Assembly (NCBI GenBank): GCA_007376135.1
Contig: VMFR01000005.1
Span: 4,141-68,140 of the forward strand
Origin: Parcubacteria group bacterium Gr01-1014_31
GTDB lineage: Bacteria; Patescibacteriota; Patescibacteriia; Buchananbacterales; GWA2-38-13
Reading direction: 5' to 3'
DNA: 64,000 bases
In this document: in pieces, positions 1-64,000 of the stretch
Layout: each line of letters opens with the position of its first letter
How positions within the stretch are numbered: the first letter of the stretch is position 1
Notes under the pieces: model-generated
Seen by the model: the letters and a program-made list of their open reading frames with translations, nothing else
What the model was told of the DNA's origin: nothing
Database searches by the model: none
Position numbers and translations under genes: made by a program

Positions 1-501
1 GTCAGGACTGCCGAGCGCGCGGTAGGTCCGCTCGCTGTCGAGCTGGCCGTTCTCTTGGAAGAAGATGATGGAACTTGCATCCATGAAGTCCCGATGGAAA
101 TGGGCAGCCAGGATCCTGGCCATCAGGAACTCGCCTCGGCTGGCGGCGAAATCCGGGCTCTGGGGCCGGTCGATGATGCCGCGCTCCGCGTCATCCAACA
201 GCACTTCGAGGTCGATGCCGACCTGCAGGCCGCGCACGATCTCGCGAAAACGGTCCCGAACCAGCTGGAAAACGTGGTCGAACCGAATGCCCTGGCGGAC
301 ATGAGCCTGACACAGGTAGAGCAGATCAGTGACCTTGTGGTCATCGCGCGTCCGTTTGCCAGGCGCCGACACGACGAGGTATTCCCGCCGGGCGTTGGCC
401 TGCATAATGGAGCCGACCTTCTTGATCTGGTCGGCGGTGGCAACCGATGTGCCGCCGAACTTCGCCACAACCGTGCCCTCAGGCACGACAATACTGGCCA
501 C
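1..501 (-). CDS. Aspartate kinase, N-terminal part; the 3' end lies beyond the window start
   Basis: My minus-strand translation gives (M/V)ASIVVPEGTVVAKFGGTSVATADQIKKVGS...VVSAPGKRTRDDHKVTDLLYL. KFGGTSV is the amino-acid-kinase/aspartokinase N-terminal signature. A GTG start sits 4 nt after a perfect AAGGAGG Shine-Dalgarno (SD). The ORF has no stop down to position 1. It is missing from the ORF track because it is incomplete. Confidence 0.5.
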   Translation of the reverse strand, partial: MASIVVPEGTVVAKFGGTSVATADQIKKVGSIMQANARREYLVVSAPGKRTRDDHKVTDLLYLCQAHVRQGIRFDHVFQLVRDRFREIVRGLQVGIDLEVLLDDAERGIIDRPQSPDFAASRGEFLMARILAAHFHRDFMDASSIIFFQENGQLDSERTYRALGSPD

Positions 502-647
502 GTGGCCTCCTTTCATCTGGATTGTCCAAGGTACGATCGGCACGACGCGCAACGTCGCGAGCCGTTGGTTGGTCGTACCATAACTATCCATCACTGTCAA
601 TAAAAAACGGCCCGCAGGCCGCAAACATTCCCGGTACGCCGATGCCG

Positions 648-1901
648 CTATTCCTCGAGCACCACCACGCGTTTGGGTTCGCCGTCCGGCGAGAACCCGA
701 CCACCGCCACATAGGTCAATTTTCCCCCGACCTCGCCGACTTGGGAGAGCGCGAAAAATTTTTCCGCCCCCTGGCGCGCACCGGCGGCTTCCCTGAGGTC
801 ATACCGTTGGCCGTACTCTTGTCCATCGAGGACCACCACCGATGTACCCGCCTTCATGGCCAGCAGTGCGAGCTTTCCGCCGACCGCGGCGATCTCCAGC
901 ACGTCATCATACTCGCCACCCAGCGTCTGGCCATCGTAGTCGACGACCGATTTGCCGTTGACCGGCAGCGGCAGCATGGCGAGCTTACCACCCACCACAG
1001 CTGCATCGCGGTGATCCCCGGTCGGCAATACGTATGCGACTCTCCCATCGGGGTACTTGACGGCGGTGGCGTCGACCTGTACGGCGGGCAATCCCGTCTC
1101 TTTGCCGTCGGCTTCAACCACCGTCACGCGAACGCTGCCGCCGTCAACGATGGCGGCGGCTAATTTTCCGTCATAGAGAAACGGGAACAGCGCCCCACCT
1201 GTTGCCGCAGCAAACTCGCTGCCGTTGTGCCACACCGCGGTCCGGTCGGCGCCGGATGGATCTTTTCCCGGATCCACTCCGACGAACGCCAATTTCCCCT
1301 GAACCTCCAGCGGACTGCGCGCGAAAGCATACTGATCGCCGAACCGTTCCCCACGGTGAAAGATGACGGAACCGAATCCGCCCAGCGCGGAGAGAGACGG
1401 CTTGAGCGCGACCAGGGCCGGGCTGCCCCCGACATCAGCGATCTGCACCACGTCGCCGACATCGGCGTCTTCGGAACGCCAGATCTCGTCGCGGAAGACG
1501 GCCACCATGGTCTGACCGTCGCGAGCGAGGTACGCCAGCTGGCCGCTGACCGACGCGTAGCTGTCCCCAAGTCCGATGCCCACGGTTGTGAACTGCCGGC
1601 CGTACTCGCGGAAGGTGCGTCCGTTTTCCACGAAGGCCGCCGTGTTGGGCACCGCCACCGCCGGCGAAGTATTCCCAACCGCCCCGCGTCCCGCATCCTC
1701 CGGCGCCAAGGTCGGCCGCCAGAAGTACCATGCTAATCCGCCCAGACCGACCGCCAGAACCGCGATAATGGACAAAATGATAGCCGTTGTTGGCCGATGT
1801 GAAGAACCGCCAAGTGGGTCGACGATCTCACCACGCGGTGCGCGGGATGGCATACGCAAATATTGTACCACACCCGGTAGGACAACGGTCGAACCTAACA
1901 C
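648..1901 (-). CDS. Membrane-anchored repeat protein, about 6 tandem G(G/Q)KLA units, possibly a beta-propeller; hypothetical
   Basis: N-terminal TM helix IILSIIAVLAVGLGGLAWYFW. Recurring units about 45 aa long: VGGKLAMLPL, VGGKLALLAM, VGGKLTYVAV, DGKLAAAIVDGG, QGKLAFVGVD. Confidence 0.45.
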   Translation of the reverse strand: MLGSTVVLPGVVQYLRMPSRAPRGEIVDPLGGSSHRPTTAIILSIIAVLAVGLGGLAWYFWRPTLAPEDAGRGAVGNTSPAVAVPNTAAFVENGRTFREYGRQFTTVGIGLGDSYASVSGQLAYLARDGQTMVAVFRDEIWRSEDADVGDVVQIADVGGSPALVALKPSLSALGGFGSVIFHRGERFGDQYAFARSPLEVQGKLAFVGVDPGKDPSGADRTAVWHNGSEFAAATGGALFPFLYDGKLAAAIVDGGSVRVTVVEADGKETGLPAVQVDATAVKYPDGRVAYVLPTGDHRDAAVVGGKLAMLPLPVNGKSVVDYDGQTLGGEYDDVLEIAAVGGKLALLAMKAGTSVVVLDGQEYGQRYDLREAAGARQGAEKFFALSQVGEVGGKLTYVAVVGFSPDGEPKRVVVLEE

Positions 1902-2042
1902 GAAAAGTGTTGAGCCAATACCAGAGCCACCGCAGACTACAGTTGTATGTACTCGTCCGTTGTACTACCGGGCACACTCAAAACGCCCGTACCCAAAAAA
2001 CCGTCACGCAGATGCGGGACGGTTTGTACGCTGGGTGCTCCA

Positions 2043-3536
2043 TTACCGCGTCGGTGGAATGGCTTCGACGGTCGGTAGCGCCTGGTCCTCAACAGCCTTC
2101 AGCGGCATGACTCCTCCGCCGCCGCGCGACGGCTGGTCATTGGGTTCCAGCAGCTCCTTGATCAGCGGCACCACCACCGCCGTGCTCCAATACGGCTGTT
2201 CTTTCGGCGATTCGATCACCGGGAAACTGGCGGCCGGCACCAACAGCTCGTCGTTACGGTTGTTCTCGTACCGCCAGACCTTGACGTAGGTCAACGTCGG
2301 GGTACCCAGAACCACATCCAGAATTTTTGCCTGCGTACCTTCCGGGGTGAAGGAGCGGGCCTGCACCACCTTCAGGATGCGGTCAAAATCCGTTTCGGCG
2401 GCATACTGGGAACTTTCGAACTGCTGGCTGGTCAGATTCCAGACGTTGCCAACCTTGCGCGTACGGACGTTTATGCTGACGTTCACGCCATGCACGTTAC
2501 CGCCTTCGTCGTGCACCACCGTTCCGTCCACCAGCTGCGGGAACACGACGTTAATGTACTCCGGCACGTAGGCTGGCATGGTTTTTTCCTGCGCCATCAG
2601 GTAGAGGCGCTGCTCTTCCTGGATGGCGGGCTCTCCGTAGCCCCTCAGCTGCACTCCGTGCTGACGCAGAAAACCCGTTGCCAGCGCGATGAGGTCGGCA
2701 TCCGACGGCACGTCGCCGGGCTGGAGGGGATTTCCCGCGGCCTCCGGCATCGGACCGGGATAGGGGGACTTCTGGTTAATGGAAACCATTCCCTCCTGCA
2801 AATCGACGAACACCTGGTAGCCATCATTGGTCTCTTGGGTCAGGTTGACGGACTGCAACTTGGCGCCGCCGAAACTGCCGAGGTCGAGCAAGCCTGAACC
2901 GAGCTCGAGGAGCGACGATGCGGCCGGCAAATTGCCCTTGATGCGGCGGTACACGGTGCGCTGGTCGTCCTTCAGCTCCATCGGTTCTCCGCGGAATACG
3001 AAACGGTAGCCGACCATCATGTCCGGCGCGACCATGGAGGGCGCAGAGAGGGTCGCACGTTCGGCCGTCGCGACGCCTCCGCCGCCGCCCATACCGACAG
3101 CCATTTTGCTCGCGTCGCGCGAGATCATCATATTGCCCGCCAGCGAGCTGAGCGTTCCAAAGGCGTTGCTGCCACGCGCCGTCACCGCGGCTTGGGACCA
3201 CGTGACGGTTTCGCTCACGGGATTGGAGCGCCGCTGTAGGAGCGTCATCGTGGGAACAATGAGGAGTGTCGCCAGCGCCACGCCGCCGGCGGTGTACATG
3301 AATTTTTGCATAAAAGGTAAGGTAAAGAATGACGCGGACGGTATCTGTCGGTGGTGGTCGAGTTGCTGCAAAAGCTCCGCGCGCAAGCGCTGTACGAACA
3401 CCTCATCCACGGTCACCTGCGGCTGCGCGGTAATCAGCGTCGCAACGATCTCCCGCAGCCGCGCTTCGTGCTGCCGCAGGCCTGGCTCCAACGCGTAGAG
3501 CTCCTCCAAGATCGTTGCGAGATGTTGGGACGCCAT
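2043..3536 (-). CDS. Anti-sigma factor-like membrane protein with one TM and a large extracytoplasmic domain
   Basis: Starts 7 bp downstream of the ECF sigma stop. N-terminal helical region, then a single TM (MYTAGGVALATLLIVPTMTLL). Confidence 0.5.
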   Translation of the reverse strand: MASQHLATILEELYALEPGLRQHEARLREIVATLITAQPQVTVDEVFVQRLRAELLQQLDHHRQIPSASFFTLPFMQKFMYTAGGVALATLLIVPTMTLLQRRSNPVSETVTWSQAAVTARGSNAFGTLSSLAGNMMISRDASKMAVGMGGGGGVATAERATLSAPSMVAPDMMVGYRFVFRGEPMELKDDQRTVYRRIKGNLPAASSLLELGSGLLDLGSFGGAKLQSVNLTQETNDGYQVFVDLQEGMVSINQKSPYPGPMPEAAGNPLQPGDVPSDADLIALATGFLRQHGVQLRGYGEPAIQEEQRLYLMAQEKTMPAYVPEYINVVFPQLVDGTVVHDEGGNVHGVNVSINVRTRKVGNVWNLTSQQFESSQYAAETDFDRILKVVQARSFTPEGTQAKILDVVLGTPTLTYVKVWRYENNRNDELLVPAASFPVIESPKEQPYWSTAVVVPLIKELLEPNDQPSRGGGGVMPLKAVEDQALPTVEAIPPTR

Positions 3537-3542
3537 AGAAAG

Positions 3543-4115
3543 TTAGATGAATGGTACCAAGAGGGATATCAATGCGGCCGGACCCAGCCTGCCCCGCAGC
3601 GACGCAATGGCGCGGGAGAAACCCATCTTGCAGGCGGCCTCCGACTTGCCGGTGATCTCCGCGATCTCGCGGTAGGACAGCTGGTCCCAGAGCCGCAGCA
3701 GGACAAGGTCGCGCTGCTCGGGGGTTAGCGCCGCTACCTGTTCCCGCACCCGTTCCAGCTGCAGCGTCACGTGGGCGTCGCGGGCAACGTCCTGCGCGTC
3801 GGCCAGGTCCCAGGCGTCCGCGATATCGACGGTGGCACGCCGCGTGCGGTAGTGGTCGGTCACCGTATTGCGAGCGATGCGGTAGATCCACGCGCCGACG
3901 CTCCCGCGTTTAGGGTCGAAGGTGCGGATATGCTGCAGCGCCTTCAGGAACGCTTGACTGGTCAGATCTTCCGCCGTTTCGCGATGGTGCGTCCGATAGT
4001 AGACAAATTTAAAGATCGGCCGCGCGTACGCATCATAGAAAGCCGCGAACGCGTTGGCGTCGCCCGAAGGCAGTCGTTCAAGCAGTGCAGCGTCGAGGGT
4101 TGGGTTCACAGGCAC
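3543..4115 (-). CDS. ECF-type RNA polymerase sigma-70 factor
   Basis: Sigma-70 region 2 (AFAAFYDAYARPIFKFVYYR...AEDLTSQAFLKA) and region 4 (LTPEQRDLVLLRLWDQLSYREIAEITGKSEAACKMGFSRAIASLR). Confidence 0.8.
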   Translation of the reverse strand: MPVNPTLDAALLERLPSGDANAFAAFYDAYARPIFKFVYYRTHHRETAEDLTSQAFLKALQHIRTFDPKRGSVGAWIYRIARNTVTDHYRTRRATVDIADAWDLADAQDVARDAHVTLQLERVREQVAALTPEQRDLVLLRLWDQLSYREIAEITGKSEAACKMGFSRAIASLRGRLGPAALISLLVPFI

Positions 4116-4243
4116 TCCGGAGAGCGTGCCGGCCGGTGGGAGCGACCCGTCGGCAGCGGTGGCCGAGCCGGCCCTAGGCGCCGGCAGTTTGGCCTATCGC
4201 TACCATTCTACTACGAATCCTGCGGCCGGGGGTAACGCCGCGG

Positions 4244-5257
4244 CTACTTCCCTTCCGCAGGATGAGCTTGGTCGATCTCTTGGTAGACGATCTTGGAAAC
4301 GGCGGCGATGACCGGCGGAAGCCGGGAAAACTCCGGCCCGCGCGTCATCACGCACAGCAGGTAAGGCGCGCGCGGATGGTAGATAATACCGCAATCGTGC
4401 AGTTGGGCAACCGGCCTTCCGGCCTGGAGCGTTATGCGTTCCCCAAACTTGTGCGCAACCGTCCGGTTGGCGGGCACGCCGGCAATAATACCGTCGCGGA
4501 ACCGCGTTTTTGCCATCAGCTCCAATGCCTGTTCCGACCGCTCGCGATCCAGGTAGGAGGCATTATAGAGGATACGGAAGAACGAGGCGTAATCCTTCAC
4601 GGACATGTAATCACTGGCCGACCGCAGGCCGGGCACTTCCACCCCCAAATCGCGATAGACCGTTTCCAGGGTTGAGGTTGGGAGCGCTGATTTCAACAGA
4701 TCTTTGGCGTCGTTGTCGGAATTGACGATCATGCGGAACAACAATTCGCCGACCGGGTAGACCGTTCCGGGACGGATCGGTTCGACCGCCGCAATCTGCT
4801 GAGCGAAAAAGGCCTTCGGGCCATCGTACATCAATTCACGCGTCAGCACCGCGGGGTCGGATTCCGCAGCCTTAAGGTAGGACATCAGCACTGGCACCTT
4901 CAGTAAACTGGCTGGAGAAAATAAGTCCCGTTCGTTAATGCCAAACCATGGCCCGTTATTGAGGTCGCGCACATACACGGCAAGCTCAAGCCCAGGATTT
5001 GCCTGCTGGACCTCGATCAAAATGCGCTGTTTGGCGACCTTTTCGAAGGGAATGTATTTCTGCCGCAACGAGGCGAAGTCTCCCACCTCGCACTCGAGCA
5101 GCGGGTTGATCAAGCGGTAACCGGATTGCCGGACGACGACCGGAAGCGTTTCGGCGCAACACGCCTCGGGAGTCGCCAAGCGCTGCCCGATCAAAAATCC
5201 TAAACCGAGGCAAGTGATGCCGATGATGATCGTTGGAATACGCGCGCTCGGCGGCAT
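4244..5257 (-). CDS. Class A beta-lactamase-like serine hydrolase, N-terminally membrane-anchored
   Basis: SxxK (SPASLLKV), SDN (MIVNSDNDAKDLL) and a KTG-like AHKFGE motif. N-terminal TM/signal IIIGITCLGLGFLIG. Confidence 0.6.
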   Translation of the reverse strand: MPPSARIPTIIIGITCLGLGFLIGQRLATPEACCAETLPVVVRQSGYRLINPLLECEVGDFASLRQKYIPFEKVAKQRILIEVQQANPGLELAVYVRDLNNGPWFGINERDLFSPASLLKVPVLMSYLKAAESDPAVLTRELMYDGPKAFFAQQIAAVEPIRPGTVYPVGELLFRMIVNSDNDAKDLLKSALPTSTLETVYRDLGVEVPGLRSASDYMSVKDYASFFRILYNASYLDRERSEQALELMAKTRFRDGIIAGVPANRTVAHKFGERITLQAGRPVAQLHDCGIIYHPRAPYLLCVMTRGPEFSRLPPVIAAVSKIVYQEIDQAHPAEGK

Positions 5258-5308
5258 AAAAAAAGTGCTTCCACAGTAGCGGAAGCATCGCCCACCGACA
5301 AGGGTCGT

Positions 5309-5728
5309 TTACGCCAGGAGATTCAGTCCGGTCGATGGGTCGTGCATGCGGACAATCTCGTCGGGCAGCTGCCGAAAGGAGATCTCACAGGTTACCGAAA
5401 CGACCAGCCGCTTGATGTGGCCGCCGCGCACCCGCAGTTTATCGTCGGCGAACGTCCCGTGCACATGCACCGCGACTCCCCCCTCGAGCCGCGCCACGTT
5501 GCCTTGCAGGCCGCAGATCTCCAGGCCCTCCTCGATGATCTCGTCGCGGTATTCCTTATCGTACGGATGGTAGTGCGACAATGTCAACTCGCCACAGGCG
5601 CCGATCCCGTTGAACGTACCTCCGACAATGCCCTCGGCCTGGCACCATGCCTGCAATCCGGCGACCACCTCCTCGCCACGGTCGAACCGCAGGAGAAAAT
5701 TCTGACCATCGCGGGTGATCACGCGCAT
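5309..5728 (-). CDS. PPC/DUF296 domain DNA-binding protein
   Basis: MRVITRDGQNFLLRFDRGEEVVAGLQ...GACGELTLSHY is typical of the PCC domain. The in-frame upstream extension overlaps the next gene, so the internal Met was taken as the start. Confidence 0.5.
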   Translation of the reverse strand: MRVITRDGQNFLLRFDRGEEVVAGLQAWCQAEGIVGGTFNGIGACGELTLSHYHPYDKEYRDEIIEEGLEICGLQGNVARLEGGVAVHVHGTFADDKLRVRGGHIKRLVVSVTCEISFRQLPDEIVRMHDPSTGLNLLA

Positions 5729-5732
5729 ACGA

Positions 5733-6551
5733 TCATTCCACGCGCCGTGCCGCCGCACGGTAAGCACAATGCACGCAGGTTGGCGAGACGGGCGGCGACA
5801 CATCCGACTGCAGGCAGGCCCGCAGTTCAAGCAGCGTCGGTTCGACCCACGTGTCGTTGCCGACGTACGGAATGATCTTAACGTTGAACTCTAATTTTCC
5901 GTCGAACGCCTCGCGGTCGGTATCGCCGTTGCAGTACACAAAATACCCCGTTGGCGAAACGGTAAATTCGTTCCGGCGGAACAGCCACTGGTAGACCTCC
6001 ATCTGCCGCTTGTACGAGATCTGCCACGGCGCGTCAATGGTCACCTCGGTCTCCTTGGCCGTGGCCTTATAATCCACAACGATGAGTTCTCCCTGGGGGT
6101 TCACCCACACGTCGTCCACGCCGCCGGTCACCAGGAAATTCGTCGGCGGATGGAGGTACTGGACGCCGCGGCGCAGCGCGTCGCGCCACTCGTCCATCTT
6201 CGGGTGCTGGTACGGCACGGCGTCCACGCCGTAGGTCTTCATCAAGGGGTGCGCGGTTCCGGCCGCCCGGTGGATGTCGAATTCTTTCTTCAGGAGCGTA
6301 TCGACCGCCGTGTTCAGGTTGAATGGATACCCGGGAGGCTGCGGAATACCCAGCCGCCGGTCCAAGTAGAAACAGCGCCGGCAGTTCATGAACAGCTCGA
6401 TCTTGGAGCGGCTCACGCGGTAGGGCGCGCCCGAGGTCGGGGAAAAAACGTAGTGCCGGAATCCATTACTGCTCATATCGTCGGCAGTGTACCAAGAAAC
6501 CCCTTGATCCAGCCAGTCCACCGATCGCCCGACGGTGGGCAGCTGGCGCAC
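5733..6551 (-). CDS. PD-(D/E)XK nuclease, Cas4/RecB-like, with Fe-S cysteines (DUF83-like)
   Basis: IVVDYKATAK (D..K motif), QMEVYQWLF (the QhxxY motif of RecB-family nucleases), N-terminal CRRC and C-terminal C..CVHC cysteines. No CRISPR array or other cas genes nearby. Confidence 0.55.
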   Translation of the reverse strand: MRQLPTVGRSVDWLDQGVSWYTADDMSSNGFRHYVFSPTSGAPYRVSRSKIELFMNCRRCFYLDRRLGIPQPPGYPFNLNTAVDTLLKKEFDIHRAAGTAHPLMKTYGVDAVPYQHPKMDEWRDALRRGVQYLHPPTNFLVTGGVDDVWVNPQGELIVVDYKATAKETEVTIDAPWQISYKRQMEVYQWLFRRNEFTVSPTGYFVYCNGDTDREAFDGKLEFNVKIIPYVGNDTWVEPTLLELRACLQSDVSPPVSPTCVHCAYRAAARRVE

Positions 6552-6552
6552 C

Positions 6553-7014
6553 TTACGTGTTCAGACTCCATACGATGTAATTGAGATACGCGGCAAACAG
6601 CGTCCAGGCCAAGTACGGCGAAAGCAGCCAAGCCGCAAGTGGTGCTGGTCGCCGCAGCAGCACGATCAATGCTGCCACCGACGACCCCAGCAGCAGCGCC
6701 TCGGCAACCGCCCAGCCGATCTGATGAAAACCGAAAAATATCCAGCTCCACCCGGCATTCAGCGCGGCATTAAAAGCGAATACCGACATAACCGTCCGGC
6801 GCGTCGCTCCTGCCGTTTTCTCGTATGCCAGCAACGCCGCAGCGGCGGCCAGCGTAAACAGCGTCGTCCAAACCAGGCTAATAACCATGCCCGACGGTGT
6901 CCAGGACGGCTTCCCGATGGTGGCATACCACGCCATGTTGGCGCCGGTCACCAGACTGCCGGCAACAGCCGTGGCGATCGTTGCCAGTGGAATGACGATT
7001 TGATGGATACCCAT
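6553..7014 (-). CDS. tspO: TspO/MBR tryptophan-rich sensory protein
   Basis: KPSWTPSGMVISLVWTTLFTL and C-terminal AAWLLSPYLAWTLFAAYLNY; five TM helices. Internal Met taken as the start. Confidence 0.8.
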   Translation of the reverse strand: MGIHQIVIPLATIATAVAGSLVTGANMAWYATIGKPSWTPSGMVISLVWTTLFTLAAAAALLAYEKTAGATRRTVMSVFAFNAALNAGWSWIFFGFHQIGWAVAEALLLGSSVAALIVLLRRPAPLAAWLLSPYLAWTLFAAYLNYIVWSLNT

Positions 7015-7052
7015 ATCCCCTCCGTTCCCGCCCCGCCGGTTTATCGCGGCGT

Positions 7053-7466
7053 TTATGACGAAAGACCTCGCTGGCTGCGCGGGATGACCAGCTTCAGCCC
7101 GGACCACGTACGGTCTACGGCAACGACTTTTACGTCCACCAGTCCCTGCTGCAGCGCCAGGTGCCGAAGCACATTCTCATCAACATCCGAAGCGATGCCG
7201 GAACTTTTCTTCGGCCAAGACACCCATATCATCCCATTGGGCCGCAGCCGCGTTTTCAACCCAGGCAGCGCGGCTGCTAGCGCCTGCCGGTGAACGCAGA
7301 AATAATGAATATAATCAAGGTTGCTCCCCTGGGTGACCAACCGCGCTCCCGCCGGCAGCTTCCGAAATACCACGCGCAGAATTTCCGGCACATGGTAGAG
7401 TGCCACCCGCATTGCCGGTTTCAGCCCGAGTTTTTGCCGTAACGGTTTCCCCGAGTACCCTGCCAT
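7053..7466 (-). CDS. DUF3052 family protein
   Basis: GYSGKPLRQKLGLKP...WVSWPKKSSG...GLVDVKVVAVDRTWSGLKL matches my recollection of DUF3052. Confidence 0.5.
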   Translation of the reverse strand: MAGYSGKPLRQKLGLKPAMRVALYHVPEILRVVFRKLPAGARLVTQGSNLDYIHYFCVHRQALAAALPGLKTRLRPNGMIWVSWPKKSSGIASDVDENVLRHLALQQGLVDVKVVAVDRTWSGLKLVIPRSQRGLSS

Positions 7467-7469
7467 AGT

Positions 7470-8177
7470 TCAAGCTGTCCCCGCCAAGTACGCGCGCCGC
7501 CGCGGCGGTGGAAATCGTTCGATTGCGTAGCGCAGCATCGTGCGCGGCATCTTCTGATACCGCGGGCGCAGCCACGATTCCAGCGCCGCCGCATCGCGCT
7601 TGCCGACCTCGCGCAGCATCCAGCCCACGGCTTTATGAATGAGGTCGTGACGGTCGGCCATCAAGACCTGCGCCAGGGTGAACGTCGGACGGAAACGGCC
7701 GGCGCGGATGAACGCGAAGGTTGCAACGATCGCGACTCGCCGCTCCCAGACGTTGCGCGATTGAGCCAGGCGCGCCAAAAGTGCCGTTGGCCGGCCGACC
7801 AGGTACGCTCCCACGATATTGACGGCCGACAGGTCAACCAGATCCCAGTTGTTCACCCGGCGCAGGTGGCGCAGATAGAACTGGAATACCCTGTACTGCT
7901 CCCGTTCGTCGCCGATTTGGAACCGATGAACCAGGATGAGCAGCGCGCACAGTCGCTCCTCGTGTATCGCAGAGGAGAGCAGCCGCGCAACATCGGCGAG
8001 CGCGAGGTCGGTAAACTGCCGCGCCACCGCACGCGTCTGCGGGACGGTCACGCCCAAAAAAATATCGCCTTCTCCATACTCGCCCGGCCCGGTACGGAAG
8101 AAGCGCTGTAAAACCTTTGCCTTGGCGCCCGACGCTTGTTGGCGCAAGCGACGACGGAGTGCCGCAAGGGATGCCAT
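7470..8177 (-). CDS. DNA alkylation repair enzyme, AlkD-like HEAT-repeat glycosylase family
   Basis: LQRFFRTGPGEYGEGDIFLGVTVPQTRAVA is the hallmark N-terminus of the pfam08713 family. Confidence 0.65.
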   Translation of the reverse strand: MASLAALRRRLRQQASGAKAKVLQRFFRTGPGEYGEGDIFLGVTVPQTRAVARQFTDLALADVARLLSSAIHEERLCALLILVHRFQIGDEREQYRVFQFYLRHLRRVNNWDLVDLSAVNIVGAYLVGRPTALLARLAQSRNVWERRVAIVATFAFIRAGRFRPTFTLAQVLMADRHDLIHKAVGWMLREVGKRDAAALESWLRPRYQKMPRTMLRYAIERFPPPRRRAYLAGTA

Positions 8178-8229
8178 AGGATGGCGTTTCGGTCTTGGCA
8201 GGTGGTCGAACCGATACTATACTGACCGC

Positions 8230-8757
8230 ATGCCATTCAAGCTACCACACCTGACTAATCGGCAACAGGTTGCCGTCGCCGGCGGCGCACTGGTATTCAT
8301 TGCTGCAATCACACTGCTGATGTCCGGAATCCGCCCGCTGGGCAATCCCCCGGCAACGCTTCTGCCATCACAGATCCCCGTTGCTGGATCGACAGTTTCG
8401 CCGGCACCGGGAGGCAGCGCCACCCCGCGAACTTCTCCGACCGTACGCCCCGGCACAACCCCAAAACCCGGCGCGCTTTCCTATGGCGATGCGCTCGCCA
8501 AATACGGCGATTGGCGCATCCAACTCAACAGTAAATGCCAGGCCCAGCCGCCAAAGATGACGGTCAAGACCGGCACCTCGATACTGCTGGACAATCGTGC
8601 CCCGACGCCGAAAACGGCCACCCTCGACGGTACGGTCTACAAGCTCGCGGCCTACGATTTTCGGATCATTCGAATGACCGCTGCAACCTTGCCGCATACG
8701 GCCATTCTCCACTGCGATCCGCTGAAAAACGTCGCCCAGATCACCATTCAAAAATAG
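8230..8757 (+). CDS. Small membrane-anchored/secreted protein, paralog A
   Basis: N-terminal TM helix; C-terminal block YGDWRIQLNSKCQAQPPKMTVKTGTSILLDNR...; the ORF is followed by a terminator. Confidence 0.55.
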   Translation: MPFKLPHLTNRQQVAVAGGALVFIAAITLLMSGIRPLGNPPATLLPSQIPVAGSTVSPAPGGSATPRTSPTVRPGTTPKPGALSYGDALAKYGDWRIQLNSKCQAQPPKMTVKTGTSILLDNRAPTPKTATLDGTVYKLAAYDFRIIRMTAATLPHTAILHCDPLKNVAQITIQK

Positions 8758-8768
8758 CGACGTACCAT

Positions 8769-8800
8769 GCCGCCGCCGGCGTCTGCCGGCGGTTTTTTTG
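8769..8800 (+). terminator. Rho-independent terminator
   Basis: gccgccggcgtctgccggcgg hairpin followed by ttttttt. Confidence 0.6.
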
Positions 8801-8893
8801 TCAATCTAGCGAACCAACACATTCAGCCGTTCAAAAAATACCAGCCCGCCCGTCTACTACAACAGACGGAAGTTAACAAAAAATGCCTGCCTT

Positions 8894-9394
8894 ATGCAAC
8901 ATTTTCTTAACAACTTTCGTGCCGAGATTGCGATCGGCGTGGTTGGTACGGCCATCATTGTCGGCATCGGCGGCTGGTGGCTGCAGTCACTCGCCCCGCG
9001 ACCGGGAACAGCGGAGCTCCTGGCCGCCGATGAGCGCACTTCGCCGGACGCCCAACCTGAGAATACCGCCGGGCGCGTACGGCTCGCCAGCGCTGGCGCT
9101 GTCGGGGTCGCAACCACGTACGATGAGGCGCTGGAACAGTACGGCGACTGGCGCATCCAATTGAATGACGATTGCCAGGCCCGCCCGCCGCGAATGACGG
9201 TAAAAAGCGGGACCAGCGTGATGCTGGACAACCGTTCCGACGACCCGCAGACGGTCATCGCGAACGGCACTTCCTATCAGATCGCTCCGTACTACTACCG
9301 AATCATCACGGTCCGCAGCGGAGCGTCGCCCCACACCGTGTACCTGGACTGTGGGCAAGGGAAAAATGTTGCCCTTATTACCGCCCAATTCTAG
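8894..9394 (+). CDS. Small membrane-anchored/secreted protein, paralog B
   Basis: Same C-terminal block as paralog A (YGDWRIQLNDDCQARPPRMTVKSGTSVMLDNR...) and an N-terminal TM helix. Confidence 0.55.
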   Translation: MQHFLNNFRAEIAIGVVGTAIIVGIGGWWLQSLAPRPGTAELLAADERTSPDAQPENTAGRVRLASAGAVGVATTYDEALEQYGDWRIQLNDDCQARPPRMTVKSGTSVMLDNRSDDPQTVIANGTSYQIAPYYYRIITVRSGASPHTVYLDCGQGKNVALITAQF

Positions 9395-9397
9395 GGA

Positions 9398-9946
9398 TCA
9401 CGGTGTGGGACGCACCAACGGGGAGAATTTCTGACGCAGCTTGGCTAATTTCGGCGAGATGACGAACTGACAGTAGGGCTTATCCATATTATTCGCGTAA
9501 TACCTCATATGGTGATCCTCGGCCGGATAGAAGGTGGCGTACGGCGCAACCTCGGTCACGATGGGCCGCGGGTATACTTCTTCCGCACGCAAGTGCTCCA
9601 GGAACCGTTCAACGTCGCGCAGCTGTTCATCATCCGTGTACAGCACTACGGAGCGGTACTGCTCGCCGAAGTCGTTACCCTGCTGGTTTCTGGTCGTCGG
9701 GTCGTGCAATGCGAAAAATACCTCCAGCAGCTCCCGAAACGAAATGACGGCGGGGTCGAACTCGATCCGAACCACTTCCGCGTGCCCCGTGCCGCCCGCG
9801 CAGACCTGCTCATACGTCGGCTGCTTGGTTCTGCCGCCCGCGTAGCCCGGGGTCACCGCCGTCACTCCGCGCAGGCTGGCAAAGATCGCCTCCGTACACC
9901 AAAAGCAGCCGCCACCGAAGACCGCAAATTCACTTTTGCGCGCCAT
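9398..9946 (-). CDS. msrA: Peptide methionine (S)-sulfoxide reductase MsrA
   Basis: [13 protein letters not shown] active-site motif. Confidence 0.85.
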
Positions 9947-10307
9947 GCGGTTGAGAAACAAATGTTATGGACAACGAATTGACACAATGGCGGGTGTTCT
10001 TCGGGGTCATTCCCTCGCCCTCGAAGACATGGCCCAAATGGCCGCCGCACCGCGCGCAGGTGATCTCGGTCCGCAGGCCGTCGGCATCCAGCGTCCGCTG
10101 CACGGCGCCCGGAAAATGGTCGTCAAAACTGGGCCAGCCGCAGCCGGCATCGAACTTCGCCTCGGACGTGAACAGCGGATTGCCACACCGCCGGCAAACG
10201 TACGTGCCGGGCTCGAAGAACGCGTCGTACGTGCCCGAGAACGGCCGCTCCGTGCCCTTGCCCACGATCACGGCTTCCTCCTCCGGGGTCAACGGATTGA
10301 ATTGCAT
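9930..10307 (-). CDS. msrB: Peptide methionine (R)-sulfoxide reductase MsrB
   Basis: CxxC...CxxC zinc site ([21 protein letters not shown]) and a catalytic RHCVNS-like C-terminus. Precedes msrA as an msrB-msrA operon. Confidence 0.8.
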
Positions 10308-10504
10308 AGACGAGTATGATTATTATAACGAATCTGATACGGCGGCCACAAGGACCGCCCTGATGCCCATCCCCACACTCTGGGAGCAACTCCGCACGAC
10401 CACCGGTCCGCCGGTGTGCGCCGTTGCCGCTGTGTGTGGCTGATGGTAGAATATGCCGTATACCGTTCTTTCCGAAGTGATTAGTCTCTAACCGACAAAT
10501 CCGT

Positions 10505-12298
10505 ATGAAAAAAATATCCGTCGCGTTCATGACGCTGGCCCTGGCCGCCAGCACCCTCGCGCCGCTCGGCGGCGTCCAGCCCGTCCTCGCCCAGAGTAAA
10601 CTGAGCGAAGGCACGGTCGTGAAGGTCAAAGGATCGACCTCTCTCTACTACATCGGTTCGGCCGGCAAACGCTACGTCTTCCCGAACGAGCAAACGTTCC
10701 TCAGCTGGTACGATGACTTCTCCGGCGTCGTCGAGGCCAACCCGCAGGACGTCGCGCCGTTGCTGATCGGCGGCAACGTCCGCTACAAGCCGGGCGCGCT
10801 CCTCATCAAGATCGAGAGCGACCCGAAGGTCTACGCGGTCTCATCCAACGGCGTCATCCGCTGGGTCAAGACTGAAACGCTTGCCAAACAATTGTACGGC
10901 GACAAGTGGAACCTGCTGGTCGATGACGTACCCGTCGCGTTCTTCGCCAACTACAACGTCGGCACCGCTATCGAGAGCGCCGCTGAATTCGACCCGGAGG
11001 GCGAGGAAACCGTCACCCTCACCATCAGCGACAGTTTCCGTGCACGAATAGTCGCCAAGCAGGTGAGTAAAAACCTGGAGGAGTGCGAAAAGGCGGAAAA
11101 CCAGCTCGCCAAGATCCAAAAGCGTCTGCGCAAGCGCGGTTTATCCGTTGATTCGGTCGTGGATGGCTTCATTCAGCGCTGCATCGCGTCCGCCATCCAG
11201 CCGCTTGGCCCGGGACAGCCGATTCCGGTCAATAATGATGACGATGATGATGATAACGACGGAAAGAAGGTGACCATCTGCCATATTCCGCCGGGCAACG
11301 CGTCAGCCAAAACCACCATCAGCATCGGCTGGGCGGCGTTAAAGGCCCACATCAAGCACGGTGACACCCTCGGCGCGTGCAGTGGGCAAACCCACGGCGA
11401 CACCACCGCGCCGGTCATCTCCGCTATCGTTACCACGCCGCACGCCACCTCGACCGACATCGGCTGGACGACCAATGAGCCCGCGACCAGCAAAGTGGTC
11501 TACGCGACCCAAACGCTCGCGACCGCCTCCAGCACGTTCGCCGTCGCCAACGGCAGCCTGGTCACCACGCATGCCGCGATGCTCCCCAACCTCACCCCGT
11601 CCACGCTCTACTACTTCCGCGTAGAATCGGCGGACGCCAAAGGGAACGTTGCGACCTCGACGGAGCAGACCTTCACCACCACGGCTGGCCCCGCGCCGGC
11701 CGACACCACAGCGCCGGTCATTTCGCAGCTTTCCGCCACGTCAACCAACCAGACCACCGCGTCGGTCACCTGGCAGACCAATGAAAACGCCACCGGCAAG
11801 GTCACCTATGCCACCCAGCCGTTGAGCACGGCCACCACGACGCAGATGGCCACGCACGCTGGCCTGATGACCAGCCACGCCATCAATCTGTCCGGTCTGA
11901 CCGCTTCCACGACCTACCACTTTCGCGTGGAATCGGCCGACGGCAGCGGCAACACGGCCACCTCCAGCGAGATGACCTTCACTACGAAGCCCGTCCCGCC
12001 GCCGGTGGACACAACCGCGCCCATCATTTCGGGCCTGACGGTCACCCCGCATGCCACGACCACCGTCGTTGCCTGGACAACGAACGAGGCCAGCACGAGC
12101 AAGGCGACGTTCGCCACGCAGACGCTGGTGACGGCGACCAGCAGCCAGATGGTGTTCAACGCTTCGCTCACGACCTCGCATTCGTTGACGCTTTCGAACC
12201 TTGCGACCTCAACCTTGTACTTTTTCCTCGTGACGTCTGCCGACGCCAGTGGCAACACGGCCACCAGCACGGAGACGACCTTCCTGACCCTGCCGTAG
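10505..12298 (+). CDS. Secreted protein with three tandem fibronectin-III-like domains after a poly-Asp linker
   Basis: Signal peptide MKKISVAFMTLALAASTLAPLGGVQPVLAQ. DDDDDDND linker. Three repeats of about 100 aa: TTAPVIS..W.TNE.ATSKV.YATQ.L..A......L.TSH...L..L..ST.Y.FRVESAD..GN.ATS.E.TFTT. Confidence 0.6.
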   Translation: MKKISVAFMTLALAASTLAPLGGVQPVLAQSKLSEGTVVKVKGSTSLYYIGSAGKRYVFPNEQTFLSWYDDFSGVVEANPQDVAPLLIGGNVRYKPGALLIKIESDPKVYAVSSNGVIRWVKTETLAKQLYGDKWNLLVDDVPVAFFANYNVGTAIESAAEFDPEGEETVTLTISDSFRARIVAKQVSKNLEECEKAENQLAKIQKRLRKRGLSVDSVVDGFIQRCIASAIQPLGPGQPIPVNNDDDDDDNDGKKVTICHIPPGNASAKTTISIGWAALKAHIKHGDTLGACSGQTHGDTTAPVISAIVTTPHATSTDIGWTTNEPATSKVVYATQTLATASSTFAVANGSLVTTHAAMLPNLTPSTLYYFRVESADAKGNVATSTEQTFTTTAGPAPADTTAPVISQLSATSTNQTTASVTWQTNENATGKVTYATQPLSTATTTQMATHAGLMTSHAINLSGLTASTTYHFRVESADGSGNTATSSEMTFTTKPVPPPVDTTAPIISGLTVTPHATTTVVAWTTNEASTSKATFATQTLVTATSSQMVFNASLTTSHSLTLSNLATSTLYFFLVTSADASGNTATSTETTFLTLP

Positions 12299-12316
12299 GG
12301 TCCCGCGAATGAGGAA

Positions 12317-12350
12317 CAAAACCGCCCCGCTTAAGCGGGGCGGTTTTGTT
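12317..12350. terminator. Bidirectional rho-independent terminator between convergent genes
   Basis: aaaaccgccccgcttaagcggggcggttttgtt. Confidence 0.7.
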
Positions 12351-12858
12351 ATTTGGAAACCTGGTAGTACAGCGGGGTGCCGTTCGGTCCGTTGCTGGAC
12401 GCCTGCAGCACGCCCGTGCCGGCATTGGGCGTGGGCGCGGTCAGCCCCGGCAGCGTGACCGTCTCTCTGGTGTTCTCAAAATTCGCGTACAGGACGCAGT
12501 GGCCGTCAGCGGTTGCCGTATAACGGTAGTTGGTCGCCGCATCCGTGCCGGTCTTGGGGTCTTTGGGCAGGTTGGTCAGCGCCGATGCGAATTGCGGGTA
12601 CTTGGTCCGCAACTCGGCGGCAACCTCCGCCAGGTCGTAATCGCCCGCTCCGGCATCGGGCAGATAGCACTCGCTGCTCATCAGCATCCGGCCCATCTGG
12701 CTCATGGTGTGCAGACGCTTGGTGTCCCGCGCCTTGCCCACGACGCCGCTGAGCGAAACGATGACCAGTGTCGCCAGTATCCCGACAATAGCTACGACGA
12801 CTAATAATTCAAGAAGGCTGAACCCGCTGCGAAAAGATCCTGTCCGCATACCCATCAA
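12349..12858 (-). CDS. Type IV pilin / pseudopilin with class III prepilin signal
   Basis: N-terminal RSGFSLLELLVVVAIVGILATLVI processing and methylation motif (G|FSLLE). Confidence 0.75.
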   Translation of the reverse strand: MMGMRTGSFRSGFSLLELLVVVAIVGILATLVIVSLSGVVGKARDTKRLHTMSQMGRMLMSSECYLPDAGAGDYDLAEVAAELRTKYPQFASALTNLPKDPKTGTDAATNYRYTATADGHCVLYANFENTRETVTLPGLTAPTPNAGTGVLQASSNGPNGTPLYYQVSK

Positions 12859-13170
12859 ACTATTCTACTATTCACCCCGTTAGAGATTCGCAAGTGAACG
12901 CTTGAGGCGATTCTTCAGATAACGTTTCCCCATGCCGGATTTGAGATACGTCTCGCGTGCCCGCGCATCATCTTCGTTCAGACACGCTTCGTAATACAGC
13001 AGCCGAAACTGGCCTCGATGTTTAGTTGATTGGACCGTTCGTTCATTATGGATCCTCAAGCGTTCACGCAGATCGCTCGTATAACCGGTGTACCAACGTT
13101 TGTCCTTCAAACTTTGTAGTACGTAAGTGTAGAACATGAATCTCTAACGGGGTGAGCGCGAATAGTACCA
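12859..13170. mobile_element. Small TIR-bounded element carrying a GIY-YIG endonuclease gene
   Basis: Left end ACTATTCTACTATTCACCCCGTTAGAGA (12859-12886). Right end TCTCTAACGGGGTGAGCGCGAATAGTACCA (13141-13170). This gives a 15-bp perfect inverted repeat plus an ACTATTC outer match, and the IR overlaps the gene's stop codon. Related copies lie at 13483-13516, 14877-14952 and 15589-15665. Confidence 0.6.
12880..13137 (-). CDS. GIY-YIG nuclease family protein, 85 aa
   Basis: YTYVLQSLKDKRWYTGYTSDLRERLRIHN is the GIY-YIG motif. Confidence 0.7.
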   Translation of the reverse strand: MFYTYVLQSLKDKRWYTGYTSDLRERLRIHNERTVQSTKHRGQFRLLYYEACLNEDDARARETYLKSGMGKRYLKNRLKRSLANL

Positions 13171-13194
13171 TTGAACGAAATCTGGTAAATACGG

Positions 13195-13455
13195 CTAGAG
13201 AAGGGAGAGCAACTGCTTGACGATAACATGCTGCTGCCGAGCCAGAGCGTAGCAAACCAGCAGACTCTGCTTCTCGTACTCAATAATGTCGGCGGCCGAA
13301 AGGACCCGCAAATGCTTGGAAGTTGCCTTGAACGAAAGGCGAATTGCTTCGGCAATATCGCCCACCGGAGCCCCGGGGTGGCGCTTTAAATACTGCAAAA
13401 TTGCCAGCCGGCGGCGGTTGGCAGTCGCTTTCATCAGTTTCTCCAGGTTCTTCAT
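13195..13455 (-). CDS. ArsR/SmtB family transcriptional regulator
   Basis: ANRRRLAILQYL...VGDIAEAIRLSFKATSKHLRVL winged HTH. Confidence 0.7.
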   Translation of the reverse strand: MKNLEKLMKATANRRRLAILQYLKRHPGAPVGDIAEAIRLSFKATSKHLRVLSAADIIEYEKQSLLVCYALARQQHVIVKQLLSLL

Positions 13456-13482
13456 GCTCCCAAGCTTATCACAAGTCCTGCA

Positions 13483-13516
13483 CCTATGGAACTATTCGCG
13501 CGAATAGTTCCATAGG
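13483..13516. repeat. Perfect 34-bp palindrome directly upstream of the arsR start; resembles two element termini joined head-to-head
   Basis: CCTATGGAACTATTCGCGCGAATAGTTCCATAGG. Each half matches the right terminus of the GIY-YIG element (GCGCGAATAGT[A/T]CCAT). Confidence 0.6.
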
Positions 13517-13527
13517 ATGAACGGGGT

Positions 13528-14862
13528 TTACAGCAGAGCGGACGGATGACGGCACTGCGCAAGGAACTCCCGCTGCACCTTTTTCCGTTCCAGCAGACCC
13601 ACCTCCCGGAGGAAGGCGGCATCCTGCGCCGACTGCTCGCGCAATTTTTTGTCCAGCACGATAACCTGCTCATTCACCTGCAGCGCCAGGTCGTTGAGCC
13701 CGACCAACTTGATGCCGGCCAGCGTTCGCACGCGCGAGAGCGCCACGTACCCCATCCCGTATTCGAAGGTCTTTCCCAGGTCTATTTCGGCGCAATCCAG
13801 GCTCATACCCTGGCTCTTGTGCACGGTAATGGCCCACGCCAGCCGAAGTGGTATTTGGATGATGGACGCCAGGACCTTGCCGTCGTCCTCAATTGCCCAC
13901 GTTTCCGTCTGGGCTTTTATCTCCTCCCCGCTCAGCGTGGTAACCATAGGAAAACCGTCGTCCTCGTCAAACCCCGTCACGGTGCCGATGGTGCCGTTCA
14001 CGTAGCCCCGGTTGAAATTGTTCCGGATGAACATCACCACCGCCCCGACCTTCAGCGGCAGCTCCTGGTGGGCCAAGCAACCCCGCTGCAGCTCTTCTAC
14101 AAGGTGCGGGATGCCAATCGCTCGCATCGTGAACACTTTTTCCTCGCCGGGCAGTTTGTCGAGTTGCGTGAGATTGTACGCGTCCACGTCCGAATTGTGC
14201 GTGTACAGCAGCGTCGGCCGCACGATGCCGGCAACGGGCTGGTGCAGGCGTTCGCGCAGAATGTCGCGCGTCTCATCGGACACCCGGTTTTCTCGGATAT
14301 CGTTGAGTACGCGCAAAAACCGCTCATCGGCCTGCCGGTACTGCTCTTCCAGATAGCACACGGCAACGTCGGCGTTCTGCCAAGCTGCCGACTCGACGGC
14401 AAACCGGGGATCCTGGCCGTCGCGGGGCACGGGCGGCAGCTGGAAAAAATCTCCGCAGAACACTATCTGCAAACCGCCGAACGGCCGCAGGTCCTGCCGT
14501 ATAGATTTGCAGATGAGGTCCACCAGGTCCAACCGCTTGGCGTTCAGCATGGAAATTTCGTCGATGACCAAAACGCTGGCATAGTGCACGCGCGGCCACA
14601 GCTGCTCTTTTTCCAGCACCCTTTTCAGCTGCGCGTCGTTCAGCGTTTCGTGGATGCCCATACCGATCCATGAGTGGATGGTTCGGCCGTTCAAGTGCGT
14701 CGCGGCAATGCCGGTCGGCGCGGTGACCCCGACGTTGACCTTGTGTTTCAGAAGATACTCGATGTACCGGTTCAGCAAAAAAGTCTTGCCGCTCCCCGCC
14801 GGGCCGGTGAGAAAGACATTCCTGCCCGTCTTGAGCATTTCGTACGCCTCAAACCGCCGCAT
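13528..14862 (-). CDS. PIF1/RecD-like ATP-dependent DNA helicase
   Basis: Walker A GPAGSGKT, DEISML, and the FCGDFFQLPPV motif of the Pif1 family. Confidence 0.75.
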   Translation of the reverse strand: MRRFEAYEMLKTGRNVFLTGPAGSGKTFLLNRYIEYLLKHKVNVGVTAPTGIAATHLNGRTIHSWIGMGIHETLNDAQLKRVLEKEQLWPRVHYASVLVIDEISMLNAKRLDLVDLICKSIRQDLRPFGGLQIVFCGDFFQLPPVPRDGQDPRFAVESAAWQNADVAVCYLEEQYRQADERFLRVLNDIRENRVSDETRDILRERLHQPVAGIVRPTLLYTHNSDVDAYNLTQLDKLPGEEKVFTMRAIGIPHLVEELQRGCLAHQELPLKVGAVVMFIRNNFNRGYVNGTIGTVTGFDEDDGFPMVTTLSGEEIKAQTETWAIEDDGKVLASIIQIPLRLAWAITVHKSQGMSLDCAEIDLGKTFEYGMGYVALSRVRTLAGIKLVGLNDLALQVNEQVIVLDKKLREQSAQDAAFLREVGLLERKKVQREFLAQCRHPSALL

Positions 14863-14876
14863 AACATCAAAATACG

Positions 14877-14952
14877 ACTATTCTACTAATTTACCCCGCT
14901 AAAAGCGGGGTTCGCTCTCACCCCGCCAACGGCGGGGTAAATAGTACCATGG
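14877..14952. mobile_element. Gene-less (MITE-like) copy of the GIY-YIG element family
   Basis: ACTATTCTACTAATTTACCCCGCTAAAAGCGGGGTTCGCTCTCACCCCGCCAACGGCGGGGTAAATAGTACCATGG. Same termini as the 12859-13170 element, with two internal CCCCGC/GCGGGG hairpins. Confidence 0.5.
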
Positions 14953-14959
14953 TGGGTTT

Positions 14960-15160
14960 TTAGGGTTTGGGGTGAGTGTGCTGCACGCGGCCGACCACAC
15001 CGCTCTGCAAGCGGACCTTGATGCCGTGCGGATGGGTCGCGGAACTGGTCAAAATCTCCTGCACGATGCCGCGGGTCAGTTTCCCCGTCCGCTGGTCTTC
15101 TTTTTGGATAATGTCCACCTCCAAGCCTTCGACAATGTCTTCCCTATTTGGCACGGTCAT
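14960..15160 (-). CDS. YwbE (DUF2196) family small protein
   Basis: GLEVDIIQKEDQRTGKLTRGIVQEILTSSATHPHGIKVRL closely matches YwbE. Confidence 0.65.
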   Translation of the reverse strand: MTVPNREDIVEGLEVDIIQKEDQRTGKLTRGIVQEILTSSATHPHGIKVRLQSGVVGRVQHTHPKP

Positions 15161-15408
15161 ATTTTTCTAAAGAATCTAGAACGCTCAACAATATAGGCGG
15201 CAAGTTCTGGCTTGGTAAGACTTTCACCTAATTTTCTCTTGATCCTCAACCCAATCTGACGTATACGCTCCCTTGTTACACCCATTTCCTCACCGACTTC
15301 CTGGAGCGTCTTCCCTTCAAGTCGCAGGCTTAGGATTTTCTTTTCGCGAGGAGTGAGAAAATCTTCCTGCATTATCTTTTGCAAAACCGTGCTGTACTGC
15401 TGGGGCAT
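15157..15408 (-). CDS. Sigma-70 region-4-like HTH protein (small LuxR/sigma-factor C-terminal domain protein)
   Basis: [43 protein letters not shown]. Confidence 0.55.
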   Translation of the reverse strand: MPQQYSTVLQKIMQEDFLTPREKKILSLRLEGKTLQEVGEEMGVTRERIRQIGLRIKRKLGESLTKPELAAYIVERSRFFRKI

Positions 15409-15459
15409 AACTGTACTTATTTCTCCGTCATTGATGTGAGAAATACTGAATATAATTTA

Positions 15460-15531
15460 CGCCCTCGGCAGGACTTGAACCTGCAAATCCTCGTTAGAAC
15501 CGAGGCAGTTTATCCGTTAGCTTACGAGGGC
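15460..15531 (-). tRNA. tRNA-Arg (anticodon TCT)
   Basis: Hand-folded from sequence. Acceptor GCCCTCG/CGAGGGC. Anticodon stem CCTCG/CGAGG with loop GTTCTAA. T-arm GCAGG-TTCAAGT-CCTGC. Discriminator G. No CCA encoded. Confidence 0.75.
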
Positions 15532-15588
15532 ATGATTCCGACCCAGCACTGCCCCCTTCTCTTCTGCGGTGTAAACATAATCCCTGGA

Positions 15589-15665
15589 AACTATTCCCCT
15601 ATTTACCCCGCTGATAAGCGGGGTTCGCGCTTGACCCGCCGTTGGTAGTGGCGAATTAGAGAATG
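15589..15665. repeat. Degenerate copy of the TIR element family
   Basis: ACTATTCCCCTATTTACCCCGCTGATAAGCGGGGTTCGCGCTTGACCCGCCGTTGGTAGTGGCGAATTAGAG aligns with the 14877-14952 copy. Confidence 0.45.
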
Positions 15666-15673
15666 GGTTGAGT

Positions 15674-16474
15674 TTAGTAGAAGGTCATGTCGGGGTCGAA
15701 CTGACGGAGTTTCTTTGGCATGACGTCGTCGAGGTGATCCAGATCTTCGGGTACCAGCTCGATGAGCGGCAGTTTATATTTTGCGTACAGCGCTTGTTTG
15801 ATCGCCTTGCGCTTCAAGTAATCGGGCTTATCGTTCATGCCCCAAAATTCCACATACACACCCATCCGTTTCGTCGGCAACGGGATCAAAAAATCACACA
15901 CCAACGGTTCGGCCACCGGCACCCGTCGCTCATACCCATGCGGAATCAAATTGTGGTACAGCCAGTTGTCGATCGTTACCTCGGCGAAACTCCGAACATA
16001 GTGGCCGTCATCGGTGAATTTTTCGGGGTGGAACTCGTCACTGAAACGGAAATCGTGCTCCCAGGAGGTTTCGACATGATACTTCCCAAACGTCCGTTCG
16101 ACGGCCGCAACTTCCGCTGGCGTAAGCACCACCGGCGGGTAGTAACCTGTTTTCACTTTCTGAAAATTCAGCGCGCCTTTCAGCTGGAGACGGGTTAGTT
16201 GATAACGCCGGATTTTCCAAATCACACGCACCTGCTGCGAAAATTTTCCACCCCACGCCTCTGGAACTATATTGCCCTGCACCGTACCCAGCGCACGGAA
16301 CGTGCCGAACAGCCGCTCGGACATCAAATTGTACAGGTAGACAAAATCACCCTCGAGCAACTCCGCTAGCTGTTTCGCATGGATTGGCTTCTCTCCAAAC
16401 AACATCCGCTGGAAACACTCGTCCTGTGTGACATTAGTACAACGGAAAATATAGCCTTTGGGTGTGGACGGCAT
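15674..16474 (-). CDS. DCD (PUA-like/EVE-related) domain protein with an uncharacterized C-terminal domain
   Basis: PKGYIFRCTNVTQDECFQRMLFGEKP matches the DCD-domain N-terminal signature. Begins 14 bp after the MmeI-like stop. AT-rich. Internal Met taken as the start. Confidence 0.5.
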   Translation of the reverse strand: MPSTPKGYIFRCTNVTQDECFQRMLFGEKPIHAKQLAELLEGDFVYLYNLMSERLFGTFRALGTVQGNIVPEAWGGKFSQQVRVIWKIRRYQLTRLQLKGALNFQKVKTGYYPPVVLTPAEVAAVERTFGKYHVETSWEHDFRFSDEFHPEKFTDDGHYVRSFAEVTIDNWLYHNLIPHGYERRVPVAEPLVCDFLIPLPTKRMGVYVEFWGMNDKPDYLKRKAIKQALYAKYKLPLIELVPEDLDHLDDVMPKKLRQFDPDMTFY

Positions 16475-16487
16475 AAAAACAGCAAAA

Positions 16488-19298
16488 CTATGAAATCGTA
16501 CGGCGCGGCGAGGGTCTTTTCGTTGGTTTACTCTTACTTCCTGGATGTTCTTCTTTCCCGAGATACGCCTTGTACAGCCCAAACAAAAACTCTAACCGTT
16601 CGGGTTCGGTTTTGAAATCCCGCTTGCCGTAACATGCGTCAACCGCTCTGTCGAGGTTGTGGTGAGCATCGAGCAGCTCTTTTGGCATGGTGTTAGGATC
16701 ATAGAGATCGGCCAAAGTTGAACTGGTAAACTTTGCACGAGCATCAAGCACTGCCTGGGCTGCATTCTCAACAGCTTCTTTCTTATCCATCAATGGATTC
16801 TCCGGCCAAGGAAAGCTGTTGTAAACGATATCCTTCGAGTAACGGTAATCAGATTTTAGACGCCCTGCCACAGTACGCATCCAGGCCATGTGCATCCTAC
16901 TTTCCAATACTCCGAAATGGTAAAGACCCGCGCCAGAAACAATAAAAACTGCATCGCCTGCCAACGTATCTTTCCCCATAAAACCTATGGGGATATATTG
17001 GCGACGCTCGGAAGATACTTTTGGAATGACAAGGTAATCCCCATCTGGAATATTCTCAACATGGAAATGCGTTGGTTTTTCGGCCAGCCTTCGCGTTGGT
17101 TCACTTTTACTAAGGGCACGATATTGCCTTACGGCATTAATCCGTCGCATTACCTCAGGCAAGGAACGGATCTCATCTGGCCGTGCGTCACCTACCCATA
17201 GGCACCAGCGCTCAATCCCGTTAAGGAATTCTTCCGAGCCAATCCAACGTTTAAAGAATTTCTCCGCGCGTGGCTCTAAATGTAAAAACTTTAATTTTTC
17301 GGCCGCCGAGAAAAGATACATCCCTCCATCTATGGGCTTATTCCCAATTCCGATTTCTGGAATAATGCCCAAAGGTGCACGACGCCTCTCAAGAAAAACA
17401 TCAGGTGCGTCGACGAGATATGGATTAATATGAGAGGCGATAATCTCGTGTGGCTCGCCACGAATATCTTCGTATTCATATATCTTGAGAGTTTCGCCGG
17501 GCTGGCACCCAAAACCTATCACAACACAATACACAGCGGCTTTCCCCGGCGCCTCATTCGTCCACTTGAAAGTGCGATGTGCAAAATTAATATGGACCCT
17601 GTATCTCCCCATCATTTCATGCCATAGAATTCCTACCTGTTCTCCTTGAGTGATTGAATTAGTAGACACAAACGCACAGCTAATCGCGGTACCTTGAATG
17701 TATTGAGCTGCTTTGAGGTACCAACCTGAAACATAATCTAATACGCCACCTCCACTCTTATCACCAAACAACGAAACGATTTCCGCTCGTTGTTCATCAG
17801 CCATAACCTTCGAGCCAATAAACGGTGGGTTACCGACTATGTAGGTAAGTTTTTCCTCGGATACAAGTAATCGCCAGTCAATCTTCAGTGCGTTCCCCTG
17901 CATAATATGTGGCTGCTCAATGAGTGGAAGTTTACGGAGAGGCTCACCAAAGTAATCACCTAGTTGAACGTTTGTCATATGATCAGTCAACCAAAGTGAT
18001 AGCTGCGCAATCTGCGACGGGAATGATTCAAGTTCAATCCCAAACATCCTCTCGACGGAAAGTTTCGAAAGTTTCGATAAATCAATTTCCATCAGTAATA
18101 CACCCTGCCCGGCATCTACCCTAGCTGTGCGATCTTTATGCAATCGTTTAATTATCTCTAACTCAATTCTGCGTAGTTCACGATACGCGATGACAAGAAA
18201 GTTTCCACAGCCGCAAGCAGGATCAAGTAACGTAATTTTGGCTAACTTTTCCCATAAGGTGTTAAGCTTAGTAGTATTATTACCTACTGTCCTCAGTTCC
18301 CGCTCTAAATCATCTAGGAACAAACCACTTAGTACCTTAAGGATATTCTTCTCTGAGGTGTAGTGTGCACCTAAGTCATGGCGAGCTCGATCATCCATGA
18401 CCGATTGGAACATGGACCCGAATATCGCAGGCGAAATAACTGACCAATCAAATTGTACCGCCGCGATGATTGCGTCTCGGATGCCACGAGTGCCGAAGAG
18501 TGCGGGCAGCGGGGCGGCAAAAAGTCCACCATTAACGTATTCTAATGATGCAAGATCCTCATCAAAGTTTGTCTGCCGCTGGGCCGGCGGTGTATTTAGT
18601 ATTTGAAAAATTAGGCTTAGATGTGCACCAATATCTGAGCCGTCTTCTTTCGTTCTTTCTTCAAGGTAGTTACGGAAAAAATCACTATTAAAAATTCCGG
18701 TGTCATCGGCAAAGAAACAAAACACCAAGCGCGTCAGGAGCTTATCAATGGCCTCCCGGGGGTAATTCGTGATACGGATGGCTTCGTATAACTTTCCGAT
18801 GGCTTGAACCGCCTTAACACTAATGGGGTTTTCTTCACGATATGTCCGAACCCGAAATCCAGGAATGAAACTAAACAGCTTGATCTTTTTGGGGAATTCT
18901 TTAAGCTCGAATTCCTCCTGAAAAACCCCGCCGTCGGCCTCCAGATCATAAAACCGAATTCGAGCATAGTCCGTTACAACGATGTAACGAGGGCGATCAA
19001 CCTCTGGGAGCGCATCAAAATACGATCCTGCCTGTTGGTACGCGCTGTCTAAATTTTTACCGCCGCTTTTGTGTTCAACTATCAACGTGCCAGGCCAGAA
19101 TAAATCGATGAATCCACGATGGCGCTCACCGATGAGATTTACTTTTTCCTGATATCGGGCAACTGTGCGTCGTCGAATTCCGTATACCTCAAAAAACTCA
19201 TTCCAAAAAGACTGGTACTCACCGACTTCACTAGTCTGCCCCGCCCATTCACGGGCGAACGCGACTGCCTGGGCTCGTATTTCATTCCAATTCAGCAT
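16488..19298 (-). CDS. MmeI-family Type IIL restriction-modification enzyme (fused endonuclease, gamma-class N6-adenine methyltransferase and target-recognition domain)
   Basis: Collinear similarity to MmeI along its length: WNEIR, FFEVYGI, GFIDLFWPG, PRYIVVTDY, DPACGCGNFLVIAYRELR, GNPPFIG, CAFVSTNSITQGEQV, INFAHRTFKWTNEAPGKAAVYCVVIGFG, RWCLW, RQYIPIGF, RYRYSKDIVYNSFPW, DLYDPNTMPKELLDAHHNLDRAVD. 936 aa; MmeI is about 919 aa. Confidence 0.85.
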   Translation of the reverse strand: MLNWNEIRAQAVAFAREWAGQTSEVGEYQSFWNEFFEVYGIRRRTVARYQEKVNLIGERHRGFIDLFWPGTLIVEHKSGGKNLDSAYQQAGSYFDALPEVDRPRYIVVTDYARIRFYDLEADGGVFQEEFELKEFPKKIKLFSFIPGFRVRTYREENPISVKAVQAIGKLYEAIRITNYPREAIDKLLTRLVFCFFADDTGIFNSDFFRNYLEERTKEDGSDIGAHLSLIFQILNTPPAQRQTNFDEDLASLEYVNGGLFAAPLPALFGTRGIRDAIIAAVQFDWSVISPAIFGSMFQSVMDDRARHDLGAHYTSEKNILKVLSGLFLDDLERELRTVGNNTTKLNTLWEKLAKITLLDPACGCGNFLVIAYRELRRIELEIIKRLHKDRTARVDAGQGVLLMEIDLSKLSKLSVERMFGIELESFPSQIAQLSLWLTDHMTNVQLGDYFGEPLRKLPLIEQPHIMQGNALKIDWRLLVSEEKLTYIVGNPPFIGSKVMADEQRAEIVSLFGDKSGGGVLDYVSGWYLKAAQYIQGTAISCAFVSTNSITQGEQVGILWHEMMGRYRVHINFAHRTFKWTNEAPGKAAVYCVVIGFGCQPGETLKIYEYEDIRGEPHEIIASHINPYLVDAPDVFLERRRAPLGIIPEIGIGNKPIDGGMYLFSAAEKLKFLHLEPRAEKFFKRWIGSEEFLNGIERWCLWVGDARPDEIRSLPEVMRRINAVRQYRALSKSEPTRRLAEKPTHFHVENIPDGDYLVIPKVSSERRQYIPIGFMGKDTLAGDAVFIVSGAGLYHFGVLESRMHMAWMRTVAGRLKSDYRYSKDIVYNSFPWPENPLMDKKEAVENAAQAVLDARAKFTSSTLADLYDPNTMPKELLDAHHNLDRAVDACYGKRDFKTEPERLEFLFGLYKAYLGKEEHPGSKSKPTKRPSPRRTIS

Positions 19299-19365
19299 GG
19301 TTCGGAGTCGAGTAAATCATTCAAGCTTTTTTAATGACTAACAATTCTCCAGCATTCCAGTGTGT

Positions 19366-19400
19366 CAATTTTCCCACCATTGGGCCAAAAAGTCAAAAAC
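19366..19400 (-). promoter_or_regulatory. Promoter-like motif copy A upstream of the MmeI-like gene
   Basis: On the minus strand: TTGACT-TTTTGGCCCAATGGTGG-GAAAAT. Near-identical copies lie at 22496-22530 and 25783-25815. Confidence 0.45.
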
Positions 19401-19429
19401 AAACGGGGCTATTAGCCTTTCTTCAAAGA

Positions 19430-19460
19430 ACAAAAAAACGCCAGCATGAGGGCTGGCGAT
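19430..19460 (-). terminator. Rho-independent terminator on the minus strand, following the PRTase-like gene
   Basis: Minus strand: gccagccctcatgctggc followed by ttttttt. Confidence 0.55.
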
Positions 19461-19718
19461 TCCTCTTAAGAGCTCATACTAGAAGATTTCAAATGCAACG
19501 CGTCAGCTATTTGAATTTACAATTCACATAGATACCTTTTAATAGAGCCCGCACTTTTATCTTAGCACTACTCAGCTTAGTAGGCCAGAATAGTATCAAG
19601 GTATTCGATAACGGCTGTAGCTTAGGCCAGTCCACTATTGTGGCGCTTTTTAGAAAACTTCCGCCGTTCTTTAGTGAACAGAAATTTTATGGTGCGCATT
19701 TCTTAATCGCACACTCCT

Positions 19719-20579
19719 TTACCCGCGGACTAGATCAGTAATGCGTGGAAAAATGCCAAATTTACTATCCTGTCCCACGTTGCCCCTGAAAATGCTAGGC
19801 ACGCCATTAGGTGTATTCCTATAAAAAACTACCATAGAGGCAAGGCCTCTATAACCCAATGGAGCCCCCCGATCTCCCTCCCTGCAATAACCAACCAGCC
19901 TCTCTCTTTCTACATCATCAAGAATTATACTATCAGGGTGCAATGGTCGATCATTCTTATCGTGGATATAATCACAGACGATTTCGACGCCTACTTTAGT
20001 AATTGCAGCGAAGGCTTCGCGACAAATGCAAGGCAAGAGAAAAAATTCAGAAAACTGACCTATCAAAGGAACTTCTTTTGCGACATAATTTCTTGAATTT
20101 AAAAATTGATCACCAGTCCCCGAAAAATCATCAACATATATAATAGCGCCACTTCCTAGGCTGATTGTCGTCTTGATGAGCTCAAGTAAGTTTTGACAAT
20201 CGATAATATGCACGCGCTTTCGTTCTAGATTAGCTTTATCGCGGAGTAAGTTAAGCATCAAGTGGCTACTACTTGCTGGCTTGTCCACGGTCACATATAT
20301 AACTTTTTCTAATGCTACCCCTCGACTTTGTAATTTAGCTAGTAACTTTCCATTGTGTTTGACGAGGACATCTTCCGTCTTTTGTTCCGAATAATACCGG
20401 ATATGACTCAACAAGGACAAAATTAGATGGTGATCAGTTTTAGGAAATTGATCGAGCCAACTAAGAACTAATTGCGGGTGGACTTTTTGAGGGTGGTAAT
20501 CCTTAACTCGCCTACAAAAGTGCAGAATCCTCAAGTAATCTAAGGGATGCAACATCGCCCATGATAAATTATTCATCAT
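19719..20579 (-). CDS. Phosphoribosyltransferase (PRTase)-like domain protein
   Basis: AIIYVDDFSGTGDQF resembles the PRPP-binding loop (hhhhDDhxxTG). AT-rich. Start uncertain; overlaps the upstream gene's end. Confidence 0.4.
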   Translation of the reverse strand: MMNNLSWAMLHPLDYLRILHFCRRVKDYHPQKVHPQLVLSWLDQFPKTDHHLILSLLSHIRYYSEQKTEDVLVKHNGKLLAKLQSRGVALEKVIYVTVDKPASSSHLMLNLLRDKANLERKRVHIIDCQNLLELIKTTISLGSGAIIYVDDFSGTGDQFLNSRNYVAKEVPLIGQFSEFFLLPCICREAFAAITKVGVEIVCDYIHDKNDRPLHPDSIILDDVERERLVGYCREGDRGAPLGYRGLASMVVFYRNTPNGVPSIFRGNVGQDSKFGIFPRITDLVRG

Positions 20580-21576
20580 CTGTCGGGGTGCCATCCTCCA
20601 TTTTCGCAAGCAGATTTGTAATATAGACCTGCACACCCCTCACGGCCCTCACAAAATCTTTATTAACCTCGCTTGTTAGCTGAGATTCCAATCCCCTTAA
20701 CTTTTCTACAAGATCATTACAAGCGGTAATTGCTGTTGTAATATTTCGAGGTGGCAAAAAAATATCAAAAGTATCACGAGTTTCTAGCTCTATGTGGTTC
20801 ACGTATTCTTTTAACTTTGATTTAAATTCTTTCTCCCGGTTCTGTTCTTGGGCTTTTGCCGATGCTTCAATTATCCTTCGGAAATGAATTACGCTTACGA
20901 TCTTCCCTGATTTGTATTTATCAACAAGCCTTTGAATCAAAACTTCTCTGCCAAGTTCCCTAAATAATCCTGGTAGTTTATCCTCATAAATCTTAATGAC
21001 CGGGTAGGCCTCAATCCAAAAATTCGAAGCCACTCGTCTATCGGGCTCTGACTCTAGAGACAAAGCCTGAAACTTTTCCGGAAAGCTAAGTAATATTTTG
21101 CAACGCTCCACCTGCATCTCACTTAAACCCGTAAGATCAGATATCTTTTTATTATCGTCTTCGTGCAGCTCTTCAATGATGGTTTTCAGACTAATCGCAG
21201 TTGGCATTAGCTCCCATTGTTGTCTAAAGTTATGAATCGAAAACATGTAAAGCAGGCCGGCAATTTTTGTCGGTGGCTCAACAATATTAGCGGGTATAGT
21301 AATCTCAAAACCATCATCAGCCAATTCCGCGCAACACCGAAACCGTCTCTCCCCATCTAAAATTGCATATTTTTCTTGTCCTTTAATTTTGTAAGCGGTG
21401 ATCGGTACAAGTACCCCATGTTGTTGGATACTTTCTTTTAATTCTCGTAAGGGCACGGGGTCGAATAACTTTCTGGGGTTATTTCGATTTGGTTTTATCT
21501 CGGTGACATGAAGATGCTTGAGTAGTCCGGTAGGAACAACTTCCGTAATAACTTTATGTTGTTTATTACTAGACAT
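20569..21576 (-). CDS. ParB/sulfiredoxin-like nuclease domain protein
   Basis: HVTEIKPNRNNPRKLFDPVPLRELKESIQQHGVLVPITAY...LDGERRFRCC is the ParB N-terminal domain with its GERR motif. Confidence 0.65.
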   Translation of the reverse strand: MSSNKQHKVITEVVPTGLLKHLHVTEIKPNRNNPRKLFDPVPLRELKESIQQHGVLVPITAYKIKGQEKYAILDGERRFRCCAELADDGFEITIPANIVEPPTKIAGLLYMFSIHNFRQQWELMPTAISLKTIIEELHEDDNKKISDLTGLSEMQVERCKILLSFPEKFQALSLESEPDRRVASNFWIEAYPVIKIYEDKLPGLFRELGREVLIQRLVDKYKSGKIVSVIHFRRIIEASAKAQEQNREKEFKSKLKEYVNHIELETRDTFDIFLPPRNITTAITACNDLVEKLRGLESQLTSEVNKDFVRAVRGVQVYITNLLAKMEDGTPTDDE

Positions 21577-21580
21577 TATT

Positions 21581-22387
21581 TTAAACCAATATGTTTGAAA
21601 TCAAAAATTCTCGAGCAGCTTTCCGATTAGAGGAGAACCCAGCTATGCTTCTCCTCACAGAAATTATTCTTTTATAAAATCCTTCCGAAAGCATTTTCGC
21701 CTCATTTGATTCTAAATAGCTAACCAAAAAAGGAATCCGCATGCGACTAAGCCTGCGCATCCATTTTCGTAATCTAATAAGCTTTTTGAAATCAAATTTA
21801 GAGCTATCATAGTCTGTAAAAATGTTTTTGTTATGGACACTGAAAGGCGGATCCATATAGACAAAATCTCCTTTCCGAACGTAACGAAGTGTTTCATCAA
21901 AATCAGCAGCTAAGAGATGTGCCCTCTTCAAAAGCTTAGAAGAACGAGAAAAGACAAGCTCGCTCGGGATGCTGCCAGTTTTGCCGTAAGGCACATTAAA
22001 TTGGCCTGATTGATTTGTTCTATATAAACCATTGAAACAAAAACGATTGAGATACACAAAACGAGCCGCCCTTACCAATGGGTTGTTGATTTTTTTTGAA
22101 TCAAGAGACCTTAGCGAGTAATATGTCTGCTTAGATTGATCTAGCTCTTCTAATATAGCCAAGACTCCTTTCCAATCTTTTTTTATCTGCCTATAGGTAG
22201 CTATCAACTCAAGATTAATATCAGCGAGTAGGGCCTCTTTTGGGGCTACATTAAAAAAGAGGCACGCAGATCCGGCGAACGGTTCCACATACCGCTTACT
22301 TTGACTTGCGCGCCAATAACTGGAAAGTAACGGTACTAACTGCCTCTTGCTGCCAGCCCAACGTAAAATTGTATAATTAGCTGCCAT
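21581..22387 (-). CDS. Dam-family DNA N6-adenine methyltransferase
   Basis: LRWAGSKRQLVPLL...YVEPFAGSACLFF (AdoMet-binding motif I) and DPPF (motif IV). Confidence 0.8.
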   Translation of the reverse strand: MAANYTILRWAGSKRQLVPLLSSYWRASQSKRYVEPFAGSACLFFNVAPKEALLADINLELIATYRQIKKDWKGVLAILEELDQSKQTYYSLRSLDSKKINNPLVRAARFVYLNRFCFNGLYRTNQSGQFNVPYGKTGSIPSELVFSRSSKLLKRAHLLAADFDETLRYVRKGDFVYMDPPFSVHNKNIFTDYDSSKFDFKKLIRLRKWMRRLSRMRIPFLVSYLESNEAKMLSEGFYKRIISVRRSIAGFSSNRKAAREFLISNILV

Positions 22388-22495
22388 TCACAATTATTAT
22401 TATACGCCCAGTTCTTATTAAAAGAAAAAATTCCCTAATATGACTGACCGGAAGTGAAGTAAACCATATCGAAAAAAATAGTCTATTACCATTCC

Positions 22496-22530
22496 AATGG
22501 TCCCACCGTTAGGCCAAAAAGTCAAAACCT
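22496..22530 (-). promoter_or_regulatory. Promoter-like motif copy B upstream of dam
   Basis: Minus strand: TTGACT-TTTTGGCCTAACGGTGG-GACCAT. Confidence 0.4.
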
Positions 22531-22658
22531 CGATGCGCCCATTGGTAGGAAAGTAGGTAAAAAATCGAGGCCCCGCCTCGGGCGGGCAGGGAGCAAAGCG
22601 GTGGGTCCCGCCAACGGCGAGGTAGGCCATTTACCCGGTAATGACGGTTTGAGGTTAC

Positions 22659-22772
22659 TGGATTCCCGCCTTCGCGGGAATGACGGTTTTTTTGATTTCT
22701 GGACCTCCGCTACGGCGCGGGGATGGCGGTTTCTGGTTTTTTTCTGGACCCCCGCCTACGCGGGGTGACAAT
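22659..22772. repeat. About 2.7 tandem copies of a 41-45 bp hairpin unit
   Basis: TGGA(T/C)(T/C)CCCGC(C)T(T/A)CG(G)CG(C)GGG(A/G)ATG(A/G)CGGTTT..TTTTT. A related gggaatgacgatttgtttt lies near 25870. Confidence 0.5.
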
Positions 22773-22773
22773 A

Positions 22774-22806
22774 CAAAAAAGCGCCACCAGCAGGTGGCGC
22801 TTTTTC
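22774..22806. terminator. Rho-independent terminator ending the DUF5674-to-DUF4342 operon
   Basis: aaaaaagcgccaccagcaggtggcgcttttt. Confidence 0.7.
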
Positions 22807-22816
22807 AACGATATCT

Positions 22817-23104
22817 CTACCCCCTCCTCTCCACCACAATCGTGCAATTGGCAACCAGCGCAGCAATGGCACCGATGGCCGCCCAAATCGGGATGAGGGC
22901 GACGCCGACCACGCCGATGGTGAGGGGAAATTCCAAAATAGTGTGCCCCTTCTCATTTTTGATGATGATACGCCGGACGTTGCCCTCCTTCACTAGGGCT
23001 TTTATCCTTTTCACCACGTCGCCGCCCGAAACTTTGAACTCTTCGTGCCGCACGTTTTCTGCCATATGTTTGGTGGTTAGTAGCGCTTCAATTCTCGCAG
23101 GCAC
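22817..23104 (-). CDS. DUF4342 family small protein
   Basis: VKRIKALVKEGNVRRIIIKNEKGHTILEFPLTIGVVGVALIPIWAAIGAIAALVANCTIVVER matches my recollection of DUF4342. Confidence 0.55.
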   Translation of the reverse strand: MPARIEALLTTKHMAENVRHEEFKVSGGDVVKRIKALVKEGNVRRIIIKNEKGHTILEFPLTIGVVGVALIPIWAAIGAIAALVANCTIVVERRG

Positions 23105-23618
23105 CGCGAACGTAAGAACTCACCAGCGAATTGCGGCAGGCTTCGCACGCGTTGGAAAACGTTTGCTGAATCGGATAGCATGGTGCCCTGATACACTGGA
23201 TTTGCACTGTTCCGCACACGGGGTCGTACTGCTGGGTGCAGACCTCGGCGTTCCGCGACTCCGGCGTACAAGTAGCAGACCCCCCTGCCGGCGGCTTGGC
23301 ACCCGTGCAGCGCCAGTTGATTTCTGCTGTTTTGGTCTCCGCGCTCACGACGCAAGCCGGGTTGCAACCCTCGCGCGTAGCGTTCAGGTTGGCATCAAAC
23401 CACCACGTCTTTGAATTCTCGTTGAAAGAGCCGGGGGCCAGGGTCTCCCCGCCCTTGATACAGGTTGCCTCCGCAATTTCCCGCGCCTGGGCTTCCGTGA
23501 AATCGGCCGGGCTCGGCTCGGGCGTTACGGTTGGGGACGGTGTTGGAGTTGGCGTTACCGCGGGCGTACACCCCGCCAGCACCACAACCGCTGCGCTTGC
23601 AACAAAGTATTTCAGCAT
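23088..23618 (-). CDS. Lipoprotein with a C-terminal Kazal-type inhibitor-like domain
   Basis: Lipobox VVLAGC, Pro/Thr linker, then CTQQYDPVCGTVQIQCIRAPCYPIQQTFSNACEAC (Kazal-like YDPVCG...FSNAC..C). Confidence 0.5.
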   Translation of the reverse strand: MLKYFVASAAVVVLAGCTPAVTPTPTPSPTVTPEPSPADFTEAQAREIAEATCIKGGETLAPGSFNENSKTWWFDANLNATREGCNPACVVSAETKTAEINWRCTGAKPPAGGSATCTPESRNAEVCTQQYDPVCGTVQIQCIRAPCYPIQQTFSNACEACRNSLVSSYVRGACEN

Positions 23619-23746
23619 ATACAAGGTGATACGACAGCAAAGCAAATAAGTAACTTACTCAATAATTCTCACACTACTGGAAGGTGGAGCCAAAAACAGT
23701 GAAGCGGGGAGCATGAAGTAAGGAGTAAGAGTACCGGAAACGATTT

Positions 23747-25087
23747 CTACCGAATGCCGGTATCGCAGGAAAGCCGTACTTCATGCAGCGCCCCCGGTTC
23801 GATGGCGATGGTTTGCGTCTCACAGCGAGGAAAGGGGTTGCCACCGACGGGCTGCAAGCCGTACTCGCCCGGCGGGAGCATCACGCGGAAATTGCCCTCC
23901 TGGTCGGTTTCCGCGATGGCAAACGGGGCGCTGCTTGGACTGTCGGCGGCAATCACCTGCACCGCCGTCACGTAGGGCTTATCCGCGCACGCCGGGTCGG
24001 GAGGTTCCCGCTGCACCGGGCAGTTGGGGCCAAGTATGACTTTTCCCTGCACGCCGGAATCGTACGGCAAAATACCGCCGCTCCCCGGCGTTGGTGCCGC
24101 CATTGGCTCCCAGCCAAACGGGACGGCGCACGGCGTTGGGAAATCCTTTTCCTCGCCGGTCAGCGTGCTTTTCGCGCGCGTGATGACCTGAATGCAAACC
24201 ATCGAACTTCCCTCGCCCCGAGCTTGGCGGGCCAGGAGATTCAAACGGCCATCCTTCATCTCGTAGTACTCCACCGCAACGCCGGCAGGCGCTTCCGAGA
24301 GCTCATCGAGGTACAGCGGCGGATTTGCGACCAGCAGCCGACTGTCCAGCCGGTACTGCAACGAAAACGCGCTGCCTAAACTGTACTCTACAATTGCACC
24401 GGTCTTCGCGTCCACAATGGCATGCATCTGACACGACGCACCACAACCCCATTCAATGACGGTATAGTGGCCGGCAAAATTTGGCCCGTAGGTGAGTCCG
24501 TCAATAATCCTTGGCCCAACGATCTTTGCCGCCGCCGGGGATGTCTCGAAATCAACGTTGGCACGCGGTCCGGTATACGCATCTGGGGCTGGATAATCAC
24601 TGAAGCGGTACAGGTATGGCGTAGCTACATCCAACAACCATACCGCCGGGCCTTCGTAGGGCGAACCGTGCAGCACATGCACGCGCGGGGCCAGCAGCTC
24701 CCCGACCGGTTGCGAAATCGCGTACTCCCCATTGGCCGCCACGCTGAACACATACTCTTTCTTGTCCCCGAACCACAGCGAGAGCGGCTCACTGGTCTTG
24801 TTCTTGATGACGAGGCGCTGCTTGGCCGTCATTTTCTGGCAACGCGGGGAAGGAACGTCTTGGTTCACCTCCACGCGAACGACGTTTTCATCGCCCGGTT
24901 CAACACACGCTCCGACAGCGGGATACTCGCTGTCGGCCGGCAAGACTGCGGCCAGCGGTTTGCCACCACCCTGGTCGGGCTGATCGTTCCCGCTGGGGGT
25001 GCGGCTGGGACGGCGAATCGCAAAAATTGCAATTCCCGCAACGGCAACCAGCGCCACGGCAGCGACGACGAGAATAATTTTTTTCAT
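23747..25087 (-). CDS. Hypothetical membrane-anchored extracytoplasmic protein
   Basis: N-terminal TM ILVVAAVALVAVAGIAIFAI; no recognizable domains. Confidence 0.45.
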   Translation of the reverse strand: MKKIILVVAAVALVAVAGIAIFAIRRPSRTPSGNDQPDQGGGKPLAAVLPADSEYPAVGACVEPGDENVVRVEVNQDVPSPRCQKMTAKQRLVIKNKTSEPLSLWFGDKKEYVFSVAANGEYAISQPVGELLAPRVHVLHGSPYEGPAVWLLDVATPYLYRFSDYPAPDAYTGPRANVDFETSPAAAKIVGPRIIDGLTYGPNFAGHYTVIEWGCGASCQMHAIVDAKTGAIVEYSLGSAFSLQYRLDSRLLVANPPLYLDELSEAPAGVAVEYYEMKDGRLNLLARQARGEGSSMVCIQVITRAKSTLTGEEKDFPTPCAVPFGWEPMAAPTPGSGGILPYDSGVQGKVILGPNCPVQREPPDPACADKPYVTAVQVIAADSPSSAPFAIAETDQEGNFRVMLPPGEYGLQPVGGNPFPRCETQTIAIEPGALHEVRLSCDTGIR

Positions 25088-25108
25088 ACGGTTATTTTCA
25101 CACCGACA

Positions 25109-25438
25109 TTACAAATGCGCCCGCGCGGCGTAATTGAAGGGGTAAAAATAATTACGCCACAGCTGGTCGGTAGATTTCCATTGATTGTCACCGACAAAAT
25201 AATCGCTCAACACTTCGCGGACCCGCGCGATCTCCTTGCAGCGCCGCCTGTTTTTTCCGTCCGCCAGGGTCAGGTCGATGAGTTCCAGCGCGCGCTCGAA
25301 CGCCAGGCGGCTGTACTCCGGATTTTTGCTCCGCCACGAGATGGTCCGCTCCACTTCGCTGCCGATATTGGCCAGCTGCTCGATCAGCGAAAGCTCGCGC
25401 CATTTCCCGTTCGCTAATTCCCGATGTTGGTAGGTCAT
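25109..25438 (-). CDS. Hypothetical protein, 109 aa
   Basis: ORF translationally coupled (ATGA) to the upstream DUF5674 gene. Confidence 0.4.
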   Translation of the reverse strand: MTYQHRELANGKWRELSLIEQLANIGSEVERTISWRSKNPEYSRLAFERALELIDLTLADGKNRRRCKEIARVREVLSDYFVGDNQWKSTDQLWRNYFYPFNYAARAHL

Positions 25439-25776
25439 TTCGTTACCAGCTGAGTTACTATCGCAACGATCTTTTTCTGCAGCGCCGGGTCTTGCACGCT
25501 GCGGCTGCGGTTGTCTTGCGACGGCCGCAGGTTGATCATCGAGTCGAATTCGATAAAATTTTCCTCTTGTTCATCCGGATACAGGTTGATACCCCACAGG
25601 TCGGCTTGCAGAGAACCCTGCTCAAGCAGGTACGCCTCTTCGTCGGCGTGCAGCTCGGCGTCAATCGCCATGATCTTTTTCTCCACGTCAACTACCGCTT
25701 TGACCATATTGCCAAAACCATGCGCAGCGATCTGCCGCAACTCCGCAAGAGTTACCGGGGACTGGATGATACGCAT
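25435..25776 (-). CDS. Conserved small protein resembling DUF5674
   Basis: GFGNMVKAVVDVEKKIMAIDAELHADEEAYLLEQGSLQADLWGINLYPD...FDSMINLRPSQDNRSR. The promoter-like motif ends 7-11 bp from the ATG, so the transcript is probably leaderless. Confidence 0.45.
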   Translation of the reverse strand: MRIIQSPVTLAELRQIAAHGFGNMVKAVVDVEKKIMAIDAELHADEEAYLLEQGSLQADLWGINLYPDEQEENFIEFDSMINLRPSQDNRSRSVQDPALQKKIVAIVTQLVTK

Positions 25777-25782
25777 AAAAAA

Positions 25783-25815
25783 ATTTTCCCACCGTTAGGC
25801 CAAAAAGTCAAAATC
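25783..25815 (-). promoter_or_regulatory. Promoter-like motif copy C immediately upstream of the DUF5674 ATG
   Basis: Minus strand: TTGACT-TTTTGGCCTAACGGTGG-GAAAAT, with the -10 ending about 7 nt before the ATG. Confidence 0.45.
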
Positions 25816-25965
25816 ATGAAGTAGGGAACCCGTAACAAGTGGGAGAGGAATTTTTTCTAGATTCCCTCTGCGTCTCGGGAATGACGATTTGTTTTCCCCC
25901 TCACCCAACCCTCTCCCACATCGGGGAGAGGAAAATTATTTTGGGTATAATACAGGTGCTCCTGG

Positions 25966-27429
25966 TTAGTCACCCAAATCAATCACCTCATCAATACGGA
26001 TCTGCGCGACAAAGTCGGGCAAATGCGAGACTAGCACCATTCCGCCGGCGTACTGATCCAGTGCCTGCGCAATGATGGGCAGGTGGCGGAAGTTGATGTG
26101 GTTGGTGGGCTCATCCAGCAGCAGGACGGCGGGCGCCAGGAGTACCAGTCGGCAGAACGACAGCAACCCTTTCTGGCCTTCGGATAACGCGCGGATGGGG
26201 CTGGAAAGCAGCTTCCCGTCAAGCAGGAAACCCGCCGCGGCAGAGCGCAAGAGGTGCTCGTCGGGGCGCTCCATCGCGGCTTTGAGCACCGCGAACGCCG
26301 TCAGGTCGGGGTCCAGGTTGCTGAAATCCTGCTTGTAGTATCCCACGCGCACTTCGGGAGAGATGACTGCATCATCAAAACCGCCGGCATTCAACCGTTC
26401 CAGCAGCGTACTCTTACCCACCCCGTTGGGCCCCGCCAGCAGGACGTGGGTGTCTTTTCGCACCGTCAGATCCAGCGGCCGGCGCACGGGGGCGTGGTTT
26501 TTCAGCGCGGTCACGGCGCGAAACGCGATGAGCTGGCCGTCGAAGTGCCGATCCAGCGCCTGGACCGGAATGGTGAACGGGCGGATGACCTTGTCTTCGC
26601 GGCGCACGTCCACCATCTGTTCTTCGGCAGTCTCGGCAACTTGGCGCATGCGTTTGGCGACGCTCCGCAATTTTCCCCCCTTGTGAGCAAACACTTCCGC
26701 TTGGGCGCGCTTTTCCCGCACCTGCGCTGCCAGGCGCGCGTTCTGCAGATTTTCCCGCTCGATGCGATTTTTGATCTCCTCCACCACCACGCTGTAGTTG
26801 CCGGTGTACTGCTCGATGGTGTGGTTGAACGCGTCCAGATACAGCACGCCGTCGGAAAACGCGTTGAGAAAATCCGCATCGTGGGAGATGACCACGCAGG
26901 TTTTCTCATACGCCATCAAAAAACCGGTCAGGTGCTCGATGCCGATGGCGTCCAGATTATTGGTGGGCTCGTCCAGCAGCAGGACATCCGGGTGCTGGAT
27001 GAGCGCGTGGGCCAGCAACAGCCTAGCTCTCTGGCCGCCGGAACATTTGTTCAGGTGGCGCTCGAAGGGAACGGACAGGTGCACTACTTCGCACACCTCG
27101 GCGATGAGTTTATCGAGATTGTACTTCTGCTCGGTGAACGCGCTGGCAAAGTATTCGCGCACCGTGTGGCCCAGCATCGCTTTGGGCATCACCTGCCGCG
27201 CAATGCCGATGGTGGCATCGGCGGGCGTGAGAAATACGGAACCCTCGGTCGGGGCAAGTTCTCGGGTGATGAGCTTGAAGATGGTGCTCTTGCCGGCGCC
27301 GTTCTGGCCCATCAAGGTGATGCGGCTGCCCGTGCGGACGGAAAAACTGGCTTCCTCAAGCAGCTTATGATCGTGCTCGTATTCGAAGCTCACGTTCGAG
27401 AACCGAAGGATGACGTTATCGTTGGCCAT
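25966..27429 (-). CDS. ABC-F family ATPase with two ABC domains
   Basis: Two Walker A sites (GQNGAGKST, GPNGVGKST) and two signature/Walker B regions (LSGGQRARLLLAHAL...LLLDEPTNNLD, LSEGQKGLLSF...LLLDEPTNH). Confidence 0.8.
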   Translation of the reverse strand: MANDNVILRFSNVSFEYEHDHKLLEEASFSVRTGSRITLMGQNGAGKSTIFKLITRELAPTEGSVFLTPADATIGIARQVMPKAMLGHTVREYFASAFTEQKYNLDKLIAEVCEVVHLSVPFERHLNKCSGGQRARLLLAHALIQHPDVLLLDEPTNNLDAIGIEHLTGFLMAYEKTCVVISHDADFLNAFSDGVLYLDAFNHTIEQYTGNYSVVVEEIKNRIERENLQNARLAAQVREKRAQAEVFAHKGGKLRSVAKRMRQVAETAEEQMVDVRREDKVIRPFTIPVQALDRHFDGQLIAFRAVTALKNHAPVRRPLDLTVRKDTHVLLAGPNGVGKSTLLERLNAGGFDDAVISPEVRVGYYKQDFSNLDPDLTAFAVLKAAMERPDEHLLRSAAAGFLLDGKLLSSPIRALSEGQKGLLSFCRLVLLAPAVLLLDEPTNHINFRHLPIIAQALDQYAGGMVLVSHLPDFVAQIRIDEVIDLGD

Positions 27430-27573
27430 GGGGGAAATAATATTTCTCTACTTCGAGCGAGCCGCGCGAGTCGAGAAGTAAGCTCATAGGTAGCTTCTCG
27501 ACAAGCTCGAAGGCTATTTTTTACTTTTCAACTATTCCTCAACCGTTTCAAAATACTGGCTCATCCCAAATGC

Positions 27574-28839
27574 CTAGCAACTGTTCCCTGCCACAAAACC
27601 GGTCGTCCAACACAACTGCAGACTGTAGCCCCCCGAAGGACGGTCAATGTTCAAAACGTCGCCGACCAAATAGAGATTCGGCACCAGCCGCGACTGCATG
27701 GTTTTAAAATCCACCTCGGGCAGCGCGACACCGCCCGACGACACCACGGCCTTATCCGCACCCAGCAGGCCCTGCACGTGCAGGGGTATGGCCTTGAGCA
27801 GCGCGACCAGAGCGCGTCGGTCAGCACTGCGTACGCTGTGGTTGGCAGTCTCGCCATCAATACCGGCAAGCTCCAAAATTGCGGCCACCAGCGCCGCCGG
27901 AATGAGCCTACCCAAAGTATTTTTCAATTTTTTATTGCTCTCGGCCACCAGGTGGGTTTGCAGCTCTTGGCGCAGCTGGGCGTGGTCCCGGGACGGGAAC
28001 AGGTCCAGTACGATTTGCACGTCGCCGTAGCGCAGCAGCTCGCCCACGTGTTTGCTCATGTTCAACACCACGGGCCCACTGATGCCAAAATGCGTGAACA
28101 GGAGCTTGCCCTTGTGTACCTCCTGCTTCTGCTGATTTTGGAACGTGGTGAGTTTGCACGCTGGCAGAGCCACGCCGCCCAATTTTTTCGCCCATGCGTC
28201 GTGGAGCGCAATAGGCACCAGGGCAACGTCATTTTCTATGATGGTATGGCCGAGCTGCTTCAGCCAGGCGTAGCCCTCGCCCGTGGAGCCGGTTTCCGGC
28301 CGCGAAGTGCCGCCCGTCGCCACGATGCACGCTGCGGCCTCCAGCTCGGGCGCATTTTTGCGCCGGATGCGGATGTGGCCCGTGCTTTGGTCCACCGCCA
28401 AACCGCGAACGGCGGCGGAAGTTTGTACCTGCACGCCGCCTTGCCGCACGTAGCCGGCCAGCACGTCGAGCACCGACTGCGCGGAATTGGAAACCGGAAA
28501 TACCCTCCCCTCCGCCTCAACTTTCGTCGCCATCCCGCGAGCGTGGAAAAAACTTAAGCTTTCCTCCATGCCAAACTGCGAAAACGCGGAGAACAGGAAT
28601 TTGTCATTGCCTTTGTATTTGGCGAGCAGCGTGCGGGTCTGGGGCGCGGCGTTGGTCACATTGCACCGTCCGCCGCCGGTGATGAGCAGTTTCTTCCCCA
28701 AGATGGCATTTTTCTCCAACAGCAACACCGAACGGCCGCGCTCGGCCGCCCGGCCGGCCGCCATCATCCCAGCCGGACCGCCGCCGATGACCACCACTTC
28801 CCAGCGGGTTGGAGCAATGGGTTTCCCCTGCGACATCAT
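27574..28839 (-). CDS. HI0933-like FAD-dependent flavoprotein (BaiN / aminoacetone oxidase family)
   Basis: VVVIGGGPAGMMAAGRAAERG Rossmann fold, GGGRCNVTN, and C-terminal GYSLQLCWTTGFVAG. Confidence 0.7.
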   Translation of the reverse strand: MMSQGKPIAPTRWEVVVIGGGPAGMMAAGRAAERGRSVLLLEKNAILGKKLLITGGGRCNVTNAAPQTRTLLAKYKGNDKFLFSAFSQFGMEESLSFFHARGMATKVEAEGRVFPVSNSAQSVLDVLAGYVRQGGVQVQTSAAVRGLAVDQSTGHIRIRRKNAPELEAAACIVATGGTSRPETGSTGEGYAWLKQLGHTIIENDVALVPIALHDAWAKKLGGVALPACKLTTFQNQQKQEVHKGKLLFTHFGISGPVVLNMSKHVGELLRYGDVQIVLDLFPSRDHAQLRQELQTHLVAESNKKLKNTLGRLIPAALVAAILELAGIDGETANHSVRSADRRALVALLKAIPLHVQGLLGADKAVVSSGGVALPEVDFKTMQSRLVPNLYLVGDVLNIDRPSGGYSLQLCWTTGFVAGNSC

Positions 28840-28854
28840 GGTTATAACGTTCCT

Positions 28855-28892
28855 GACGAGAAGAACCGCCCTCCATGGAGGGCGGTTCTTGC
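28855..28892. terminator. Hairpin terminator downstream of csp
   Basis: agaaccgccctccatggagggcggttctt. Confidence 0.55.
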
Positions 28893-28902
28893 ACTGCTGC
28901 GC

Positions 28903-29100
28903 TTACGCGCGAGCGACGTTGGTGGCGGCCGGACCCTTGGGCCCGTCCACGACCTCAAAGGTTACCGTGTCGCCGACCTTCAGTTCGCTGTAGGTCACTC
29001 CCTTGAGTTCCTTGGAGTGAAAAAACAGGTCTTTGGCCTCGCCTTCGCGGGCGATGAACCCAAAGCCTTTTTCCGTCAGCGTCTTGATAGTACCAGTCAT
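28903..29100 (-). CDS. Cold-shock protein (CspA family)
   Basis: GTIKTLTEKGFGFIAREGEAKDLFFHSKEL...GDTVTFEVVDGPKGPAATNV; RNP motifs. Confidence 0.85.
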   Translation of the reverse strand: MTGTIKTLTEKGFGFIAREGEAKDLFFHSKELKGVTYSELKVGDTVTFEVVDGPKGPAATNVARA

Positions 29101-29483
29101 GTAATTGTGCGTACGTTAACTTATTTTCAGAAACTCGACAACGATTTCTGTAGCTTAGCAGCGTGCCGCCACTCTAGCACAAACGTAGGATTATTTCAAA
29201 TTCCCTGAGCGTCAGGTGCGCCCATTGGTTTCTGACACCTTTTGGTACCTTTCTTAGACCACCGCCGTCGGCGGGGCAAGAAGGTACCGCTAAAGTCGCG
29301 CCCCGTGTCGGAAAGTAGAAAAAATCGGGTTGCTTGACTTCCGCATGGGCGGCAGTGACGGTCCGGCCGCTGCTGCCAAATACATATTGACGAACATAGA
29401 TGTTTGACCTAAATATTACAGTACTTCCACGCCCCTTTCGGGGAGGTCGACGGCGGGACTAAAGGTAACTTATATTTTTTCTT

Positions 29484-30116
29484 ATGATAGCAACTCTTCC
29501 CATGCCGATGCGACGCGCAGCAGCCTTGCTGGCGGCAGCCGGGCTGCTCCTGGCGGGGCTCATGTTCGCGCTGCAACAGCGGCCGGCGCAGGCGGCTCCG
29601 TCCTCCGCGGCGGGCGGCATGTGTCCCCGCGACACGGCCGGCACGATCTATCTCGAGATCAAAGGTATTGAGGGCGAATCCAAGGACCAGCAGCATCCGG
29701 GCTGGCTAGAACTTGAATCCTACAGCTGGGGCATGACCCAGACGGGCGCGATCGGCGGCGGTGGGGGCGGCGGCGCCGGCAAGGTCAGCATGCAGGATTT
29801 CCACTTCACGATGAAGATGGATAAAGCCTCGCCCAAACTGATGCAGGCCTGTGCACTTGGCGAGCACCTCCGCGAGGTCAAGCTGGACGTGCGGCGCCCC
29901 AACGCCCCGGAATCCTTCCTGCAGTGGACGATGGAAGACGTTTTCTGCTCGTCATACCAGACGAGCAACATCGCAAACGGCGACGCCCTTCCGACCGAGC
30001 AGGTCAGCCTGAACTTCGGCAAGATCAAGGTTTCCTACACCGAGCAGGACAAGATGTGCAAACCGGGCGAAAAAACCGAATTCCAGTGGGACGCGGAGAC
30101 CAATACCGGCGTCTAG
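29484..30116 (+). CDS. hcp: Hcp1-family protein (type VI secretion tube protein) with an N-terminal Sec-type signal peptide
   Basis: IYLEIKGIEGESKDQQHPGWLELESYSWGMTQTGAIGGGGGGGAGKVSMQDFHFTMKMDKASPKLMQACALGEH aligns closely with P. aeruginosa Hcp1 (IKIGDVKGESKDKTHAEEIDVLAWSWGMSQSG...GGGGGAGKVNVQDLSFTKYIDKSTPNLMMACSSGKH). The N-terminal 45 aa, MPMRRAAALLAAAGLLLAGLMFALQQRPAQA|AP, is a canonical signal peptide. An alternative internal start at 29619 would give a standard Hcp. Confidence 0.7.
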   Translation: MIATLPMPMRRAAALLAAAGLLLAGLMFALQQRPAQAAPSSAAGGMCPRDTAGTIYLEIKGIEGESKDQQHPGWLELESYSWGMTQTGAIGGGGGGGAGKVSMQDFHFTMKMDKASPKLMQACALGEHLREVKLDVRRPNAPESFLQWTMEDVFCSSYQTSNIANGDALPTEQVSLNFGKIKVSYTEQDKMCKPGEKTEFQWDAETNTGV

Positions 30117-30135
30117 CGGCCTTTTCCACCGGATG

Positions 30136-30170
30136 CAAAAACCCCCGGGCGCTCCGGGGGTTTTGTTTTC
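30136..30170 (+). terminator. Rho-independent terminator after hcp
   Basis: aaaaacccccgggcgctccgggggttttgtttt. Confidence 0.7.
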
Positions 30171-30236
30171 TACGTTATCGCCGATCAAGGCATTTTGTGG
30201 TAGAATACAGTACATCGAAATAATAACCCAACCTAT

Positions 30237-32042
30237 ATGCCAAAGCGAGCGCCCCGCAAGCGGCAACCGCACCCGCTGTCCCTCCACGCGAAAATCGCGC
30301 ACACGTATGCCTGGCTGATGGTCTGGACGTACGCTGATTTCGTTTTGGGGGTGATCATCGGAGCGACGGTGTTTTCCCTCTTCCCCCCGACGGTCACGCC
30401 CGGGGCTCTCCGCGCCTACGCCGCGCCGGGAGTCACCATGGCGGCGACGGCCGTTGCCTCGCCGTCCGCCTACGTCATCTACGTCAGCGTGGATGGCTTG
30501 CGCCCGGACGCCGTCACGAATCTGGGACCGGCCGGCGCGCCGAATTTCTACCGCCTGATCAACGAGGGGGCAACGACCTTGAACGCCCGCACCGACTACG
30601 ACTATACCATCACCCTGCCCAACCACGTGACGATGGCCACCGGACGAGGGGTCAACGGCAGCAACGGCCACAACTGGACCTTGAACTCCGACCCCGCGCC
30701 CGGCCAGACCATCCACAGCAACAAGGGCAGCTATGTGGCCAGCGTCTTTGACGTCGCCCACGACAACGGCCGTCGGACCGGCCTGCTGGCGAGCAAAACC
30801 AAGTTCAGCTTGTTCGATACCAGCTACGACGCCGCCAACGGCGCGCCGGACACCACGGGAACGGACAACGGCCGCGACAAGATCGACACCTACGTGTACA
30901 ACGGCAGCACCGCCAACCTGACGTCGCGCTTCATCAACGACATGAACGCCAATCCCTATCATTTCAGCTTTGTCCACTTTGCCGACCCCGACACGGTTGG
31001 CCACGCCAACGGCTGGAACCCCACGCCCGGTTCCGCCTATTCCAACGCGGTGAAAACCGTGGACGGGTACCTCGGGCAGATCCTACAGCTCATTGACTCC
31101 AACAGCACGTTGAATGGCAACACGACGCTCATCGTTTCCGCCGACCACGGCGGCAGCGGAGGCGACCACTCCAACGCCACGCTGCCGGAGGACTACACCA
31201 TCCCGTTCTTCGCCTGGGGGAAAAATACGGCCGCCGCTGCCGAGCTCTACGGGCTCAATCCGGCCTCGCGGCTTGACCCGTTCACCGGGCGCCCGACCTA
31301 CGGCGCAACGCCGCAGCCCATCCGTAATGGCGACGCGGGCAATCTGGCGCTCTATCTGCTGGCGCTGCCCCCCATCCCGACTTCCTTCATCAACGCCAGC
31401 CAGGACCTCGCGCTGACGGCGGGTGGCCCCACTTCCCCGGTCGCCAACGCCGGGCCGGACCAGTCTAAAACGGACACGGATAACACTGGGAGCGAAACCT
31501 TTACGCTTGACGGGAGCGGCTCCTTTGACCCCGACGGGACCATTACTGCCTACGAATGGTCCGAGGGCGGCTCGACCATCGCGACCACCCCCACGTTCAG
31601 CCGGGATTTCGCCGTCGGTTCGCACTCCGTGTACCTGACCGTCACCGACGACAGCGGGCTGACCAGCCTGGACACTGCGGTGGTTACCGTCAACCCGTAT
31701 GTGGCGCCGCCGCCAGCGACCACGATCCATGTCGGGGGCATCACCATGGGCAAGGAAACGACCATTCGCGGCAAAAAACCCTACTGCCGCGCCATCGCCG
31801 CCGTGGCCATCGTCAACCAGGACAACGCGTCGATCAAGAGCGCCAACGTAATGGGCCAATGGGCAGGGTCGGTAACCGCGACTGCCAGCCTTTCCACGAA
31901 TCGGAACGGTGTTGCCACGTTCCGCAGTTCGTGGACGCAAAATTGCGGGGTCTTTACCTTCACGGTTGCCGACGTGGTGCTGGCTGGATACGTGTACGAC
32001 CCGTCGCTGAACGTAGCAACCACCGCCAGCATCAGCTTCTAG
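30237..32042 (+). CDS. Alkaline-phosphatase-superfamily phosphodiesterase/phosphatase with a PKD domain and C-terminal beta domain; membrane-anchored/secreted
   Basis: YVIYVSVDGLRPDA is the AP/NPP metal-site motif. PKD domain: ANAGPDQS...FTLDGSGSFDPDGTITAYEWSEGG...HSVYLTVTDDSGLTS. N-terminal TM helix. Exact start uncertain. Confidence 0.6.
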   Translation: MPKRAPRKRQPHPLSLHAKIAHTYAWLMVWTYADFVLGVIIGATVFSLFPPTVTPGALRAYAAPGVTMAATAVASPSAYVIYVSVDGLRPDAVTNLGPAGAPNFYRLINEGATTLNARTDYDYTITLPNHVTMATGRGVNGSNGHNWTLNSDPAPGQTIHSNKGSYVASVFDVAHDNGRRTGLLASKTKFSLFDTSYDAANGAPDTTGTDNGRDKIDTYVYNGSTANLTSRFINDMNANPYHFSFVHFADPDTVGHANGWNPTPGSAYSNAVKTVDGYLGQILQLIDSNSTLNGNTTLIVSADHGGSGGDHSNATLPEDYTIPFFAWGKNTAAAAELYGLNPASRLDPFTGRPTYGATPQPIRNGDAGNLALYLLALPPIPTSFINASQDLALTAGGPTSPVANAGPDQSKTDTDNTGSETFTLDGSGSFDPDGTITAYEWSEGGSTIATTPTFSRDFAVGSHSVYLTVTDDSGLTSLDTAVVTVNPYVAPPPATTIHVGGITMGKETTIRGKKPYCRAIAAVAIVNQDNASIKSANVMGQWAGSVTATASLSTNRNGVATFRSSWTQNCGVFTFTVADVVLAGYVYDPSLNVATTASISF

Positions 32043-32066
32043 GCGCTCGCGGGAAAAACAATTCGC

Positions 32067-32100
32067 CAAAAAGCGCCGTCCTAGGACGGCGCTTTTTTTA
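32067..32100. terminator. Bidirectional rho-independent terminator
   Basis: aaaaagcgccgtcctaggacggcgcttttttt. Confidence 0.7.
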
Positions 32101-32230
32101 CTGCGGCAAGCAGGACCGGCTTAATTACTCTGCAAATTCTTCTTCAGGAACGCGAGCGTCTTTTCCCAGGCGTCCTTGGTCTCCTGCGGTCAGGCCGGCG
32201 CGTGCCGGCCTGACCGCAGGAGAGAAACAA

Positions 32231-32713
32231 TTACTGGCGCCGCCGCGCGCGGACGAACAGGAAGACCGCGATGGCGGCCACGGCAATGACAATGACCCAC
32301 GACATCGGCCCGCCCTTCGCACTCTCCCCGGCAGTTGCCGGGGCATCGGTTCCCAGAGCCGGCACCGGCGTGCCAACCACCCGCTCCTCCGCGGTGATGT
32401 CGTCTTGCTTGTCCGCGACCCCGTCGGCGTTCGTGTCGGTCAGCTCGGCAACGACTTGGTCATTTTCCCAGCGCAGCCAGAGGTCGTTCTTGCCGTCCTC
32501 ATTCTGGTCGTACGCGGTCAACACCATGGCCTCGCCGTCGTAGTAGGTGGTGCGGTCGGTCTTGCCGTTGCCGTCGGTGTCGGCGGCAACCACCTCGGTA
32601 TACGCGACGCTCTGCCCATATACCTCCACGGTCTGAGGGGTGGTGGTCTGGGCGAACGCCAGGACCGGGGCGAACAGCGCAATGGTACTGAGAGAAAAAA
32701 TGCGGTTTCGCAT
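32231..32713 (-). CDS. Secreted Ca-binding-like (EF-hand / thrombospondin type-3-like Asp repeats) protein with a C-terminal TM anchor
   Basis: Signal peptide MRNRIFSLSTIALFAPVLAFAQ. Asp/Asn/Gly loops: DTDGNGKTD, DQNEDGKNDL, DTNADGVAD. C-terminal TM then RARRRQ. Confidence 0.5.
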   Translation of the reverse strand: MRNRIFSLSTIALFAPVLAFAQTTTPQTVEVYGQSVAYTEVVAADTDGNGKTDRTTYYDGEAMVLTAYDQNEDGKNDLWLRWENDQVVAELTDTNADGVADKQDDITAEERVVGTPVPALGTDAPATAGESAKGGPMSWVIVIAVAAIAVFLFVRARRRQ

Positions 32714-32718
32714 AGCAA

Positions 32719-33924
32719 TTACTGGTTTGCCTTGGCCTTCTCTTTCTGGCAAGCGTCGATGAGCGAGGACTTCACGCGGTCTTTCTCCTTGGCCTCCCAC
32801 TGGACCAGATCATTCTGGAATTGGGAAGCCTGCTGCTTGAGCACGTCGGCCTGCAGGCGGCGCGCGCGGTTCTTCAGATAGCTTTCCTGCAGCACGTCGT
32901 CGATGCCGCGGTTCTTCAGGTGTTGCTGGCGGAGGATCTCCACCTCTTCGTCGGTCAGGTCGGCCGAGCCGAAGGTGGATTTCACCGATTCCGAGACCAC
33001 GGTGGTGGCGATGGTCAGGGGATCGCCGACGCTCTCCAGCGCGTCCAGCGCCGCGGACAGCCCGACGGACTTGACCTTACCCGTCACCGAATCCGTGTTG
33101 ATGGCCAGCTTGGAATCGCCGGGCGTCACCTGTCGCACCAGCTTGATCTTGGCCGCGAGCACTTCCGCGACGCTCTCGAAATCCAGCACCTTCTCAAAGC
33201 TGCCCTTCATGCCGCGGTTGGCATCGATGGTGTCGTAGGTCACCCAGGCCAGCCGCCAGAAAGATTTCAACAGGTTCGTCTTGATGTTTTGGACCAGCGC
33301 CTGCTTGTACTCGCGCAGCTCCACGCGCACCAGCCGGTCGACTTCCATATCGCGTTCCAGGAGGAAGATCTCGAGCTTCGCATCAACGATCTTACCCATG
33401 GTCGCCGCGTGTTCCTTGCCTTCAAAGCTGCGGTCCGACGGCGCGATGCGGTCGTCCAGGTCCGAGTACTTCTTCCAGTCGCTATCGAAAACCGACGCGT
33501 TGATCTGGCAGGTCTTTGGGTTGATGGGGCCGCTCAGGTCGGCGGCCTCCTCGGCATCCACGCATTTGCCGTTCACGGCCTTGGTGCCTTCCTTGCAGTA
33601 ACGGCACTCGTCGGAGGCAAAGATGCCCCCGGCAGCCTCGCAATTGCCCTTGAAAGCCGCGCGTAACTCATCCACCCAGGCTTTGTAGCCGGCTTGGACC
33701 TTGCTGTTGGCCGCGCTCTTGCTCTGGCCGATGTCCTTGCAGTACTCGTTGTGGAACGCGCACTTACAGTAGCGGAAATCCATCTTCGCCCCGCAGTAGT
33801 CGTCGCGGATGTCGGGGGCGCGGAATTTGTCCACCTTGGCGTACGACGCGGCGAACGCGACGGCGGCAAAACCAAGCCCCGCCGCGACCGCGGCTCTCGT
33901 CCCCCAGGCGCGCATAGATTTCAT
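32719..33924 (-). CDS. Hypothetical secreted protein with a Cys-rich N-terminal region
   Basis: Signal peptide, then a region with 10 cysteines, then a long helical region. Confidence 0.45.
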   Translation of the reverse strand: MKSMRAWGTRAAVAAGLGFAAVAFAASYAKVDKFRAPDIRDDYCGAKMDFRYCKCAFHNEYCKDIGQSKSAANSKVQAGYKAWVDELRAAFKGNCEAAGGIFASDECRYCKEGTKAVNGKCVDAEEAADLSGPINPKTCQINASVFDSDWKKYSDLDDRIAPSDRSFEGKEHAATMGKIVDAKLEIFLLERDMEVDRLVRVELREYKQALVQNIKTNLLKSFWRLAWVTYDTIDANRGMKGSFEKVLDFESVAEVLAAKIKLVRQVTPGDSKLAINTDSVTGKVKSVGLSAALDALESVGDPLTIATTVVSESVKSTFGSADLTDEEVEILRQQHLKNRGIDDVLQESYLKNRARRLQADVLKQQASQFQNDLVQWEAKEKDRVKSSLIDACQKEKAKANQ

Positions 33925-33972
33925 AACGGCACCAGTTTTACACTTCCCGCTGCTCCCGTCAACGCAGGCTAT

Positions 33973-34656
33973 TCACAGGTAGGCGACGTAACGGTACATC
34001 ACCCAGAAATGGCTGAAGCTGCCGGCGATGACGAAGAGGTGGAAGATCTCGTGCATCCCCAGCCAGCGGGTGCGCGGCAGGACCCGGTCGAGACCGAAAA
34101 AGACGGTGCCCAGCGTGTAGAGGATGCCTCCGGCAAACAGCCAGGCAATGCCGGCCGCAGGCAGGATGGTCACGAGTTTTGCCATGGCAACCATCACCAG
34201 CCAGCCGATGCCGATGTAGAGAAAGACCGACAGCCACGGGTTCAACATGATGCCCGCGCCCTTGAGGATGGCGCCGGCGAGCGCCAAACCCCAGACGACC
34301 CCGAACAGCGTCCAGCCCCAACCGCCGCCGAGCGCCACCAGGCAAATGGGTGTATACGTGCCCGCGATAAGCAGGTAGATGGTCGCATGATCAATGCGTC
34401 GCAGGATAAGCTTCCCCCGCCAGGACGCCGGCGCCAGGTGGTAGAACGTACTGGCCAGGTACAGGAGCAGCAGCGTCGCCCCGAAGACCGAGAACGAAAC
34501 GACCTCGCGCGCCGTGCCGGAAACCGCCGCAAACCCGATGAGCGCGACGGTACCCAGCACCGACAGCAGGAACGCCGCAAAGTGCAGCAGGCTGCTGCCG
34601 GGCTCATTATCCGCCTGAGGATGGAGCACGAGATGCCGAACCGGGTAGCCCATCAT
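33973..34656 (-). CDS. Hemolysin-III / PAQR family membrane protein
   Basis: Seven TM segments; motifs STFYHLAP...LRRIDHATIYLLIAGTYTP...HEIFHLFV. Confidence 0.75.
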   Translation of the reverse strand: MMGYPVRHLVLHPQADNEPGSSLLHFAAFLLSVLGTVALIGFAAVSGTAREVVSFSVFGATLLLLYLASTFYHLAPASWRGKLILRRIDHATIYLLIAGTYTPICLVALGGGWGWTLFGVVWGLALAGAILKGAGIMLNPWLSVFLYIGIGWLVMVAMAKLVTILPAAGIAWLFAGGILYTLGTVFFGLDRVLPRTRWLGMHEIFHLFVIAGSFSHFWVMYRYVAYL

Positions 34657-34741
34657 ACTTCATCATTATCCTGCGGACAGCTCGCCGCGTCAAAAAAAAG
34701 AGCGCCCACGGCAGGAGCCATGGGCGCAGGAACGGAAAGAT

Positions 34742-36034
34742 TCATGAGAAGCGGTATCCCTTGGGGATGACCAGGATGCCGCCCTCGGACAGGACGGGGG
34801 TGTTGGACACCGGCTCGCCGGCCTTGAGTCGGGAAAACATATCGGCGAACTTGACGGTATCCCACGGCGGTTGCCGCGGCGACATCTGCAGGCCATGAGG
34901 AATGACCACCTCCTTGTCCACGACGACCCGCTCCAACCGGCAGTTCGAGCCAACCTGCACGTCATTGAGCAGGATGCAATCGGCAACGACGCTGCCACGG
35001 CCGACGACCGTGCCGGACGACACCACGCTGTGGGTAACGTGCACGTCGTCCTGGCAGATGGCGTCGGGACCGAACACCGCCCGGTCAATGCCGCCGACCC
35101 GGTCGAATTTCGCCGGACTGATGGGCCAAAGCGGCGCGGTGTACATCGGCCACTGGCGGCCGTAGAGATTGAACGGCGGCTGCCGGTCGCACAGCATCAT
35201 CTGCACCTGGTACCAGGCCTCGATGGTGCCCGTGTCGGCGAAAAAACCGCGTTCGCCTGCCTCCACGCCGGGAATGCTGTTGATTTCCAGGTCGTAGCCC
35301 AGCACGCGGCAATTGTTGATGAGCCAGGGGATGCCGGAACGGCTCAAGGTCATTTCCGGCTGGTGGGATGCGCCGATGTGGTCCAGCATCTGGACGAACG
35401 GCTGGCGCCGGATGGCGTACATCGCCAGGTTGGCGTGACAGAAGCCCGGTCGGCCGGGAATAGACTGGGGCGCGTCCGGCTTTTCCCGCATGATGTGCAC
35501 GCGGTCGTCGGGGTCGATCTCCAGCACGCCGAGCTGGCCGCGCGCCTCCGCCACGGGAACAGCGCGGTAGACCATGGCCGCGTCCGCATCGGCTTGCAGC
35601 ATCGCGGTGATGAACTGGCGAAAGTCGACTTTGACCACCTGGTCGGCCATCACCACCAGGAAAATTTCGGTGCCGTTGGACAGCAGAGTGCTGCGCAATT
35701 GCAACAGGGAGTCGGCGTCCGACAGGAAAAACCGGTCGTCCTCCTTGGGAGGCGCCAGCACCCGCACGTACTGGCCCCGCATCTGCGCCACGCCATTGGC
35801 GTAGCCTTCCAGATGCCGGATGAGCGACTGCGGCCGCCGTTGCACGATGACGTGCACGTGGGTGATGGAGGAATTCAGCAGGTTGGACAGCATGATGTCC
35901 ACCAGCCGGTTGTTCCCCCCGATGGGGATGGCGGGTTTGGCGCGAAAACGCGACAGCGGCTCGATGCGCGTGCCGTCGCCGCCGGCGCACACCACGCCCT
36001 GCACTTTGGAGGTATCCAAGATAAGGTATTCCAC
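34742..36034 (-). CDS. glgC: Glucose-1-phosphate adenylyltransferase (GlgC)-like nucleotidyltransferase
   Basis: GVVCAGGDGTRIEPLSRFRAKPAIPIGGNNRLVDIMLSNLLNS matches the GlgC N-terminus. C-terminal left-handed beta-helix region. Confidence 0.55.
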   Translation of the reverse strand: MEYLILDTSKVQGVVCAGGDGTRIEPLSRFRAKPAIPIGGNNRLVDIMLSNLLNSSITHVHVIVQRRPQSLIRHLEGYANGVAQMRGQYVRVLAPPKEDDRFFLSDADSLLQLRSTLLSNGTEIFLVVMADQVVKVDFRQFITAMLQADADAAMVYRAVPVAEARGQLGVLEIDPDDRVHIMREKPDAPQSIPGRPGFCHANLAMYAIRRQPFVQMLDHIGASHQPEMTLSRSGIPWLINNCRVLGYDLEINSIPGVEAGERGFFADTGTIEAWYQVQMMLCDRQPPFNLYGRQWPMYTAPLWPISPAKFDRVGGIDRAVFGPDAICQDDVHVTHSVVSSGTVVGRGSVVADCILLNDVQVGSNCRLERVVVDKEVVIPHGLQMSPRQPPWDTVKFADMFSRLKAGEPVSNTPVLSEGGILVIPKGYRFS

Positions 36035-36188
36035 GGGTTTTCAACTCCTTTTCAAGGGGACAAACGAACGAGCCACCAATGAACACGAACGGCCACGCTA
36101 GCACACAACGGCAAGTTTTTCAAGGCCTTATCGGGATGACGGAGGTACCGAGTTCGGCTATACTGCTAGGGTAATCACTCCCCTTTGT

Positions 36189-37103
36189 ATGCCCAAACAC
36201 CCGTACGCAACAGCAACGACGCTGGCGCTCGCCACGGCTGCAATCTCCGGCGCGGCCAATTTCCTCAACAAGTCGGCGCTGGCCGCCGTTCAGGGCCCGA
36301 TATTCTTCACCACCATGAAAAATGGGGCGGTGGCCGTCGCGCTCATCGGGATCGTGCTGATGTCCCGGCAGTGGCGCGAATTTTTCCATCTCCGTCGCGA
36401 CCAATGGCTACGGCTGCTTTTGGTCGGCGTCATCGGCGGGTCGCTGCCGTTCGCGCTGTTCTTCACGGGCCTGGCCCAAACCTCAGCCATTAACGCGTCG
36501 CTCATCCATAAAACGCTGGTGTTGTGGGTGGTCGTACTGGCCGTGCCCCTGCTGAAGGAACGCATCTCCTGGCTACAGGGACTGGGCATCGCGGCCGTTT
36601 TTTCCGCCAATCTCCTGGTCGGCGGTTTTGCGGGTTTCAAATTTAACGCCGGCGAACTGATGATACTGGCCGCCACCCTGTTGTGGGCGGTGGAGAATGT
36701 TATTGCCAAACGGACGCTTGCCGACGTGTCCAGCCTGACCGTGGCTTCCGCGCGCATGGTCATTGGGTCCGCGCTACTGTTTGTTCTTCTTACCTGGCGC
36801 GGAGAGGCCAGCCGGATACCGGAACTGAACGCGGCGCAATGGGGATGGGTGGCACTCAGCGGCGTGCTGCTCACGGGGTACGTTTTGACCTGGTACGCAG
36901 CGCTCAAGCGCGCGCCGGCAACGTACGTCGCGACGCTTTTGGTACCCGCGACTCTAGTGACCAACGTGCTTTCCGCGGTGTTCGTGACCCACGCGATTCC
37001 CGCGCGCGACGTGCAGGCAATACTGTTGTTCGTTCTGGGTACCCTGCTGGTCATCCGCTTTGCCAGAACGACAAAAATTCCGGCTCCCTCACCGGTGACC
37101 TAG
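36189..37103 (+). CDS. EamA/DMT family transporter
   Basis: Ten predicted TM helices with a duplicated EamA architecture. Confidence 0.65.
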   Translation: MPKHPYATATTLALATAAISGAANFLNKSALAAVQGPIFFTTMKNGAVAVALIGIVLMSRQWREFFHLRRDQWLRLLLVGVIGGSLPFALFFTGLAQTSAINASLIHKTLVLWVVVLAVPLLKERISWLQGLGIAAVFSANLLVGGFAGFKFNAGELMILAATLLWAVENVIAKRTLADVSSLTVASARMVIGSALLFVLLTWRGEASRIPELNAAQWGWVALSGVLLTGYVLTWYAALKRAPATYVATLLVPATLVTNVLSAVFVTHAIPARDVQAILLFVLGTLLVIRFARTTKIPAPSPVT

Positions 37104-37104
37104 T

Positions 37105-37836
37105 ATGGACGGCATTTTGCGCTGCAGCCGATACTCCTTTGGACCCAACCGGCTGCACTACTGCGGCCCTGACCAGAACCGCGAGATGCTCGCCTATCTG
37201 GAGGAAGGCGTCAGCGACGCGGGGCTAACCGGCATTCTGAAAAAATTCGCGACGCTGTACCCGTATCTCCAGCACATCGCGGCTGCTAACCGCATCGCCG
37301 ACCCGTTTGATGAGCGCGTGGTGGAGGCCTACTGGATCGGCAACGACCTGCTGGAACGCGTCTCACCGCAATCGCTCTATACGCACCTACGCGATACCCT
37401 GCAGCTGAAGGACCGCCTGGGCAGCGTGGAGTTCGACCGTTTGACCGAGAAGATCCGCGCGGGTGCCCTTCCCCACCACTCCTTCCATGTCTTGGACATC
37501 TGGTTGCGCACCGGCCATGTGGAGCGAATGCATACCGTAGAAAGCATGGACGCCTGCCGCATCGGCTGGGGCACGGTGGTGACCGTGCAAGGGCCCGCGA
37601 TCACCGTGGAAACCGAGCCGGTCGTCCTGCGCGACGGCAAATTGGAATTGGGCGCGCCCGTGCAGCGGACGGTTACCCGTGCGCTGGAAACGGCCAGCGA
37701 CCTCGAGCAGGTACAACCCGGGGACCTCATCACCATGCACTGGGGAGTTCCGTGCGAGGTCGTCACCTCTGCCCAGGCCGCGGTATTGCGCCGCTACACC
37801 GTCCGCCACCTGCAGTTGGCGAATCTGACGCTATGA
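37105..37836 (+). CDS. Conserved hypothetical protein (possibly DUF6390-like)
   Basis: N-terminal SRYSFGPNRLHYCGPD motif. Gene coupled to the downstream YibE/F gene. Confidence 0.4.
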   Translation: MDGILRCSRYSFGPNRLHYCGPDQNREMLAYLEEGVSDAGLTGILKKFATLYPYLQHIAAANRIADPFDERVVEAYWIGNDLLERVSPQSLYTHLRDTLQLKDRLGSVEFDRLTEKIRAGALPHHSFHVLDIWLRTGHVERMHTVESMDACRIGWGTVVTVQGPAITVETEPVVLRDGKLELGAPVQRTVTRALETASDLEQVQPGDLITMHWGVPCEVVTSAQAAVLRRYTVRHLQLANLTL

Positions 37837-38942
37837 GGATACGTTTTATTCTTCTCTCGGTAGTACTGGCCGTTGTGCCGTGGGCCGCAGCGGCGGATGA
37901 CCATGATGCCGGCGACGTGTTCACCGCACGGGTCGTCGAAATATTGGAGCAGCAAACGGAAACCCGCGACAACGGTTCAACCTTCACCCAGCAGGATCTG
38001 AGGCTCGAGGGACTGCAGGGGGAATGGCGTGGGCGCACTATCGTCACCCAAGGCGTCTCCGACATCGAAATCCTTGCCAGCCGCGTCTATCGCGTCGGCG
38101 AGAAGGTCTTGGTACAGCGCGTGCCGGGGGTAGACGGCAGCGACGCGTTCTACGTGGTGGATGCGGTGCGCACCGGCAGCCTGGCGGCGCTGGCGTTGGT
38201 CTTCGCACTGGTGGTCGTCGCGATCGGCCGCCGCAAAGGCCTGCGGGCGCTCGTCAGTCTGGCCGCCAGCTATGCCGTCATCATGTGGTTCATCCTGCCG
38301 CGGTTGTTGGCCGGCGCCAACCCGCTGCTGGTCAGCGTCCTGGGTGGGTTTGCCATCCTCACGGCGATCACCTACCTGACCGAGGGGTGGTCGAAACAGT
38401 CGCATGTCGCGCTGCTGGCGATGCTCGTCAGCCTAGTGGCGACGTACCTCATCGCCGTGCTGTTCACGACGCTGGCACAGATCAGCGGCACCGCCCAGGA
38501 GGAGGTGCTAGTGCTGGCCGACGCGGCCACGGGCGCATTGGATTTCCGGGGACTGCTCTTGGCGGCCATCATCATCGGCACCCTGGGGGTACTGGATGAT
38601 GCGGTCATCAGTCAGGTGGAGACCGTCGCCCAGCTGCGCCAAGCCAACCCGGGATTGTCCGCGCGCGAACTTTATCGGCGGGCGTCTGCGGTCGGCACGG
38701 CACACCTCGGCGCAATTATTAATACGCTATTTCTCGCCTATGTGGGCGCCTCGCTGCCTTTGCTGCTCCTGTTCTCGCTCCGTACGCCGCCCTTTACCAG
38801 CACCGCGCTGCTCCTCAATAGCGAACTCATTGCCACCGAGATCGTGAAAACACTGGTGGGTTCGATCGGCTTGGCCTTGGCGGTGCCGATCGCGACGGCG
38901 CTCGCCGCCTACGTGCCGCACTCGCGCACACACCCGAGATGA
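37833..38942 (+). CDS. YibE/F family membrane protein
   Basis: Signal peptide plus an extracytoplasmic domain, then multiple TM helices. ATGA overlap with the upstream gene. Confidence 0.55.
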   Translation: MRIRFILLSVVLAVVPWAAAADDHDAGDVFTARVVEILEQQTETRDNGSTFTQQDLRLEGLQGEWRGRTIVTQGVSDIEILASRVYRVGEKVLVQRVPGVDGSDAFYVVDAVRTGSLAALALVFALVVVAIGRRKGLRALVSLAASYAVIMWFILPRLLAGANPLLVSVLGGFAILTAITYLTEGWSKQSHVALLAMLVSLVATYLIAVLFTTLAQISGTAQEEVLVLADAATGALDFRGLLLAAIIIGTLGVLDDAVISQVETVAQLRQANPGLSARELYRRASAVGTAHLGAIINTLFLAYVGASLPLLLLFSLRTPPFTSTALLLNSELIATEIVKTLVGSIGLALAVPIATALAAYVPHSRTHPR

Positions 38943-39322
38943 TAGTTTTTGTCTTCGGCAACTCCGACCTGGCGGCTGATTCCTTGCCGCTGCGGATCTT
39001 GCCGCGGCTGCAGGCACTGCGCCCGTCGGTGGATTTTCGCGTGGCCGACCCCAACGAAGAATGGGACATCCCGTGCCAGCTGGTCGTCGTGGACACGGTC
39101 GTTGGCATTTCGCAGGTGACCGTGTTCGAGGGGCTTGAAAAATTTTCGGCCGCGCCGCGGATGACCATGCACGACTTTGACGCGCTTTCCAACTTGCGGC
39201 TGCTCCAAAAGCTCGACAAACTGGACCAGGTGACCGTCATCGGCATACCTCCCGCCATGGACGAAACAAAAGCGGCGGCAGAAGTTGCCGCCGCGCTGCA
39301 ACGCTTGCCGACCGCCGGCTAA
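38939..39322 (+). CDS. Hydrogenase maturation protease (HybD/HyaD/HoxW-like), short form
   Basis: Collinear with HybD: MIVFVFGNSDLAADSLPLRILPRL vs ILVLGVGNILLTDEAIGVRIVE; VVVDTV vs IIADAI; MTMHDFDALSNL vs ISPHQLGLADVL; VTVIGIPP vs LTLVGVIP. Confidence 0.55.
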   Translation: MIVFVFGNSDLAADSLPLRILPRLQALRPSVDFRVADPNEEWDIPCQLVVVDTVVGISQVTVFEGLEKFSAAPRMTMHDFDALSNLRLLQKLDKLDQVTVIGIPPAMDETKAAAEVAAALQRLPTAG

Positions 39323-39858
39323 TGCCGGTGGCCGCCGCCTTCCCCGTGGCCGTGGACGCTGTCCGTGGCGCAGGTGTAGAGCTGGTGCGAATATACTTGA
39401 AACCCAAGCATCGCCTGGGTATACTGGCGGGCTTCGACGGTGCTTTTTTCGGCATGCTCCTGGAGGTGCTCCAAATGGTGGAAGCGGTTCCAGAGCTGCT
39501 CTTGGACGGCAGCGGTGAGAAAATCAACGAGCGGCTGCGGGTCGCCGGTCTCAATGGCGCGTTCGGCCAGCGGGATGACCGGACCAACAGACAGCCCTGC
39601 GGGCTGCAGCCCGCTGAACGGCGCGCCCTCTCCCGCCCGATGGAGGCGCACGACGGTCTCATACAGCCACTGCTCGGCCACCTCACGCGCCGCTTCGCCC
39701 AATGCCCGCGCGGCCATAGTTTTCATGAACGCGGCACGCAGTTCGGCTTCGGCCTCCGCCGGCGCATACGGCAAAAGGATGGCTACGTTATTTTCCGCAA
39801 CGGCCCGCTTGGCGGCTTTGATGACCGGCCCGTCCCACGTATCACAATGCGGCGGCAT
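39319..39858 (-). CDS. Hypothetical protein with a His-rich C-terminus, last gene of the hydrogenase operon
   Basis: Ends ...SVHGHGEGGGHRH; a possible metal (Ni)-binding tail. Confidence 0.4.
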   Translation of the reverse strand: MPPHCDTWDGPVIKAAKRAVAENNVAILLPYAPAEAEAELRAAFMKTMAARALGEAAREVAEQWLYETVVRLHRAGEGAPFSGLQPAGLSVGPVIPLAERAIETGDPQPLVDFLTAAVQEQLWNRFHHLEHLQEHAEKSTVEARQYTQAMLGFQVYSHQLYTCATDSVHGHGEGGGHRH

Positions 39859-40052
39859 ACCGTGAAGTGATTAAGATTCAAAATACCGTTTTACTCGCAA
39901 GGACTTTCCGGCGCTGGGACGTCCGCGCCGTGCTCGATCCACTGCCCGCCGCGGCAGCTCCAGTTGTCCTCGCCCGACAGCAGGCGCAGCCCCAGGAAGA
40001 ATGCTACGACGACGCCCGCGATCAGCATGATCATTGCGCTCTCCCGCATAGC

Positions 40053-41348
40053 CTAGGCGTCCCAGTTCACCTTGAGGAAGTGCGAACCGCAGCTCATGCA
40101 CGGATCATAGGCGCGGATGAGCTTCTCGATCTCGAACGCGATCTTCTCTTTCGGAGCGTCCGGCAGCAAGTCTTGAACCAGACGGCGCACGTCGTCCTCG
40201 ATATTGAACTGGTTCTGACCGGTAGGAACGACGATCTCCCCGCGCTGAACGATCCCGTCCGCGCCGAGCTCCACCTTGTGGTAGAGCGTGCCGCGCGGCG
40301 CTTCCACCACACCCACGCCAACAGCCGCCCTCGGTTTGGCGGTCACCACCGGTTCCGGCGTGAACGTCGTTTGCGCCAGAGTGTCGATGCTGGCATCCAC
40401 GCAGTGCAGGATCTCGATGGCCTGCGCCAGGTTGTTGTGAAAAATATCGGTCGAGGGAAAGACTGCCAGCGCCGCTACCACGTCGGCTTTGGTCCTTGCG
40501 TGCAGCCGGTCTTTGGCCAGGTTCATCCGCGCCAGCGCCCCGACCATGTAGGACTCCCCGCGGTGCCGGTACGCGGACGCCTGCGAATACGGCAAAACTA
40601 CTTTTTCCAGATGGTCACGGAACTGGTCCTCCTGCAAGCACAACCCTTTGCCCGTCTGGATGCAGCCGTTGACAAAACCATAGCGTTCCGGCAGAAGGGC
40701 CATGTAGTTGGTCTGGCGGTCGAAATGGAACGGGGCACGCAAGAACACGTCGATGAGGCGCAGTACGGCGGGCCGCGCGGCTTGAAGCTTTTTCACCGCC
40801 TCAGCGATACCCGCCGGGTCCGGAAATTTCAGAAAGCCGCCGATGGTCGGATACAGCGCATGCACGGAGCGCCCCGACACCAATGTCGCGAGGTAGTTGC
40901 CGGCGGATTTTATCTCGAACCCGTCGTGGAGCAGCTGGTGCTGCTCGGGGTCATTCTCGTCGAAATCCAAAAAAGCGTCCTTGCCGTAGATATCGGGCAG
41001 GGCAAACAGGTAGAGGTGCAGGGCATGGTCGCGGATGTTCAGCCCGGCCATGGTCAGCTCCTTGAGCGCGATGCTTTGCGGCGTGGGCGTTATACCCAGT
41101 GCCCGTTCGCAGGCTTCAATGCTGCACAGCAGGTGCGCATTGGAACAGGTGCCGCAAATGCGCGCCAGCAGCTGCGGCAGCGCGGCGATGGGTTTCCCCT
41201 GCATCGCCTGGGTAAAGAAGCGCTTGAACTCGGTGATCTTGAACTGGACCTGAACGACCTTGCCGCCGCGAACCTTGACGTCCAGCGCGGCCGAACCTTC
41301 CACCTTGGTCAGGCGGTCCATCGTGAGGTCTAGGTCGATGGTGTGCAT
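40053..41348 (-). CDS. [NiFe]-hydrogenase large subunit, about 432 aa, likely group 3 (cytosolic)
   Basis: N-terminal RICGTCSNAH and C-terminal DPCMSCGSH metal-binding motifs; an 8-aa tail after His consistent with protease processing. The ORF track's 150-aa N-terminal extension was rejected; start set at MHTIDLDLTMDRL. Confidence 0.75.
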   Translation of the reverse strand: MHTIDLDLTMDRLTKVEGSAALDVKVRGGKVVQVQFKITEFKRFFTQAMQGKPIAALPQLLARICGTCSNAHLLCSIEACERALGITPTPQSIALKELTMAGLNIRDHALHLYLFALPDIYGKDAFLDFDENDPEQHQLLHDGFEIKSAGNYLATLVSGRSVHALYPTIGGFLKFPDPAGIAEAVKKLQAARPAVLRLIDVFLRAPFHFDRQTNYMALLPERYGFVNGCIQTGKGLCLQEDQFRDHLEKVVLPYSQASAYRHRGESYMVGALARMNLAKDRLHARTKADVVAALAVFPSTDIFHNNLAQAIEILHCVDASIDTLAQTTFTPEPVVTAKPRAAVGVGVVEAPRGTLYHKVELGADGIVQRGEIVVPTGQNQFNIEDDVRRLVQDLLPDAPKEKIAFEIEKLIRAYDPCMSCGSHFLKVNWDA

Positions 41349-41365
41349 AACAAGAAAGGCAAAAA

Positions 41366-42055
41366 TCAAAATGCAAAAGGCAAAAGCTTGGCGGTCAATT
41401 CGGCGGCCAGCAGCCCCCCCATGACGATACTTAGACACCCGGCGCTCAGTTGTACCGCGCGGTGTGCCCGGTCGAACCGCTGCGTGAGCAGGAATGGCAC
41501 GGTCAACGCCGACGATACGGCCATCATCCCAAGGATGGACCCCGCCCCGAACACGCCGGCAAACAGCATACCTTGGCCGAACGTCGGGGCACTCGCCATG
41601 ACCAGCAGTGCGAGCGCAGCGCTCCCCGCCAGCCCGTGGAGCATCCCGACAAGGAACGAACGGTGCTGGTGGGCATGCGCGGGACTGCCGGCGTGGGCGT
41701 GCCAGTGCACATGCCGTACGCCATGGTCGTGGACATGCGCGTGCACGTGCAGCCGCTCCCGCCGCATCGTGCGCAGGACGTTGACCCCGAGCCACACCAG
41801 CATCGCCGCGACGGCATACTCAAAGAGCAGCGCCAAGACGACCGGCATCGTGACGCGGAACGCGAGCAGCAGAATACCGACGGTCATCAGCGCGAGGGTG
41901 TGCCCGAGCCCCCAACGCAAACCTAACTGCCACGACCGCCGCACGCTTTTCGTTTCCGCGGCCATCGCAGTGACCGCGAGGACATGATCGGCGTCTAAGG
42001 CATGCTTGACGCCCAGCACCAGTCCCAGCAAGTAAATTGACCACCAGGTACTCAT
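41366..42055 (-). CDS. NicO/RcnA-type Ni2+/Co2+ transporter
   Basis: KHALDADH is the HX4DH motif. His-rich loop HVHAHVHDHGVRHVHWHAHAGSPAHAHQH. Six TM helices. Confidence 0.65.
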   Translation of the reverse strand: MSTWWSIYLLGLVLGVKHALDADHVLAVTAMAAETKSVRRSWQLGLRWGLGHTLALMTVGILLLAFRVTMPVVLALLFEYAVAAMLVWLGVNVLRTMRRERLHVHAHVHDHGVRHVHWHAHAGSPAHAHQHRSFLVGMLHGLAGSAALALLVMASAPTFGQGMLFAGVFGAGSILGMMAVSSALTVPFLLTQRFDRAHRAVQLSAGCLSIVMGGLLAAELTAKLLPFAF

Positions 42056-42741
42056 AACGCGCCCCCTCGCAGTTCCTTGACCAGCGCATTTACTTTCGCC
42101 AAAAACGTATTCGGGTCCATCGGGCAGCCCGGGATTTCCGCGTCAACCTTGACGACGTCCGATACTTTTTGCACCTTCGGGAGGGCGGAAAACCGCGCCA
42201 CTAGTGGGGCGATCTCGGCCTGCTGCTCGGGCGTGAATGTATTGCGCTGCCCCGCCGGCAGTCCGATGCAAGCGCACGCCCCGACGGCCACCAACTTTTT
42301 GGACCGTCCGCGAATGTCCCGTACAGTTGCCGCCTGGTGCTCGGAGGCAATCGCCCCCTCGATGAAAGCAATATCGAACGCATCCATGACGTTCCGCGAC
42401 TTCAGCACCCGGGCATGGCGGAAATCGAACAGCCGTTTCCACTCCTGCCAGTGGTCATTCATCACCTCGGTCATCACCACCGTATTGTCCTCGCAGCAGG
42501 AGAAGGAAAACCATCCAATTTTCAGCTTCGGCGGGAGCGGCGGGACGGCGGGAATGATGGCGGGCGCCTGCGCGCTGCGCACCGCCAGGGCCCGGACGGG
42601 TGGCTTTTTCGCCGTCCGCCGAAGGGTCTTTGGCAAAGATAAACGAGGTTTTGTTAGACGCTTCTTGACAACCCGTTTTACTGCGCGAGAGCGCAGCCTG
42701 ACAGGCCTACGTTTGCCAATTTTCAATTTTCGATTTCCCAT
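42052..42741 (-). CDS. [NiFe]-hydrogenase small subunit (NuoB/HoxY-like) with an unusual basic N-terminal extension; start uncertain
   Basis: KLKIGWFSFSCCEDN...GACACIGLP...IPGCPMDP cluster-binding motifs. In-frame N-terminus of about 70 aa rich in K/R with no alternative ATG. The annotated ATG lies inside the IR of the adjacent inserted element. Confidence 0.6.
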   Translation of the reverse strand: MGNRKLKIGKRRPVRLRSRAVKRVVKKRLTKPRLSLPKTLRRTAKKPPVRALAVRSAQAPAIIPAVPPLPPKLKIGWFSFSCCEDNTVVMTEVMNDHWQEWKRLFDFRHARVLKSRNVMDAFDIAFIEGAIASEHQAATVRDIRGRSKKLVAVGACACIGLPAGQRNTFTPEQQAEIAPLVARFSALPKVQKVSDVVKVDAEIPGCPMDPNTFLAKVNALVKELRGGAL

Positions 42742-43185
42742 GAATGTTACATTAGTATTTCAATGAGGCTCGTTCACGTAGGGTAGAAGTTATCTTTTGG
42801 AAAATCATAGTTAGTGCCTGCGTCTCAAGCCACAACTTTCGAATATCTGTCCTCATGTCTGGTTGCGCAGTTACCAACATCCGCAGCCAATGCTTGGTTT
42901 CCTGGGCCTCTTTTTTACAAATGGCTATTTTATGGCCAAAATCCTTTTTTGAGCTAGCACCATTCGCTTCCATGTAGTTCGCCCCAATGCTTGTGGCAGA
43001 GCGAATAAGTTGAGAAATTATCGGCTTTGTTATGTGATCAGGATTCACGGTTCTACAAAAAACGATCACTGCGCTGCCAAATAATGCCGTCCGTTCCTCC
43101 AAATCATATCGCTTTGTTTGGAATTTTTGTTCCATTGAAAATTCATCGAAAATTGGAAATTGTAAATTGAAAATTTGCTCGCTCT
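42714..43185. mobile_element. AT-rich IR-bounded insertion carrying a four-helix-bundle (rRNA-IVS-type) protein gene
   Basis: Left GCCAATTTTCAATTTTCGATTTCCCATGAATG and right ATTCATCGAAAATTGGAAATTGTAAATTGAAAATTTGC are imperfect inverted repeats. About 40% GC vs about 65% in the flanks. Confidence 0.5.
42752..43135 (-). CDS. Four-helix-bundle protein (23S rRNA intervening-sequence protein family, TIGR02436-like)
   Basis: YDLEERTALFGSAVIVFCRTV...LIRSATSIGANYMEANGASSKKDFGHKIAICKKEAQETKHWLRML. Confidence 0.7.
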   Translation of the reverse strand: MEQKFQTKRYDLEERTALFGSAVIVFCRTVNPDHITKPIISQLIRSATSIGANYMEANGASSKKDFGHKIAICKKEAQETKHWLRMLVTAQPDMRTDIRKLWLETQALTMIFQKITSTLRERASLKY

Positions 43186-44452
43186 AGCGCGCTAAGGTCC
43201 CCAGGTCCACGGTCGGGTCGGCAAGCTTATCCTTAATGGGACTTACCTTTACGTTCTTTTCGATCAGTTTGCATACGGAGGCAAGCTCGTTGGTGCGGTT
43301 GATGAAGGTCGCACCCACCAGCTCGTCATGCTCGTCCACAATGAGACGCGCAAAGGTATTGCCCTGCGGCCCCCGGGTGATGACTTGGCGGCCCTGCGAC
43401 CGCACGTCGCCGGCGAACGCGATGGTCAGCCCGAATCCCATGGCCGTATAGAACGACACCAGCTTGAACGGTTGCCGCTCGCCCAGCATGTTGGCGGCCG
43501 CAAGCTTGCCGTGCATCTGGGCGTTGACCCAATTGCCCAGCAATACATGCTCGTCCAAAATAAGGTCGTTGAACTCGGCGCAATCGCCGGCCGTATACAC
43601 GTCCGGTGCGCTGGTCTTCAGGTACTCGTCGGCCAGGATCCCGCGATTGGTTTTCACGGTTGACCCCTGGAGCCAGGAAAGGTCGGGCTGCGCCCCTACG
43701 CCAGCGACAATAACTTCACAAGGAATATTCTGACCGCTTTCCAGGGTCACCCCCGACACCTTGGCGCGGCCGTCCACGGTTTTGACGAGCGCGTTGCGGT
43801 GGATCTTCACGCCGCCGGAAAGCAGCGCCGCCTCGATCATTTTGCCCGACTGTTCATCCAGCAACGGGTCCCAGTAGTGCGGCTCGCGCATGACCAGGGT
43901 GACCTGCAAGCCTGCCATCGTCAACATCTCGCACATCTCAAAACTGGTGAATCCGGAACCGACGCAAACAGCGCGCTTGGCTTTTTTTATGGCGGCAATG
44001 ATCTGTTTCGCGTCGTCCAGCGTCCGCAGGTACAGGACTCCCTTTTTGTCGGCGCCGTCAGCAGGCCAAGGGACGGCCTGCGCCCCAGTCGCGATCAGCA
44101 GCTTGCGATACCGCAATGTTTTTTTGCCGTCCAGGGTAACGGTGTGCGCCGCCGCGTCAACGGCCGTGGCGCGCTGCCCCGCCAGCAAATCAATTTTCAG
44201 CTCGCGGTACCATTGCAGGGTTTTCAGCCAGATCTGGTCGAAGGGGATCTTGCCGAGGAAAAAATTCGGTTTGGACAACAAAATGCGCGAATAAAAACGG
44301 TGCGGTTCGTCGGAGACGACCGCAATCGTTGCGCCCGCATCCCGCTGCCGCAAGGTTTCGGCGGCCGTGGTACCCGCCACCCCACCGCCGATGATGCAAT
44401 AGTCGTAGGCCACCGCCTGCCGGCTACGGATAGATCTGCTTGCCCGCTTCAT
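43184..44452 (-). CDS. FAD/NAD(P)-dependent pyridine nucleotide-disulfide-family oxidoreductase (ferredoxin/rubredoxin reductase-like)
   Basis: YDYCIIGGGVAGTTAAETL FAD fold; a second Rossmann fold VCVGSGFTSFEMCEML; TAGDCAEF. Confidence 0.65.
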   Translation of the reverse strand: MKRASRSIRSRQAVAYDYCIIGGGVAGTTAAETLRQRDAGATIAVVSDEPHRFYSRILLSKPNFFLGKIPFDQIWLKTLQWYRELKIDLLAGQRATAVDAAAHTVTLDGKKTLRYRKLLIATGAQAVPWPADGADKKGVLYLRTLDDAKQIIAAIKKAKRAVCVGSGFTSFEMCEMLTMAGLQVTLVMREPHYWDPLLDEQSGKMIEAALLSGGVKIHRNALVKTVDGRAKVSGVTLESGQNIPCEVIVAGVGAQPDLSWLQGSTVKTNRGILADEYLKTSAPDVYTAGDCAEFNDLILDEHVLLGNWVNAQMHGKLAAANMLGERQPFKLVSFYTAMGFGLTIAFAGDVRSQGRQVITRGPQGNTFARLIVDEHDELVGATFINRTNELASVCKLIEKNVKVSPIKDKLADPTVDLGTLAR

Positions 44453-44699
44453 CGTACAGGAAGATCGCGCGCGTCGGGCAGGATTGCGCGGCCGCTAAGA
44501 TGGTCGCGTCGCCGACCTGCTGGTCCTCAAGGCTCCCCCGCTCGGCCGGACCCGAATTTTTTACGCCCTGAAGTTTAATGACCGCCTTGTTCTCGGCATC
44601 CAGTTCGAACACGGTGTTGGCCGTAATGACGCAGGTCGACGCCCCGATGCACAGGTTGCGGTCGACGACGATCTTGGCGATCTTCTTCTCGTCTGCCAT
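44424..44699 (-). CDS. Small single-cluster ferredoxin
   Basis: VVDRNLCIGASTCVITANTVFELD...AAQSCPTRAIFL resembles [3Fe/4Fe-4S] Fdx-type ferredoxins. Confidence 0.5.
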   Translation of the reverse strand: MADEKKIAKIVVDRNLCIGASTCVITANTVFELDAENKAVIKLQGVKNSGPAERGSLEDQQVGDATILAAAQSCPTRAIFLYDEAGKQIYP

Positions 44700-44729
44700 A
44701 CCGGCAATAGTTATTGATTAAGAGATCGG

Positions 44730-45335
44730 CTAACAAGCAAATTCACCCTGCCCGCACGGCGAGGGCAACTCGCGCTGCAGCGGCACGCCCGGCTCAGTGC
44801 CAGTGGCGATATACTCCTCAACTTTGCGCTGCGCCCACTCGTGCTCATGGTTCCATAACGTCCAGAAATGGCGCCACTCGTTCCAGCCGATACCCAACGA
44901 TTTGACGTAGATGCCCTGCTCGGCCAGCATTTGGCCGACCTTGCGGCCGGTCATGCACGGCATGCTGTAGCAATAGACAATCACCTCTTTGCCCCCGGGC
45001 AACGCGCGAAATCCTGCAGTAATACGGTCTTTTTCGTCGTAGGCGGAGGTATTGGGGTCCGTGTAGGCAGAAATGTTGACCGCCCCGATGATGTGTTCAC
45101 GCTCGTACTCCTGGGGTGAGCGCAGGTCAACGAGGACGAAACTTTTGTCGCCCTTATCCATCTTACCGCGCAGACTGTGCGGACTGACGTGCACCGCATT
45201 CTCGATGCGATAAAACTCGGCAATGGAATCCTGGGGGGTCGGCGTCGCGGGTCTATTGTTGTACCACACGACGGCTCCGCCGGCCAGGGCGCCGAAAATG
45301 GCCGCAATGATGATGGTTCTGATGGTCTGCATATG
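44730..45335 (-). CDS. Rhodanese-domain sulfurtransferase, membrane-anchored
   Basis: Active-site loop VYCYSMPCMTGRK (CxxGxR). N-terminal TM. Confidence 0.6.
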   Translation of the reverse strand, partial: HMQTIRTIIIAAIFGALAGGAVVWYNNRPATPTPQDSIAEFYRIENAVHVSPHSLRGKMDKGDKSFVLVDLRSPQEYEREHIIGAVNISAYTDPNTSAYDEKDRITAGFRALPGGKEVIVYCYSMPCMTGRKVGQMLAEQGIYVKSLGIGWNEWRHFWTLWNHEHEWAQRKVEEYIATGTEPGVPLQRELPSPCGQGEFAC

Positions 45336-45431
45336 CGGATAGTATACCGGCCCGGGGCGGCAAAAACAAGATAAAAAACGGGCCACCTGGCGGCGGCCCG
45401 TTTTGTTGCGGCGGATTTTTTTCGTCGGCGA

Positions 45432-47090
45432 CTAGCGCATCTTCAACCCCTCCAACCCGCGCACTTCGCCTTTCAATTCCAGCGCGGGTACCTGAATGAC
45501 CGGCACCTGGCTCGTCTTGCCGTAGCCGCACTCCTCGGGGTCGGGAATGACCGTACCGTCCAGCGCCGTGGCCGACCCGCTCTTCGCGTGCCAGTGCTCC
45601 TCTTTGTCGCACTCCGGTCCCGTGAAACGCCGTAGTTGCGCGAGGGGGATCATTTTCCCGCCGTAATTGATGACGTCGATCATCGCGGCCACTGGCGTGA
45701 CGGTAATTTGCACATTGAACGGAATGGTGTTGATGAGCTCGTTGGACGCGTTGTAGACCGTGATACTGCCAACCGCGGTGTACAGGCCCGGACCAAAGGC
45801 CTGCACCGTGCCACAGGAGTAGCTGACGTCTACTTTCGCCGGCAACGCTCCGCCGGGAGCGGCGATCTTCAGCCAGCCGGGGATATTGCCGACGACGGCG
45901 TAACGGGCGGAGTCTGGCGTTGCCTGCTGCAAATTCAGCGTCTGCAGCTGCTGCGCGCACGGCCCGCGCTCCGGAATGGTGCGACTAATGTAGACGCCAT
46001 CCTGCTGTTTGGCGCCCGTGGACGGCGCCACGCACTGGGCGGGCTTGCCCGCGCAGATCTCGGGGGCGACGCAGTCGGTCTTTTCGGACGCGCAGGTTCC
46101 GTTGTCGCAGAACGCGCGTCCGACCTGCGAGCTGCTGCAGCATACCGGTTCCGTGCTGCCGCAGTCGGCGTCCTTCGCGCAGGTCCGGCCGGAATCCTTG
46201 AGCTTCTGCTTGAGCTCGTCCAGCGATTCCTTGATGTGTACAGTGCCAAACAACCCATCGCTTAACCCGGCTGCCTTGGCTTTCTGCAGCTGGTTCTCAA
46301 GGTCGGCAATCTGCCGCTGCAGCTCGGGGTCGTTGCCGGAAAACGCGCCGGTGCAGGCGGGACTGGTGGACTGTATCTGCGCCCCGCTCCCGCCGGTCGT
46401 CAGCGCGCCAATGTTCACGTTCGACGCGCCGCCGGGTTCCTTGCACTTCTTTTCGATGGCATCAAGGATGGCCAGTTTTTGCTGCGCCGCGGCCTGGGCC
46501 TGGGCCTGCGCCGCCTCATAGCGCTGCTGCGCTGCCGCCTCTTTCGCCTGCCGGTCATTCTGGTTGGCGGTCCTGCCGGCCGCCAGCTCGGCGTCGCACT
46601 GCGTTTCTTTCTCCTGATAAAACTCCGGCTTGCGCGCCTTTTCCACGCAGTCGTTGTACTCCTTTTTCGCCTGTTCACGCTGGTTGAATTTCGCCTCATT
46701 GAATCCTTTGTCCGCTGCAAAATCCGCCATGATCTCCTCGTAGAGCCGCCCGACCTCCTCAAAAGCCTGCTTGCACGGGTCCGCGGTCAGCGCCCGCGAA
46801 ATGCACTCGTGGTACTGTTTTTCAAGCTGCTGGTTTTTCGCCCAATACGCGTCGCTTATTTGGTCGCGCGCGGCCGCGTGCGATCCTTGTGCGGCGGTTT
46901 TCCGCTGCTCCAATTCATCAGCGACCGCTTGTCTCGCCTGTACGAGCTCCTCGCACTTGGTATTACGCACATCTACCCCGCCGTCCGTGAACTGCGGATT
47001 GAAAGCGCCGCTCAGGAAAGCGGCGGCTACGCCAACCGCGGCCACGCCGACCAAACCGGCCGCAACGCGTCCCAACATCATACCCTTCAT
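45432..47090 (-). CDS. Hypothetical secreted protein; coiled-coil, Q/A-rich, with a Cys-rich region
   Basis: Signal peptide; AQAQAQAAAQQ low-complexity stretch; CxxDxDCGSTEPVCC cysteine cluster. Confidence 0.45.
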   Translation of the reverse strand: MKGMMLGRVAAGLVGVAAVGVAAAFLSGAFNPQFTDGGVDVRNTKCEELVQARQAVADELEQRKTAAQGSHAAARDQISDAYWAKNQQLEKQYHECISRALTADPCKQAFEEVGRLYEEIMADFAADKGFNEAKFNQREQAKKEYNDCVEKARKPEFYQEKETQCDAELAAGRTANQNDRQAKEAAAQQRYEAAQAQAQAAAQQKLAILDAIEKKCKEPGGASNVNIGALTTGGSGAQIQSTSPACTGAFSGNDPELQRQIADLENQLQKAKAAGLSDGLFGTVHIKESLDELKQKLKDSGRTCAKDADCGSTEPVCCSSSQVGRAFCDNGTCASEKTDCVAPEICAGKPAQCVAPSTGAKQQDGVYISRTIPERGPCAQQLQTLNLQQATPDSARYAVVGNIPGWLKIAAPGGALPAKVDVSYSCGTVQAFGPGLYTAVGSITVYNASNELINTIPFNVQITVTPVAAMIDVINYGGKMIPLAQLRRFTGPECDKEEHWHAKSGSATALDGTVIPDPEECGYGKTSQVPVIQVPALELKGEVRGLEGLKMR

Positions 47091-47154
47091 AAAAAAAGCT
47101 TAGGAATAGGATGGGTACAGCCTAGAGGATTTTATAATATTAATAAAGGTCTAT

Positions 47155-47397
47155 CTATCGCAGGGGGTACGCCGCGGGTTTGAACCTCTCATCCTCTAAA
47201 TCATCAACAAAACAGACCACCGCAAGGCCGACAGCGGCTCGGTACATTCTATTGCTGCTCATCTTTCTCGCTACCAGCTCATACGTGAGAGCGGAGCCAA
47301 AGAGAAGCCCGCCCATGAAAACAAAATCGAAGAAGGTCCAATGCCAGCCGTCTCCATCTACTCCACTGCCGAGAAGTGTCAACACCAAGGGTATCAA
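47155..47397 (-). CDS. Possible small membrane protein within the AT-rich segment (low support)
   Basis: 80-aa ORF with two hydrophobic segments. Confidence 0.2.
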   Translation of the reverse strand: MIPLVLTLLGSGVDGDGWHWTFFDFVFMGGLLFGSALTYELVARKMSSNRMYRAAVGLAVVCFVDDLEDERFKPAAYPLR

Positions 47398-47527
47398 TAG
47401 TAAGAGTTCTACGATAACAGCTCACGCACTCAGTCTTCTTTTAATGCTTTGCATAAAAAATGTCAGGCTCTTTCTAAGATAACTCTGCTGGCCATCTGGG
47501 ACGATGCTGGAACCACTATTTCTCATA

Positions 47528-48157
47528 TTATTCCATCTGTTGTTTAATCTGCCAATCTGTGAAGTCTTGGTTTACATACACGATGTGTGATACGGATCTA
47601 TCTTTAAAGGTGTCGCGAAATTCGCTAACAATGTAAGAATAGGCACCATCTTTGATTTCTAGTAATCCCACACAAAATACTATTTTGAAATTGTGCCTTT
47701 TGTAAATCGCCTCTCGTATTTTACTTCTGTAGAATTTTTTTGCGCCATCAAAGAAAACTACCAGCGCTTTATCTTTTGCGTATTCTGGGCCTCTTTTGAT
47801 TTTGTGTTCTACCGCCCAAATTATTCGTTCTTCCCCTGTAGGCAGTTGTTTACCCGCTGGATAATCCATTGCGCAAACGTGTTCAACTACAAAACCATTT
47901 TGCTTGTCTACATTCCAAACCACTCCATCTCCATCTTTTTTCTCGCCGAATGTTTGTCTGTCGCCCGTAATTTTCTGAATGACAACCGTAATAAGCCAGT
48001 TCGCCCAAGCTTCGCGCACCAGCATATCAAAATTAGTGAATCGCTTCCCTTGCGTTAGAAAAAGAGGATTTTTCACATAGGGCTCCATATTTTTTAGAGC
48101 CCGTTTCAGGTCTTTAATAAATTTTGCGCCGTCTTCAATCATGAGAATATTTCTCAA
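47528..48157 (-). CDS. Hypothetical protein within the AT-rich (~40% GC) segment
   Basis: 209-aa ORF with atypical composition; no motif recognized. Confidence 0.45.
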   Translation of the reverse strand: MRNILMIEDGAKFIKDLKRALKNMEPYVKNPLFLTQGKRFTNFDMLVREAWANWLITVVIQKITGDRQTFGEKKDGDGVVWNVDKQNGFVVEHVCAMDYPAGKQLPTGEERIIWAVEHKIKRGPEYAKDKALVVFFDGAKKFYRSKIREAIYKRHNFKIVFCVGLLEIKDGAYSYIVSEFRDTFKDRSVSHIVYVNQDFTDWQIKQQME

Positions 48158-48244
48158 GGGCGTCTATCGACTCTCTTAATTATGCCTCACCATATCGGAC
48201 TAGGGGTTTGGGACGATGTTGGAACAATCTTAAATTGAAAAACA

Positions 48245-48688
48245 TCAAGGGCGACGCTTTCCGGCTGCAAGCATCAAACAGGCTTCCTCGATTCGGCGCG
48301 TATGAGCCTCCGGCTGTTTGGCTAATTCGATCCAGCTAACAAAGTCCCTGCGCTCGGTCGGCGTGAGATCTCTCCAGGTAGCCTTTGCTTTCGGGGCAGC
48401 TCCGAGGGCTTTGTAGAGATTCATTGGCACAACTGCAAAGCAACAGGGGCGGCGCTTTCCGGCTGCAAGCATACTGGGGACTCTCTCGATACGGCGTCTC
48501 CGCGTCTCCGGTTGCTTGGCTGAGTCTATCCAAAGAATAAAATCCCGGCGCGCAATTGGCGTGAGATCCTCCCACTGAGTCTCCGCCTTCGAGGCACCCA
48601 CAAGAGCTTTGCGAAGATCCGTTGGCACTCTGGCCTCCGGTCCTTCTCCAGGCGGCTTAGGATTCATTTTGTTCATAACTGTTCTCAA
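48245..48688 (-). CDS. Tandem-duplicated YdeI/OmpD-associated (OmdA, bacteriocin-protection) domain protein
   Basis: Two repeats: VPTDLRKALVGASKAETQWEDLTPIARRDFILWIDSAKQPETRRRRIERVPSMLAAGKRRP and VPMNLYKALGAAPKAKATWRDLTPTERRDFVSWIELAKQPEAHTRRIEEACLMLAAGKRRP. Confidence 0.55.
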   Translation of the reverse strand: MRTVMNKMNPKPPGEGPEARVPTDLRKALVGASKAETQWEDLTPIARRDFILWIDSAKQPETRRRRIERVPSMLAAGKRRPCCFAVVPMNLYKALGAAPKAKATWRDLTPTERRDFVSWIELAKQPEAHTRRIEEACLMLAAGKRRP

Positions 48689-48705
48689 TCAATTATTTTA
48701 CTATT

Positions 48706-48800
48706 CATCCTATTTGGCTCGCGTGGCGGGATTCGAATTCACCACGGCGAACCTTCGGCCCGCAACCAATGGATTAATCCGCCGAAGACGGACTCTGCCA
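48706..48800 (-). pseudogene. tRNA-like remnant: partial duplicate of the tRNA-Asn 3' half with a 21-nt insertion in the T-arm and a different acceptor end (encodes CCA)
   Basis: Shares the exact 19 bp cccgcaaccaatggattaa and gggattcgaa with the adjacent tRNA-Asn. It cannot be folded into a complete cloverleaf. Confidence 0.45.
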
Positions 48801-48837
48801 TTGAGGTAAACTAAAAAGATACACAACACCCTCCCTG

Positions 48838-48909
48838 CTCCGGGGGCGGGATTCGAACCCGCAACCAATGGATTAACAGTCCACTGCTCTGCCGTTGAGC
48901 TACCCCGGA
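48838..48909 (-). tRNA. tRNA-Asn (anticodon GTT)
   Basis: Hand-folded. Acceptor TCCGGGG/CCCCGGA. D-arm GCTC-AACGGCA-GAGC. Anticodon stem GTGGA/TCCAT with loop CTGTTAA. T-arm GCGGG-TTCGAAT-CCCGC. Discriminator G. A 10-bp inverted extension flanks the acceptor stem. Confidence 0.75.
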
Positions 48910-49152
48910 GCAGGGAGGGTGTTCATAAGCCACTCCCGACCTTTTCCCGATTTTAAAAAACGTTCGCGGCCCATCGCTTCGGATCGCGTCTGATACTCCT
49001 CGCTTAACACGACGACCCAAGGGCCTCTATTTTTTGTGGAAAAACACCATCCGCGTTGTGTGACCGCAACCGTTCCGCAAGATTCTTTGTCTGGCCCTTG
49101 TAGAGCCTGCCCTTTCCATTACGAATGACGTAGACCCAAAATGACACAGCAC

Positions 49153-50334
49153 TTAATAGTCCTTTAATTTTGCCGCGTCGACGTGCTTGGATATCTTTTC
49201 CAAGGCCTTGGCCTCGATCTGACGGATGCGTTCGCGCGTGACGTCGAATTCCTTCCCAACCTCTTCCAACGTGTGGGACACCCCGTCGGTCAGGCCAAAC
49301 CGCATCTCCAGGATCTTTTGCTCGCGCGGGGTCAGGTCCCTGATGACGCGCGTGACATACTCCTTGAGCAGCTGCAGCGCGGCCACGCGGTCGGGCGTCA
49401 CCGTTTTTACGTCCTCGATGAAATCTTCCAGGGTGCTATCCTCGTCATCCTCGCCGACCGACGTCTCGATGGAGATGGTGTCTTGCGAAATCTTAATAAT
49501 GTGGTGGATTTTGTCAATCTCTTCGCCCATTTCGGCGGCGATCTCCTCCGGCAGCGGCTCGCGGCCCAAATCCTGGATGAGCTGGCGTTCCACCTGCTTG
49601 AACTTGTTGATGGTCTCCACCATGTGCACGGGGATGCGGATGGTGCGGGACTGGTCGGCCAGCGCGCGGGTGATTGCCTGGCGGATCCACCAGGTCGCGT
49701 AGGTGGAGAACTTGTACCCCTTGCGGTAGTCGAATTTTTCCACCGCGCGGAACAGGCCGATGTTGCCCTCCTGAATGAGGTCCAGGAGCGACAGCGACTT
49801 GCCGGTGAACCGCTTGGCGATGGAGACCACTAAACGCAGGTTGGCCTCGATGAGACGGCGTTTGGCCTCCTGATCGTTGCGTTCGGCGCGCTTGGCCAAG
49901 GCGATCTCCTCGTCCGCTTTCAGCAGCGGGACTTTGCCAATCTCGCGTAGGTACATCTGGATGGAATCGGACGACACGTCGCCGATGTCGATACGCTTTT
50001 TGCCGCCGGCCTTGATGCCGATCTTCTCCATCAACGCCTCGGGGTCCTTTGCCTTGTCCAGGTAGCCGCCCTCCAGTTCGATGATCTGGATGCCCATCGA
50101 ATCCAAGTCTTCCAGCATCTGCTCGTACAGGTGCAAGTAATCCTCCACTTCCGGCAACGCCTTGAGCAACTCCGCTTCCGTCAAAAAACCGCGCTGGCGC
50201 CCCTTGCGGATGAGCTGGTCGATAAGCGCTTGGTCGGGGACGGCCTTGGCGCGCACGACGGGCTTTTGCGCCTTGCGGGGCGTGCGCTTGGCCGAACGCG
50301 CCGGGCGGGAACGGGCCATTTTTTTGGCTGCCAT
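49153..50334 (-). CDS. rpoD: RNA polymerase primary sigma factor (sigma-70)
   Basis: [40 protein letters not shown] (region 2) and [24 protein letters not shown] (region 4.2). Confidence 0.9.
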
Positions 50335-50428
50335 ACGCAGGACGATAAAAAATCACCGGCCGCAAGGACTGGCGCAGTTTCCCACAACGTTGAATGTGCG
50401 GGTGGTCACGGAGTGATGAGGGACGCCG

Positions 50429-52225
50429 CTAGGCGCCCAGGAGGTGCAATTGGTTCGTCAACTCGGAAAATTGGCGCGTCAGGCGTTCGACCGCACCACT
50501 GTCGCGGGCGGCCTCCGCTGCCTGCAGCTCCTGCTGCACCGTCTTGATCTGCCGCCGCAGATGTTCGCGGCGCAGCTCGGTGCAAATGGTCGCGACCTCC
50601 TGCGTCAGCACGGAGTCAACGAAGTCGCCGAAGTCGCGCTCAGCCGCCATCCACAGGGTGTCGACCAGCGCCGCTAACTCGGCCGCTTCGCTCCCCTGCA
50701 GCCAACGTCGAAAATCAGTGGCGGCAGGCACCTTGCCTTCCGCCGACGTGGTTTTATTATAATAGAGAACCAGCTGTCTGTAAAGCTGCTGATATTGGGG
50801 TTCCTGGACCTGCTCAGGCCCCAGCCACTGCACGGTACTGGCGACACGCGCGGGCTGAAAAACCAGCAGCGTCACCAGCTGCTCCTCCAGGCGCTGCCAT
50901 CGCTCGCGCTCGTCGGCCCGGGCGGCGGCTTGGACGGCGGGTTGGGCGCGGGATGTCGACGGCCGCGGCAACTGTTCCCGCAAGACCTGCTCCGGAACAT
51001 CGACGGTATTGGCCAGGCGCTGCAGCCAGTGGCTGCGCTCCACGGCGCTGCCGATCTTCCCGATGGTGGACAGGAGGACCTTGGCGACCTGTTTTTTGTT
51101 CGCCGCGCCGGTCAACGGATGCGCGGCCAACGTCTTTGCGAAACTGAACTCCATGAATTCCGCGGCTGATTCCACTGCCGTCCGCCAAACAGACGGGTCC
51201 TTGCGCACGCACTCATCGGGGTCTTTGCCGAACGGCAGCTGGATGACGCGGACGTTGCACTCCGCCGCCAGCATCAGGTCGATACCTCGTGAAGCGGCCG
51301 CCAGTCCGGCAGCATCCATATCGAACGCCAACGAAAAATTCGCCGAAAAACGTTTCAGCAATTTTATCTGATCGGCGGTCAGCGCCGTGCCGGCTACCGC
51401 GACGACGTTCTTAACCCCTGCCTCCCAGGAGGCGATGGCGTCCATGTAGCCCTCGACCAGCACCGCCCGGTCCAGGGTCCGAATCTCCTGCTTGGCGCGG
51501 TGCAGGTTGTAGACGATCACCCCCTTATTATAGATGTCGGTTTGCGGCGTGTTGATGTACTTGGCGCCGGTTTCCTTCGGATCCAGGGTCCGGCCGCCGA
51601 ACCCGACCGTCTGGCCGTGCCCGTCATGGATGGGAAACATCAACCGGTTGCGGAATCGGTCGTAGAAACCCGAGCCGCGCTCCTTTTTCACCAGCAGGCC
51701 CGCCTCAAAAATGTCGCGCTCCGTGAATCCGCGCTCCTGCAAGAACCGTCCGGTCGCCTCCCAGCTGTCGGGCGCCCAGCCCAGGCCGAACGTTTCCACC
51801 GCCGCCGGGCTCATTTCGCGCCGCTGCAGGTACTCGCGCGCGAGTTCGGCATGCGGAGAATCGCGCAGCAGCGCCTGAAAATATCCCGCCGCCGCGTCCA
51901 CGATCTCCAGCAGGGTATTACGACGATTATGCAACTGCGGGTCGGTGCGACGCAACGTCACCCCGGCTTTCTGCGCCAGCAACCGCAGGGCGCCGGGAAA
52001 ATCCAACCCCTCCATTTTCATGATGAAGCTGAAGACGTCCCCGCCCTCGCTGCAGCCGAAGCACCGCCAGATCTGACGGTCCCGCGAGACCATGAACGAC
52101 GGGGTCTTTTCGTGGTGGAACGGACAGAGCGCCTTGTGGTTGGCACCGGCCGGTTTCAATGCCACGTACTCACCCACGATATCAATGATATCCAGGCGCG
52201 TTTTTACCTCTTCCTTGGGGTCCAT
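50429..52225 (-). CDS. dnaG: DNA primase
   Basis: CHC2 zinc finger CPFHHEKTPSFMVSRDRQIWRCFGC; TOPRIM VLVEGYMD; classic dnaG-rpoD order. Confidence 0.9.
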   Translation of the reverse strand: MDPKEEVKTRLDIIDIVGEYVALKPAGANHKALCPFHHEKTPSFMVSRDRQIWRCFGCSEGGDVFSFIMKMEGLDFPGALRLLAQKAGVTLRRTDPQLHNRRNTLLEIVDAAAGYFQALLRDSPHAELAREYLQRREMSPAAVETFGLGWAPDSWEATGRFLQERGFTERDIFEAGLLVKKERGSGFYDRFRNRLMFPIHDGHGQTVGFGGRTLDPKETGAKYINTPQTDIYNKGVIVYNLHRAKQEIRTLDRAVLVEGYMDAIASWEAGVKNVVAVAGTALTADQIKLLKRFSANFSLAFDMDAAGLAAASRGIDLMLAAECNVRVIQLPFGKDPDECVRKDPSVWRTAVESAAEFMEFSFAKTLAAHPLTGAANKKQVAKVLLSTIGKIGSAVERSHWLQRLANTVDVPEQVLREQLPRPSTSRAQPAVQAAARADERERWQRLEEQLVTLLVFQPARVASTVQWLGPEQVQEPQYQQLYRQLVLYYNKTTSAEGKVPAATDFRRWLQGSEAAELAALVDTLWMAAERDFGDFVDSVLTQEVATICTELRREHLRRQIKTVQQELQAAEAARDSGAVERLTRQFSELTNQLHLLGA

Positions 52226-52347
52226 AGCGATAGCGAACCCATTGTACGCCTCCGGAGAGCCACAAACCAGTTGACCGCCCGACGGTTTCTTGGTTTAATG
52301 AGTGGACTCAATTCCGGCGCGGCGTCCGTCGCGTTCTGCCCGAGAGC

Positions 52348-52432
52348 GGAGAGGTCGCATAGTGGCCTAGTGCGCCTGCTTGGAGAGCAGGTATACCGCA
52401 AGGTATCGCGGGTTCGAATCCCGCCCTCTCCG
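52348..52432 (+). tRNA. tRNA-Ser (anticodon GGA), long variable arm
   Basis: Hand-folded. Acceptor GGAGAGG/CCTCTCC. D-arm GCAT-AGTGGCCTA-GTGC. Anticodon stem CCTGC/GCAGG with loop TTGGAGA. 16-nt variable arm. T-arm GCGGG-TTCGAAT-CCCGC. Discriminator G. Confidence 0.75.
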
Positions 52433-52570
52433 CCCTGGTCGGAACACTGACTGCTGCCGACCGCTCCAGTCGGCGCTGCACCAAGTGAACCAAGAACCAT
52501 AGTGATGCCCCGCCGTACGTGCGAGGCGTTTTCGTTACCGCCCAACCTGCTATACTGAGGATATTCATCT

Positions 52571-53230
52571 ATGCGCCTTTCACGGACGGAATGGTTGACT
52601 CTGGGCTTGATCGGGCTCACGTTTGTCGCCGGCGCCCTGGTATTCCCGTGGCTGCCGGCGCGGGTTGCCGCGCATTGGAACTTCTCCGGCGCGGTGGACG
52701 GTTACACCTCGCGTTTTTGGGGAGCATTTTTAGTACCGCTCATCGGCCTGGGGTTATGGGCGCTGTTCGTCTTCCTGCCGCGCGTCGACCCGCAAAAACG
52801 CAACATCGAACAATTCCGCCACACCTTTGACGCGTTCATCGCCCTCATCTTCATCTTTCTCGCCTACATCTACCTCTTGACGCTGGGTTGGAACTTCGGC
52901 ACGCGAGGGGAGATCGGCCAGTGGCTTTCCCCGGCCTTTGCCCTGCTGATGTTCGGCATCAGTGAGTTGGTCACGAATGCTCAGCCGAATTGGAGTGTGG
53001 GCATCCGCACGCCCTGGACCTTGAGCAGCCCGACCGTCTGGAAAAAAACGCACCGCCTCGGCGCGGTGCTCTACAAGGTTTGCGGCGGACTGGCGCTGCT
53101 GGGCGCGCTGTTGCCTAGCGTCGCGTTCTTTTTCGTTCTCGTGCCCGTCGTCAGCGTGAGCATCATACTGTTCGCGTACTCCTTCTTCGCCTATCGCGCC
53201 GAGCAGTCCGGGACGGCGCGGCCGCGCTAG
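52571..53230 (+). CDS. SdpI/YhfL-like (DUF1648 + SdpI) membrane protein
   Basis: Six TM helices with the characteristic N-terminal DUF1648 helix pair. Confidence 0.5.
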   Translation: MRLSRTEWLTLGLIGLTFVAGALVFPWLPARVAAHWNFSGAVDGYTSRFWGAFLVPLIGLGLWALFVFLPRVDPQKRNIEQFRHTFDAFIALIFIFLAYIYLLTLGWNFGTRGEIGQWLSPAFALLMFGISELVTNAQPNWSVGIRTPWTLSSPTVWKKTHRLGAVLYKVCGGLALLGALLPSVAFFFVLVPVVSVSIILFAYSFFAYRAEQSGTARPR

Positions 53231-53239
53231 CACGCTCGT

Positions 53240-54742
53240 ATGCGGATGATCCCGGCCACCATGGCCACGCAGCACCCGGACAACGCGGGACCTCCGTACT
53301 GGGAACGTGACAGCGACGGATTCGTCTCCACGGGCGAAGAGATCGAGGAGTGCCTATCGGCATTCCGCGACCTGGGTTGCCAGGAATTCATGTGGGACTG
53401 GGAGGGCAAGCACGTCGACGAGGCGGTCGTCGATAAGCTCTTCCATGCCCACCTCGCCTTTTTTAAAAAACGCCAGTTGGGCCGTGACGTATTTTTGACC
53501 TTCCGCATCCCCAACATCTGGCACGAGCGCGGCTACAGTTTGGCGCGCGCGATGATGGGCATCCATACGGCGGAAAGTTTTGCCCGCGACCTGGGCCTCC
53601 ATACGCCGCCGCTGTTCGAGGTCATCTTGCCGATGACCAAAAAGGCATCCGACATCATTACCATTCAAAGAACCTTCAGCCGCCTGTCGCGCTTTACCAG
53701 CAGGCTCTTCCGCGAACCGTGCCATTTCCACTACCTCAACGTACTGCCCCTGCTGGAGGGTGTTGATGACCTACTGTCCGCACCGCGGCTGCTTGAGCGC
53801 TACCTGGTGCTGCACCGCCGCGAGTTCGGAAAAAAACCCTCTTCGCTTCGACTCCACATCGCGCGCAGCGACCCGGCGCTCAACGCCGGGCTGGTGCCGG
53901 CGGTCGTGGCAGGCAAAGTGGCGCTCCATCATTACTATCGGTTCGGCCGCCGCCACAACATCGCGATCTATCCGGCGCTCGGAGCCGGCACGCTGCCCTT
54001 CCGTGGCGGTTTGTCGCCCCTGCGCATCAACGATTTTATCCGCGAGTACGGCGGGGTGCGCACCGTCTACATTCAGTCGGCGTTTCGTTACGACTTCCCC
54101 TTGCCGACGGTCATTCGGGCGATCCAACGGCTGAACCGCGAACTGCCGCGCACCGAGCCGCCGCACTACTCCCACGCCCAGATCGCAACGGCGGCGCAGC
54201 TCTGCCGTCAATTCACTGCGCCCTACCGCCGGACCGTGGAAGCGATCGCGCCCATGGTCAACCGCGTCGCCCAGCATGTCCCCAGCCGACGCGAACGGAA
54301 ACTGCACATCGGACTGTTCGGCTACTCGCGCACGATGGGGAAGGTGCGGCTACCGCGGGCCATTCCCTTCACCGCAGCGCTCTACTCCCTTGGGGTTCCG
54401 CCGGAACTGATCGGCACGGGTCGCGGGCTGCGGCTTTGGGGACGCGCAAACAGCGGCGTGGAAACCTACTACCGTAACTTCCGCCGCGATCTGGTGCTGG
54501 CCGGCCGCTCCCTTAACAAGGACAACCTGGCGCGGTTGAGCGCGCTGCATCGCGGTTGGCGAGCCGTTGCGGACGATGTTGCCGCCATCGAATCCTTTCT
54601 GGGCCTGGAACTGGGGCCCAAAACCCGCGCCGACGAGGTCCACCACACCCTGACGACCGACGTATTGCGAAACTGGTCGACGGGCGCGGAGGTCGCCGAC
54701 CTCATCATCCAGTCGGGCAAGATCCGTCACAGCCTCGGGTAA
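53240..54742 (+). CDS. Phosphoenolpyruvate carboxylase, archaeal type (PepcA family, about 500 aa)
   Basis: N-terminus MIPATMATQHPDNAGPPYW...LGCQEFMWDWEGKH and the overall length match archaeal-type PEPC rather than the 900-aa bacterial Ppc. Confidence 0.65.
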   Translation: MRMIPATMATQHPDNAGPPYWERDSDGFVSTGEEIEECLSAFRDLGCQEFMWDWEGKHVDEAVVDKLFHAHLAFFKKRQLGRDVFLTFRIPNIWHERGYSLARAMMGIHTAESFARDLGLHTPPLFEVILPMTKKASDIITIQRTFSRLSRFTSRLFREPCHFHYLNVLPLLEGVDDLLSAPRLLERYLVLHRREFGKKPSSLRLHIARSDPALNAGLVPAVVAGKVALHHYYRFGRRHNIAIYPALGAGTLPFRGGLSPLRINDFIREYGGVRTVYIQSAFRYDFPLPTVIRAIQRLNRELPRTEPPHYSHAQIATAAQLCRQFTAPYRRTVEAIAPMVNRVAQHVPSRRERKLHIGLFGYSRTMGKVRLPRAIPFTAALYSLGVPPELIGTGRGLRLWGRANSGVETYYRNFRRDLVLAGRSLNKDNLARLSALHRGWRAVADDVAAIESFLGLELGPKTRADEVHHTLTTDVLRNWSTGAEVADLIIQSGKIRHSLG

Positions 54743-54746
54743 CGGT

Positions 54747-55364
54747 ATGCGCTTCATTGACCTGACCCGGCCGCTGGGCGCGACCGTACCGGTGTTTCCC
54801 GGCGATCCCCCGGCCATTCTGGAATGCATCGCGACGGTCAGGGAACACGGCTTCGCGAGCCATCGCATTGCCGCGAGCGTGCACACCGGTACCCACATTG
54901 ATGCGCCCGCCCACATGCAGGAAGGCGGAAAACTTTTGTCCGACATCGGTGTGGAACGGTACTTTGGACGCGGCGTGCTGGTGGATGCGCGCGGCACGAC
55001 CGCGGTAACGGCCACTGCGCTGAAAAACATCGAGTTACGGCGCGGAGACATCGTGCTGGTGCTGACCGGATGGTCGGCGCAGTACGGCAGTAAGCGGTAC
55101 TATGCCGATTACCCGGAGATCGCACCGAGCTTTGCTCAGCTGCTGGCCGACGCGCACGTCAGCCTCGTGGGCATGGATACGCCCAGCCCCGACCGTCCGC
55201 ACTACCTGGTCCACAAACTGCTGCTGAGCCGCGATGTGCTTATCATTGAAAATCTCACCCGCCTGGAGGAACTGCAGGAGGCAAAGGAATTTGAAGTGAC
55301 GGCGCTCCCTGCCTACTGGGAAGCCGACGCAGCGCCCATCCGCGTGGTGGCGCGCATCCCGTAA
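54747..55364 (+). CDS. Cyclase-family protein (kynurenine formamidase-like)
   Basis: HTGTHIDAPAHM is the HxGTHxDxPxH motif. Confidence 0.65.
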   Translation: MRFIDLTRPLGATVPVFPGDPPAILECIATVREHGFASHRIAASVHTGTHIDAPAHMQEGGKLLSDIGVERYFGRGVLVDARGTTAVTATALKNIELRRGDIVLVLTGWSAQYGSKRYYADYPEIAPSFAQLLADAHVSLVGMDTPSPDRPHYLVHKLLLSRDVLIIENLTRLEELQEAKEFEVTALPAYWEADAAPIRVVARIP

Positions 55365-55373
55365 CCAAAGACT

Positions 55374-55952
55374 ATGATCAACCGCACTATCAAATTGCTC
55401 ATTTTCTCGGACATATTTTTCGTCACCGGATTCGGACTGATTGAACCGATCCTCGCGATCTTCGTCAAAGAGAACCTTGCGGGCGGGACGGTATTTGCCG
55501 CCGGTATCGCCACCATGCTGTTCCTGGTCACGAAATCCGCCATCCAACTGCCGTTCTCCCGCTACGTGGACCGCCACGAGCACAAGGTCCGCTGGCTGAT
55601 CGTCGGGTCATTCATCATCGCGACGGTGCCCTTTCTCTATATCCTCGCGCGCGATGTTTCCATCATCTATCTGGCGCAGATCCTCTACGGTATCGGCAGC
55701 GGCTTGGCGTACCCGACGTGGCTGGGGCTGTGGAGCACCAATCTGGATAAACGCCAGGAAAGTTTTGAGTGGAGTCTATACTCGACGCTGACGGGTTTTG
55801 GCACGGCGGCAACGGCAGTGGTCGGCGCGGCGATCGCCCAATTCATCGGCTTCACCTACACGTTCGTGCTGGTTGGCATTATGGCGCTGGCCGGCTGCCT
55901 GGTCCTCTTCACGCTGGAGGAACAAGCCGCACACCGCGCGCGCCGGCGCTAA
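55374..55952 (+). CDS. Half-size MFS-like transporter (6 TM, 192 aa)
   Basis: Six hydrophobic helices and an MFS-like loop-2 motif; only half the usual 12-TM length. Confidence 0.4.
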   Translation: MINRTIKLLIFSDIFFVTGFGLIEPILAIFVKENLAGGTVFAAGIATMLFLVTKSAIQLPFSRYVDRHEHKVRWLIVGSFIIATVPFLYILARDVSIIYLAQILYGIGSGLAYPTWLGLWSTNLDKRQESFEWSLYSTLTGFGTAATAVVGAAIAQFIGFTYTFVLVGIMALAGCLVLFTLEEQAAHRARRR

Positions 55953-55964
55953 TTTGACGCCGGT

Positions 55965-56528
55965 ATGGCCCGCATTCCTTCCGTCGAACATGTCGTGCTC
56001 ATCGACGACAACGACCAGGTGCTCGGCGTCGCGCCGAAAGCGACCGTGCACGGTTCAACCACCCCGCTGCACCGCGGATTTTCTCTGTTCCTGTTCAACC
56101 GCGCGGGCGAACTGCTCCTGCAGCAACGCGCGCTGCACAAGCTGACCTGGCCGGGCGCGTGGTCCAACTCCGTGTGCGGACATCCTGCCGCGGATGAAAC
56201 GGCATCGCAAGCCGCCGTCCGGCGCACGCGGGAAGAACTCGGACTCACGCTGCAGGACGCCCTTCAGATCGCGCCTTACCGGTACCGTTTCCGCCGCCAA
56301 GGCGTGGAGGAAAATGAGATCTGTCCGCTGGTCGTCGCCACCACCCGCCAAACGCCATCGCCGAACCCCGAAGAAGTGGCGGCGATCCGCTGGGTCGGAT
56401 GGAACGATTTTCTCAGAGAAGTGCGTGAAAATCCTGGACGCTATTCGGAATGGTGTGAAGAGGAGATCGTGGTGCTGGATGAAAGCCCGGCCTTCCGCGA
56501 CTGGTACCTCCAACGGTTCGGGAAATAG
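55965..56528 (+). CDS. idi: Isopentenyl-diphosphate delta-isomerase, type 1 (Nudix)
   Basis: HRGFSLFLFNRAGELLLQQRALHKLTWPGAWSNSVCGHP...EEVAAIRWV. Confidence 0.75.
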   Translation: MARIPSVEHVVLIDDNDQVLGVAPKATVHGSTTPLHRGFSLFLFNRAGELLLQQRALHKLTWPGAWSNSVCGHPAADETASQAAVRRTREELGLTLQDALQIAPYRYRFRRQGVEENEICPLVVATTRQTPSPNPEEVAAIRWVGWNDFLREVRENPGRYSEWCEEEIVVLDESPAFRDWYLQRFGK

Positions 56529-56535
56529 CCTGACG

Positions 56536-56580
56536 ACAAAAAAGATCCCCCCCCCCCCCGTTTCAGCGGGGATCTTTTCT
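56536..56580. terminator. Bidirectional terminator hairpin containing a C13 homopolymer
   Basis: aaaaaagatc-C13-gtttcagcggggatctttt. Confidence 0.55.
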
Positions 56581-58081
56581 AGACCGGCCGCGCCGGTATG
56601 CCGGTCGGCGCGATCTTGAAATGCAACGTTTTTTCCAGCTGATGACCGACGCGCAGCAACAACGCTTCATCGAACGACTTACCGATGAGCTGCAGTCCGA
56701 CCGGGAGTTTCGCGCTCGCATCATCAGGCGCGGGAGCCAACCCGCACGGCAGCGACAACCCCGGCACGCCGGCAACGTTGGCCGCAACGGTATACACGTC
56801 CGAGAGGTACATGGCCAGCGGATCGTTGGCGCGCGCGCCGATCTTGAACGCGACGGTCGGCGAGGTCGGCGTCACCAGGCAATCCACCTGCTGAAAGGCG
56901 CGCTCAAAATCCTGCCGAACCAAGGTGCGCACCTGCTGGGCTTTACGGTAGTACGCGTCATAGTAACCGGCCGAAAGCGCGTAGGTGCCCAGCATCACGC
57001 GCCGCCGTATCTCGGGACCCAACCCCTCGCCGCGCGTCTGCCCGTACTGGGCGATCAGGGTATCTTGCTCGCGCCGCGACAACCCGAAACGCACGCCATC
57101 GTAACGGGCTAAATTGGATGACAACTCGGCCGGCACGATGACGTAGTACACGGCCAGCGCATAGTCGGTATGCGGCAAACTGAGGTCGTACACCAGCGTC
57201 GCCCCCAGGCGTTCCAGCTGCTTGAGCGCCGCTTCAAAACTTTCCTTGACGCCAGGCTCAACGCCGGCAACCGTGTGCTCTGAAAAATATTCCTTCGGGA
57301 CGCCGATCTTCATCCCCTTCATGGGGCGCTCGAGATCGGCGGAAAAATCCGGTACGGTCCGGGGAGAAGTGGTGGCATCCAGCGGGTCCTGGCCGGCGAT
57401 CGCCTGCAGTACCGCGGCCGCATCGCCGACGCTGCGCGCAAAAGGCCCGATCTGGTCCAACGACGACGCCATGGCCAGTAATCCGTACCGCGAAACCCGC
57501 CCGTACGTCGGCTTCAGACCGACCACGCCGCAGAGACTGGCGGGCTGGCGGATAGAGCCGCCCGTATCGGAACCGAGCGCCACGCAGGCCTCGCCGGCCG
57601 CAACCGCGGCCGCCGAACCGCCACTGGAACCCCCGGGTACCCGGGTCACATCCCAAGGATTTTTCGTGGGGCCGAATGCCGAATGCTCCGTCGATGAGCC
57701 GCACGCGAATTCATCCAGATTGGTCTTCCCCAGCACGACCGCGCCGGCCTGCTGGAGGCGGGTAGCCACCGTCGCGTCGTAGGTGGCAACATAGTCCGCC
57801 AGTATCTTTGAGGCCGCGGTAGTTTTGGTCCCGGTCACGCACAAATTATCCTTCAGGGCGATGGGGATGCCGGCTAACGGATTTGAAAATTCTCCGGACT
57901 TATCATACGCCACGGCCCGCGCGACCGCCTGCTCAGGCGCGACCGAAAGGAACGCATGCAACGCGCCTTCGACCTGGGCGATGCGCGCCAAGTACGCCAC
58001 GGTCAGGTCGCGGCTGGAAAACTCCCGGCTTCGCAGGCCGGCGTTGGTTTCCCTGAGCGTCAGCTCGGTCAAATGGGCCAT
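56579..58081 (-). CDS. gatA: Glutamyl/aspartyl-tRNA amidotransferase subunit A
   Basis: Amidase signature GGSSGGSAAAVAAG; 500 aa; gatC immediately upstream. Confidence 0.9.
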   Translation of the reverse strand: MAHLTELTLRETNAGLRSREFSSRDLTVAYLARIAQVEGALHAFLSVAPEQAVARAVAYDKSGEFSNPLAGIPIALKDNLCVTGTKTTAASKILADYVATYDATVATRLQQAGAVVLGKTNLDEFACGSSTEHSAFGPTKNPWDVTRVPGGSSGGSAAAVAAGEACVALGSDTGGSIRQPASLCGVVGLKPTYGRVSRYGLLAMASSLDQIGPFARSVGDAAAVLQAIAGQDPLDATTSPRTVPDFSADLERPMKGMKIGVPKEYFSEHTVAGVEPGVKESFEAALKQLERLGATLVYDLSLPHTDYALAVYYVIVPAELSSNLARYDGVRFGLSRREQDTLIAQYGQTRGEGLGPEIRRRVMLGTYALSAGYYDAYYRKAQQVRTLVRQDFERAFQQVDCLVTPTSPTVAFKIGARANDPLAMYLSDVYTVAANVAGVPGLSLPCGLAPAPDDASAKLPVGLQLIGKSFDEALLLRVGHQLEKTLHFKIAPTGIPARPV

Positions 58082-58084
58082 AGC

Positions 58085-58390
58085 CTAGGCAAACACGCCG
58101 CGCGTCTGGATGAAATCGCCGGACCGCTCCGGTGCCGCGGTCAGCAGGCGTTCGCGCGTGGCCGCATCGCACCCAGCCACTTGATCGGCCCGCATAACAT
58201 TGCTCAGACCCGTAACTTGGGCGGTTACCGCCACCCCATCGGTCTTCAACTCGCTCAACTTTCCGACATACTGAAGAATGGCGGCAAGCTGCTCCGTGAA
58301 ACGCGTCAGTTCATCGGCCGGCAAGGTCAGCCGCGCCAGCTGCGCTACGTGCTCCACGTCACGACGGGTTATCGTTGGCATACCGAACAA
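58085..58390 (-). CDS. gatC: Glutamyl/aspartyl-tRNA amidotransferase subunit C
   Basis: TRRDVEHVAQLARLTL...is a GatC-like N-terminus. The real start is probably the internal Met at about 58381. Confidence 0.75.
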   Translation of the reverse strand: MFGMPTITRRDVEHVAQLARLTLPADELTRFTEQLAAILQYVGKLSELKTDGVAVTAQVTGLSNVMRADQVAGCDAATRERLLTAAPERSGDFIQTRGVFA

Positions 58391-58420
58391 TAAAAAATAT
58401 CCTCCAGCGTACGCGATTAC

Positions 58421-60595
<2,175 letters not shown>

Positions 60596-60599
60596 TTAC

Positions 60600-61484
60600 T
60601 TACGGGCACGGCTGGTCGGCCGGCAACGACAGCGGATATTTCTTGTTGATGCCGCACTCGGAGTAAATGACCTGGTCCAGCAGTCCGAGCACCGGGGGAC
60701 GGTTGGGAACCGACACCTTGATCTCCTGGCTGCTGATGAAATTACCCGCGCGGCCGGTCAGCTCGACCCGAGAGGCGACCGGCTGGGTCACGTTGCTATT
60801 CCGCGCCCGGAAGGCGCTGATATTGACGTCTGAACGGATCGCCCGCAATTTCACGACGTAGCTGGCACCCGTGTTTAAACCGGAAAAAGAATTCGCGCTC
60901 GTGCTGTTCAGCGGACAATCGTAGACTTGCTGCAGTGTCGTGCCCTGCATGCCGCCCCACACGTTCGCATCTCCCACCTTGGTTACGGTGACCACGACCG
61001 ACCCTTGCGGATTCGTCCCGCTGGCATCGCGGCAATTGATCTCCAGCTCGTCGACACAGGCGGCCGTGCTCAAGCTGCCCGACACCGTGTCGGAGGCGCA
61101 GCGTCCCGGCAAAGTGGTCTGCGTATCGAAAATATCGATCTGCTCCGACTGGTCCTGTTCAAGTGGCACAAAGGTCAGGGTCGGCGATGTCGGGTACACG
61201 TCGGTCAGCTCGCAGCCCGCGATCGCCGGGCATGACCCGCCGCAATCGCAGTTCGTGCCGACCCCCATCCCCAGCTCGGGCGGCGGAATACGCAGCTTAC
61301 GGGTACGGTAGAGCGCTCGTTCCACGCCGCTCTCCGCCACGTAGTACAGGCGCTGCGACGAGGCGCTCAGCGTTGCCCCACCCAACCCCGCCAGGACGGC
61401 GATCGCCAGGTTCAACGCCGCCGCCAATGCGGCCGTGGTGATCAACAGCGTGAGCAGCAGCTCGGAGCCGCGGCGGGATTTCAT
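60600..61484 (-). CDS. Pilin/pseudopilin-like protein with an atypical prepilin motif
   Basis: N-terminus MKSRRGSELLLTLLITTAALAAAL (G-S-E rather than the canonical G-F-T-L-x-E). Sits in the pilin cluster. Confidence 0.4.
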   Translation of the reverse strand: MKSRRGSELLLTLLITTAALAAALNLAIAVLAGLGGATLSASSQRLYYVAESGVERALYRTRKLRIPPPELGMGVGTNCDCGGSCPAIAGCELTDVYPTSPTLTFVPLEQDQSEQIDIFDTQTTLPGRCASDTVSGSLSTAACVDELEINCRDASGTNPQGSVVVTVTKVGDANVWGGMQGTTLQQVYDCPLNSTSANSFSGLNTGASYVVKLRAIRSDVNISAFRARNSNVTQPVASRVELTGRAGNFISSQEIKVSVPNRPPVLGLLDQVIYSECGINKKYPLSLPADQPCP

Positions 61485-61530
61485 GATGCCGGAAACTTGG
61501 AACATGGGACAATAGGTGCCGACGGCCGGG

Positions 61531-62418
61531 CTATCGCTTGTACAGGCGCTGCACGATGGTCGACTGGAATGTCAGCCGCGTGCCCGGGTTGTTGGCATCC
61601 TGCACCGTCAGGAAAAACGTGACGGCCGGCTGCACATTCGGCCCAAATGCACACTGGCCTCCGGTCGTCGTCGTACAGGTGGATGAAAAACACGCATCCG
61701 TCCGGTTGACGGCCGTACAGGTGCAGACGGAGCCATTGTAATTTGCACCATCGCGCGGCCCGCAGTCGGCATCGCGCGTCGTTTGAATATCGGTCGCTGG
61801 GTCAATGTCATCCGGGTACGGCTGGAGCGGCTGCGTGAAAAAGAATCCCACATCCACGACATTCAGGCCGGGGATATTGAACAAACGCTCACAAACGGTC
61901 GCCGCCGCTCCCGCGCGCGTGAAGCGATACAACCCGAGCGTGCCGGGAAACAAGGGGTCGCCGTCGTCGTCGGCGCAGAGGTCAAGTACGGTACTGGGGT
62001 CGCGCCGGTTAAAAACGTAGGCGACCACCGTGTCGTTGGTGTTCGTTTCATCGCCGCCGTTGTTGGAGAGCACGAGCTCATGTTCCTGGCGGTAGATATT
62101 GGTATTGGCGTAGGGATTCCCGGCCTCGGCCGCGTTCACATCAACCCGATACAAGGTTTCGGGGGTCGCATCGTTGCTGTAATTGAACGTCCCCCAGTAG
62201 GACAGCTCCAAGATGCGGATCTCGCGCGCCATCTGGTCCATGAGCAGATTGGCTTCGGTGATGATCTTTTGACGCTGCGAGCCGAGCCGTTGGGCCCGCG
62301 AATACGTCAGGTACACGTTCACAACGGTCAACACCACGATGACGAACATGCCGAGCGCCGCCATGGTTTCCAACAACGTGAACCCTTGGGGCTGCGAGTA
62401 TCGCCTACTTCCAGACAT
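61531..62418 (-). CDS. Type IV pilin-like (minor pilin/pseudopilin) protein
   Basis: QGFTLLETMAALGMFVIVVLTVV prepilin motif after the internal Met; the ORF's long N-terminal extension was rejected. Confidence 0.6.
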   Translation of the reverse strand: MSGSRRYSQPQGFTLLETMAALGMFVIVVLTVVNVYLTYSRAQRLGSQRQKIITEANLLMDQMAREIRILELSYWGTFNYSNDATPETLYRVDVNAAEAGNPYANTNIYRQEHELVLSNNGGDETNTNDTVVAYVFNRRDPSTVLDLCADDDGDPLFPGTLGLYRFTRAGAAATVCERLFNIPGLNVVDVGFFFTQPLQPYPDDIDPATDIQTTRDADCGPRDGANYNGSVCTCTAVNRTDACFSSTCTTTTGGQCAFGPNVQPAVTFFLTVQDANNPGTRLTFQSTIVQRLYKR

Positions 62419-63097
62419 AGAGATAATCCTCCAGGATAACGCAGCCGTTGGCACTGCCGGAGCAGCTCCGCCCGGGGTAATTGACCCGGGCGCGGATGAC
62501 ATGTCCAGCGAACTGCGTATACTGGGCAGCGCAACTCCCCGGGCAGCTGGCCCCGGTCGTGGTGACGCACTCCGCATTGGTGTCGGGCCGGACGCAGATG
62601 AGAGAAATATCCAACCGGCGGCGGTAACGGGTACCGGTGCCCGCCGGGCAACCCGCCTGCTGCTGGAAGTACATATTATTCTGAAGGCACAGCTGGGTGC
62701 CGGTATTCGTGAAGCTGGCGTTCGCACTGTTGAAGTTCAACGTCCACGAACCTGAGGTCGTATTCATTTCCACGGTCGCGTCCTGGTCGGCGGTGGGCGG
62801 CGTGGGCTGGGGCAAAGGATACGGCAGCGTGGTGTACGACGGCGGCGTACAGTCGGAACAGCCCACCTCATACGAACCGCGCAACATCCCGTTATCGCGC
62901 AACCACCGTGCCACTTCGATACCCTCGCGTGCCAGGTTATTGGCCACTGCCGTCTCTTCGGAAGAACGCTGGCCGCGCAACGACATGACCACAAGCGTCG
63001 CGATCGAAGTCAGCGCCATGAGAATAATAAACACGGCCACCGTCAGCTCTGCCAGACTTTGGCCGTGTCGTTGGCGGAAAAAATATCCCGCGCCCAT
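62405..63097 (-). CDS. Type IV pilin-like protein
   Basis: GQSLAELTVAVFIILMAL prepilin-like N-terminus. Confidence 0.55.
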   Translation of the reverse strand: MGAGYFFRQRHGQSLAELTVAVFIILMALTSIATLVVMSLRGQRSSEETAVANNLAREGIEVARWLRDNGMLRGSYEVGCSDCTPPSYTTLPYPLPQPTPPTADQDATVEMNTTSGSWTLNFNSANASFTNTGTQLCLQNNMYFQQQAGCPAGTGTRYRRRLDISLICVRPDTNAECVTTTGASCPGSCAAQYTQFAGHVIRARVNYPGRSCSGSANGCVILEDYLYVWK

Positions 63098-63101
63098 GAC
63101 G

Positions 63102-63851
63102 CTAACGTTCCTGAATGCCGCCGCCGCCCGTGTTGAAGATGAGCTGCACACTGGACCCGCTGACGGTCGGGCCGAACGTCACGATATTGCGCAGCCGCGC
63201 GGAACCAGTGTAGCCGCCGCAGTTGGTGAGTTCGCCACGGAGCGTGGCGCTGCCGCTGTACGGCGCGAACACCACCGAACCCCAGGTCTCATTTTGGTCA
63301 GCGCACCCGACCATACCCACCGTCAACGGGCTGGTCTGCATCGGCGACTCCACCGTTTTCACACCGTTCTGTAAGACTTCATCCGCATCGTAGGCGCTGT
63401 CCCCGTCAACGTCGGCAAATACCTGGTACGTACAGGGCGGGGTCGTACAGCTTTGGAACCGGAGGCCGAACCCCCCCTTCGGCACTTTGTCCGTGCACGT
63501 GCCCGCACAAGATCCGCTGGGCGTACACACACTGACGTCGCTGGAACCGACGACGCAAACGGAAGCGGTCTTTCCCGAAAGCCCGAGCTGATGTACGAAA
63601 CGGGCATCAGCAACGACCACGTCGCGAACCCGCCGCAAGGTCTGTACTTTCGTGCGGCCGCGGAATGCCGCGATACTGGCGCCGGCAATGACTACGGTAA
63701 TGAGCAGACCGACCCACACCTCCACCAAGGTGAACCCGGAGGGCCAGCGACGTTTTCCGTGAACACCCCCGGCTGCTGTTGGAGTTCGAATTTCCGCCAT
63801 AGTGCACTGCCTGCGTTTAATAATTACCAACCGATCTGTCGGACGTACCAA
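63102..63851 (-). CDS. Type IV pilin-like protein
   Basis: SGFTLVEVWVGLLITVVIAG prepilin motif; start uncertain (63800 or 63851). Confidence 0.55.
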   Translation of the reverse strand: MVRPTDRLVIIKRRQCTMAEIRTPTAAGGVHGKRRWPSGFTLVEVWVGLLITVVIAGASIAAFRGRTKVQTLRRVRDVVVADARFVHQLGLSGKTASVCVVGSSDVSVCTPSGSCAGTCTDKVPKGGFGLRFQSCTTPPCTYQVFADVDGDSAYDADEVLQNGVKTVESPMQTSPLTVGMVGCADQNETWGSVVFAPYSGSATLRGELTNCGGYTGSARLRNIVTFGPTVSGSSVQLIFNTGGGGIQER

Positions 63852-64000
63852 GCGATGATGGGTTCCCCATACAATAACGCGGTGATGCCCCCGGCGGCCA
63901 GGAACGTTCCCAGAGGAAGTTTGCTCCCCAGCCGTTTCATGCCCACTGCCAAGAGCGCGACCCCGACCGCTGCTCCCACGAAATAGGAAAGCATCAGGGC
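63824..64000 (-). CDS. Prepilin peptidase (A24 family), C-terminal fragment; the 5' end lies beyond the window
   Basis: My minus-strand translation ends ...LMLSYFVGAAVGVALLAVGMKRLGSKLPLGTFLAAGGITALLYGEPIIAWYVRQIGW*, matching PilD/A24 C-termini. Confidence 0.55.
   Translation of the reverse strand, partial: ALMLSYFVGAAVGVALLAVGMKRLGSKLPLGTFLAAGGITALLYGEPIIAWYVRQIGW

Follow-up and report, generated by a model that had tools for sequence, protein, structure and literature searches.

A compact insertion element, with a GIY-YIG nuclease of about 86 residues as its sole gene, probably occupies positions 12872–13155 of the window, the 64,000-nt stretch of the Parcubacteria group bacterium Gr01-1014_31 genome analysed here. 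The copy belongs to a family that reaches more than 10 bacterial phyla, including CPR, Omnitrophota, Planctomycetota, Nitrospirota, Clostridia and others, and its members come mostly from uncultured phyla. As the original prediction had suspected, the element type is apparently undescribed: no literature description was found, and the recently reported Ssn nucleases with their NTS repeats (2025; PMC11893778) are closest.

The GIY-YIG element and its insertions

The gene at 12880–13137 (minus strand) encodes a single-domain nuclease of 85 residues. PF01541 (E 5.4e-14) spans residues 1–69 and there is no second domain. Every one of the 28 residues that are invariant in the family alignment is present in the protein, which equals an annotated protein of Parcubacteria group bacterium Gr01-1014_31 (100% identity). 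The gene had been predicted to lie between inverted partners, and these are the arms of a perfect inverted repeat, 18 nt long, that adjoins the open reading frame (ORF). In gene orientation, the 5' arm TCACCCCGTTAGAGATTC (13138–13155, minus strand) ends at the ATG; the 3' arm GAATCTCTAACGGGGTGA (12872–12889, minus strand; TCACCCCGTTAGAGATTC in plus-strand letters) contains the nuclease stop codon and the family core CTCTAACGG. A second, inner helix can form from a perfect 14-nt inverted repeat on the same strand. Its 5' strand GTGAACGCTTGAGG (13054–13067) lies within the coding sequence, and its 3' strand CCTCAAGCGTTCAC (12894–12907) lies 8 nt before the 18-nt 3' arm. This unit of about 275 bp (274 bp quoted), here called A, carries the nuclease as its only gene. 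It had been placed flush against the start of the neighbouring pilin gene, but the annotated ATG is at 12855, not 12858, and the contact is not quite flush.

The family was defined by 81 loci, the window copy and 80 homologous loci in other genomes (421,625 nt). The repeat core CCGTTAGAG...CTCTAACGG brackets 75 of the 81 GIY-YIG genes. The 5' arm was found at 78 loci (as an exact 9-mer at 67) and the 3' arm at 76 (exact at 68); most loci measure 270–283 bp from arm to arm, and a Planctomycetes copy carries the same repeat. The family layout is as follows: a 5' arm, (T/C)CCCGTTAGAG(A), 3–18 nt before the ATG; the ORF; the 3' strand of the inner stem just before T(A/G)T; and a 3' arm, (T)CTCTAACGGG(A/G), usually encoding the end S-L-T-G-stop. 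In the window copy the arm nucleotides are kept although they are translated in another frame, which argues for selection on DNA rather than protein. Searches of plasmids and of viral contigs gave no relative of the nuclease. It matches no PADLOC or PHROG family, and its NCBIfam hits stay below threshold, the weak one to TIGR01453 reaching 18 bits where 56 are required. Among solved chains, UPF0213 BH0048 (E 2.4e-11 in a comparison using the family profile) and EF2693 come closest, with SLX1 behind them. The 28 contigs of P0033, considered as a sign of multiple copies, represent one locus sampled repeatedly and were set aside.

Evidence of insertion comes from related genomes, which differ in the presence, absence or position of elements inserted at unrelated genes. 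The comparison of empty and filled sites that the original prediction had called for yields four cases. (i) The site at the der start codon is filled in L032 and empty in L054. (ii) A mini-element distinguishes L051 from L014. (iii, iv) L053 and L076 differ at two sites of one gene (ORF6N), separated by 48 nt. A further candidate, L034 versus L039 as empty site for a mini-element, was rejected, the intergenic region being too diverged to decide. At L032, ATGAA is repeated, and it is single in the empty L054 site. A target duplication of fixed length, first inferred from such ATGAA repeats, was weakened by the ORF6N pairs: neither of these two clean sites shows a duplication, nor does the window copy. 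Some insertions do carry locus-specific repeats of 6–8 nt above permutation level (6-nt register 3.29 versus 2.46 in permutations). With direct repeats confined to a subset of insertions and two pairs free of duplication, there is no consistent signature of classical cut-and-paste transposition. Two genomes hold two copies each in their visible parts; these copies are only about 73% identical, so no recent transposition has been caught.

Gene-less versions accompany the gene-carrying ones. Exact arms beyond those of the genes number 26 against about 3 expected, and approximately 25 gene-less paired-arm units, with arms 41–124 bp apart, lie beside GIY-YIG genes. Many of these derivatives show a hairpin adjoining one arm, and some lie within coding regions. 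The predicted inverted-repeat family with both kinds of member is real, with its 80 loci elsewhere; terminal repeats are shared by gene-carrying and gene-less units family-wide, but not by the two gene-less units of the window discussed below, which lack the defining arms. Elements immediately precede host genes or join them in frame. A same-strand ORF starts within 45 nt of the 3' arm in 47 of 71 loci, and at exactly +1 in 25; in 25 of 71 the stop codon of the nuclease shares nucleotides with the host ATG, in the form GGGATGA. In-frame fusions of element and pilin are also present in the family.

In a different reading, the nuclease would be a domesticated, Ssn-type host enzyme and the window's hairpins its cognate targets, together a resident system that cuts single-stranded DNA (ssDNA) and might thereby influence, say, recombination or the uptake of DNA. 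Ssn proteins, single-domain GIY-YIG enzymes of about 94 residues, are encoded between hairpin repeats and cut ssDNA beside them (PMC11893778). Chenal et al. (2025) likened this layout to an insertion sequence and raised an origin of that kind, although no mobility was demonstrated (PMC11893778). Their definition comprises a single GIY-YIG domain in fewer than 150 residues, with site-specific cleavage of single-stranded DNA only, and either cd10448 as the top CDD assignment or a blastp match to Neisseria meningitidis SsnA (CAX49033.1) at E <1e-10 and 75% coverage (PMC11893778). It is further tied to the SRM motif, HGTCWYN(0-2)YYVSBRHN(0-5)WNVSBRGN(0-2)RNCYNB, required in both flanks within 500 bp. 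The window protein, with 85 residues and PF01541 only, lies within that size and architecture, and hairpin-forming repeats stand on both sides of its gene in a variant form, the repeat being divided by the ORF. Canonical NTS/SRM hairpins also occur in the window, at 22658 and 22744. The Ssn precedent itself, the adjacency of ArsR-family and GIY-YIG genes kept in a relative at 66% protein identity, and the better conservation of element DNA than of its flanks would likewise suit a resident function. The two hairpins, however, are the nearest SRM matches to the window gene, which has none within 500 bp, and there is none in A or in the palindrome and gene-less units described below. Across the 80 homologous loci the motif occurs once, and nowhere within 500 nt of the genes. 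Kinship to Ssn would be one of domain class and size only. Insertions at unrelated genes with matching empty sites, derivatives inside coding regions and in-frame pilin fusions speak against a resident system, which seems somewhat unlikely. The resident and mobile-element readings are not mutually exclusive.

Palindrome P and the gene-less units B and C

Three further features of the window were compared with A: a palindrome (P) and two gene-less units (B and C). All four features are present at the positions first assigned to them and exceed chance in shuffles and fold z-scores. Matches to ACTATTCTACTA with no more than 2 mismatches number 7 against 0.79 expected, and none of 100 shuffles reaches 7.

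P (13483–13516) is an intact, perfect 17+17 palindrome of 34 nt, 27 nt upstream of the start of an ArsR-family gene (13455), and folds at -13.3 kcal/mol (z -8.2). The proposal that it consists of termini joined head to head is borne out, as it equals the two outer flanks of A in that arrangement. On the 5' side of A, the half GCGCGAATAGTACCAT (13156–13171) adjoins the arm and is 94% complementary to 13486–13501. Beyond the 3' arm, ACTATTCTACTAT (12859–12871; TAGTAGAATAGT on the minus strand) reads as a degenerate half. The outer motif ACTATTC...GAATAGT of A is half of a lineage-specific palindrome. Halves of the type at 13156–13171 also flank GIY-YIG elements in the relatives L103 and L102; further P-type copies occur in L102, and close relatives carry several. 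Comparison of these sequences indicates that the element in this lineage sits centred in a P-type palindrome of 28–34 bp, itself a dispersed repeat in close relatives. The 28-nt core of P recurs, identical, upstream of an ArsR gene in L103. The position of P upstream of an ArsR-family gene in two genomes makes a host function possible.

As described, B (14877–14952) occupies the gap between pif1, which starts at 14862, and the DUF2196/YwbE gene, which stops at 14960. Its minus-strand sequence is CCATGGTACTATT [TACCCCG CCGTTGG CGGGGTGA] GAGCGAA [CCCCGCTTTTAGCGGGGTAAAT] TAGTAGAATAGT, and it folds at -20.4 kcal/mol (z -5.8). C (15589–15665), between the stop of a DCD-domain gene and tRNA-Arg, shares 73% identity with B across 51 nt, and only its first hairpin still folds well (z -2.9). 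Both had been taken for copies of A with the same termini. They share with A only the outer 12–23 nt and ACCCCG/CGGGGT, and lack the inner TTAGAG/CTCTAA that defines the family; they appear instead to be decayed relics at palindrome sites. In L103, whose Pif1 is 82% identical, a full GIY-YIG element occupies B's position upstream of pif1, and the centre of B, CGGGGTGAGAGCGAA, corresponds to the 3' end of that element, its stop codon and its P half. A shorter relic stands at the same position in L104 (Pif1 72% identical). From these short matches (15–17 nt) and three relatives, of which L103 is represented by a contig of 3.5 kb with a 30-nt overlap between its ends, B is best read as a composite relic, in which a P-type palindrome, parted into halves, still encloses the collapsed ends of a lost element and a further small hairpin, and C as an older, diverged copy of B. 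An exact-pattern scan of JGI metagenomes for the B/C core gave 10 matches with unrelated flanks and no GIY-YIG gene nearby, a number close to a rough chance estimate and a weak negative, since the source genome is probably absent there.

The same comparisons contradict the recent mobility that had been proposed: a full element and a relic already stood at B's position in relatives of this divergence, and the ArsR–GIY adjacency is shared by a relative with no more than 66% identity in the GIY protein. To judge from these relatives, the window's set is old and decaying, with no recent burst. The 75.7 kb of this genome contain one canonical element. The 11.7 kb beyond the window add no outer motifs, hairpins or arms, and the four units stand alone in the 75.7 kb. 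Rfam at gathering thresholds returned three tRNAs only, and no group I intron. A degenerate tRNA-like sequence follows tRNA-Asn, and is unrecognised as a tRNA even with trial deletions.

B, C, P and the outer motifs might also be ordinary regulatory DNA (ArsR-family operators, -10 elements of the form TAGAAT and transcript-end hairpins) that is alike through co-regulation. The location of P, 27 nt upstream of the ArsR-family gene in the window and in L103 alike, fits such a role, as does the occurrence of the four units in four consecutive intergenic gaps on one strand. The TAGTAGAATAGT portion of A's left terminus looks promoter-like: the flank at 12859–12871 carries a -10-like TAGAAT, the motif lies 6 nt before the pilin ATG, and it can be aligned with the host sequence that immediately precedes pif1 in L103. 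A similar 12-mer stands upstream of another minus-strand gene, at 4202. P-type palindromes in L102, however, have no ArsR gene near, palindrome halves exactly flank GIY-YIG elements, and B holds arm ends together with the element's stop codon. Generic terminators and sigma-70 promoters were rejected as explanations of B, C and P: the consensus scan gave none there, the hairpins lack a T tract, and the one terminator-like site (12322–12343) lies outside A, B, C and P. None of the roughly 70 remaining intergenic regions in the 75.7 kb holds a copy. Regulatory DNA is thus an unlikely account of these units.

Pairing of the arms and the inner helix

Both helices are maintained by compensatory substitutions, codon wobble positions included. 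Across the family, 92.5% of helix cells are paired against 86.4% in shuffles, with none of 500 shuffles reaching the observed value, and slid helix controls pair at 33–53%. Cells in which both partners have changed number 163 against 49.5 in the covariation test. For the inner helix, 96.5% of cells are paired in 71 family members, with compensatory changes at 7 of 11 pairs. Such covariation would also be expected if the inverted repeat were an mRNA structure, its 5' leader pairing with the 3' end to limit translation of a toxic nuclease and unrelated to mobility. The position of the 5' arm 3–18 nt before the ATG agrees with this, as pairing would mask the ribosome-binding region. Yet G.T mispairs are as frequent as A.C mispairs (7 versus 8, and 11 versus 11), which points to DNA and not to one RNA strand. 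Gene-less units keep the arms, no Rfam family matches and insertion polymorphism exists, leaving an mRNA structure very improbable.

The attC sites of integrons have the inverse core RYYYAAC and the core GTTRRRY. An integron-type gene cassette, suggested by the resemblance of CTCTAAC and GTTAGAG to these sites and by the direct abutment of a 3' arm on a 5' arm in L041 and L026 (with a 5' arm about 13 nt past a degenerate 3' arm in L060), is hardly credible, as the repeat is split around the ORF instead of forming a 57–141-bp attC after it, elements are single and scattered at housekeeping gene starts, no integrase is among the called neighbours, and one insertion bears a 5-nt repeat.

Proposed mobility and related systems

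For the preferred reading, a compact insertion element, a mechanism can be proposed by analogy with the Ssn nucleases. (i) The nuclease would recognise a folded single strand. (ii) It would cut at the arm boundaries. (iii) The unit would then move via single-stranded intermediates. In its fullest form the proposal is tentative, and rather less than an even prospect: these may be the smallest autonomous DNA transposons known, in which a GIY-YIG single-strand nuclease of about 86 residues mobilises its own hairpin-bounded gene of about 275 nt, and gene-less derivatives of 40–125 nt, in more than 10 phyla. The unit would stay phenotypically silent by landing on start codons, with its stop overlapping the host ATG; other landings would be in frame at the prepilin cleavage motif, where the host prepilin peptidase could release intact pilin (..LSLTG|FTLIE..).

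If this is true, a nuclease class would join the few enzymes that drive prokaryotic transposition, and autonomous elements would have a new lower size limit. Self-mobilisation would give Ssn-type single-strand nucleases a biological rationale as selfish elements, and would answer a question left open by the Ssn authors. The elements also matter for annotation. In poorly studied phyla they interrupt housekeeping and pilin genes, become fused to them or occupy their start codons, and recognising them there would improve gene calling. In this genome, the repeats mark sites at which gene order differs from a close relative. Pairs of nuclease and target could add to the sequence-specific cutters of ssDNA available to biotechnology.

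Several known systems share parts of this organization. GIY-YIG homing endonucleases, whether free-standing or intron-encoded (I-TevI, Seg proteins), have the same catalytic domain and spread selfishly into conserved genes. The window protein had been assigned to that class, but with 85 residues, no DNA-binding domain and no intron it falls outside it; homing genes are not characterised by bounding inverted repeats or by miniature derivatives. Correia elements and other bacterial MITEs have terminal inverted repeats and insert beside or inside genes, and relatives of the window copy include gene-less units of comparable kind (40–125 bp). In contrast to Correia elements, the present family has a cognate form with a gene, which measures only about 275 bp, and no consistent target duplication; the window's own gene-less units, unlike MITEs, are without the family arms. 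The IS200/IS605 and REP/RAYT (REPIN) systems likewise consist of small, hairpin-defined units with one small nuclease gene flanked by its palindromes, and show dispersed palindromic repeats (here the P type), nested mosaics and decay into relics. Their enzyme is a Y1 HUH transposase (TnpA/RAYT) instead of a GIY-YIG nuclease; the present unit is far smaller, at about 275 bp, and its ends are true inverted repeats. Closest is Ssn/NTS, with a single-domain GIY-YIG enzyme of similar length (about 85–95 residues for both), a gene between hairpin-forming inverted repeats and related hairpins nearby. What sets the present family apart from Ssn is a repeat whose arms lie on either side of the ORF and are coding in part, another helix within the ORF, and the occurrence of gene-less derivatives and of insertion polymorphism.

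The GIY-YIG element and its conserved bracket

Two arms of a perfect 18-nt inverted repeat, 12872-12889 and 13138-13155, enclose the GIY-YIG ORF of the window (together, element A). One arm abuts the ATG and the stop codon lies inside the other. The protein is one of a large family; its relatives number at least 1,987 (90% clustering), at 64-78% identity and in many phyla, and their consensus terminates ...KRYLKNRLKRFLSLTG. Scanning one genome per species yielded at least 452 loci that encode such proteins. The best 80, which were examined, are distributed over CPR lineages, Omnitrophota, Planctomycetota, Nitrospirota, Thermodesulfobacteriota, Clostridia, Elusimicrobiota and others. Named in gene orientation, a 5' arm with CCGTTAGAG precedes the ATG by 3-18 nt in 78 of 81 loci (67 exact). 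The 3' arm, with CTCTAACGG, encodes the last codons S-L-T-G-stop in 76 of 81 (68 exact). The window copy differs by 4 nt near the end, and its arm is read in another frame (..SLANL, stop inside the arm). The arm nucleotides are kept despite this change, and selection therefore acts on the nucleic acid.

Compensatory change maintains two helices, one formed by the arms and an inner one formed within the element. The inner helix pairs ORF nucleotides approximately 71-82 with approximately 233-244 and ends right before T(A/G)T and the 3' arm. In an alignment of 71 elements the two helices are 92.5% paired, compared with 33-53% in slid controls. Double-change cells number 163 versus 49.5 in shuffles, and 0 of 500 shuffles attain the observed number. 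Several covarying positions are codon wobble positions approximately 170 nt apart, for example AAA/AAG with CGT/CGC. Because G.T and A.C mispairs are equally rare in the helices, the data fit a requirement for pairing at the level of DNA rather than of one RNA strand.

Placement at genes and insertion polymorphism

The short gap between the 5' arm and the element's own start codon leaves little room for a promoter of its own. A same-strand ORF (at least 80 residues) begins no more than 45 nt from the 3' arm in 47 of 71 loci, and in 25 of the 71 the nuclease stop is overlapped by the host ATG (GGGATGA). At locus L049 (2920-3400), the element resides inside a type IV pilin-like gene, in frame on both sides: MKTLFELKERG-FTPLEIKNHA-FYTY...LSLTG-FTLIEIML... 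The nuclease ORF likewise reads through in frame into mature pilin at L037 and L063. All three fusions, in type IV pilin-like genes, are located at the G/FTLIE cleavage motif, and the L049 fusion additionally keeps the frame of the pilin leader upstream. Read in the pilin frame (F-T-P-L-E-I), the 5' arm resembles the N-terminal pilin motif. Such a fusion would allow prepilin peptidase to release intact pilin.

The original prediction proposed a family with both gene-carrying and gene-less members, and at the level of the wider family this part stands. The flanks of the 80 loci contain 26 additional exact arms versus approximately 3 expected. Approximately 25 arm pairs lie 41-124 bp apart without an ORF, many with a G+C-rich hairpin adjoining one arm; one example, GGAAACACCGAAGGCGTTTCC TAT CTCTAACGG, is a collapsed inner helix. 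Insertion polymorphism is also observed. The L032 element sits on the der start codon, ...GTA ATGAAT[CCCGTTAGAA...TTCTAACGGG]ATGAAAAAG. The related L054 has an undisturbed der site, ...AAA ATGAAAAAA, and carries its own element, 89% identical to that of L032, before pth. A 67-bp mini-element of L051 is missing at the syntenic site of L014. The elements of L053 and L076, which are 88% identical, lie in orthologous ORF6N genes at positions that differ by 48 nt, so that each locus provides the empty site for the other's insertion. Short, locus-specific direct repeats, such as GGCTGGCC, GGTCAAC and GGTTATGA, accompany a subset of insertions and exceed permutation controls. No fixed target duplication is claimed, because the ORF6N pair shows none.

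In syntenic pairs, elements are more similar than the surrounding host DNA by 10-15 percentage points: 94% versus 84-86% (L034/L039), 92% versus 78-79% (L014/L051) and 89% versus 74-77% (L032/L054).

Origin of the repeats in the window

The window lies within a contig of 166,780 bp from Parcubacteria group bacterium Gr01-1014_31. Every gene from 12349 to 19298 is on the minus strand. They are the genes for a type IV pilin-like protein (annotated start 12855), the GIY-YIG protein (12880-13137), an ArsR/SmtB-family regulator (13195-13455), Pif1 helicase (13528-14862), a DUF2196/YwbE protein (14960-15160), a sigma-70 region 4-like protein, tRNA-Arg, a DCD-domain protein (15674-16582) and an MmeI-family enzyme. 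The DCD-domain protein, adjacent to tRNA-Arg and the MmeI-family enzyme, matches candidate defence family PDC-S69 (E 1e-36). TAGAAT (within 12855-12871) precedes the annotated pilin ATG by 6 nt, a spacing that fits a leaderless transcript.

All sequences quoted in the original prediction are present. Over 51 nt, the gene-less units B (14877-14952) and C (15589-15665) share 73% identity, and P (13483-13516) is a perfect 34-nt palindrome. The shared 12-mer has seven matches versus 0.79 expected, far more than chance, and B and P form much more stable folds than shuffled sequences (z -5.8 and -8.2). A shares with B and C only the outer motif (a palindrome half outside the arms) and ACCCCG/CGGGGT; B and C are without its inner TTAGAG/CTCTAA. 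In 75.7 kb (the window and an 11.7-kb extension) there is one canonical element and no further outer motif was found; metagenomes scanned for the B/C core yielded nothing related.

Close relatives were identified by way of Pif1. In L103 (Pif1 82% identical), a full GIY element occupies B's place directly upstream of pif1. Its flanks, GGTACTATTCGC/CCCGTTAGAA ... TTAACGGGG/TGA/GCGCGAATAGTTCCATGG, show that it lies in the middle of a P-type palindrome. As in the window, this left junction also occurs after the ArsR-family gene, and upstream of that gene is an intact palindrome whose 28-nt core is identical. The ends of this 3,479-bp contig overlap by 30 nt within the GIY element, implying either two element copies or a circular assembly GIY-Pif1-YggT-DUF2196-ArsR. 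L102 (81%) has two more intact P-type palindromes and a third, partly degenerate, as well as a truncated GIY 5' end with a palindrome half attached. L102 also has an NTS-like hairpin (4655-4710), GTCATTCCCG...CGGGAATCCAG, the loop of which holds a small nested hairpin, CCCCG..CGGGGTAAA, that resembles the second hairpin nested in B. L104 (72%) retains a short relic, ...ATCCCGTTATCCGACGGGG..GGGGTAAATGCGAATGGTACC, immediately before the conserved pif1 start. Directly after its DUF2196 gene is a UPF0213-type GIY-YIG gene (290-540; ..LYTGITVDLARRVGEHN..), of a different subfamily in the same neighbourhood.

On the minus strand B reads CCATGGTACTATT [TACCCCG CCGTTGG CGGGGTGA] GAGCGAA [CCCCGCTTTTAGCGGGGTAAAT] TAGTAGAATAGT. 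Parsed in this way, halves of the palindrome enclose the arms' first and last nucleotides, together with the stop codon of the element, and there is a second small hairpin. The central CGGGGTGAGAGCGAA matches AACGGGGTGAGCGCGAA, the 3' junction of the element in L103. C repeats this composite layout in a more decayed state. Gene order is DUF2196-B-Pif1-P-ArsR-A in the window and DUF2196-P-ArsR-GIY-Pif1 in L103, with the breakpoints at the repeats. The two GIY proteins are only 66% identical, indicating that the insertions are old. B, C and P, earlier taken for recent copies, are best read instead as a palindromic repeat and relics of old insertions.

Comparison with known systems

Other GIY-YIG and repeat features occur in the window. 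Between the stop of rpoD and tRNA-Asn there is a second GIY-YIG gene (48912-49147, minus strand), which is frameshifted and belongs to another subfamily; it ends in ..PAPG and a stop, and these final codons run into the tRNA 5' end. A perfect 14-nt inverted repeat, AACACCCTCCCTGC / GCAGGGAGGGTGTT, flanks the tRNA-Asn (within 48700-48925, minus strand) and lengthens its acceptor stem. After the tRNA comes a degenerate, partial copy of its 3' half, in which Aragorn called no gene. Canonical Neisseria-type NTS/SRM hairpins cluster at 22560-22775, between a Dam-like methylase gene and the next gene; they include CGTCATTCCCGCGAAGGCGGGAATCCAG (22658-22685) and TGTCACCCCGCGTAGGCGGGGGTCCAG (22744-22770), both on the minus strand. 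The window has two SRM matches versus 0.47 expected.

Among the genes that one study lists as passed from Patescibacteria to other bacteria, there is one for a GIY-YIG protein (PMC12455944). A literature search found no paper with the arm sequences in a relevant context and no description of a prokaryotic GIY-YIG element with terminal repeats. The nearest known system is the Ssn family of single-domain GIY-YIG ssDNA nucleases, the genes of which are flanked by NTS/SRM hairpins in a layout that its authors noted as IS-like, movement not being shown (PMC11893778). The GIY-YIG element described here does not match the published SRM motif of that system. The family of gene-carrying and gene-less members is apparently new, and its mechanism of mobility is one that we infer.

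Follow-up and report, generated by a model that had tools for sequence, protein, structure and literature searches.

An autonomous Dam, ParB and PRTase-CE gene cassette in an AT-rich island of a Parcubacteria bacterium

Genes and composition of the island

The 64,000-nucleotide stretch of Parcubacteria group bacterium Gr01-1014_31 DNA analysed here (the window) contains, at 15.6–22.5 kb, a low-GC block of five minus-strand genes, with 39–48% GC against surroundings of about 60–62%. GC fractions in 2-kb bins are 0.478 (16–18 kb), 0.448 (18–20 kb) and 0.394 (20–22 kb), compared with a window background of 0.59–0.64; in a 500-nt profile they lie below 0.50 from ~16.5 kb and are back at 0.57 by 22.5 kb. 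The GC drop described in the first-pass annotation is therefore borne out, although the background is nearer 60–62% than the 65% given there. Open-reading-frame calls and profile searches against Pfam, NCBIfam and PADLOC agree with that annotation on the five genes and on all five domain assignments, and they support its view of the region as a horizontally acquired restriction/modification island. The genes nevertheless fall into three compositional strata and two transcription units: third-position GC (GC3) is 0.37–0.38 in a triad of methyltransferase, ParB-like and phosphoribosyltransferase-like (PRTase) genes, 0.44 in an MmeI-like gene and 0.65 in a DCD-domain gene, compared with 0.70–0.83 in host genes.

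At its left edge the island abuts tRNA-Arg(TCT) (15459–15532, minus strand), and the strand of the tRNA places the island on its 5' side, as had been proposed. A double-hairpin REP-like element to which no strand is assigned (15590–15650) separates the tRNA from the DCD gene and repeats the one found at 14877–14945. Small terminal-inverted-repeat elements had been thought to bracket the block; two clear copies do exist, but they flank the tRNA and a small helix-turn-helix (HTH) gene rather than the island, and the third, at ~22600, is a weak 18-nt match only. The repeated promoter-like motif noted earlier (TTGACT-17-GAAAAT with TG) is real, with three occurrences (19370, 22499 and 25785) against 0 expected. 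One copy, TG-extended, precedes the MmeI-like gene (19367–19401, minus strand), a second, with a degenerate -10 element, precedes the Dam operon (22496–22530, minus strand), for which another candidate promoter lies at 22421–22393, and the third precedes an unrelated pair of small genes; this last copy, in front of a host operon at 25.8 kb, shows that the motif is the host's own rather than part of the island. A terminator-like GC hairpin followed by a T-run (19439–19458, minus strand), lying between the PRTase stop codon and the MmeI promoter motif, divides the two transcription units.

Independence of the MmeI-like and DCD-nuclease genes

The MmeI-like gene (16488–19298, minus strand) encodes a complete MmeI-family Type IIL (IIG) restriction-modification-specificity enzyme of 936 aa. 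All five MmeI Pfam domains are present, and the protein matches PADLOC REase_MTase_IIG (PDLC03598) end to end (1123 bits, residues 2–915), with intact nuclease (D-x10-E-x-K) and methyltransferase (DPACGCGNF and NPPF) motifs, a target recognition domain and a C-terminal domain. It shares these domains and motifs with MmeI itself, shows no notable difference from it, and has its nearest metagenomic relatives at 44–66% identity; it is a standard stand-alone enzyme of this family.

Downstream, the DCD gene (15674–16474, minus strand, 266 aa; full open reading frame 15674–16582) starts with an ATG located 13 nt beyond the stop codon of the MmeI-like gene, a spacing at which the two are probably co-transcribed. 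Its product joins an N-terminal DCD (PUA-like) reader domain (Pfam Dev_Cell_Death, 8.5e-15) to a C-terminal PD-(D/E)XK-type nuclease region that matches PADLOC PDC-S69 (1.2e-36, confined to the nuclease half) and HEAT_CxxC_PD-DEXK. This layout resembles that of prokaryotic DCD/EVE reader-nuclease fusions, which have already been predicted to act in Type IV restriction (Bell, Wolf and Koonin 2020, PMC7641849) and are covered by a screen of PUA-nuclease proteins (PMC6765204). This domain architecture is a great rarity, with 16 hits among 5.8 billion proteins; from it we predict a modification-dependent (Type IV) endonuclease, which must tolerate the m6A that Dam and MmeI, encoded next to it, introduce.

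The first-pass annotation had presented these two genes and the triad as a single assemblage. No MmeI or DCD homologue lies within ~10 kb of any of 39 triad loci, and MmeI is missing even from relatives whose ParB proteins are 77–80% identical to the one described here; neither triad nor MmeI genes adjoin five DCD-nuclease loci, whose proteins occupy other contexts (one beside a Type III restriction-modification (R-M) system); and no DCD-nuclease or triad neighbour accompanies any of the 80 closest MmeI relatives, for 59 of which the sequence extends 900 bp or more downstream. An integrated restriction/modification system of all five genes could draw on their adjacency, on the 13-nt spacing and probable co-transcription of the MmeI and DCD genes, and on the promoter-like motif shared by both operons; yet this lack of co-occurrence from all three sides, the three GC3 strata, the terminator between the operons and the presence of the same motif upstream of the host operon at 25.8 kb largely refute it and leave it most improbable. 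The best reading of the DCD gene is that it is co-transcribed with the MmeI-like gene only by accident of insertion. Very probably, then, there are three independent modules, with the triad autonomous. We take the block to be a composite defence island of three independently acquired modules rather than a five-gene system; towards this explanation together with the role and mechanism proposed below for the triad we lean slightly, a guarded overall judgement that blends strong confidence in module independence, a fairly probable role for the triad and a tentative mechanism.

A conserved Dam, ParB and PRTase-CE triad

The first gene of the triad (21581–22387, minus strand) encodes a Dam-family (D12 class) N6-adenine DNA methyltransferase of 268 aa with a DPPF motif and a GC3 of 0.37, matching Pfam MethyltransfD12 (PF02086, 1.3e-45), NCBIfam TIGR00571 dam (205.7 bits; cut-off 114.85) and PADLOC MTase_II (1e-68). 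Four nucleotides separate it from the ParB/Noc/KorB-like gene (20569–21576, minus strand, 335 aa), which overlaps the gene for a PRTase-CE phosphoribosyltransferase-like protein (19719–20594, minus strand, annotated at 291 aa in an open frame of 19719–20636). Translation of the PRTase likely begins at an ATGATG near 20576, in overlap with the stop codon of ParB. The PRTase matches Pfam PRTase-CE (PF24390, 2e-33) and PADLOC PRTase_III-A (1e-24), and carries the PRPP loop GAIIYVDDFSGTGDQF, which is invariant at D155, D156, G161 and other residues (alignment A1); its predicted structure (pLDDT 92.5) finds type I PRTases as its top folds.

The ParB-like protein (Pfam ParB_N, 4e-15) has a CTPase fold at its N terminus, with Box I NPR, Box II GERRFR and Box III HNFR; an HTH (LTGLSEMQVERCK) occupies the centre, and the C-terminal half, of roughly 150 aa, is helical, conserved and unique. 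'ParB/Srx nuclease' is a historical label, and a nuclease, as the protein was first called, is not what the evidence describes: its sequence aligns with Noc and Spo0J over the CTPase and HTH regions, and its predicted fold has Noc, ParB-CDP and KorB as top matches, so that it resembles CTP-dependent DNA clamps, HTH included. It differs from these clamps in lacking a ParA partner, in its C-terminal half, in the position of its gene between those for a methyltransferase and a PRTase, and in Box III, where a glutamate is replaced by an invariant histidine. That glutamate is needed for CTP hydrolysis in Bacillus ParB, and clamp cycling may therefore differ here. NPR, GERR and N..R are invariant among the homologues, which retain at least 50% identity across phyla, and a recognition-helix pattern, xxxQ[IV]ERC[KR], is near universal among 113 of them. 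The glutamine is replaced in one clade only (SEGSVENCK), in which the methyltransferase belongs to another D12 subfamily (DPCY not DPPF) and gene order differs; this co-variation, a single evolutionary event, hints from sequence that the specificities of HTH and methyltransferase may be matched. ParB could instead do no more than regulate the operon in the manner of KorB; however, the sequence upstream of Dam at 26 loci revealed no conserved operator.

A census of 39 fetched loci, ~30 of them distinct and all in uncultivated metagenome-assembled genomes, found the triad in at least 10 phyla, with carriers in Patescibacteria, Nitrospirota, Acidobacteriota, Cloacimonadota, Latescibacterota, Rhodothermia, Gemmatimonadota, Spirochaetia, Chloroflexota, Betaproteobacteria and Planctomycetota. 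The genes are contiguous and on the same strand in every locus with room for them, the ParB–PRTase pair being always adjacent and the methyltransferase lying on either side (L001–3). Triad GC is below that of the flanks in 18 of 19 genomes. Among 144 flanking open reading frames the leading Pfam families are Phage_integrase (5), ResIII (4), PhyH (4) and DEAD (3), then N6_N4_Mtase, rve, AAA_15 and AAA_21 (2 each); PhyH, with four members, is the only top family without a mobile or defence meaning. Neighbours include Mrr and BglII, HNH and Type III R-M systems; some copies are bare three-gene insertions amid housekeeping genes, and about half of the inspected loci (a raw count) have housekeeping neighbours only, making the association with defence islands modest. 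The triad is an autonomous, horizontally mobile three-gene cassette.

Its members had been suspected to be a leftover of phage ParB-methyltransferase anti-restriction genes; a wider form of this idea takes in plasmids and partition genes and makes the leftover functionless in the chromosome. ParB-methyltransferase fusions are indeed common in prophages, ParB and methyltransferase have generic PHROG hits, and one triad contig occurs in IMG/VR. Homologues of the PRTase, however, are absent from 50,697 phage and 72,556 plasmid records, with one hit in 2.9 million IMG/VR contigs and, against phage families, nothing beyond a 31-residue match (E 1.7e-4); ParA is missing from every inspected triad locus; and the three genes stand intact in chromosomes while ParB proteins from different phyla remain at least 50% identical, which together points to purifying selection on the whole cassette. 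A remnant is accordingly very unlikely. The suspicion that the triad is no recognised system has held up, in that the combination is real and conserved while the searched literature yielded no description of it and neither PADLOC nor NCBIfam has a model: PADLOC 2.0 gives no hit for ParB and only retron PRTase_III-A for the PRTase, the sole NCBIfam match is a sub-threshold one to DS32_1 (36.5 against a cut-off of 250 bits), and the association of ParB with a methyltransferase and a PRTase goes unmentioned in a 2025 survey of orphan ParB-CTPase proteins.

Relation to known systems and possible roles

The PRTase belongs to the same family as the Type III-A retron effector of Retron-Eco11, with the PRPP loop intact and a G247-x14-P262-N263-x2-P266 stretch that matches the retron-effector motif Gx14PNNxP (PMC12746101). 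Triad loci, unlike Retron-Eco11, have no reverse transcriptase, ncRNA or msDNA, and their PRTase lacks the winged HTH and C-terminal tail of the Eco11 effector and is partnered instead by a ParB-type clamp and a DNA methyltransferase. A PRTase-like toxic or effector part in a small mobile defence operon also recurs in ShosTA, PsyrTA, DS-32 (NADAR and PRTase) and Ophion (rSAM, PHP and PRTase), where the partners are a DprA-like antitoxin, NADAR or rSAM/PHP rather than ParB and a DNA methyltransferase; a defence function has been validated for the PRTases OpnC of Ophion and DS-32A. Like Type II R-M systems with a Dam-family methylase (DpnII type), BREX, DISARM and MADS, the triad is a mobile cassette, AT-richer than its host and inserted among housekeeping or defence genes, that couples a methyltransferase to potentially harmful partners. 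It differs from them in having no recognisable nuclease and no PglZ, BrxC, DrmA or MAD components by PADLOC, and in a predicted output that is metabolic rather than DNA cleavage; without a nuclease the restriction-modification analogy is one of logic alone, and the window shows no depletion of GATC (observed/expected 0.89). ParB/Srx-fold NTPase modules that couple an NTP switch to an effector in a modification-dependent way are found in GmrS/DUF262 proteins (GmrSD, BrxU and SspE), DndB and DpdB, in which DUF262- or DndB-type domains are fused to or paired with nucleases or modification enzymes; the triad differs in pairing a canonical ParB/Noc-type protein with a PRTase.

What the methyltransferase contributes can be read in more than one way. 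Its product might be a signal rather than self-protection, m6A DNA or released m6A nucleotides activating ParB or the PRTase, for instance when a phage degrades the host chromosome and the freed nucleotides reach ParB through its NTP pocket. A danger signal drawn from the methylome has a precedent in PUA-Cal-HAD, which detects Dam-derived m6-dAMP (bioRxiv 10.64898/2026.01.15.699771). Bases and nucleotides are ligands of PRTases, NTPs other than CTP can occupy the ParB-CTPase fold (bioRxiv 10.1101/2025.10.10.680097), and the missing nuclease fits. We consider this improbable: ParB retains a full, nearly invariant sequence-specific HTH, which points to a protein that reads DNA and not a mononucleotide, and a cassette with its own methyltransferase has the classic signature of self-marking. 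DpdB, a ParB-like ATPase, works with the transglycosylase DpdA, and by that precedent ParB, probably DNA-bound to judge from its sequence and modelled fold, might recruit the PRTase-like enzyme to DNA to form or exchange N-glycosidic bonds; bases would be phosphoribosylated or exchanged in the manner of DpdB/DpdA, or a DarT-like toxin would place adducts on unmethylated DNA. DS-32, in which a PRTase is joined by a NADAR glycohydrolase related to DarG, hints at removable ribosyl adducts. The only measured outputs of the effector family, however, are PRPP depletion and disruption of purine metabolism, the cassette has no reversal enzyme and type I PRTases use free bases, and such DNA modification too seems a poor prospect.

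We ourselves tentatively read the triad as an immune or addiction cassette gated by methylation, in which ParB would sense DNA and the PRTase would be the effector, acting on nucleotide metabolism. The Dam-family enzyme would methylate a short adenine-containing site on host DNA, and ParB, as a CTP-switch clamp with a site-specific HTH, would load on that site only where it is unmethylated, on invading DNA or on host DNA once the cassette is lost. DNA-loaded ParB would then license the PRTase-CE enzyme to consume PRPP or derail nucleotide metabolism, as related effectors do in Retron-Eco11, by PRPP depletion and abortive infection (PMC12746101), and in ShosTA, where ShosT is reported to disrupt purine metabolism (PMC11961720).

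The same machinery could serve primarily as a selfish, post-segregationally killing addiction module, with phage defence secondary and only the selected function different: loss of the cassette would dilute methylation, ParB would load on the unmethylated chromosome and the PRTase would arrest growth. Type II R-M systems are known to act as addiction modules, and compact insertions among housekeeping genes with no other mobile genes near, a composition consistently AT-richer than the hosts' and a patchy distribution across phyla all agree with this. Several copies, on the other hand, lie in defence or mobile contexts, the effector family is linked experimentally to anti-phage abortive infection, and degraded copies exist (L023, L027, L030 and L031), which implies that loss of the cassette is survivable; primary addiction is therefore unlikely. 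The broader view, under which the triad serves either defence or addiction, is reasonably probable, and under methylation gating the PRTase's action would halt replication, ending in abortive infection or post-segregational arrest.

A low-GC block beside tRNA-Arg(TCT)

Against a background GC content of 0.59–0.64, the 2-kb bins at 16–18, 18–20 and 20–22 kb of the window fall to 0.478, 0.448 and 0.394, bearing out the compositional drop proposed in the first-pass annotation, with the background at about 60–62% rather than the 65% given there. Five minus-strand ORFs fill the block, and profile searches returned exactly the domain content that had been proposed for them: a Dam-family D12 methyltransferase (21581–22387; Pfam, PADLOC and NCBIfam); a ParB_N protein (20569–21576; Pfam and NCBIfam); a PRTase-CE protein (19719–20594; PF24390); a complete, five-domain MmeI-family enzyme (16488–19298; Pfam and PADLOC); and a DCD-domain protein whose C-terminal half resembles PD-(D/E)XK-type nuclease profiles (15674–16474; Pfam and PADLOC). 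Apart from one antisense ORF, these are all the ORFs of at least 150 aa in 15.6–22.5 kb. Since tRNA-Arg(TCT) lies at 15459–15532 on the same strand, the block occupies its 5′ side, again as claimed.

Third-position GC is 0.37–0.38 in the Dam, ParB and PRTase genes (the triad), 0.44 in the MmeI gene and 0.65 in the DCD gene, with flanking host genes at 0.70–0.83. The triad genes are spaced by 4 nt or overlap, and a GC hairpin with a T-run (19458–19439, minus strand) lies 3′ of the PRTase gene. MmeI has a promoter-like motif of its own upstream (TTGACT-17-GAAAAT, TG-extended), and the DCD gene, starting only 13 nt past the MmeI stop, is for that reason probably co-transcribed with it. The Dam operon has this 30-nt motif upstream as well, as does an unrelated small host gene pair at 25.1–25.8 kb; the motif is thus a property of the genome rather than an island signature. 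Within 25109–25894 this third copy (25785–25813) stands before two small unannotated genes whose products, of 113 and 109 aa, have no Pfam or PHROG match. A hairpin unit, ‘..CCCGnGAnGGnGGGAAT..’ beside ‘AAACCGTCATT’, lies ahead of the 25785–25813 promoter, and tandem copies of it precede the Dam promoter (22636–22770), an arrangement suggesting that hairpin unit and promoter form a reusable terminator–promoter cassette of this genome.

The small ‘TIR element’ that was thought to bracket the island does not do so: the double-hairpin copies flank the tRNA and an HTH gene, and the supposed right-hand copy is an 18-nt match. We likewise considered att-like direct repeats around the island and rejected them, the double-hairpin copies enclosing the tRNA and HTH gene instead. 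No integrase was found within the island, megablast against plasmids with the island as query gave no match, and the tRNA was the sole Rfam match in 12–27 kb of the window.

Several small elements lie 3′ of the tRNA. The low-GC zone extends there (14950–15458) and holds an 83-aa protein (15157–15408; GC 0.44, GC3 0.46) consisting solely of a sigma-70 region-4/LuxR-type HTH; the copies of the double-hairpin, REP-like element at 14877–14945 and 15590–15650 enclose this gene and the tRNA. An 85-aa GIY-YIG ORF (12880–13137; GC 0.48; Pfam 5e-14) is exactly bounded by perfect 18-bp inverted repeats (TCACCCCGTTAGAGATTC / GAATCTCTAACGGGGTGA), and 12872–13155 has the look of a very small mobile element built on this gene; one homologous locus (L043) likewise has a GIY-YIG gene near its triad. 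An 86-aa ArsR/MarR-type HTH gene (13195–13455) has 16-nt inverted repeats on either side (13156–13171 / 13486–13501), and a perfect 34-bp palindrome (13483–13516) is followed by a PIF1-like helicase gene (13528–14862).

The MmeI-like and DCD enzymes

The MmeI-like protein carries an MmeI_N nuclease domain (PF20464, 2.3e-40, residues 10–175), its D-x10-E-x-K motif seen in ...GFIDLFWPGTLIVEHKSGG..., and on the same chain PF20465, PF20473 (1.4e-87), PF20466 (2.9e-73) and PF20467. A helical spacer, a gamma-class N6-adenine methyltransferase with the motifs DPACGCGNF and NPPF, a target recognition domain and a C-terminal domain are all present, and the PADLOC Type IIG profile PDLC03598 matches end to end (residues 2–915 of 936; 1123 bits). 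Type IIL enzymes of the MmeI family are defined by cleavage at a distance of about 20/18 nt from their asymmetric site and by methylation of a single strand; judged by its domains and motifs, the gene appears to be an ordinary member of this known kind, mainly useful as a candidate for a new MmeI-family specificity.

The DCD protein joins a DCD (PUA-like) domain (PF10539, 8.5e-15) to a nuclease domain (PADLOC PDC-S69, 1.2e-36, in the C-terminal half; HEAT_CxxC_PD-DEXK, 1.3e-7) whose D...E-F-W-G motif is visible in ...VCDFLIP...VYVEFWGM...; it has no match in PHROGs. Bell, Wolf and Koonin (2020) described prokaryotic fusions of DCD with PD-(D/E)XK nucleases and predicted that they read modified DNA bases for restriction (PMC7641849), modified-base-dependent cleavage by the DCD/EVE reader-nuclease family being a prediction only (PMC7641849); an architecture-guided screen showed PUA–nuclease fusions to be, in many cases, modification-dependent endonucleases (PMC6765204). 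The protein would accordingly be a member of this predicted kind, a Type IV restriction enzyme, of use chiefly as a rare bacterial DCD reader-nuclease. Because it adjoins two m6A methyltransferases, its target is most likely some other modification, for example of cytosine.

That all five genes form one system, as the first-pass annotation had raised, finds no support from any of the three sides on which we looked for co-occurrence. From the triad side, we fetched 39 loci (~30 distinct) from metagenomes and GTDB genomes, reached through their PRTase and ParB proteins, and scanned them by phmmer with the five window proteins as queries: wherever a locus has room for them, Dam, ParB and PRTase are contiguous and share a strand, and none of the 39 has an MmeI or DCD homologue within ~10 kb of the triad, an absence that extends to the closest relatives (77–80% ParB identity). 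The neighbourhood comparison thus upholds the triad as a conserved unit and separates the other two genes from it. From the DCD side, the nuclease is rare (16 matches), and the three homologues examined, in five fetched loci, are found next to a Type III R-M system, near CHAT/caspase genes, or accompanied only by a small gene of unknown function, with neither MmeI nor the triad beside any of them. From the MmeI side, none of the 80 nearest metagenomic relatives (59 of them with 900 bp or more of sequence downstream) has a DCD-nuclease or triad neighbour. We therefore read the block as a composite defence island, in which such neighbouring of modules is what one would expect.

In two contexts of DCD-nuclease homologues (L036/L037 and L038/L039), a gene of 259 or 169 aa with no Pfam match lies 3–6 nt 3′ of the nuclease gene, at a conserved position taken in the window by the tRNA; a partner normally present may be missing here.

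Synteny and spread of the triad

The order Dam–ParB–PRTase holds everywhere except in one clade (L001–L003), which has ParB–PRTase–Dam, and the ParB–PRTase pair is never split in the fetched loci. The carriers, all of them MAGs, span Patescibacteria (Parcubacteria, Saccharibacteria), Nitrospirota, Acidobacteriota, Cloacimonadota, Latescibacterota, Rhodothermia, Gemmatimonadota, Spirochaetia, Chloroflexota, Betaproteobacteria and Planctomycetota. The family is small: a search of 1.84 billion 50%-identity clusters gave 72 representatives at E ≤1e-30. The cassette has a higher AT content than the DNA flanking it in 18 of 19 genomes, the difference typically being ~10 points, which argues for repeated horizontal acquisition.

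In the flanks (144 ORFs) the leading Pfam families are Phage_integrase (5), ResIII (4), PhyH (4), DEAD (3), and N6_N4_Mtase, rve, AAA_15 and AAA_21 (2 each), and the PADLOC matches in these neighbourhoods are to helicases of the BrxH, DrmD and HmaA types and to Type III methyltransferases. Some loci adjoin Mrr, a BglII R-M system with a serine recombinase, or an HNH R-M system; other copies are clean three-gene insertions among housekeeping genes. With the PRTase as tblastn query there was no match in 50,697 phage or 72,556 plasmid records, and the one IMG/VR match is a 9.9-kb contig identical to a Nitrospirota MAG contig, its neighbours without a Pfam match. PHROGs offered only generic methyltransferase and ParB families, and for the PRTase a match of 31 residues (E 1.7e-4). 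Taken together, these results make the triad a genuine and autonomous cassette, rare though widely dispersed.

In the L001–L003 variant, from ENA metagenome contigs, a Type IV enzyme of the Mrr type and a C5 methyltransferase directly follow the triad. Four loci in Chloroflexia and Acidobacteriota MAGs (L023, L027, L030, L031) hold degraded triads, with Dam, ParB and PRTase frameshifted or fragmentary, so the cassette can decay where it sits; the four cases show no common sequence in which the genes are lost. In L034, compared with L035, the methyltransferase seemed to have been lost naturally, but the two DNAs are 100% identical and the difference was discarded as a gene-calling artefact.

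A candidate sensor and effector

The ParB family, whose members from different phyla share at least 50% identity, is more strongly conserved than the PRTase. Aligned by profile with Noc and with Spo0J of B. subtilis, it matches through Box I (NPR), Box II (GERRxR) and Box III (hNf-RE) and through the HTH at its centre, the Box III glutamate being replaced by an invariant histidine, and the best structural matches of its predicted model are Noc, ParB-CDP/CTPγS and KorB (190–280 aligned columns). On these two grounds the protein appears to be a canonical ParB/Noc-type CTP-switch DNA-binding protein and not a DUF262/GmrS-type module; its C-terminal 150 residues are helical and highly conserved, with no known match. 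The earlier description of it as a nuclease is not sustained, the fold being that of a CTPase clamp. ParABS systems share the CTPase boxes and HTH, but no ParA or CbiA-type gene lies next to the triad ParB in the annotated loci, its neighbours always being Dam and PRTase, and we rejected a partition role on this ground. That ParB might be a mere regulator is a rival reading; no conserved operator or parS-like site was found upstream of Dam in 26 loci (no shared k-mer; best 8-mer in 5 of 26).

With Type II R-M the triad has a DNA methyltransferase in common (Dam family, TIGR00571 above cut-off), but as for a cognate endonuclease, neither ParB nor PRTase matches a nuclease family in Pfam, PADLOC or NCBIfam, their predicted folds being ParB-CTPase plus HTH and type I PRTase. 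PADLOC found no BREX, DISARM or MADS signatures (PglZ, BrxC, DrmA/B, MAD components) in the triad proteins; weak PglX, DrmMI and mad2 matches fall on the MmeI methyltransferase domain. GATC avoidance, considered as an indication of what Dam recognises, was dropped, the observed-to-expected ratio (0.89 for the window, 0.97 for the triad) being uninformative. The ParB recognition helix reads xxxQ[IV]ERC[KR] in almost all of 113 homologues. The L001 clade is the only one in which the Q is replaced (SEGSVENCK), and it alone has a different D12 subfamily (DPCY versus DPPF) and its methyltransferase on the opposite side of the operon. Such co-variation would fit matched specificity of helix and methyltransferase but, as a single event, is weak on its own.

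The third protein belongs to the PRTase-CE effector family (PF24390, 2e-33; PADLOC PRTase_III-A, 1.2e-24) and has an invariant PRPP-binding loop, GAIIYVDDFxGTGxQF. Searching PDB sequences with its alignment profile gave spurious weak matches only, so that a fold search was needed for the core; the nearest solved folds to its AlphaFold model (pLDDT 92.5) are type I PRTases. The family also keeps G247-x14-P262-N263-x2-P266, a G-x14-PNxxP pattern equivalent to the ‘Gx14PNNxP’ motif characteristic of retron-associated PRTases (PMC12746101), whose Retron-Eco11 representative, once activated, depletes PRPP and causes abortive infection (PMC12746101). The triad thus shares a PRTase-CE effector with Type III-A retrons, but neither a reverse transcriptase nor an msr/msd ncRNA occurs among the island ORFs (Rfam again returning only the tRNA in 12–27 kb), and no RVT gene adjoins the triad in the annotated loci. 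The sole RVT_1, in L004, lies ~6 kb off and is paired with bAvd, which makes it look like a diversity-generating retroelement; the segment concerned (L004 12805–16513, ~4 kb from the triad and unrelated to it) encodes a KAP NTPase–FGE–sulfatase fusion, then RVT_1, then bAvd. In ShosTA and DS-32 the PRTase toxin is partnered by DprA-like ShosA or the NADAR protein DS-32B, in the triad by Dam and ParB, and against NCBIfam DS32_1 the PRTase scores 36.5 bits, the cut-off being 250.

The suspicion that the triad is an undescribed combination held up in the resources searched. PADLOC 2.0 has no model matching ParB and matches the PRTase only with retron PRTase_III-A models; NCBIfam release 20 yields generic ParB domains and the sub-threshold DS32_1 only; and a full-text literature search for PRTase with ParB and methyltransferase, or for ‘PRTase-CE’, found no description. 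The 2017 polyvalent-protein paper concerns another PRTase clade, DS-32 is NADAR+PRTase, Ophion is rSAM+PHP+PRTase, and phosphoribosyltransferases go unmentioned in a 2025 survey of orphan ParB-CTPase proteins.

From these sequences we infer a methylation-linked defence or addiction module that would couple a known effector family to an unprecedented ParB-type partner. The cassette's own methyltransferase suggests self-marking, a CTP-gated site-specific clamp is a plausible reader of the mark, and nucleotide metabolism is what defence-associated PRTases act on. In the scheme we propose, Dam would mark host DNA; ParB would load onto unmethylated copies of the Dam site, on invader DNA or on host DNA after cassette loss, and once loaded would license the PRTase, whereupon PRPP or nucleotide pools would collapse. 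Rival readings would give the triad a purely selfish addiction role, make the methyl mark a danger signal by analogy with PUA-Cal-HAD, or assign the triad a DNA-directed glycosyl-bond chemistry. It is a tentative and rather doubtful proposition that the triad represents a new methylation-gated immunity class in which a canonical, CTP-dependent ParB/Noc clamp, in place of a nuclease or helicase, senses unmethylated non-self DNA and directly licenses a PRTase-like enzyme, with PRPP/nucleotide collapse or, more radically, phosphoribosylation of invader DNA as the output.

At three genes, ~2.7 kb and with conserved active-site motifs, the cassette is directly clonable, and its confinement to uncultivated lineages, CPR included, means that functional screens in E. 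coli and Pseudomonas would have missed it. If the methylation-gated reading is true, the triad would give a bona fide ParB CTP switch its first immune role, beyond chromosome and plasmid biology, and would provide PRTase-CE effectors with a third kind of partner, after retron RT/msDNA and toxin–antitoxin partners. It would also join the logic of R-M, methylation-based discrimination of self from non-self, to a non-nucleolytic, metabolic output in place of DNA cutting.

Follow-up and report, generated by a model that had tools for sequence, protein, structure and literature searches.

The gene considered here encodes a 266-aa protein directly behind the gene of an MmeI-family restriction-modification enzyme, in a window of 64,000 nt (the whole stretch of DNA that was analysed), and it raises the question of what such a protein acts on and whether it acts together with its neighbour. 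An earlier note had seen in it a candidate reader of modified bases, or a Type IV-like partner of the MmeI-like enzyme. To answer this question we considered the domains of the protein, the arrangement of the genes around it, the spread of its relatives and the known systems that share its layout.

The reading frame and its domains

The protein and its parts are placed as follows.

15674..16474, minus strand: DCD-nuclease fusion, complete open reading frame of 266 aa plus stop (ATG at 16474, stop codon 15674-15676)
16163..16462, minus strand: DCD domain, residues 5-104, PUA-like, YTH/EVE-like beta-barrel, predicted modified-base sensor (Pfam, AF2, Foldseek)
16028..16162, minus strand: inter-domain linker, residues 105-149, with helices 119-132 and 137-144 (AF2, pLDDT 64-93)
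15695..16027, minus strand: PD-(D/E)xK-fold nuclease module, residues 150-260, Vsr/DUF559/DUF2726-like (PADLOC, conservation, AF2, Foldseek, BFVD)

The identical 266-aa protein is annotated at NCBI in Parcubacteria group bacterium Gr01-1014_31. When open reading frames are read mechanically, a TTG at 16582 opens a longer frame of 302 aa; this start was rejected in favour of the ATG at 16474, because the N-termini of the homologues line up at the ATG and the longer frame would reach into the coding sequence of MmeI. Searches with the 266-aa protein found no family in PHROGs and nothing relevant in NCBIfam, and against the sequences of PDB chains the single protein gave only a chance match to the thioredoxin-like ResA (E 0.078), while a 67-sequence profile gave zero matches. 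No P-loop or further domain was detected in the protein.

An N-terminal DCD domain

The N-terminal half matches the Pfam family PF10539 (Dev_Cell_Death) with 55.5 bits and E 6.6e-15, where the gathering threshold is 27.8 bits, and residues 7-104 correspond to profile positions 2-104 of 126; the DCD signature that had been read from the sequence in this half thus lies far beyond chance. DCD domains have three motif regions, an N-terminal G-x-I-F-x-C...EC...LFG, a central LFLYN-like and a C-terminal PAQV(R/K)-like one, and the translation shows GYIFRC..DEC..MLFG, FVYLYN and FSQQVRV. In the family alignment the conserved DCD columns are T16, E19, C20, L25, D43, F46, G57, F59, Q81 and V82.

The AF2 model of the full-length protein has a pLDDT of 90.3, with about 90-97 across the DCD half, in which the secondary structure is that of a PUA-like domain (strand 7-12, helix 14-23, strand 25-28, helix 30-36, strands 44-49, 54-61 and 80-94). 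A Foldseek search of this half against the PDB returned on top the YTH domains of Mmi1, Pho92, YTHDF2 and YTHDC2 together with the EVE proteins PH1033 and MJECL36 (E 2e-6 to 2e-4, probability 1.00, target-normalised TM 0.6-0.75), so the PUA-like fold that the earlier note expected is recovered, with YTH and EVE structures as its best structural matches. As modelled, the N-terminal half is a true DCD domain, a barrel of the PUA superfamily closest in fold to YTH and EVE, and by analogy with these it is predicted to be a modified-base reader. Literature searches turned up no biochemical results on DCD and no paper defining the ligand of any DCD domain.

A linker and a C-terminal PD-(D/E)xK fold

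Behind the DCD domain the earlier note had placed an uncharacterised region of ~180 aa. The region is there but measures about 160 aa, and consists of the linker and a compact core. Mean pairwise identity is lowest in the linker (0.28), and is 0.40 in the DCD domain and 0.54 in the nuclease; judged by these identities, evolution has been faster in the sensor domain than in the nuclease.

The AF2 model of the C-terminal domain (pLDDT 88.7, pTM 0.81) contains the alpha-beta-beta-beta-alpha-beta core of the fold, with helix 163-174, strands 180-184, 195-199 and 202-210, helix 217-232 and strand 237-240. Every informative Foldseek match of this half in the PDB was a PD-(D/E)xK nuclease, including Bax1, I-Bth0305I (target-normalised TM 0.71), NGO0050, DrdV, R2 RLE, TnsA, FAN1 and Hjc; viral cap-snatching endonucleases were among the weak, low-probability matches. 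Among viral structures (BFVD) there were 52 matches at E<=1e-3, annotated as DUF2726, DUF559, Vsr homing endonuclease or restriction endonuclease. According to the model, then, the C-terminal half is a PD-(D/E)xK nuclease fold of the Vsr/DUF559/DUF2726 type. The two halves of the protein are a PUA-like barrel and a nuclease fold, and no metabolic enzyme is found in the second.

Four residues, E165, D194, E209 and K226, are invariant or nearly so among 67-70 diverse homologues and are the candidate catalytic residues; for D194, E209 and E165 the conservation in these sequences is complete or reaches at least 90 %, and H158, H179, Y181 and E182 are further conserved positions of the nuclease. 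When placed on the structural elements read from the DSSP string of the model, E165 would lie in the first helix, D194 at the start of core strand 2 and E209 in core strand 3. The suggestion that VYVEFWG could be a degenerate nuclease motif is supported, as the invariant Glu209 of the third core strand falls within it. The lysine of the canonical (D/E)-x-K is missing from the motif, which reads E209-F-W211-G212 with W211 and G212 invariant, and which we take to resemble the E-x-D-G pattern of DUF559 and DUF2726. A possible substitute for the canonical lysine is K226, which is invariant and lies on the following helix.

No Pfam nuclease family (DUF559, DUF2726, Vsr, NERD and others) matched any of 67 members at E<=0.05. 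In PADLOC, residues 136-260 match positions 165-285 of the 289 positions of the PDC-S69 model (E 9e-37), and the nuclease module is also matched by HEAT_CxxC_PD-DEXK (E 1e-7) and by PDC-S68. Since only positions 165-285 of PDC-S69 are matched, the nuclease is common to both and the head is different.

The MmeI-like neighbour and a probable transcription unit

The following features surround the gene.

16488..19298, minus strand: MmeI-family Type IIG restriction-modification enzyme, 936 aa, upstream neighbour (Pfam, PADLOC)
16475..16487, minus strand: spacer of 13 nt, TTTTGCTGTTTTT, between the MmeI-like stop and the DCD-nuclease start (sequence)
19368..19396, minus strand: promoter-like site TTGACT-17-GAAAAT with TG, upstream of the MmeI-like gene (consensus match only)
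19439..19458, minus strand: terminator-like hairpin with T-run, closing the Dam/ParB/PRTase unit (consensus match only)
15606..15623, minus strand: GC hairpin CCCCGC-TTATCA-GCGGGG with no U-tract, about 50 nt past the DCD-nuclease stop (read from the sequence, unscored by the terminator scan)

The MmeI-like reading frame is complete and carries the full set of five MmeI Pfam domains (MmeI_N, MmeI_hel, MmeI_Mtase, MmeI_TRD and MmeI_C); the PADLOC model REase_MTase_IIG matches its product with E = 0. The earlier note had put the DCD-nuclease gene 14 bp after the MmeI-like stop, which agrees with the gap of 13 nt if it is counted start to start (stop codon 16488-16490). The spacer contains no Shine-Dalgarno-like sequence.

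The two genes are probably co-transcribed, as had been proposed, to judge from the short spacer, the lack of a terminator between them and the pair of terminator-like and promoter-like sites upstream of MmeI. The hairpin at 19439..19458 closes the Dam/ParB/PRTase unit and so would delimit that of MmeI and the DCD-nuclease, for which a promoter-like site was found only upstream of MmeI; this site sits in a 33-nt element with a second copy upstream of the Dam gene. The GC hairpin past the DCD-nuclease stop is a possible end of the unit.

The further proposal, that the protein is a functional partner of the MmeI-like enzyme, found no support, as the pairing occurs at one of 16 full-length homologue loci and no neighbour family recurs among them. 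In all four MmeI relatives at 66-67 % identity other genes lie downstream, none of them a DCD-nuclease. The GC3 of the DCD-nuclease and MmeI-like genes is 0.648 vs 0.443, a difference of 0.2 that points to different histories of the two. From these comparisons, a conserved two-gene system of MmeI and DCD-nuclease is not supported.

The Type IIG restriction-modification, PRTase-CE and Dam genes lie with the DCD-nuclease gene in a region of low GC, which is a horizontally acquired defence island. At the far end of the island no att-like direct repeat of the tRNA-Arg gene was found; what the repeat search yielded was the 33-nt element upstream of the two operons. A PIF1-type helicase (13528-14862) and the nuclease module both match the PDC-S68 model. 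A PDC-S68 split between these two genes was nevertheless rejected because the helicase match is a generic SF1 P-loop match, equal in strength to those of RecD-like models, its gene has a host-like GC of 0.60 and GC3 of 0.79, and a tRNA gene and two others separate it from the DCD gene.

A patchy family of stand-alone genes

We collected 239 proteins, among them 70 with a DCD domain and nuclease and 16 of the form DCD-DCD-nuclease. Proteins of the DCD-nuclease architecture are a real family, which is rare and occurs patchily in CPR bacteria, in archaea (Asgard and Bathyarchaeota) and in Ignavibacteria, Persephonella and Acidobacteria. The same nuclease module carries other heads, namely ANT/KilAC (25 members) and WH_AprA (13), and HTH, zinc-ribbon or HEAT in others. 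This module, which Pfam does not classify, comprises hundreds of clusters with several DNA-binding heads, and the interchangeability of the heads speaks for an effector that is directed at DNA and whose specificity domains can be swapped.

A DNA methyltransferase lies within 5 kb at four of the 16 full-length homologue loci, this locus included, and at none of the other 12. Across these loci no neighbour gene family recurs, and an all-against-all BLASTP of the neighbours revealed no conserved unannotated partner gene. By its distribution, the DCD-nuclease is a stand-alone gene. Many homologues are placed among housekeeping genes; a Ham1/ITPase gene comes just before the homologue at one locus (L050), RNase_T/ExoX genes likewise come just before it at two (L007 and L008), and RecO lies two genes upstream at another (L006).

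Comparison with known systems

Fusions of DCD with PD(D/E)XK domains were predicted in prokaryotes by Bell, Wolf and Koonin in 2020 as agents of modified-DNA restriction in which DCD is an EVE-like reader, and were described there as rare (PMC7641849). At the level of DCD and PD(D/E)XK, domain pair and predicted role are the same as in the present protein (PMC7641849). Their survey, in the passages that deal with DCD, places the domain mostly in archaea and hyperthermophilic bacteria, whereas this copy and many of its relatives belong to CPR/Patescibacteria and other mesophilic MAGs. Neither 'MmeI' nor 'Type IIG' occurs in the paper, so that it reports no adjacency like that of this locus, and its passages on DCD make no mention of the tandem DCD-DCD-nuclease forms collected here (PMC7641849).

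The closest layout among tested enzymes is that of VcaM4I and TspA15I (EVE-HNH) and YenY4I (PUA-sf-DUF3427-PD-(D/E)XK), which likewise consist of an N-terminal PUA sensor, a linker and a C-terminal nuclease with no NTPase domain, and which are stand-alone and usually away from methyltransferases, as are 12 of the 16 loci considered here (PMC6765204, PMC7897488). Experiments with these enzymes show a preference for 5mC/5hmC DNA and restriction of T4gt (PMC6765204, PMC7897488). They differ in that the sensor is EVE or SRA-like, not DCD, and the nuclease an HNH or DUF3883 domain, not a Vsr/DUF559/DUF2726-like PD-(D/E)xK fold that lacks the canonical lysine.

PDC-S69 of PADLOC shares the nuclease module, but the match does not extend over the full length and the N-terminal half differs; relatives of similar size (about 290-310 aa) have KilA-C/ANT or wH_AprA heads. 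The module is also the C-terminus of PDC-S68 and of HEAT_CxxC_PD-DEXK. A search of the literature returned no paper in which PDC-S69 or PDC-S68 is named, and its matches concerned PDC-S70 only.

The YTH-McrB of Thermococcus gammatolerans is an m6A-DNA-binding Type IV system (cited in PMC12707154 and PMC7641849), and thus uses a YTH-like PUA reader in restriction of modified DNA, as predicted here; in that system, as these sources cite it, the reader sits on a GTPase motor that needs a separate McrC, whereas here it is fused to the nuclease and there is no NTPase. The DCD proteins of plants (NRP, B2 and others; PF10539) have the homologous domain with its three motif regions (here MLFG, FVYLYN and FSQQVRV), but they are not joined to a nuclease, and their roles are in the signalling of stress and cell death.

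Proposed function and alternatives

By Pfam, PADLOC, AF2 and Foldseek the protein is a sensor-nuclease fusion without an NTPase. We hypothesize that it is a self-contained, NTP-independent, modification-dependent (Type IV-like) restriction endonuclease, an explanation that we rate somewhat above even. The DCD domain would recognise a modified base in DNA, probably by flipping it into a pocket like EVE, SRA and YTH domains, and the C-terminal Vsr/DUF559/DUF2726-type module would then cut the DNA nearby. The helical linker may hold the nuclease inactive until the sensor is engaged; in VcaM4I, 5mC is flipped into the EVE pocket and a linker helix auto-inhibits the enzyme (PMC7897488). The enzyme would work without a partner. 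Tested enzymes that join a PUA-superfamily domain to HNH or PD-(D/E)XK cleave 5mC/5hmC DNA, and Lutz et al. (2019) take the lack of a linked methyltransferase or neighbour in such fusions as a sign of modification dependence (PMC6765204). Placed in the low-GC island behind the MmeI-family Type IIG gene and presumably transcribed with it, the DCD-nuclease may complement it, so that the island would attack unmodified DNA through MmeI, and DNA modified to escape such enzymes through the DCD-nuclease. The island holds two adenine-N6 methylases, one MmeI-like and the other Dam, so a target such as modified cytosine, or else a hypermodified base, is likelier than m6A of the host type.

The same two methylases can be turned into an argument for a different trigger, in which the ligand of the DCD domain is a modified nucleotide in free form, for example m6-dAMP from a Dam/MmeI-methylated chromosome degraded by a phage, and the nuclease, once switched on by it, degrades DNA indiscriminately in an abortive infection. 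One PUA-like domain has been shown to sense m6-dAMP from Dam-methylated host DNA and to activate a fused effector, and its family is reported to occur both in nuclease fusions and in restriction-modification operons that contain N6-adenine methylases (bioRxiv 10.64898/2026.01.15.699771). Such sensing would lift the problem of self-toxicity that an m6A reader would face, and the methylases within 5 kb at four of 16 loci are of the Dam or N6/N4 type. Against it, 12 of the 16 loci have no methylase near, DCD belongs to a different branch of the superfamily from the PUA-Cal family and has no known nucleotide binding, and a nuclease module mostly found on classical DNA-binding heads fits cleavage directed by a sequence or mark better than allosteric activation; we regard this danger signal as unlikely. 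A dedicated accessory of MmeI, reading the hemimethylated m6A mark that MmeI leaves and serving second-strand cleavage or regulation, would suit the 13-nt spacer on the same strand, the uninterrupted unit with its promoter-like site and the m6A-binding YTH domains at the top of the fold matches. MmeI-family enzymes are, as is generally known, functional as single polypeptides, however, and the pairing is unique to this locus among the 16, is absent from the four MmeI relatives and joins genes of unequal GC3, which leaves such a role very improbable. If the DCD domain were to read a host adenine mark in either form (free m6-dAMP or a hemimethylated MmeI site) and so gate the Vsr-like nuclease, the restriction-modification methylase and the DCD-nuclease would make a 'methylome-as-alarm' pair, to which we give a small chance.

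Other alternatives concern the substrate. Vsr and Endonuclease V nick next to an aberrant base to start repair, and the DCD domain may similarly find a damaged or aberrant base for a Vsr-like nuclease to nick beside. This fits the nuclease fold, nearest to the Vsr/DUF559 branch with its true repair enzyme, and the many homologues among housekeeping genes, some just after nucleotide-sanitising or repair genes; but the very patchy and rare distribution is unlike that of a core repair function, no repair-gene neighbour recurs, the gene lies here in a horizontally acquired low-GC island beside a restriction-modification system, and the module matches defence-candidate models, so that a surveillance nuclease of this kind seems rather improbable. 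Least credible to us is a nuclease directed at RNA, in which the YTH-like DCD recognises a modified base of RNA, be it in tRNA or in transcripts of phage or host, and the PD-(D/E)xK module cuts the RNA. The sensor has its best structural matches in RNA m6A readers of eukaryotes, modified RNA is the predicted ligand of eukaryotic DCD domains (PMC7641849), some PD-(D/E)xK enzymes such as viral cap-snatching endonucleases cut RNA, and some Type IV-like systems are predicted to target it (PMC11090510); yet the cap-snatching matches are of low probability, the significant ones are DNA endonucleases and the other heads on the module are dsDNA-binding wH, HTH and KilA-C domains.

Significance

As a genomic finding the DCD-nuclease is not surprising, as its architecture and likely role are among the predictions of Bell, Wolf and Koonin from 2020 (PMC7641849). 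What the 266-aa protein offers is a simple read-out, in cleavage and phage restriction, for the base that a DCD domain recognises, together with the definition of the Pfam-unclassified nuclease module that underlies the PADLOC candidate PDC-S69. In plants, work on the part of DCD proteins in stress responses and cell death goes back a long time. The read-out would test the prediction of 2020 and bear on these plant proteins and, if the enzyme is specific, it could give a new reagent for mapping a DNA modification, as are MspJI, AbaSI and enzymes of the VcaM4I type. If the reading of a host mark were true, a ligand would be defined for the first time for a DCD domain, and with it a direct hypothesis for what the cell-death DCD proteins of plants sense.

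The DCD head

The gene was read from the window translation as follows:

15674-16474, minus strand: DCD-nuclease, ORF of 266 aa, ATG at 16474, stop codon at 15674-15676

The protein starts MPSTPKGYIFRCTNVTQDECFQRMLFGEKP, as the earlier note wrote, and an identical protein is annotated by NCBI as hypothetical in the MAG "Parcubacteria group bacterium Gr01-1014_31". A 302-aa ORF opening at TTG 16582 in the mechanical ORF list was ruled out, since all homologue N-termini align with ATG 16474.

Residues 7-104 match the DCD family of Pfam (PF10539; E 6.6e-15, 55.5 bits), well over the gathering score of 27.8, which bears out the DCD domain claimed by the earlier note. The full-length AlphaFold2 model, with an alignment of 70 sequences as input, has a mean pLDDT of 90.3, and values of 90-97 across the DCD domain. 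In a Foldseek comparison with the PDB, this half matched the YTH domains of Mmi1, Pho92, YTHDF2 and YTHDC2, some of them in complex with m6A RNA or m6A DNA, as well as the archaeal EVE proteins PH1033 and MJECL36 (E 2e-6 to 2e-4, target-normalised TM 0.6-0.75). The head is therefore a DCD domain with a PUA-like barrel, the fold that had been proposed for it.

The nuclease half

Residues 105-266 fall in no Pfam, NCBIfam or PHROG family, and PDB sequences gave no match. Among the PADLOC defence models, residues 136-260 match the C-terminus of PDC-S69 (E 9e-37) and that of PDC-S68, and also HEAT_CxxC_PD-DEXK (E 1e-7); the match to PDC-S69 is confined to the nuclease half. The homologues share the block DGHYVRS..E..IDNWLY...H.YE....DF.IP....YIEYWG....Y...K...Y, and E165, D194, E209, W211, G212, Y219 and K226 vary little or not at all (67-70 sequences).

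A separate model of residues 133-266 (pLDDT 88.7, pTM 0.81) has an alpha-beta-beta-beta-alpha-beta core. All of its informative Foldseek matches in the PDB are PD-(D/E)xK nucleases, among them Bax1 (E 3e-3), the homing endonuclease I-Bth0305I (target-normalised TM 0.71), NGO0050, DrdV, the R2 restriction-like endonuclease, TnsA, FAN1 and Hjc. Predicted viral structures gave 52 matches at E<=1e-3; the named ones are DUF2726, DUF559, Vsr-type group I intron homing endonucleases, "restriction endonuclease", TnsA and Holliday-junction resolvase. From these matches and the conserved block, VYVEFWGMNDK, suggested earlier as a possible nuclease motif, is therefore the third core strand, bearing the invariant Glu209; the C-terminal half has a nuclease fold, not that of a metabolic enzyme.

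The protein thus has the fold and the acidic residues of PD-(D/E)xK enzymes; it lacks the canonical lysine, the motif reading E-F-W, and falls in no named Pfam nuclease family. The motif is reminiscent of the E-x-D-G seen in DUF559 and DUF2726, and the invariant K226 of the next helix may stand in for the lysine.

Family and distribution

A word-indexed search returned 16 relatives, a profile search 95, and an exhaustive HMM search across 1.84 billion cluster representatives 8,534 matches at E<=1e-3 (406 at E<=1e-30). When 239 proteins were re-scanned with separate DCD and nuclease profiles, 70 had the DCD+nuclease architecture, 16 a tandem DCD-DCD-nuclease and 148 the nuclease behind another head. 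The heads found by a Pfam scan of 67 proteins with the nuclease module were KilA-C/ANT (25), WH_AprA (13), IF2_N-like (12), DCD (11), HVO_A0261_N (9), double zinc ribbon (5) and HTH or HEAT domains; given this diversity, the nuclease is a portable effector with swappable, mostly DNA-binding specificity domains. Mean identity within the DCD-nuclease family is 0.54 for the nuclease, 0.40 for the DCD and 0.28 for the linker. The hosts are CPR/Patescibacteria, Peribacteria, Saccharibacteria, Bathyarchaeota, Hodarchaeota, Ignavibacteria, Persephonella, Pyrinomonadaceae and Thermodesulfobacteriota, a patchy spread that points to horizontal transfer.

The tandem forms (L036:7998-9221 and 16 proteins such as P0096, P0104 and P0113) make up a sizeable subgroup, of about 380-435 aa with one of 561 aa, and two reader domains on a single nuclease might require a pair of modified bases or of spaced sites. 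P0016, distantly related to the nuclease module, bears a sigma70_r4/HTH head. The 291-aa Flavobacteriales protein P0042 carries the nuclease module under the NCBI name "glycerol kinase"; no kinase domain is recorded for this protein, and the name is therefore probably a propagated misannotation.

Genomic setting

The gene lies in a low-GC island encoding a small HTH protein, a tRNA, the DCD-nuclease, MmeI, PRTase-CE, ParB_N and a Dam methylase, most with a GC3 of 0.37-0.46 against about 0.75 in the flanks. Neither an integrase nor a tRNA-derived direct repeat was found at the island ends.

about 15150-22700: low-GC island, GC 0.39-0.50 against about 0.60 in the flanks
13528-14862, minus: PIF1/RecD-like helicase, host-like GC, about 0.8 kb outside the island
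15157-15408, minus: 83-aa sigma-70 region 4/LuxR-type HTH protein, GC 0.44
15459-15532: tRNA-Arg(TCT)
16488-19298, minus: MmeI-like protein, 936 aa, all five MmeI Pfam domains, full-length PADLOC Type IIG match
19396-19368: promoter-like site before MmeI, TTGACT-17-GAAAAT, consensus match
19458-19439: terminator-like hairpin after the PRTase gene, consensus match
19719-20636, minus: PRTase-CE phosphoribosyltransferase-like protein (PADLOC PRTase_III-A, E 1e-24; NCBIfam DS32_1 weakly)
20569-21576, minus: ParB_N-domain protein
21581-22387, minus: Dam-family D12 methylase

The earlier note had proposed co-transcription with MmeI. The close same-strand spacing stands, with 13 nt (16475-16487) between the MmeI-like stop codon and the ATG; consensus matching placed the hairpin after the PRTase gene, the promoter-like site before MmeI and no terminator-like element between MmeI and the DCD-nuclease, and a single MmeI + DCD-nuclease transcript would fit these consensus matches. 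No Shine-Dalgarno sequence precedes the DCD-nuclease, MmeI or Dam starts.

The partnership proposed for the two genes did not hold up. Among 16 distinct loci with full-length homologues, the window included, an MmeI-like neighbour occurs in the window only. L001/L011 has a convergent Type III Res/Mod pair one gene away, L006/L013 an N6_N4 methyltransferase immediately upstream, and L016 N6_N4-like and Dam-like methyltransferases within 5 kb, with an ISL3 transposase adjoining. Neighbours in the other 12 of the 16 are unrelated: poly(A) polymerase with Ham1, MoeA, PNPase, glycosyltransferases, an AMP-binding enzyme, IF3 with a PLD-like protein, GSDH with GST, DUF5677, RNase_T/ExoX, and TonB receptors with Tex; all-against-all BLASTP of the neighbours gave no recurrent family besides the DCD-nuclease itself. 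Conversely, none of four MmeI relatives (66-67% identity) is followed by a DCD-nuclease: downstream lie an NYN RNase, an unknown gene with a D12 methylase, a SocA/Panacea protein and an unknown gene. GC3 also differs (0.648 for the DCD-nuclease against 0.443 for MmeI-like; 0.37-0.39 in three genes further upstream, about 0.75 in flanking host genes). The two genes were thus acquired separately and adjoin each other locally, without forming a conserved two-gene system.

At L092:5001-10080 an MmeI relative (66% identity) has downstream of it an unknown 458-aa gene and then a D12 (Dam-type) methylase, which echoes the co-residence in the window and may reflect a recurrent association of the two families. 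The DCD-nuclease starts 5 nt past a Ham1/ITPase gene in Persephonella (L050:5637-7051) and 52 nt past an RNase_T/ExoX exonuclease gene in metagenomic contigs (L007:2910-4539 and the corresponding L008 stretch); neither link recurs in the other loci.

A 33-nt element (minus strand TTTTGACTTTTTGGCCyAAyGGTGGGAmmATTG) has two copies, 88% identical, at 19366-19398 and 22495-22527, about 70-140 nt upstream of the MmeI-like and Dam starts; it includes TTGACT-17-GAAAAT and may serve both island operons as a common promoter or operator, co-regulating them. Only the tRNA gene separates the DCD-nuclease from the gene of the 83-aa HTH protein; this protein might regulate island genes, and the repeat could be its operator. 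The tightly packed or overlapping Dam/ParB_N/PRTase-CE trio (19719-22387, minus), ending at the hairpin, resembles a candidate defence module of its own. The helicase matches the helicase part of PDC-S68, whose C-terminus is the nuclease module, a link we judged coincidental, the match being a generic SF1 one. Just outside the island, a stand-alone 85-aa GIY-YIG protein (12880-13137) and a type IV pilin-like protein (12349-12858) that has an N-terminal methylation motif, both minus, appear unrelated to the DCD-nuclease.

Proposed function

The best-supported reading, which we hold to be somewhat probable, is a stand-alone, modification-dependent restriction endonuclease: the protein would act alone and without NTP, and cleavage would depend on DNA modification. 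By function it would belong with the sensor-nuclease Type IV enzymes, and it parallels PUA-superfamily-nuclease fusions studied by experiment. TspA15I, VcaM4I and YenY4I act preferentially on 5mC/5hmC DNA and restrict T4gt, and fusion genes of this type are rarely near methyltransferases (PMC6765204); VcaM4I flips 5mC into the EVE pocket and is auto-inhibited by a linker helix (PMC7897488). Bell, Wolf and Koonin list fusions of DCD to PD(D/E)XK nucleases, McrB and methyltransferases and infer the same role (PMC7641849). Because the island encodes two adenine-N6 methylases, cutting at host-type m6A would be self-destructive, and we tentatively favour a modified cytosine or a hypermodified base as target.

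Methylases lie nearby in 4 of the 16 loci, which, like the coexistence with Dam and MmeI, would be explained if the protein sensed methylome-derived nucleotides after the model of PUA-Cal-HAD, a system that binds m6-dAMP (bioRxiv 10.64898/2026.01.15.699771); we regard this as unlikely. Similarly improbable is a repair nuclease for damaged bases, for which a fold like that of Vsr and neighbours that are now and then Ham1, ExoX or RecO speak, but to which the patchy distribution and the island context are opposed. That the protein is a true accessory of MmeI is very doubtful, and an RNA-directed nuclease seems hardly credible.

The DCD-PD(D/E)XK architecture and its predicted role were already published in 2020 (PMC7641849). 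New here are the definition of the nuclease module as a large family unclassified by Pfam, the existence of tandem DCD forms and the prominence of the family in CPR bacteria. The main value is practical: the DCD-nuclease is a compact test system for the ligand of DCD domains.
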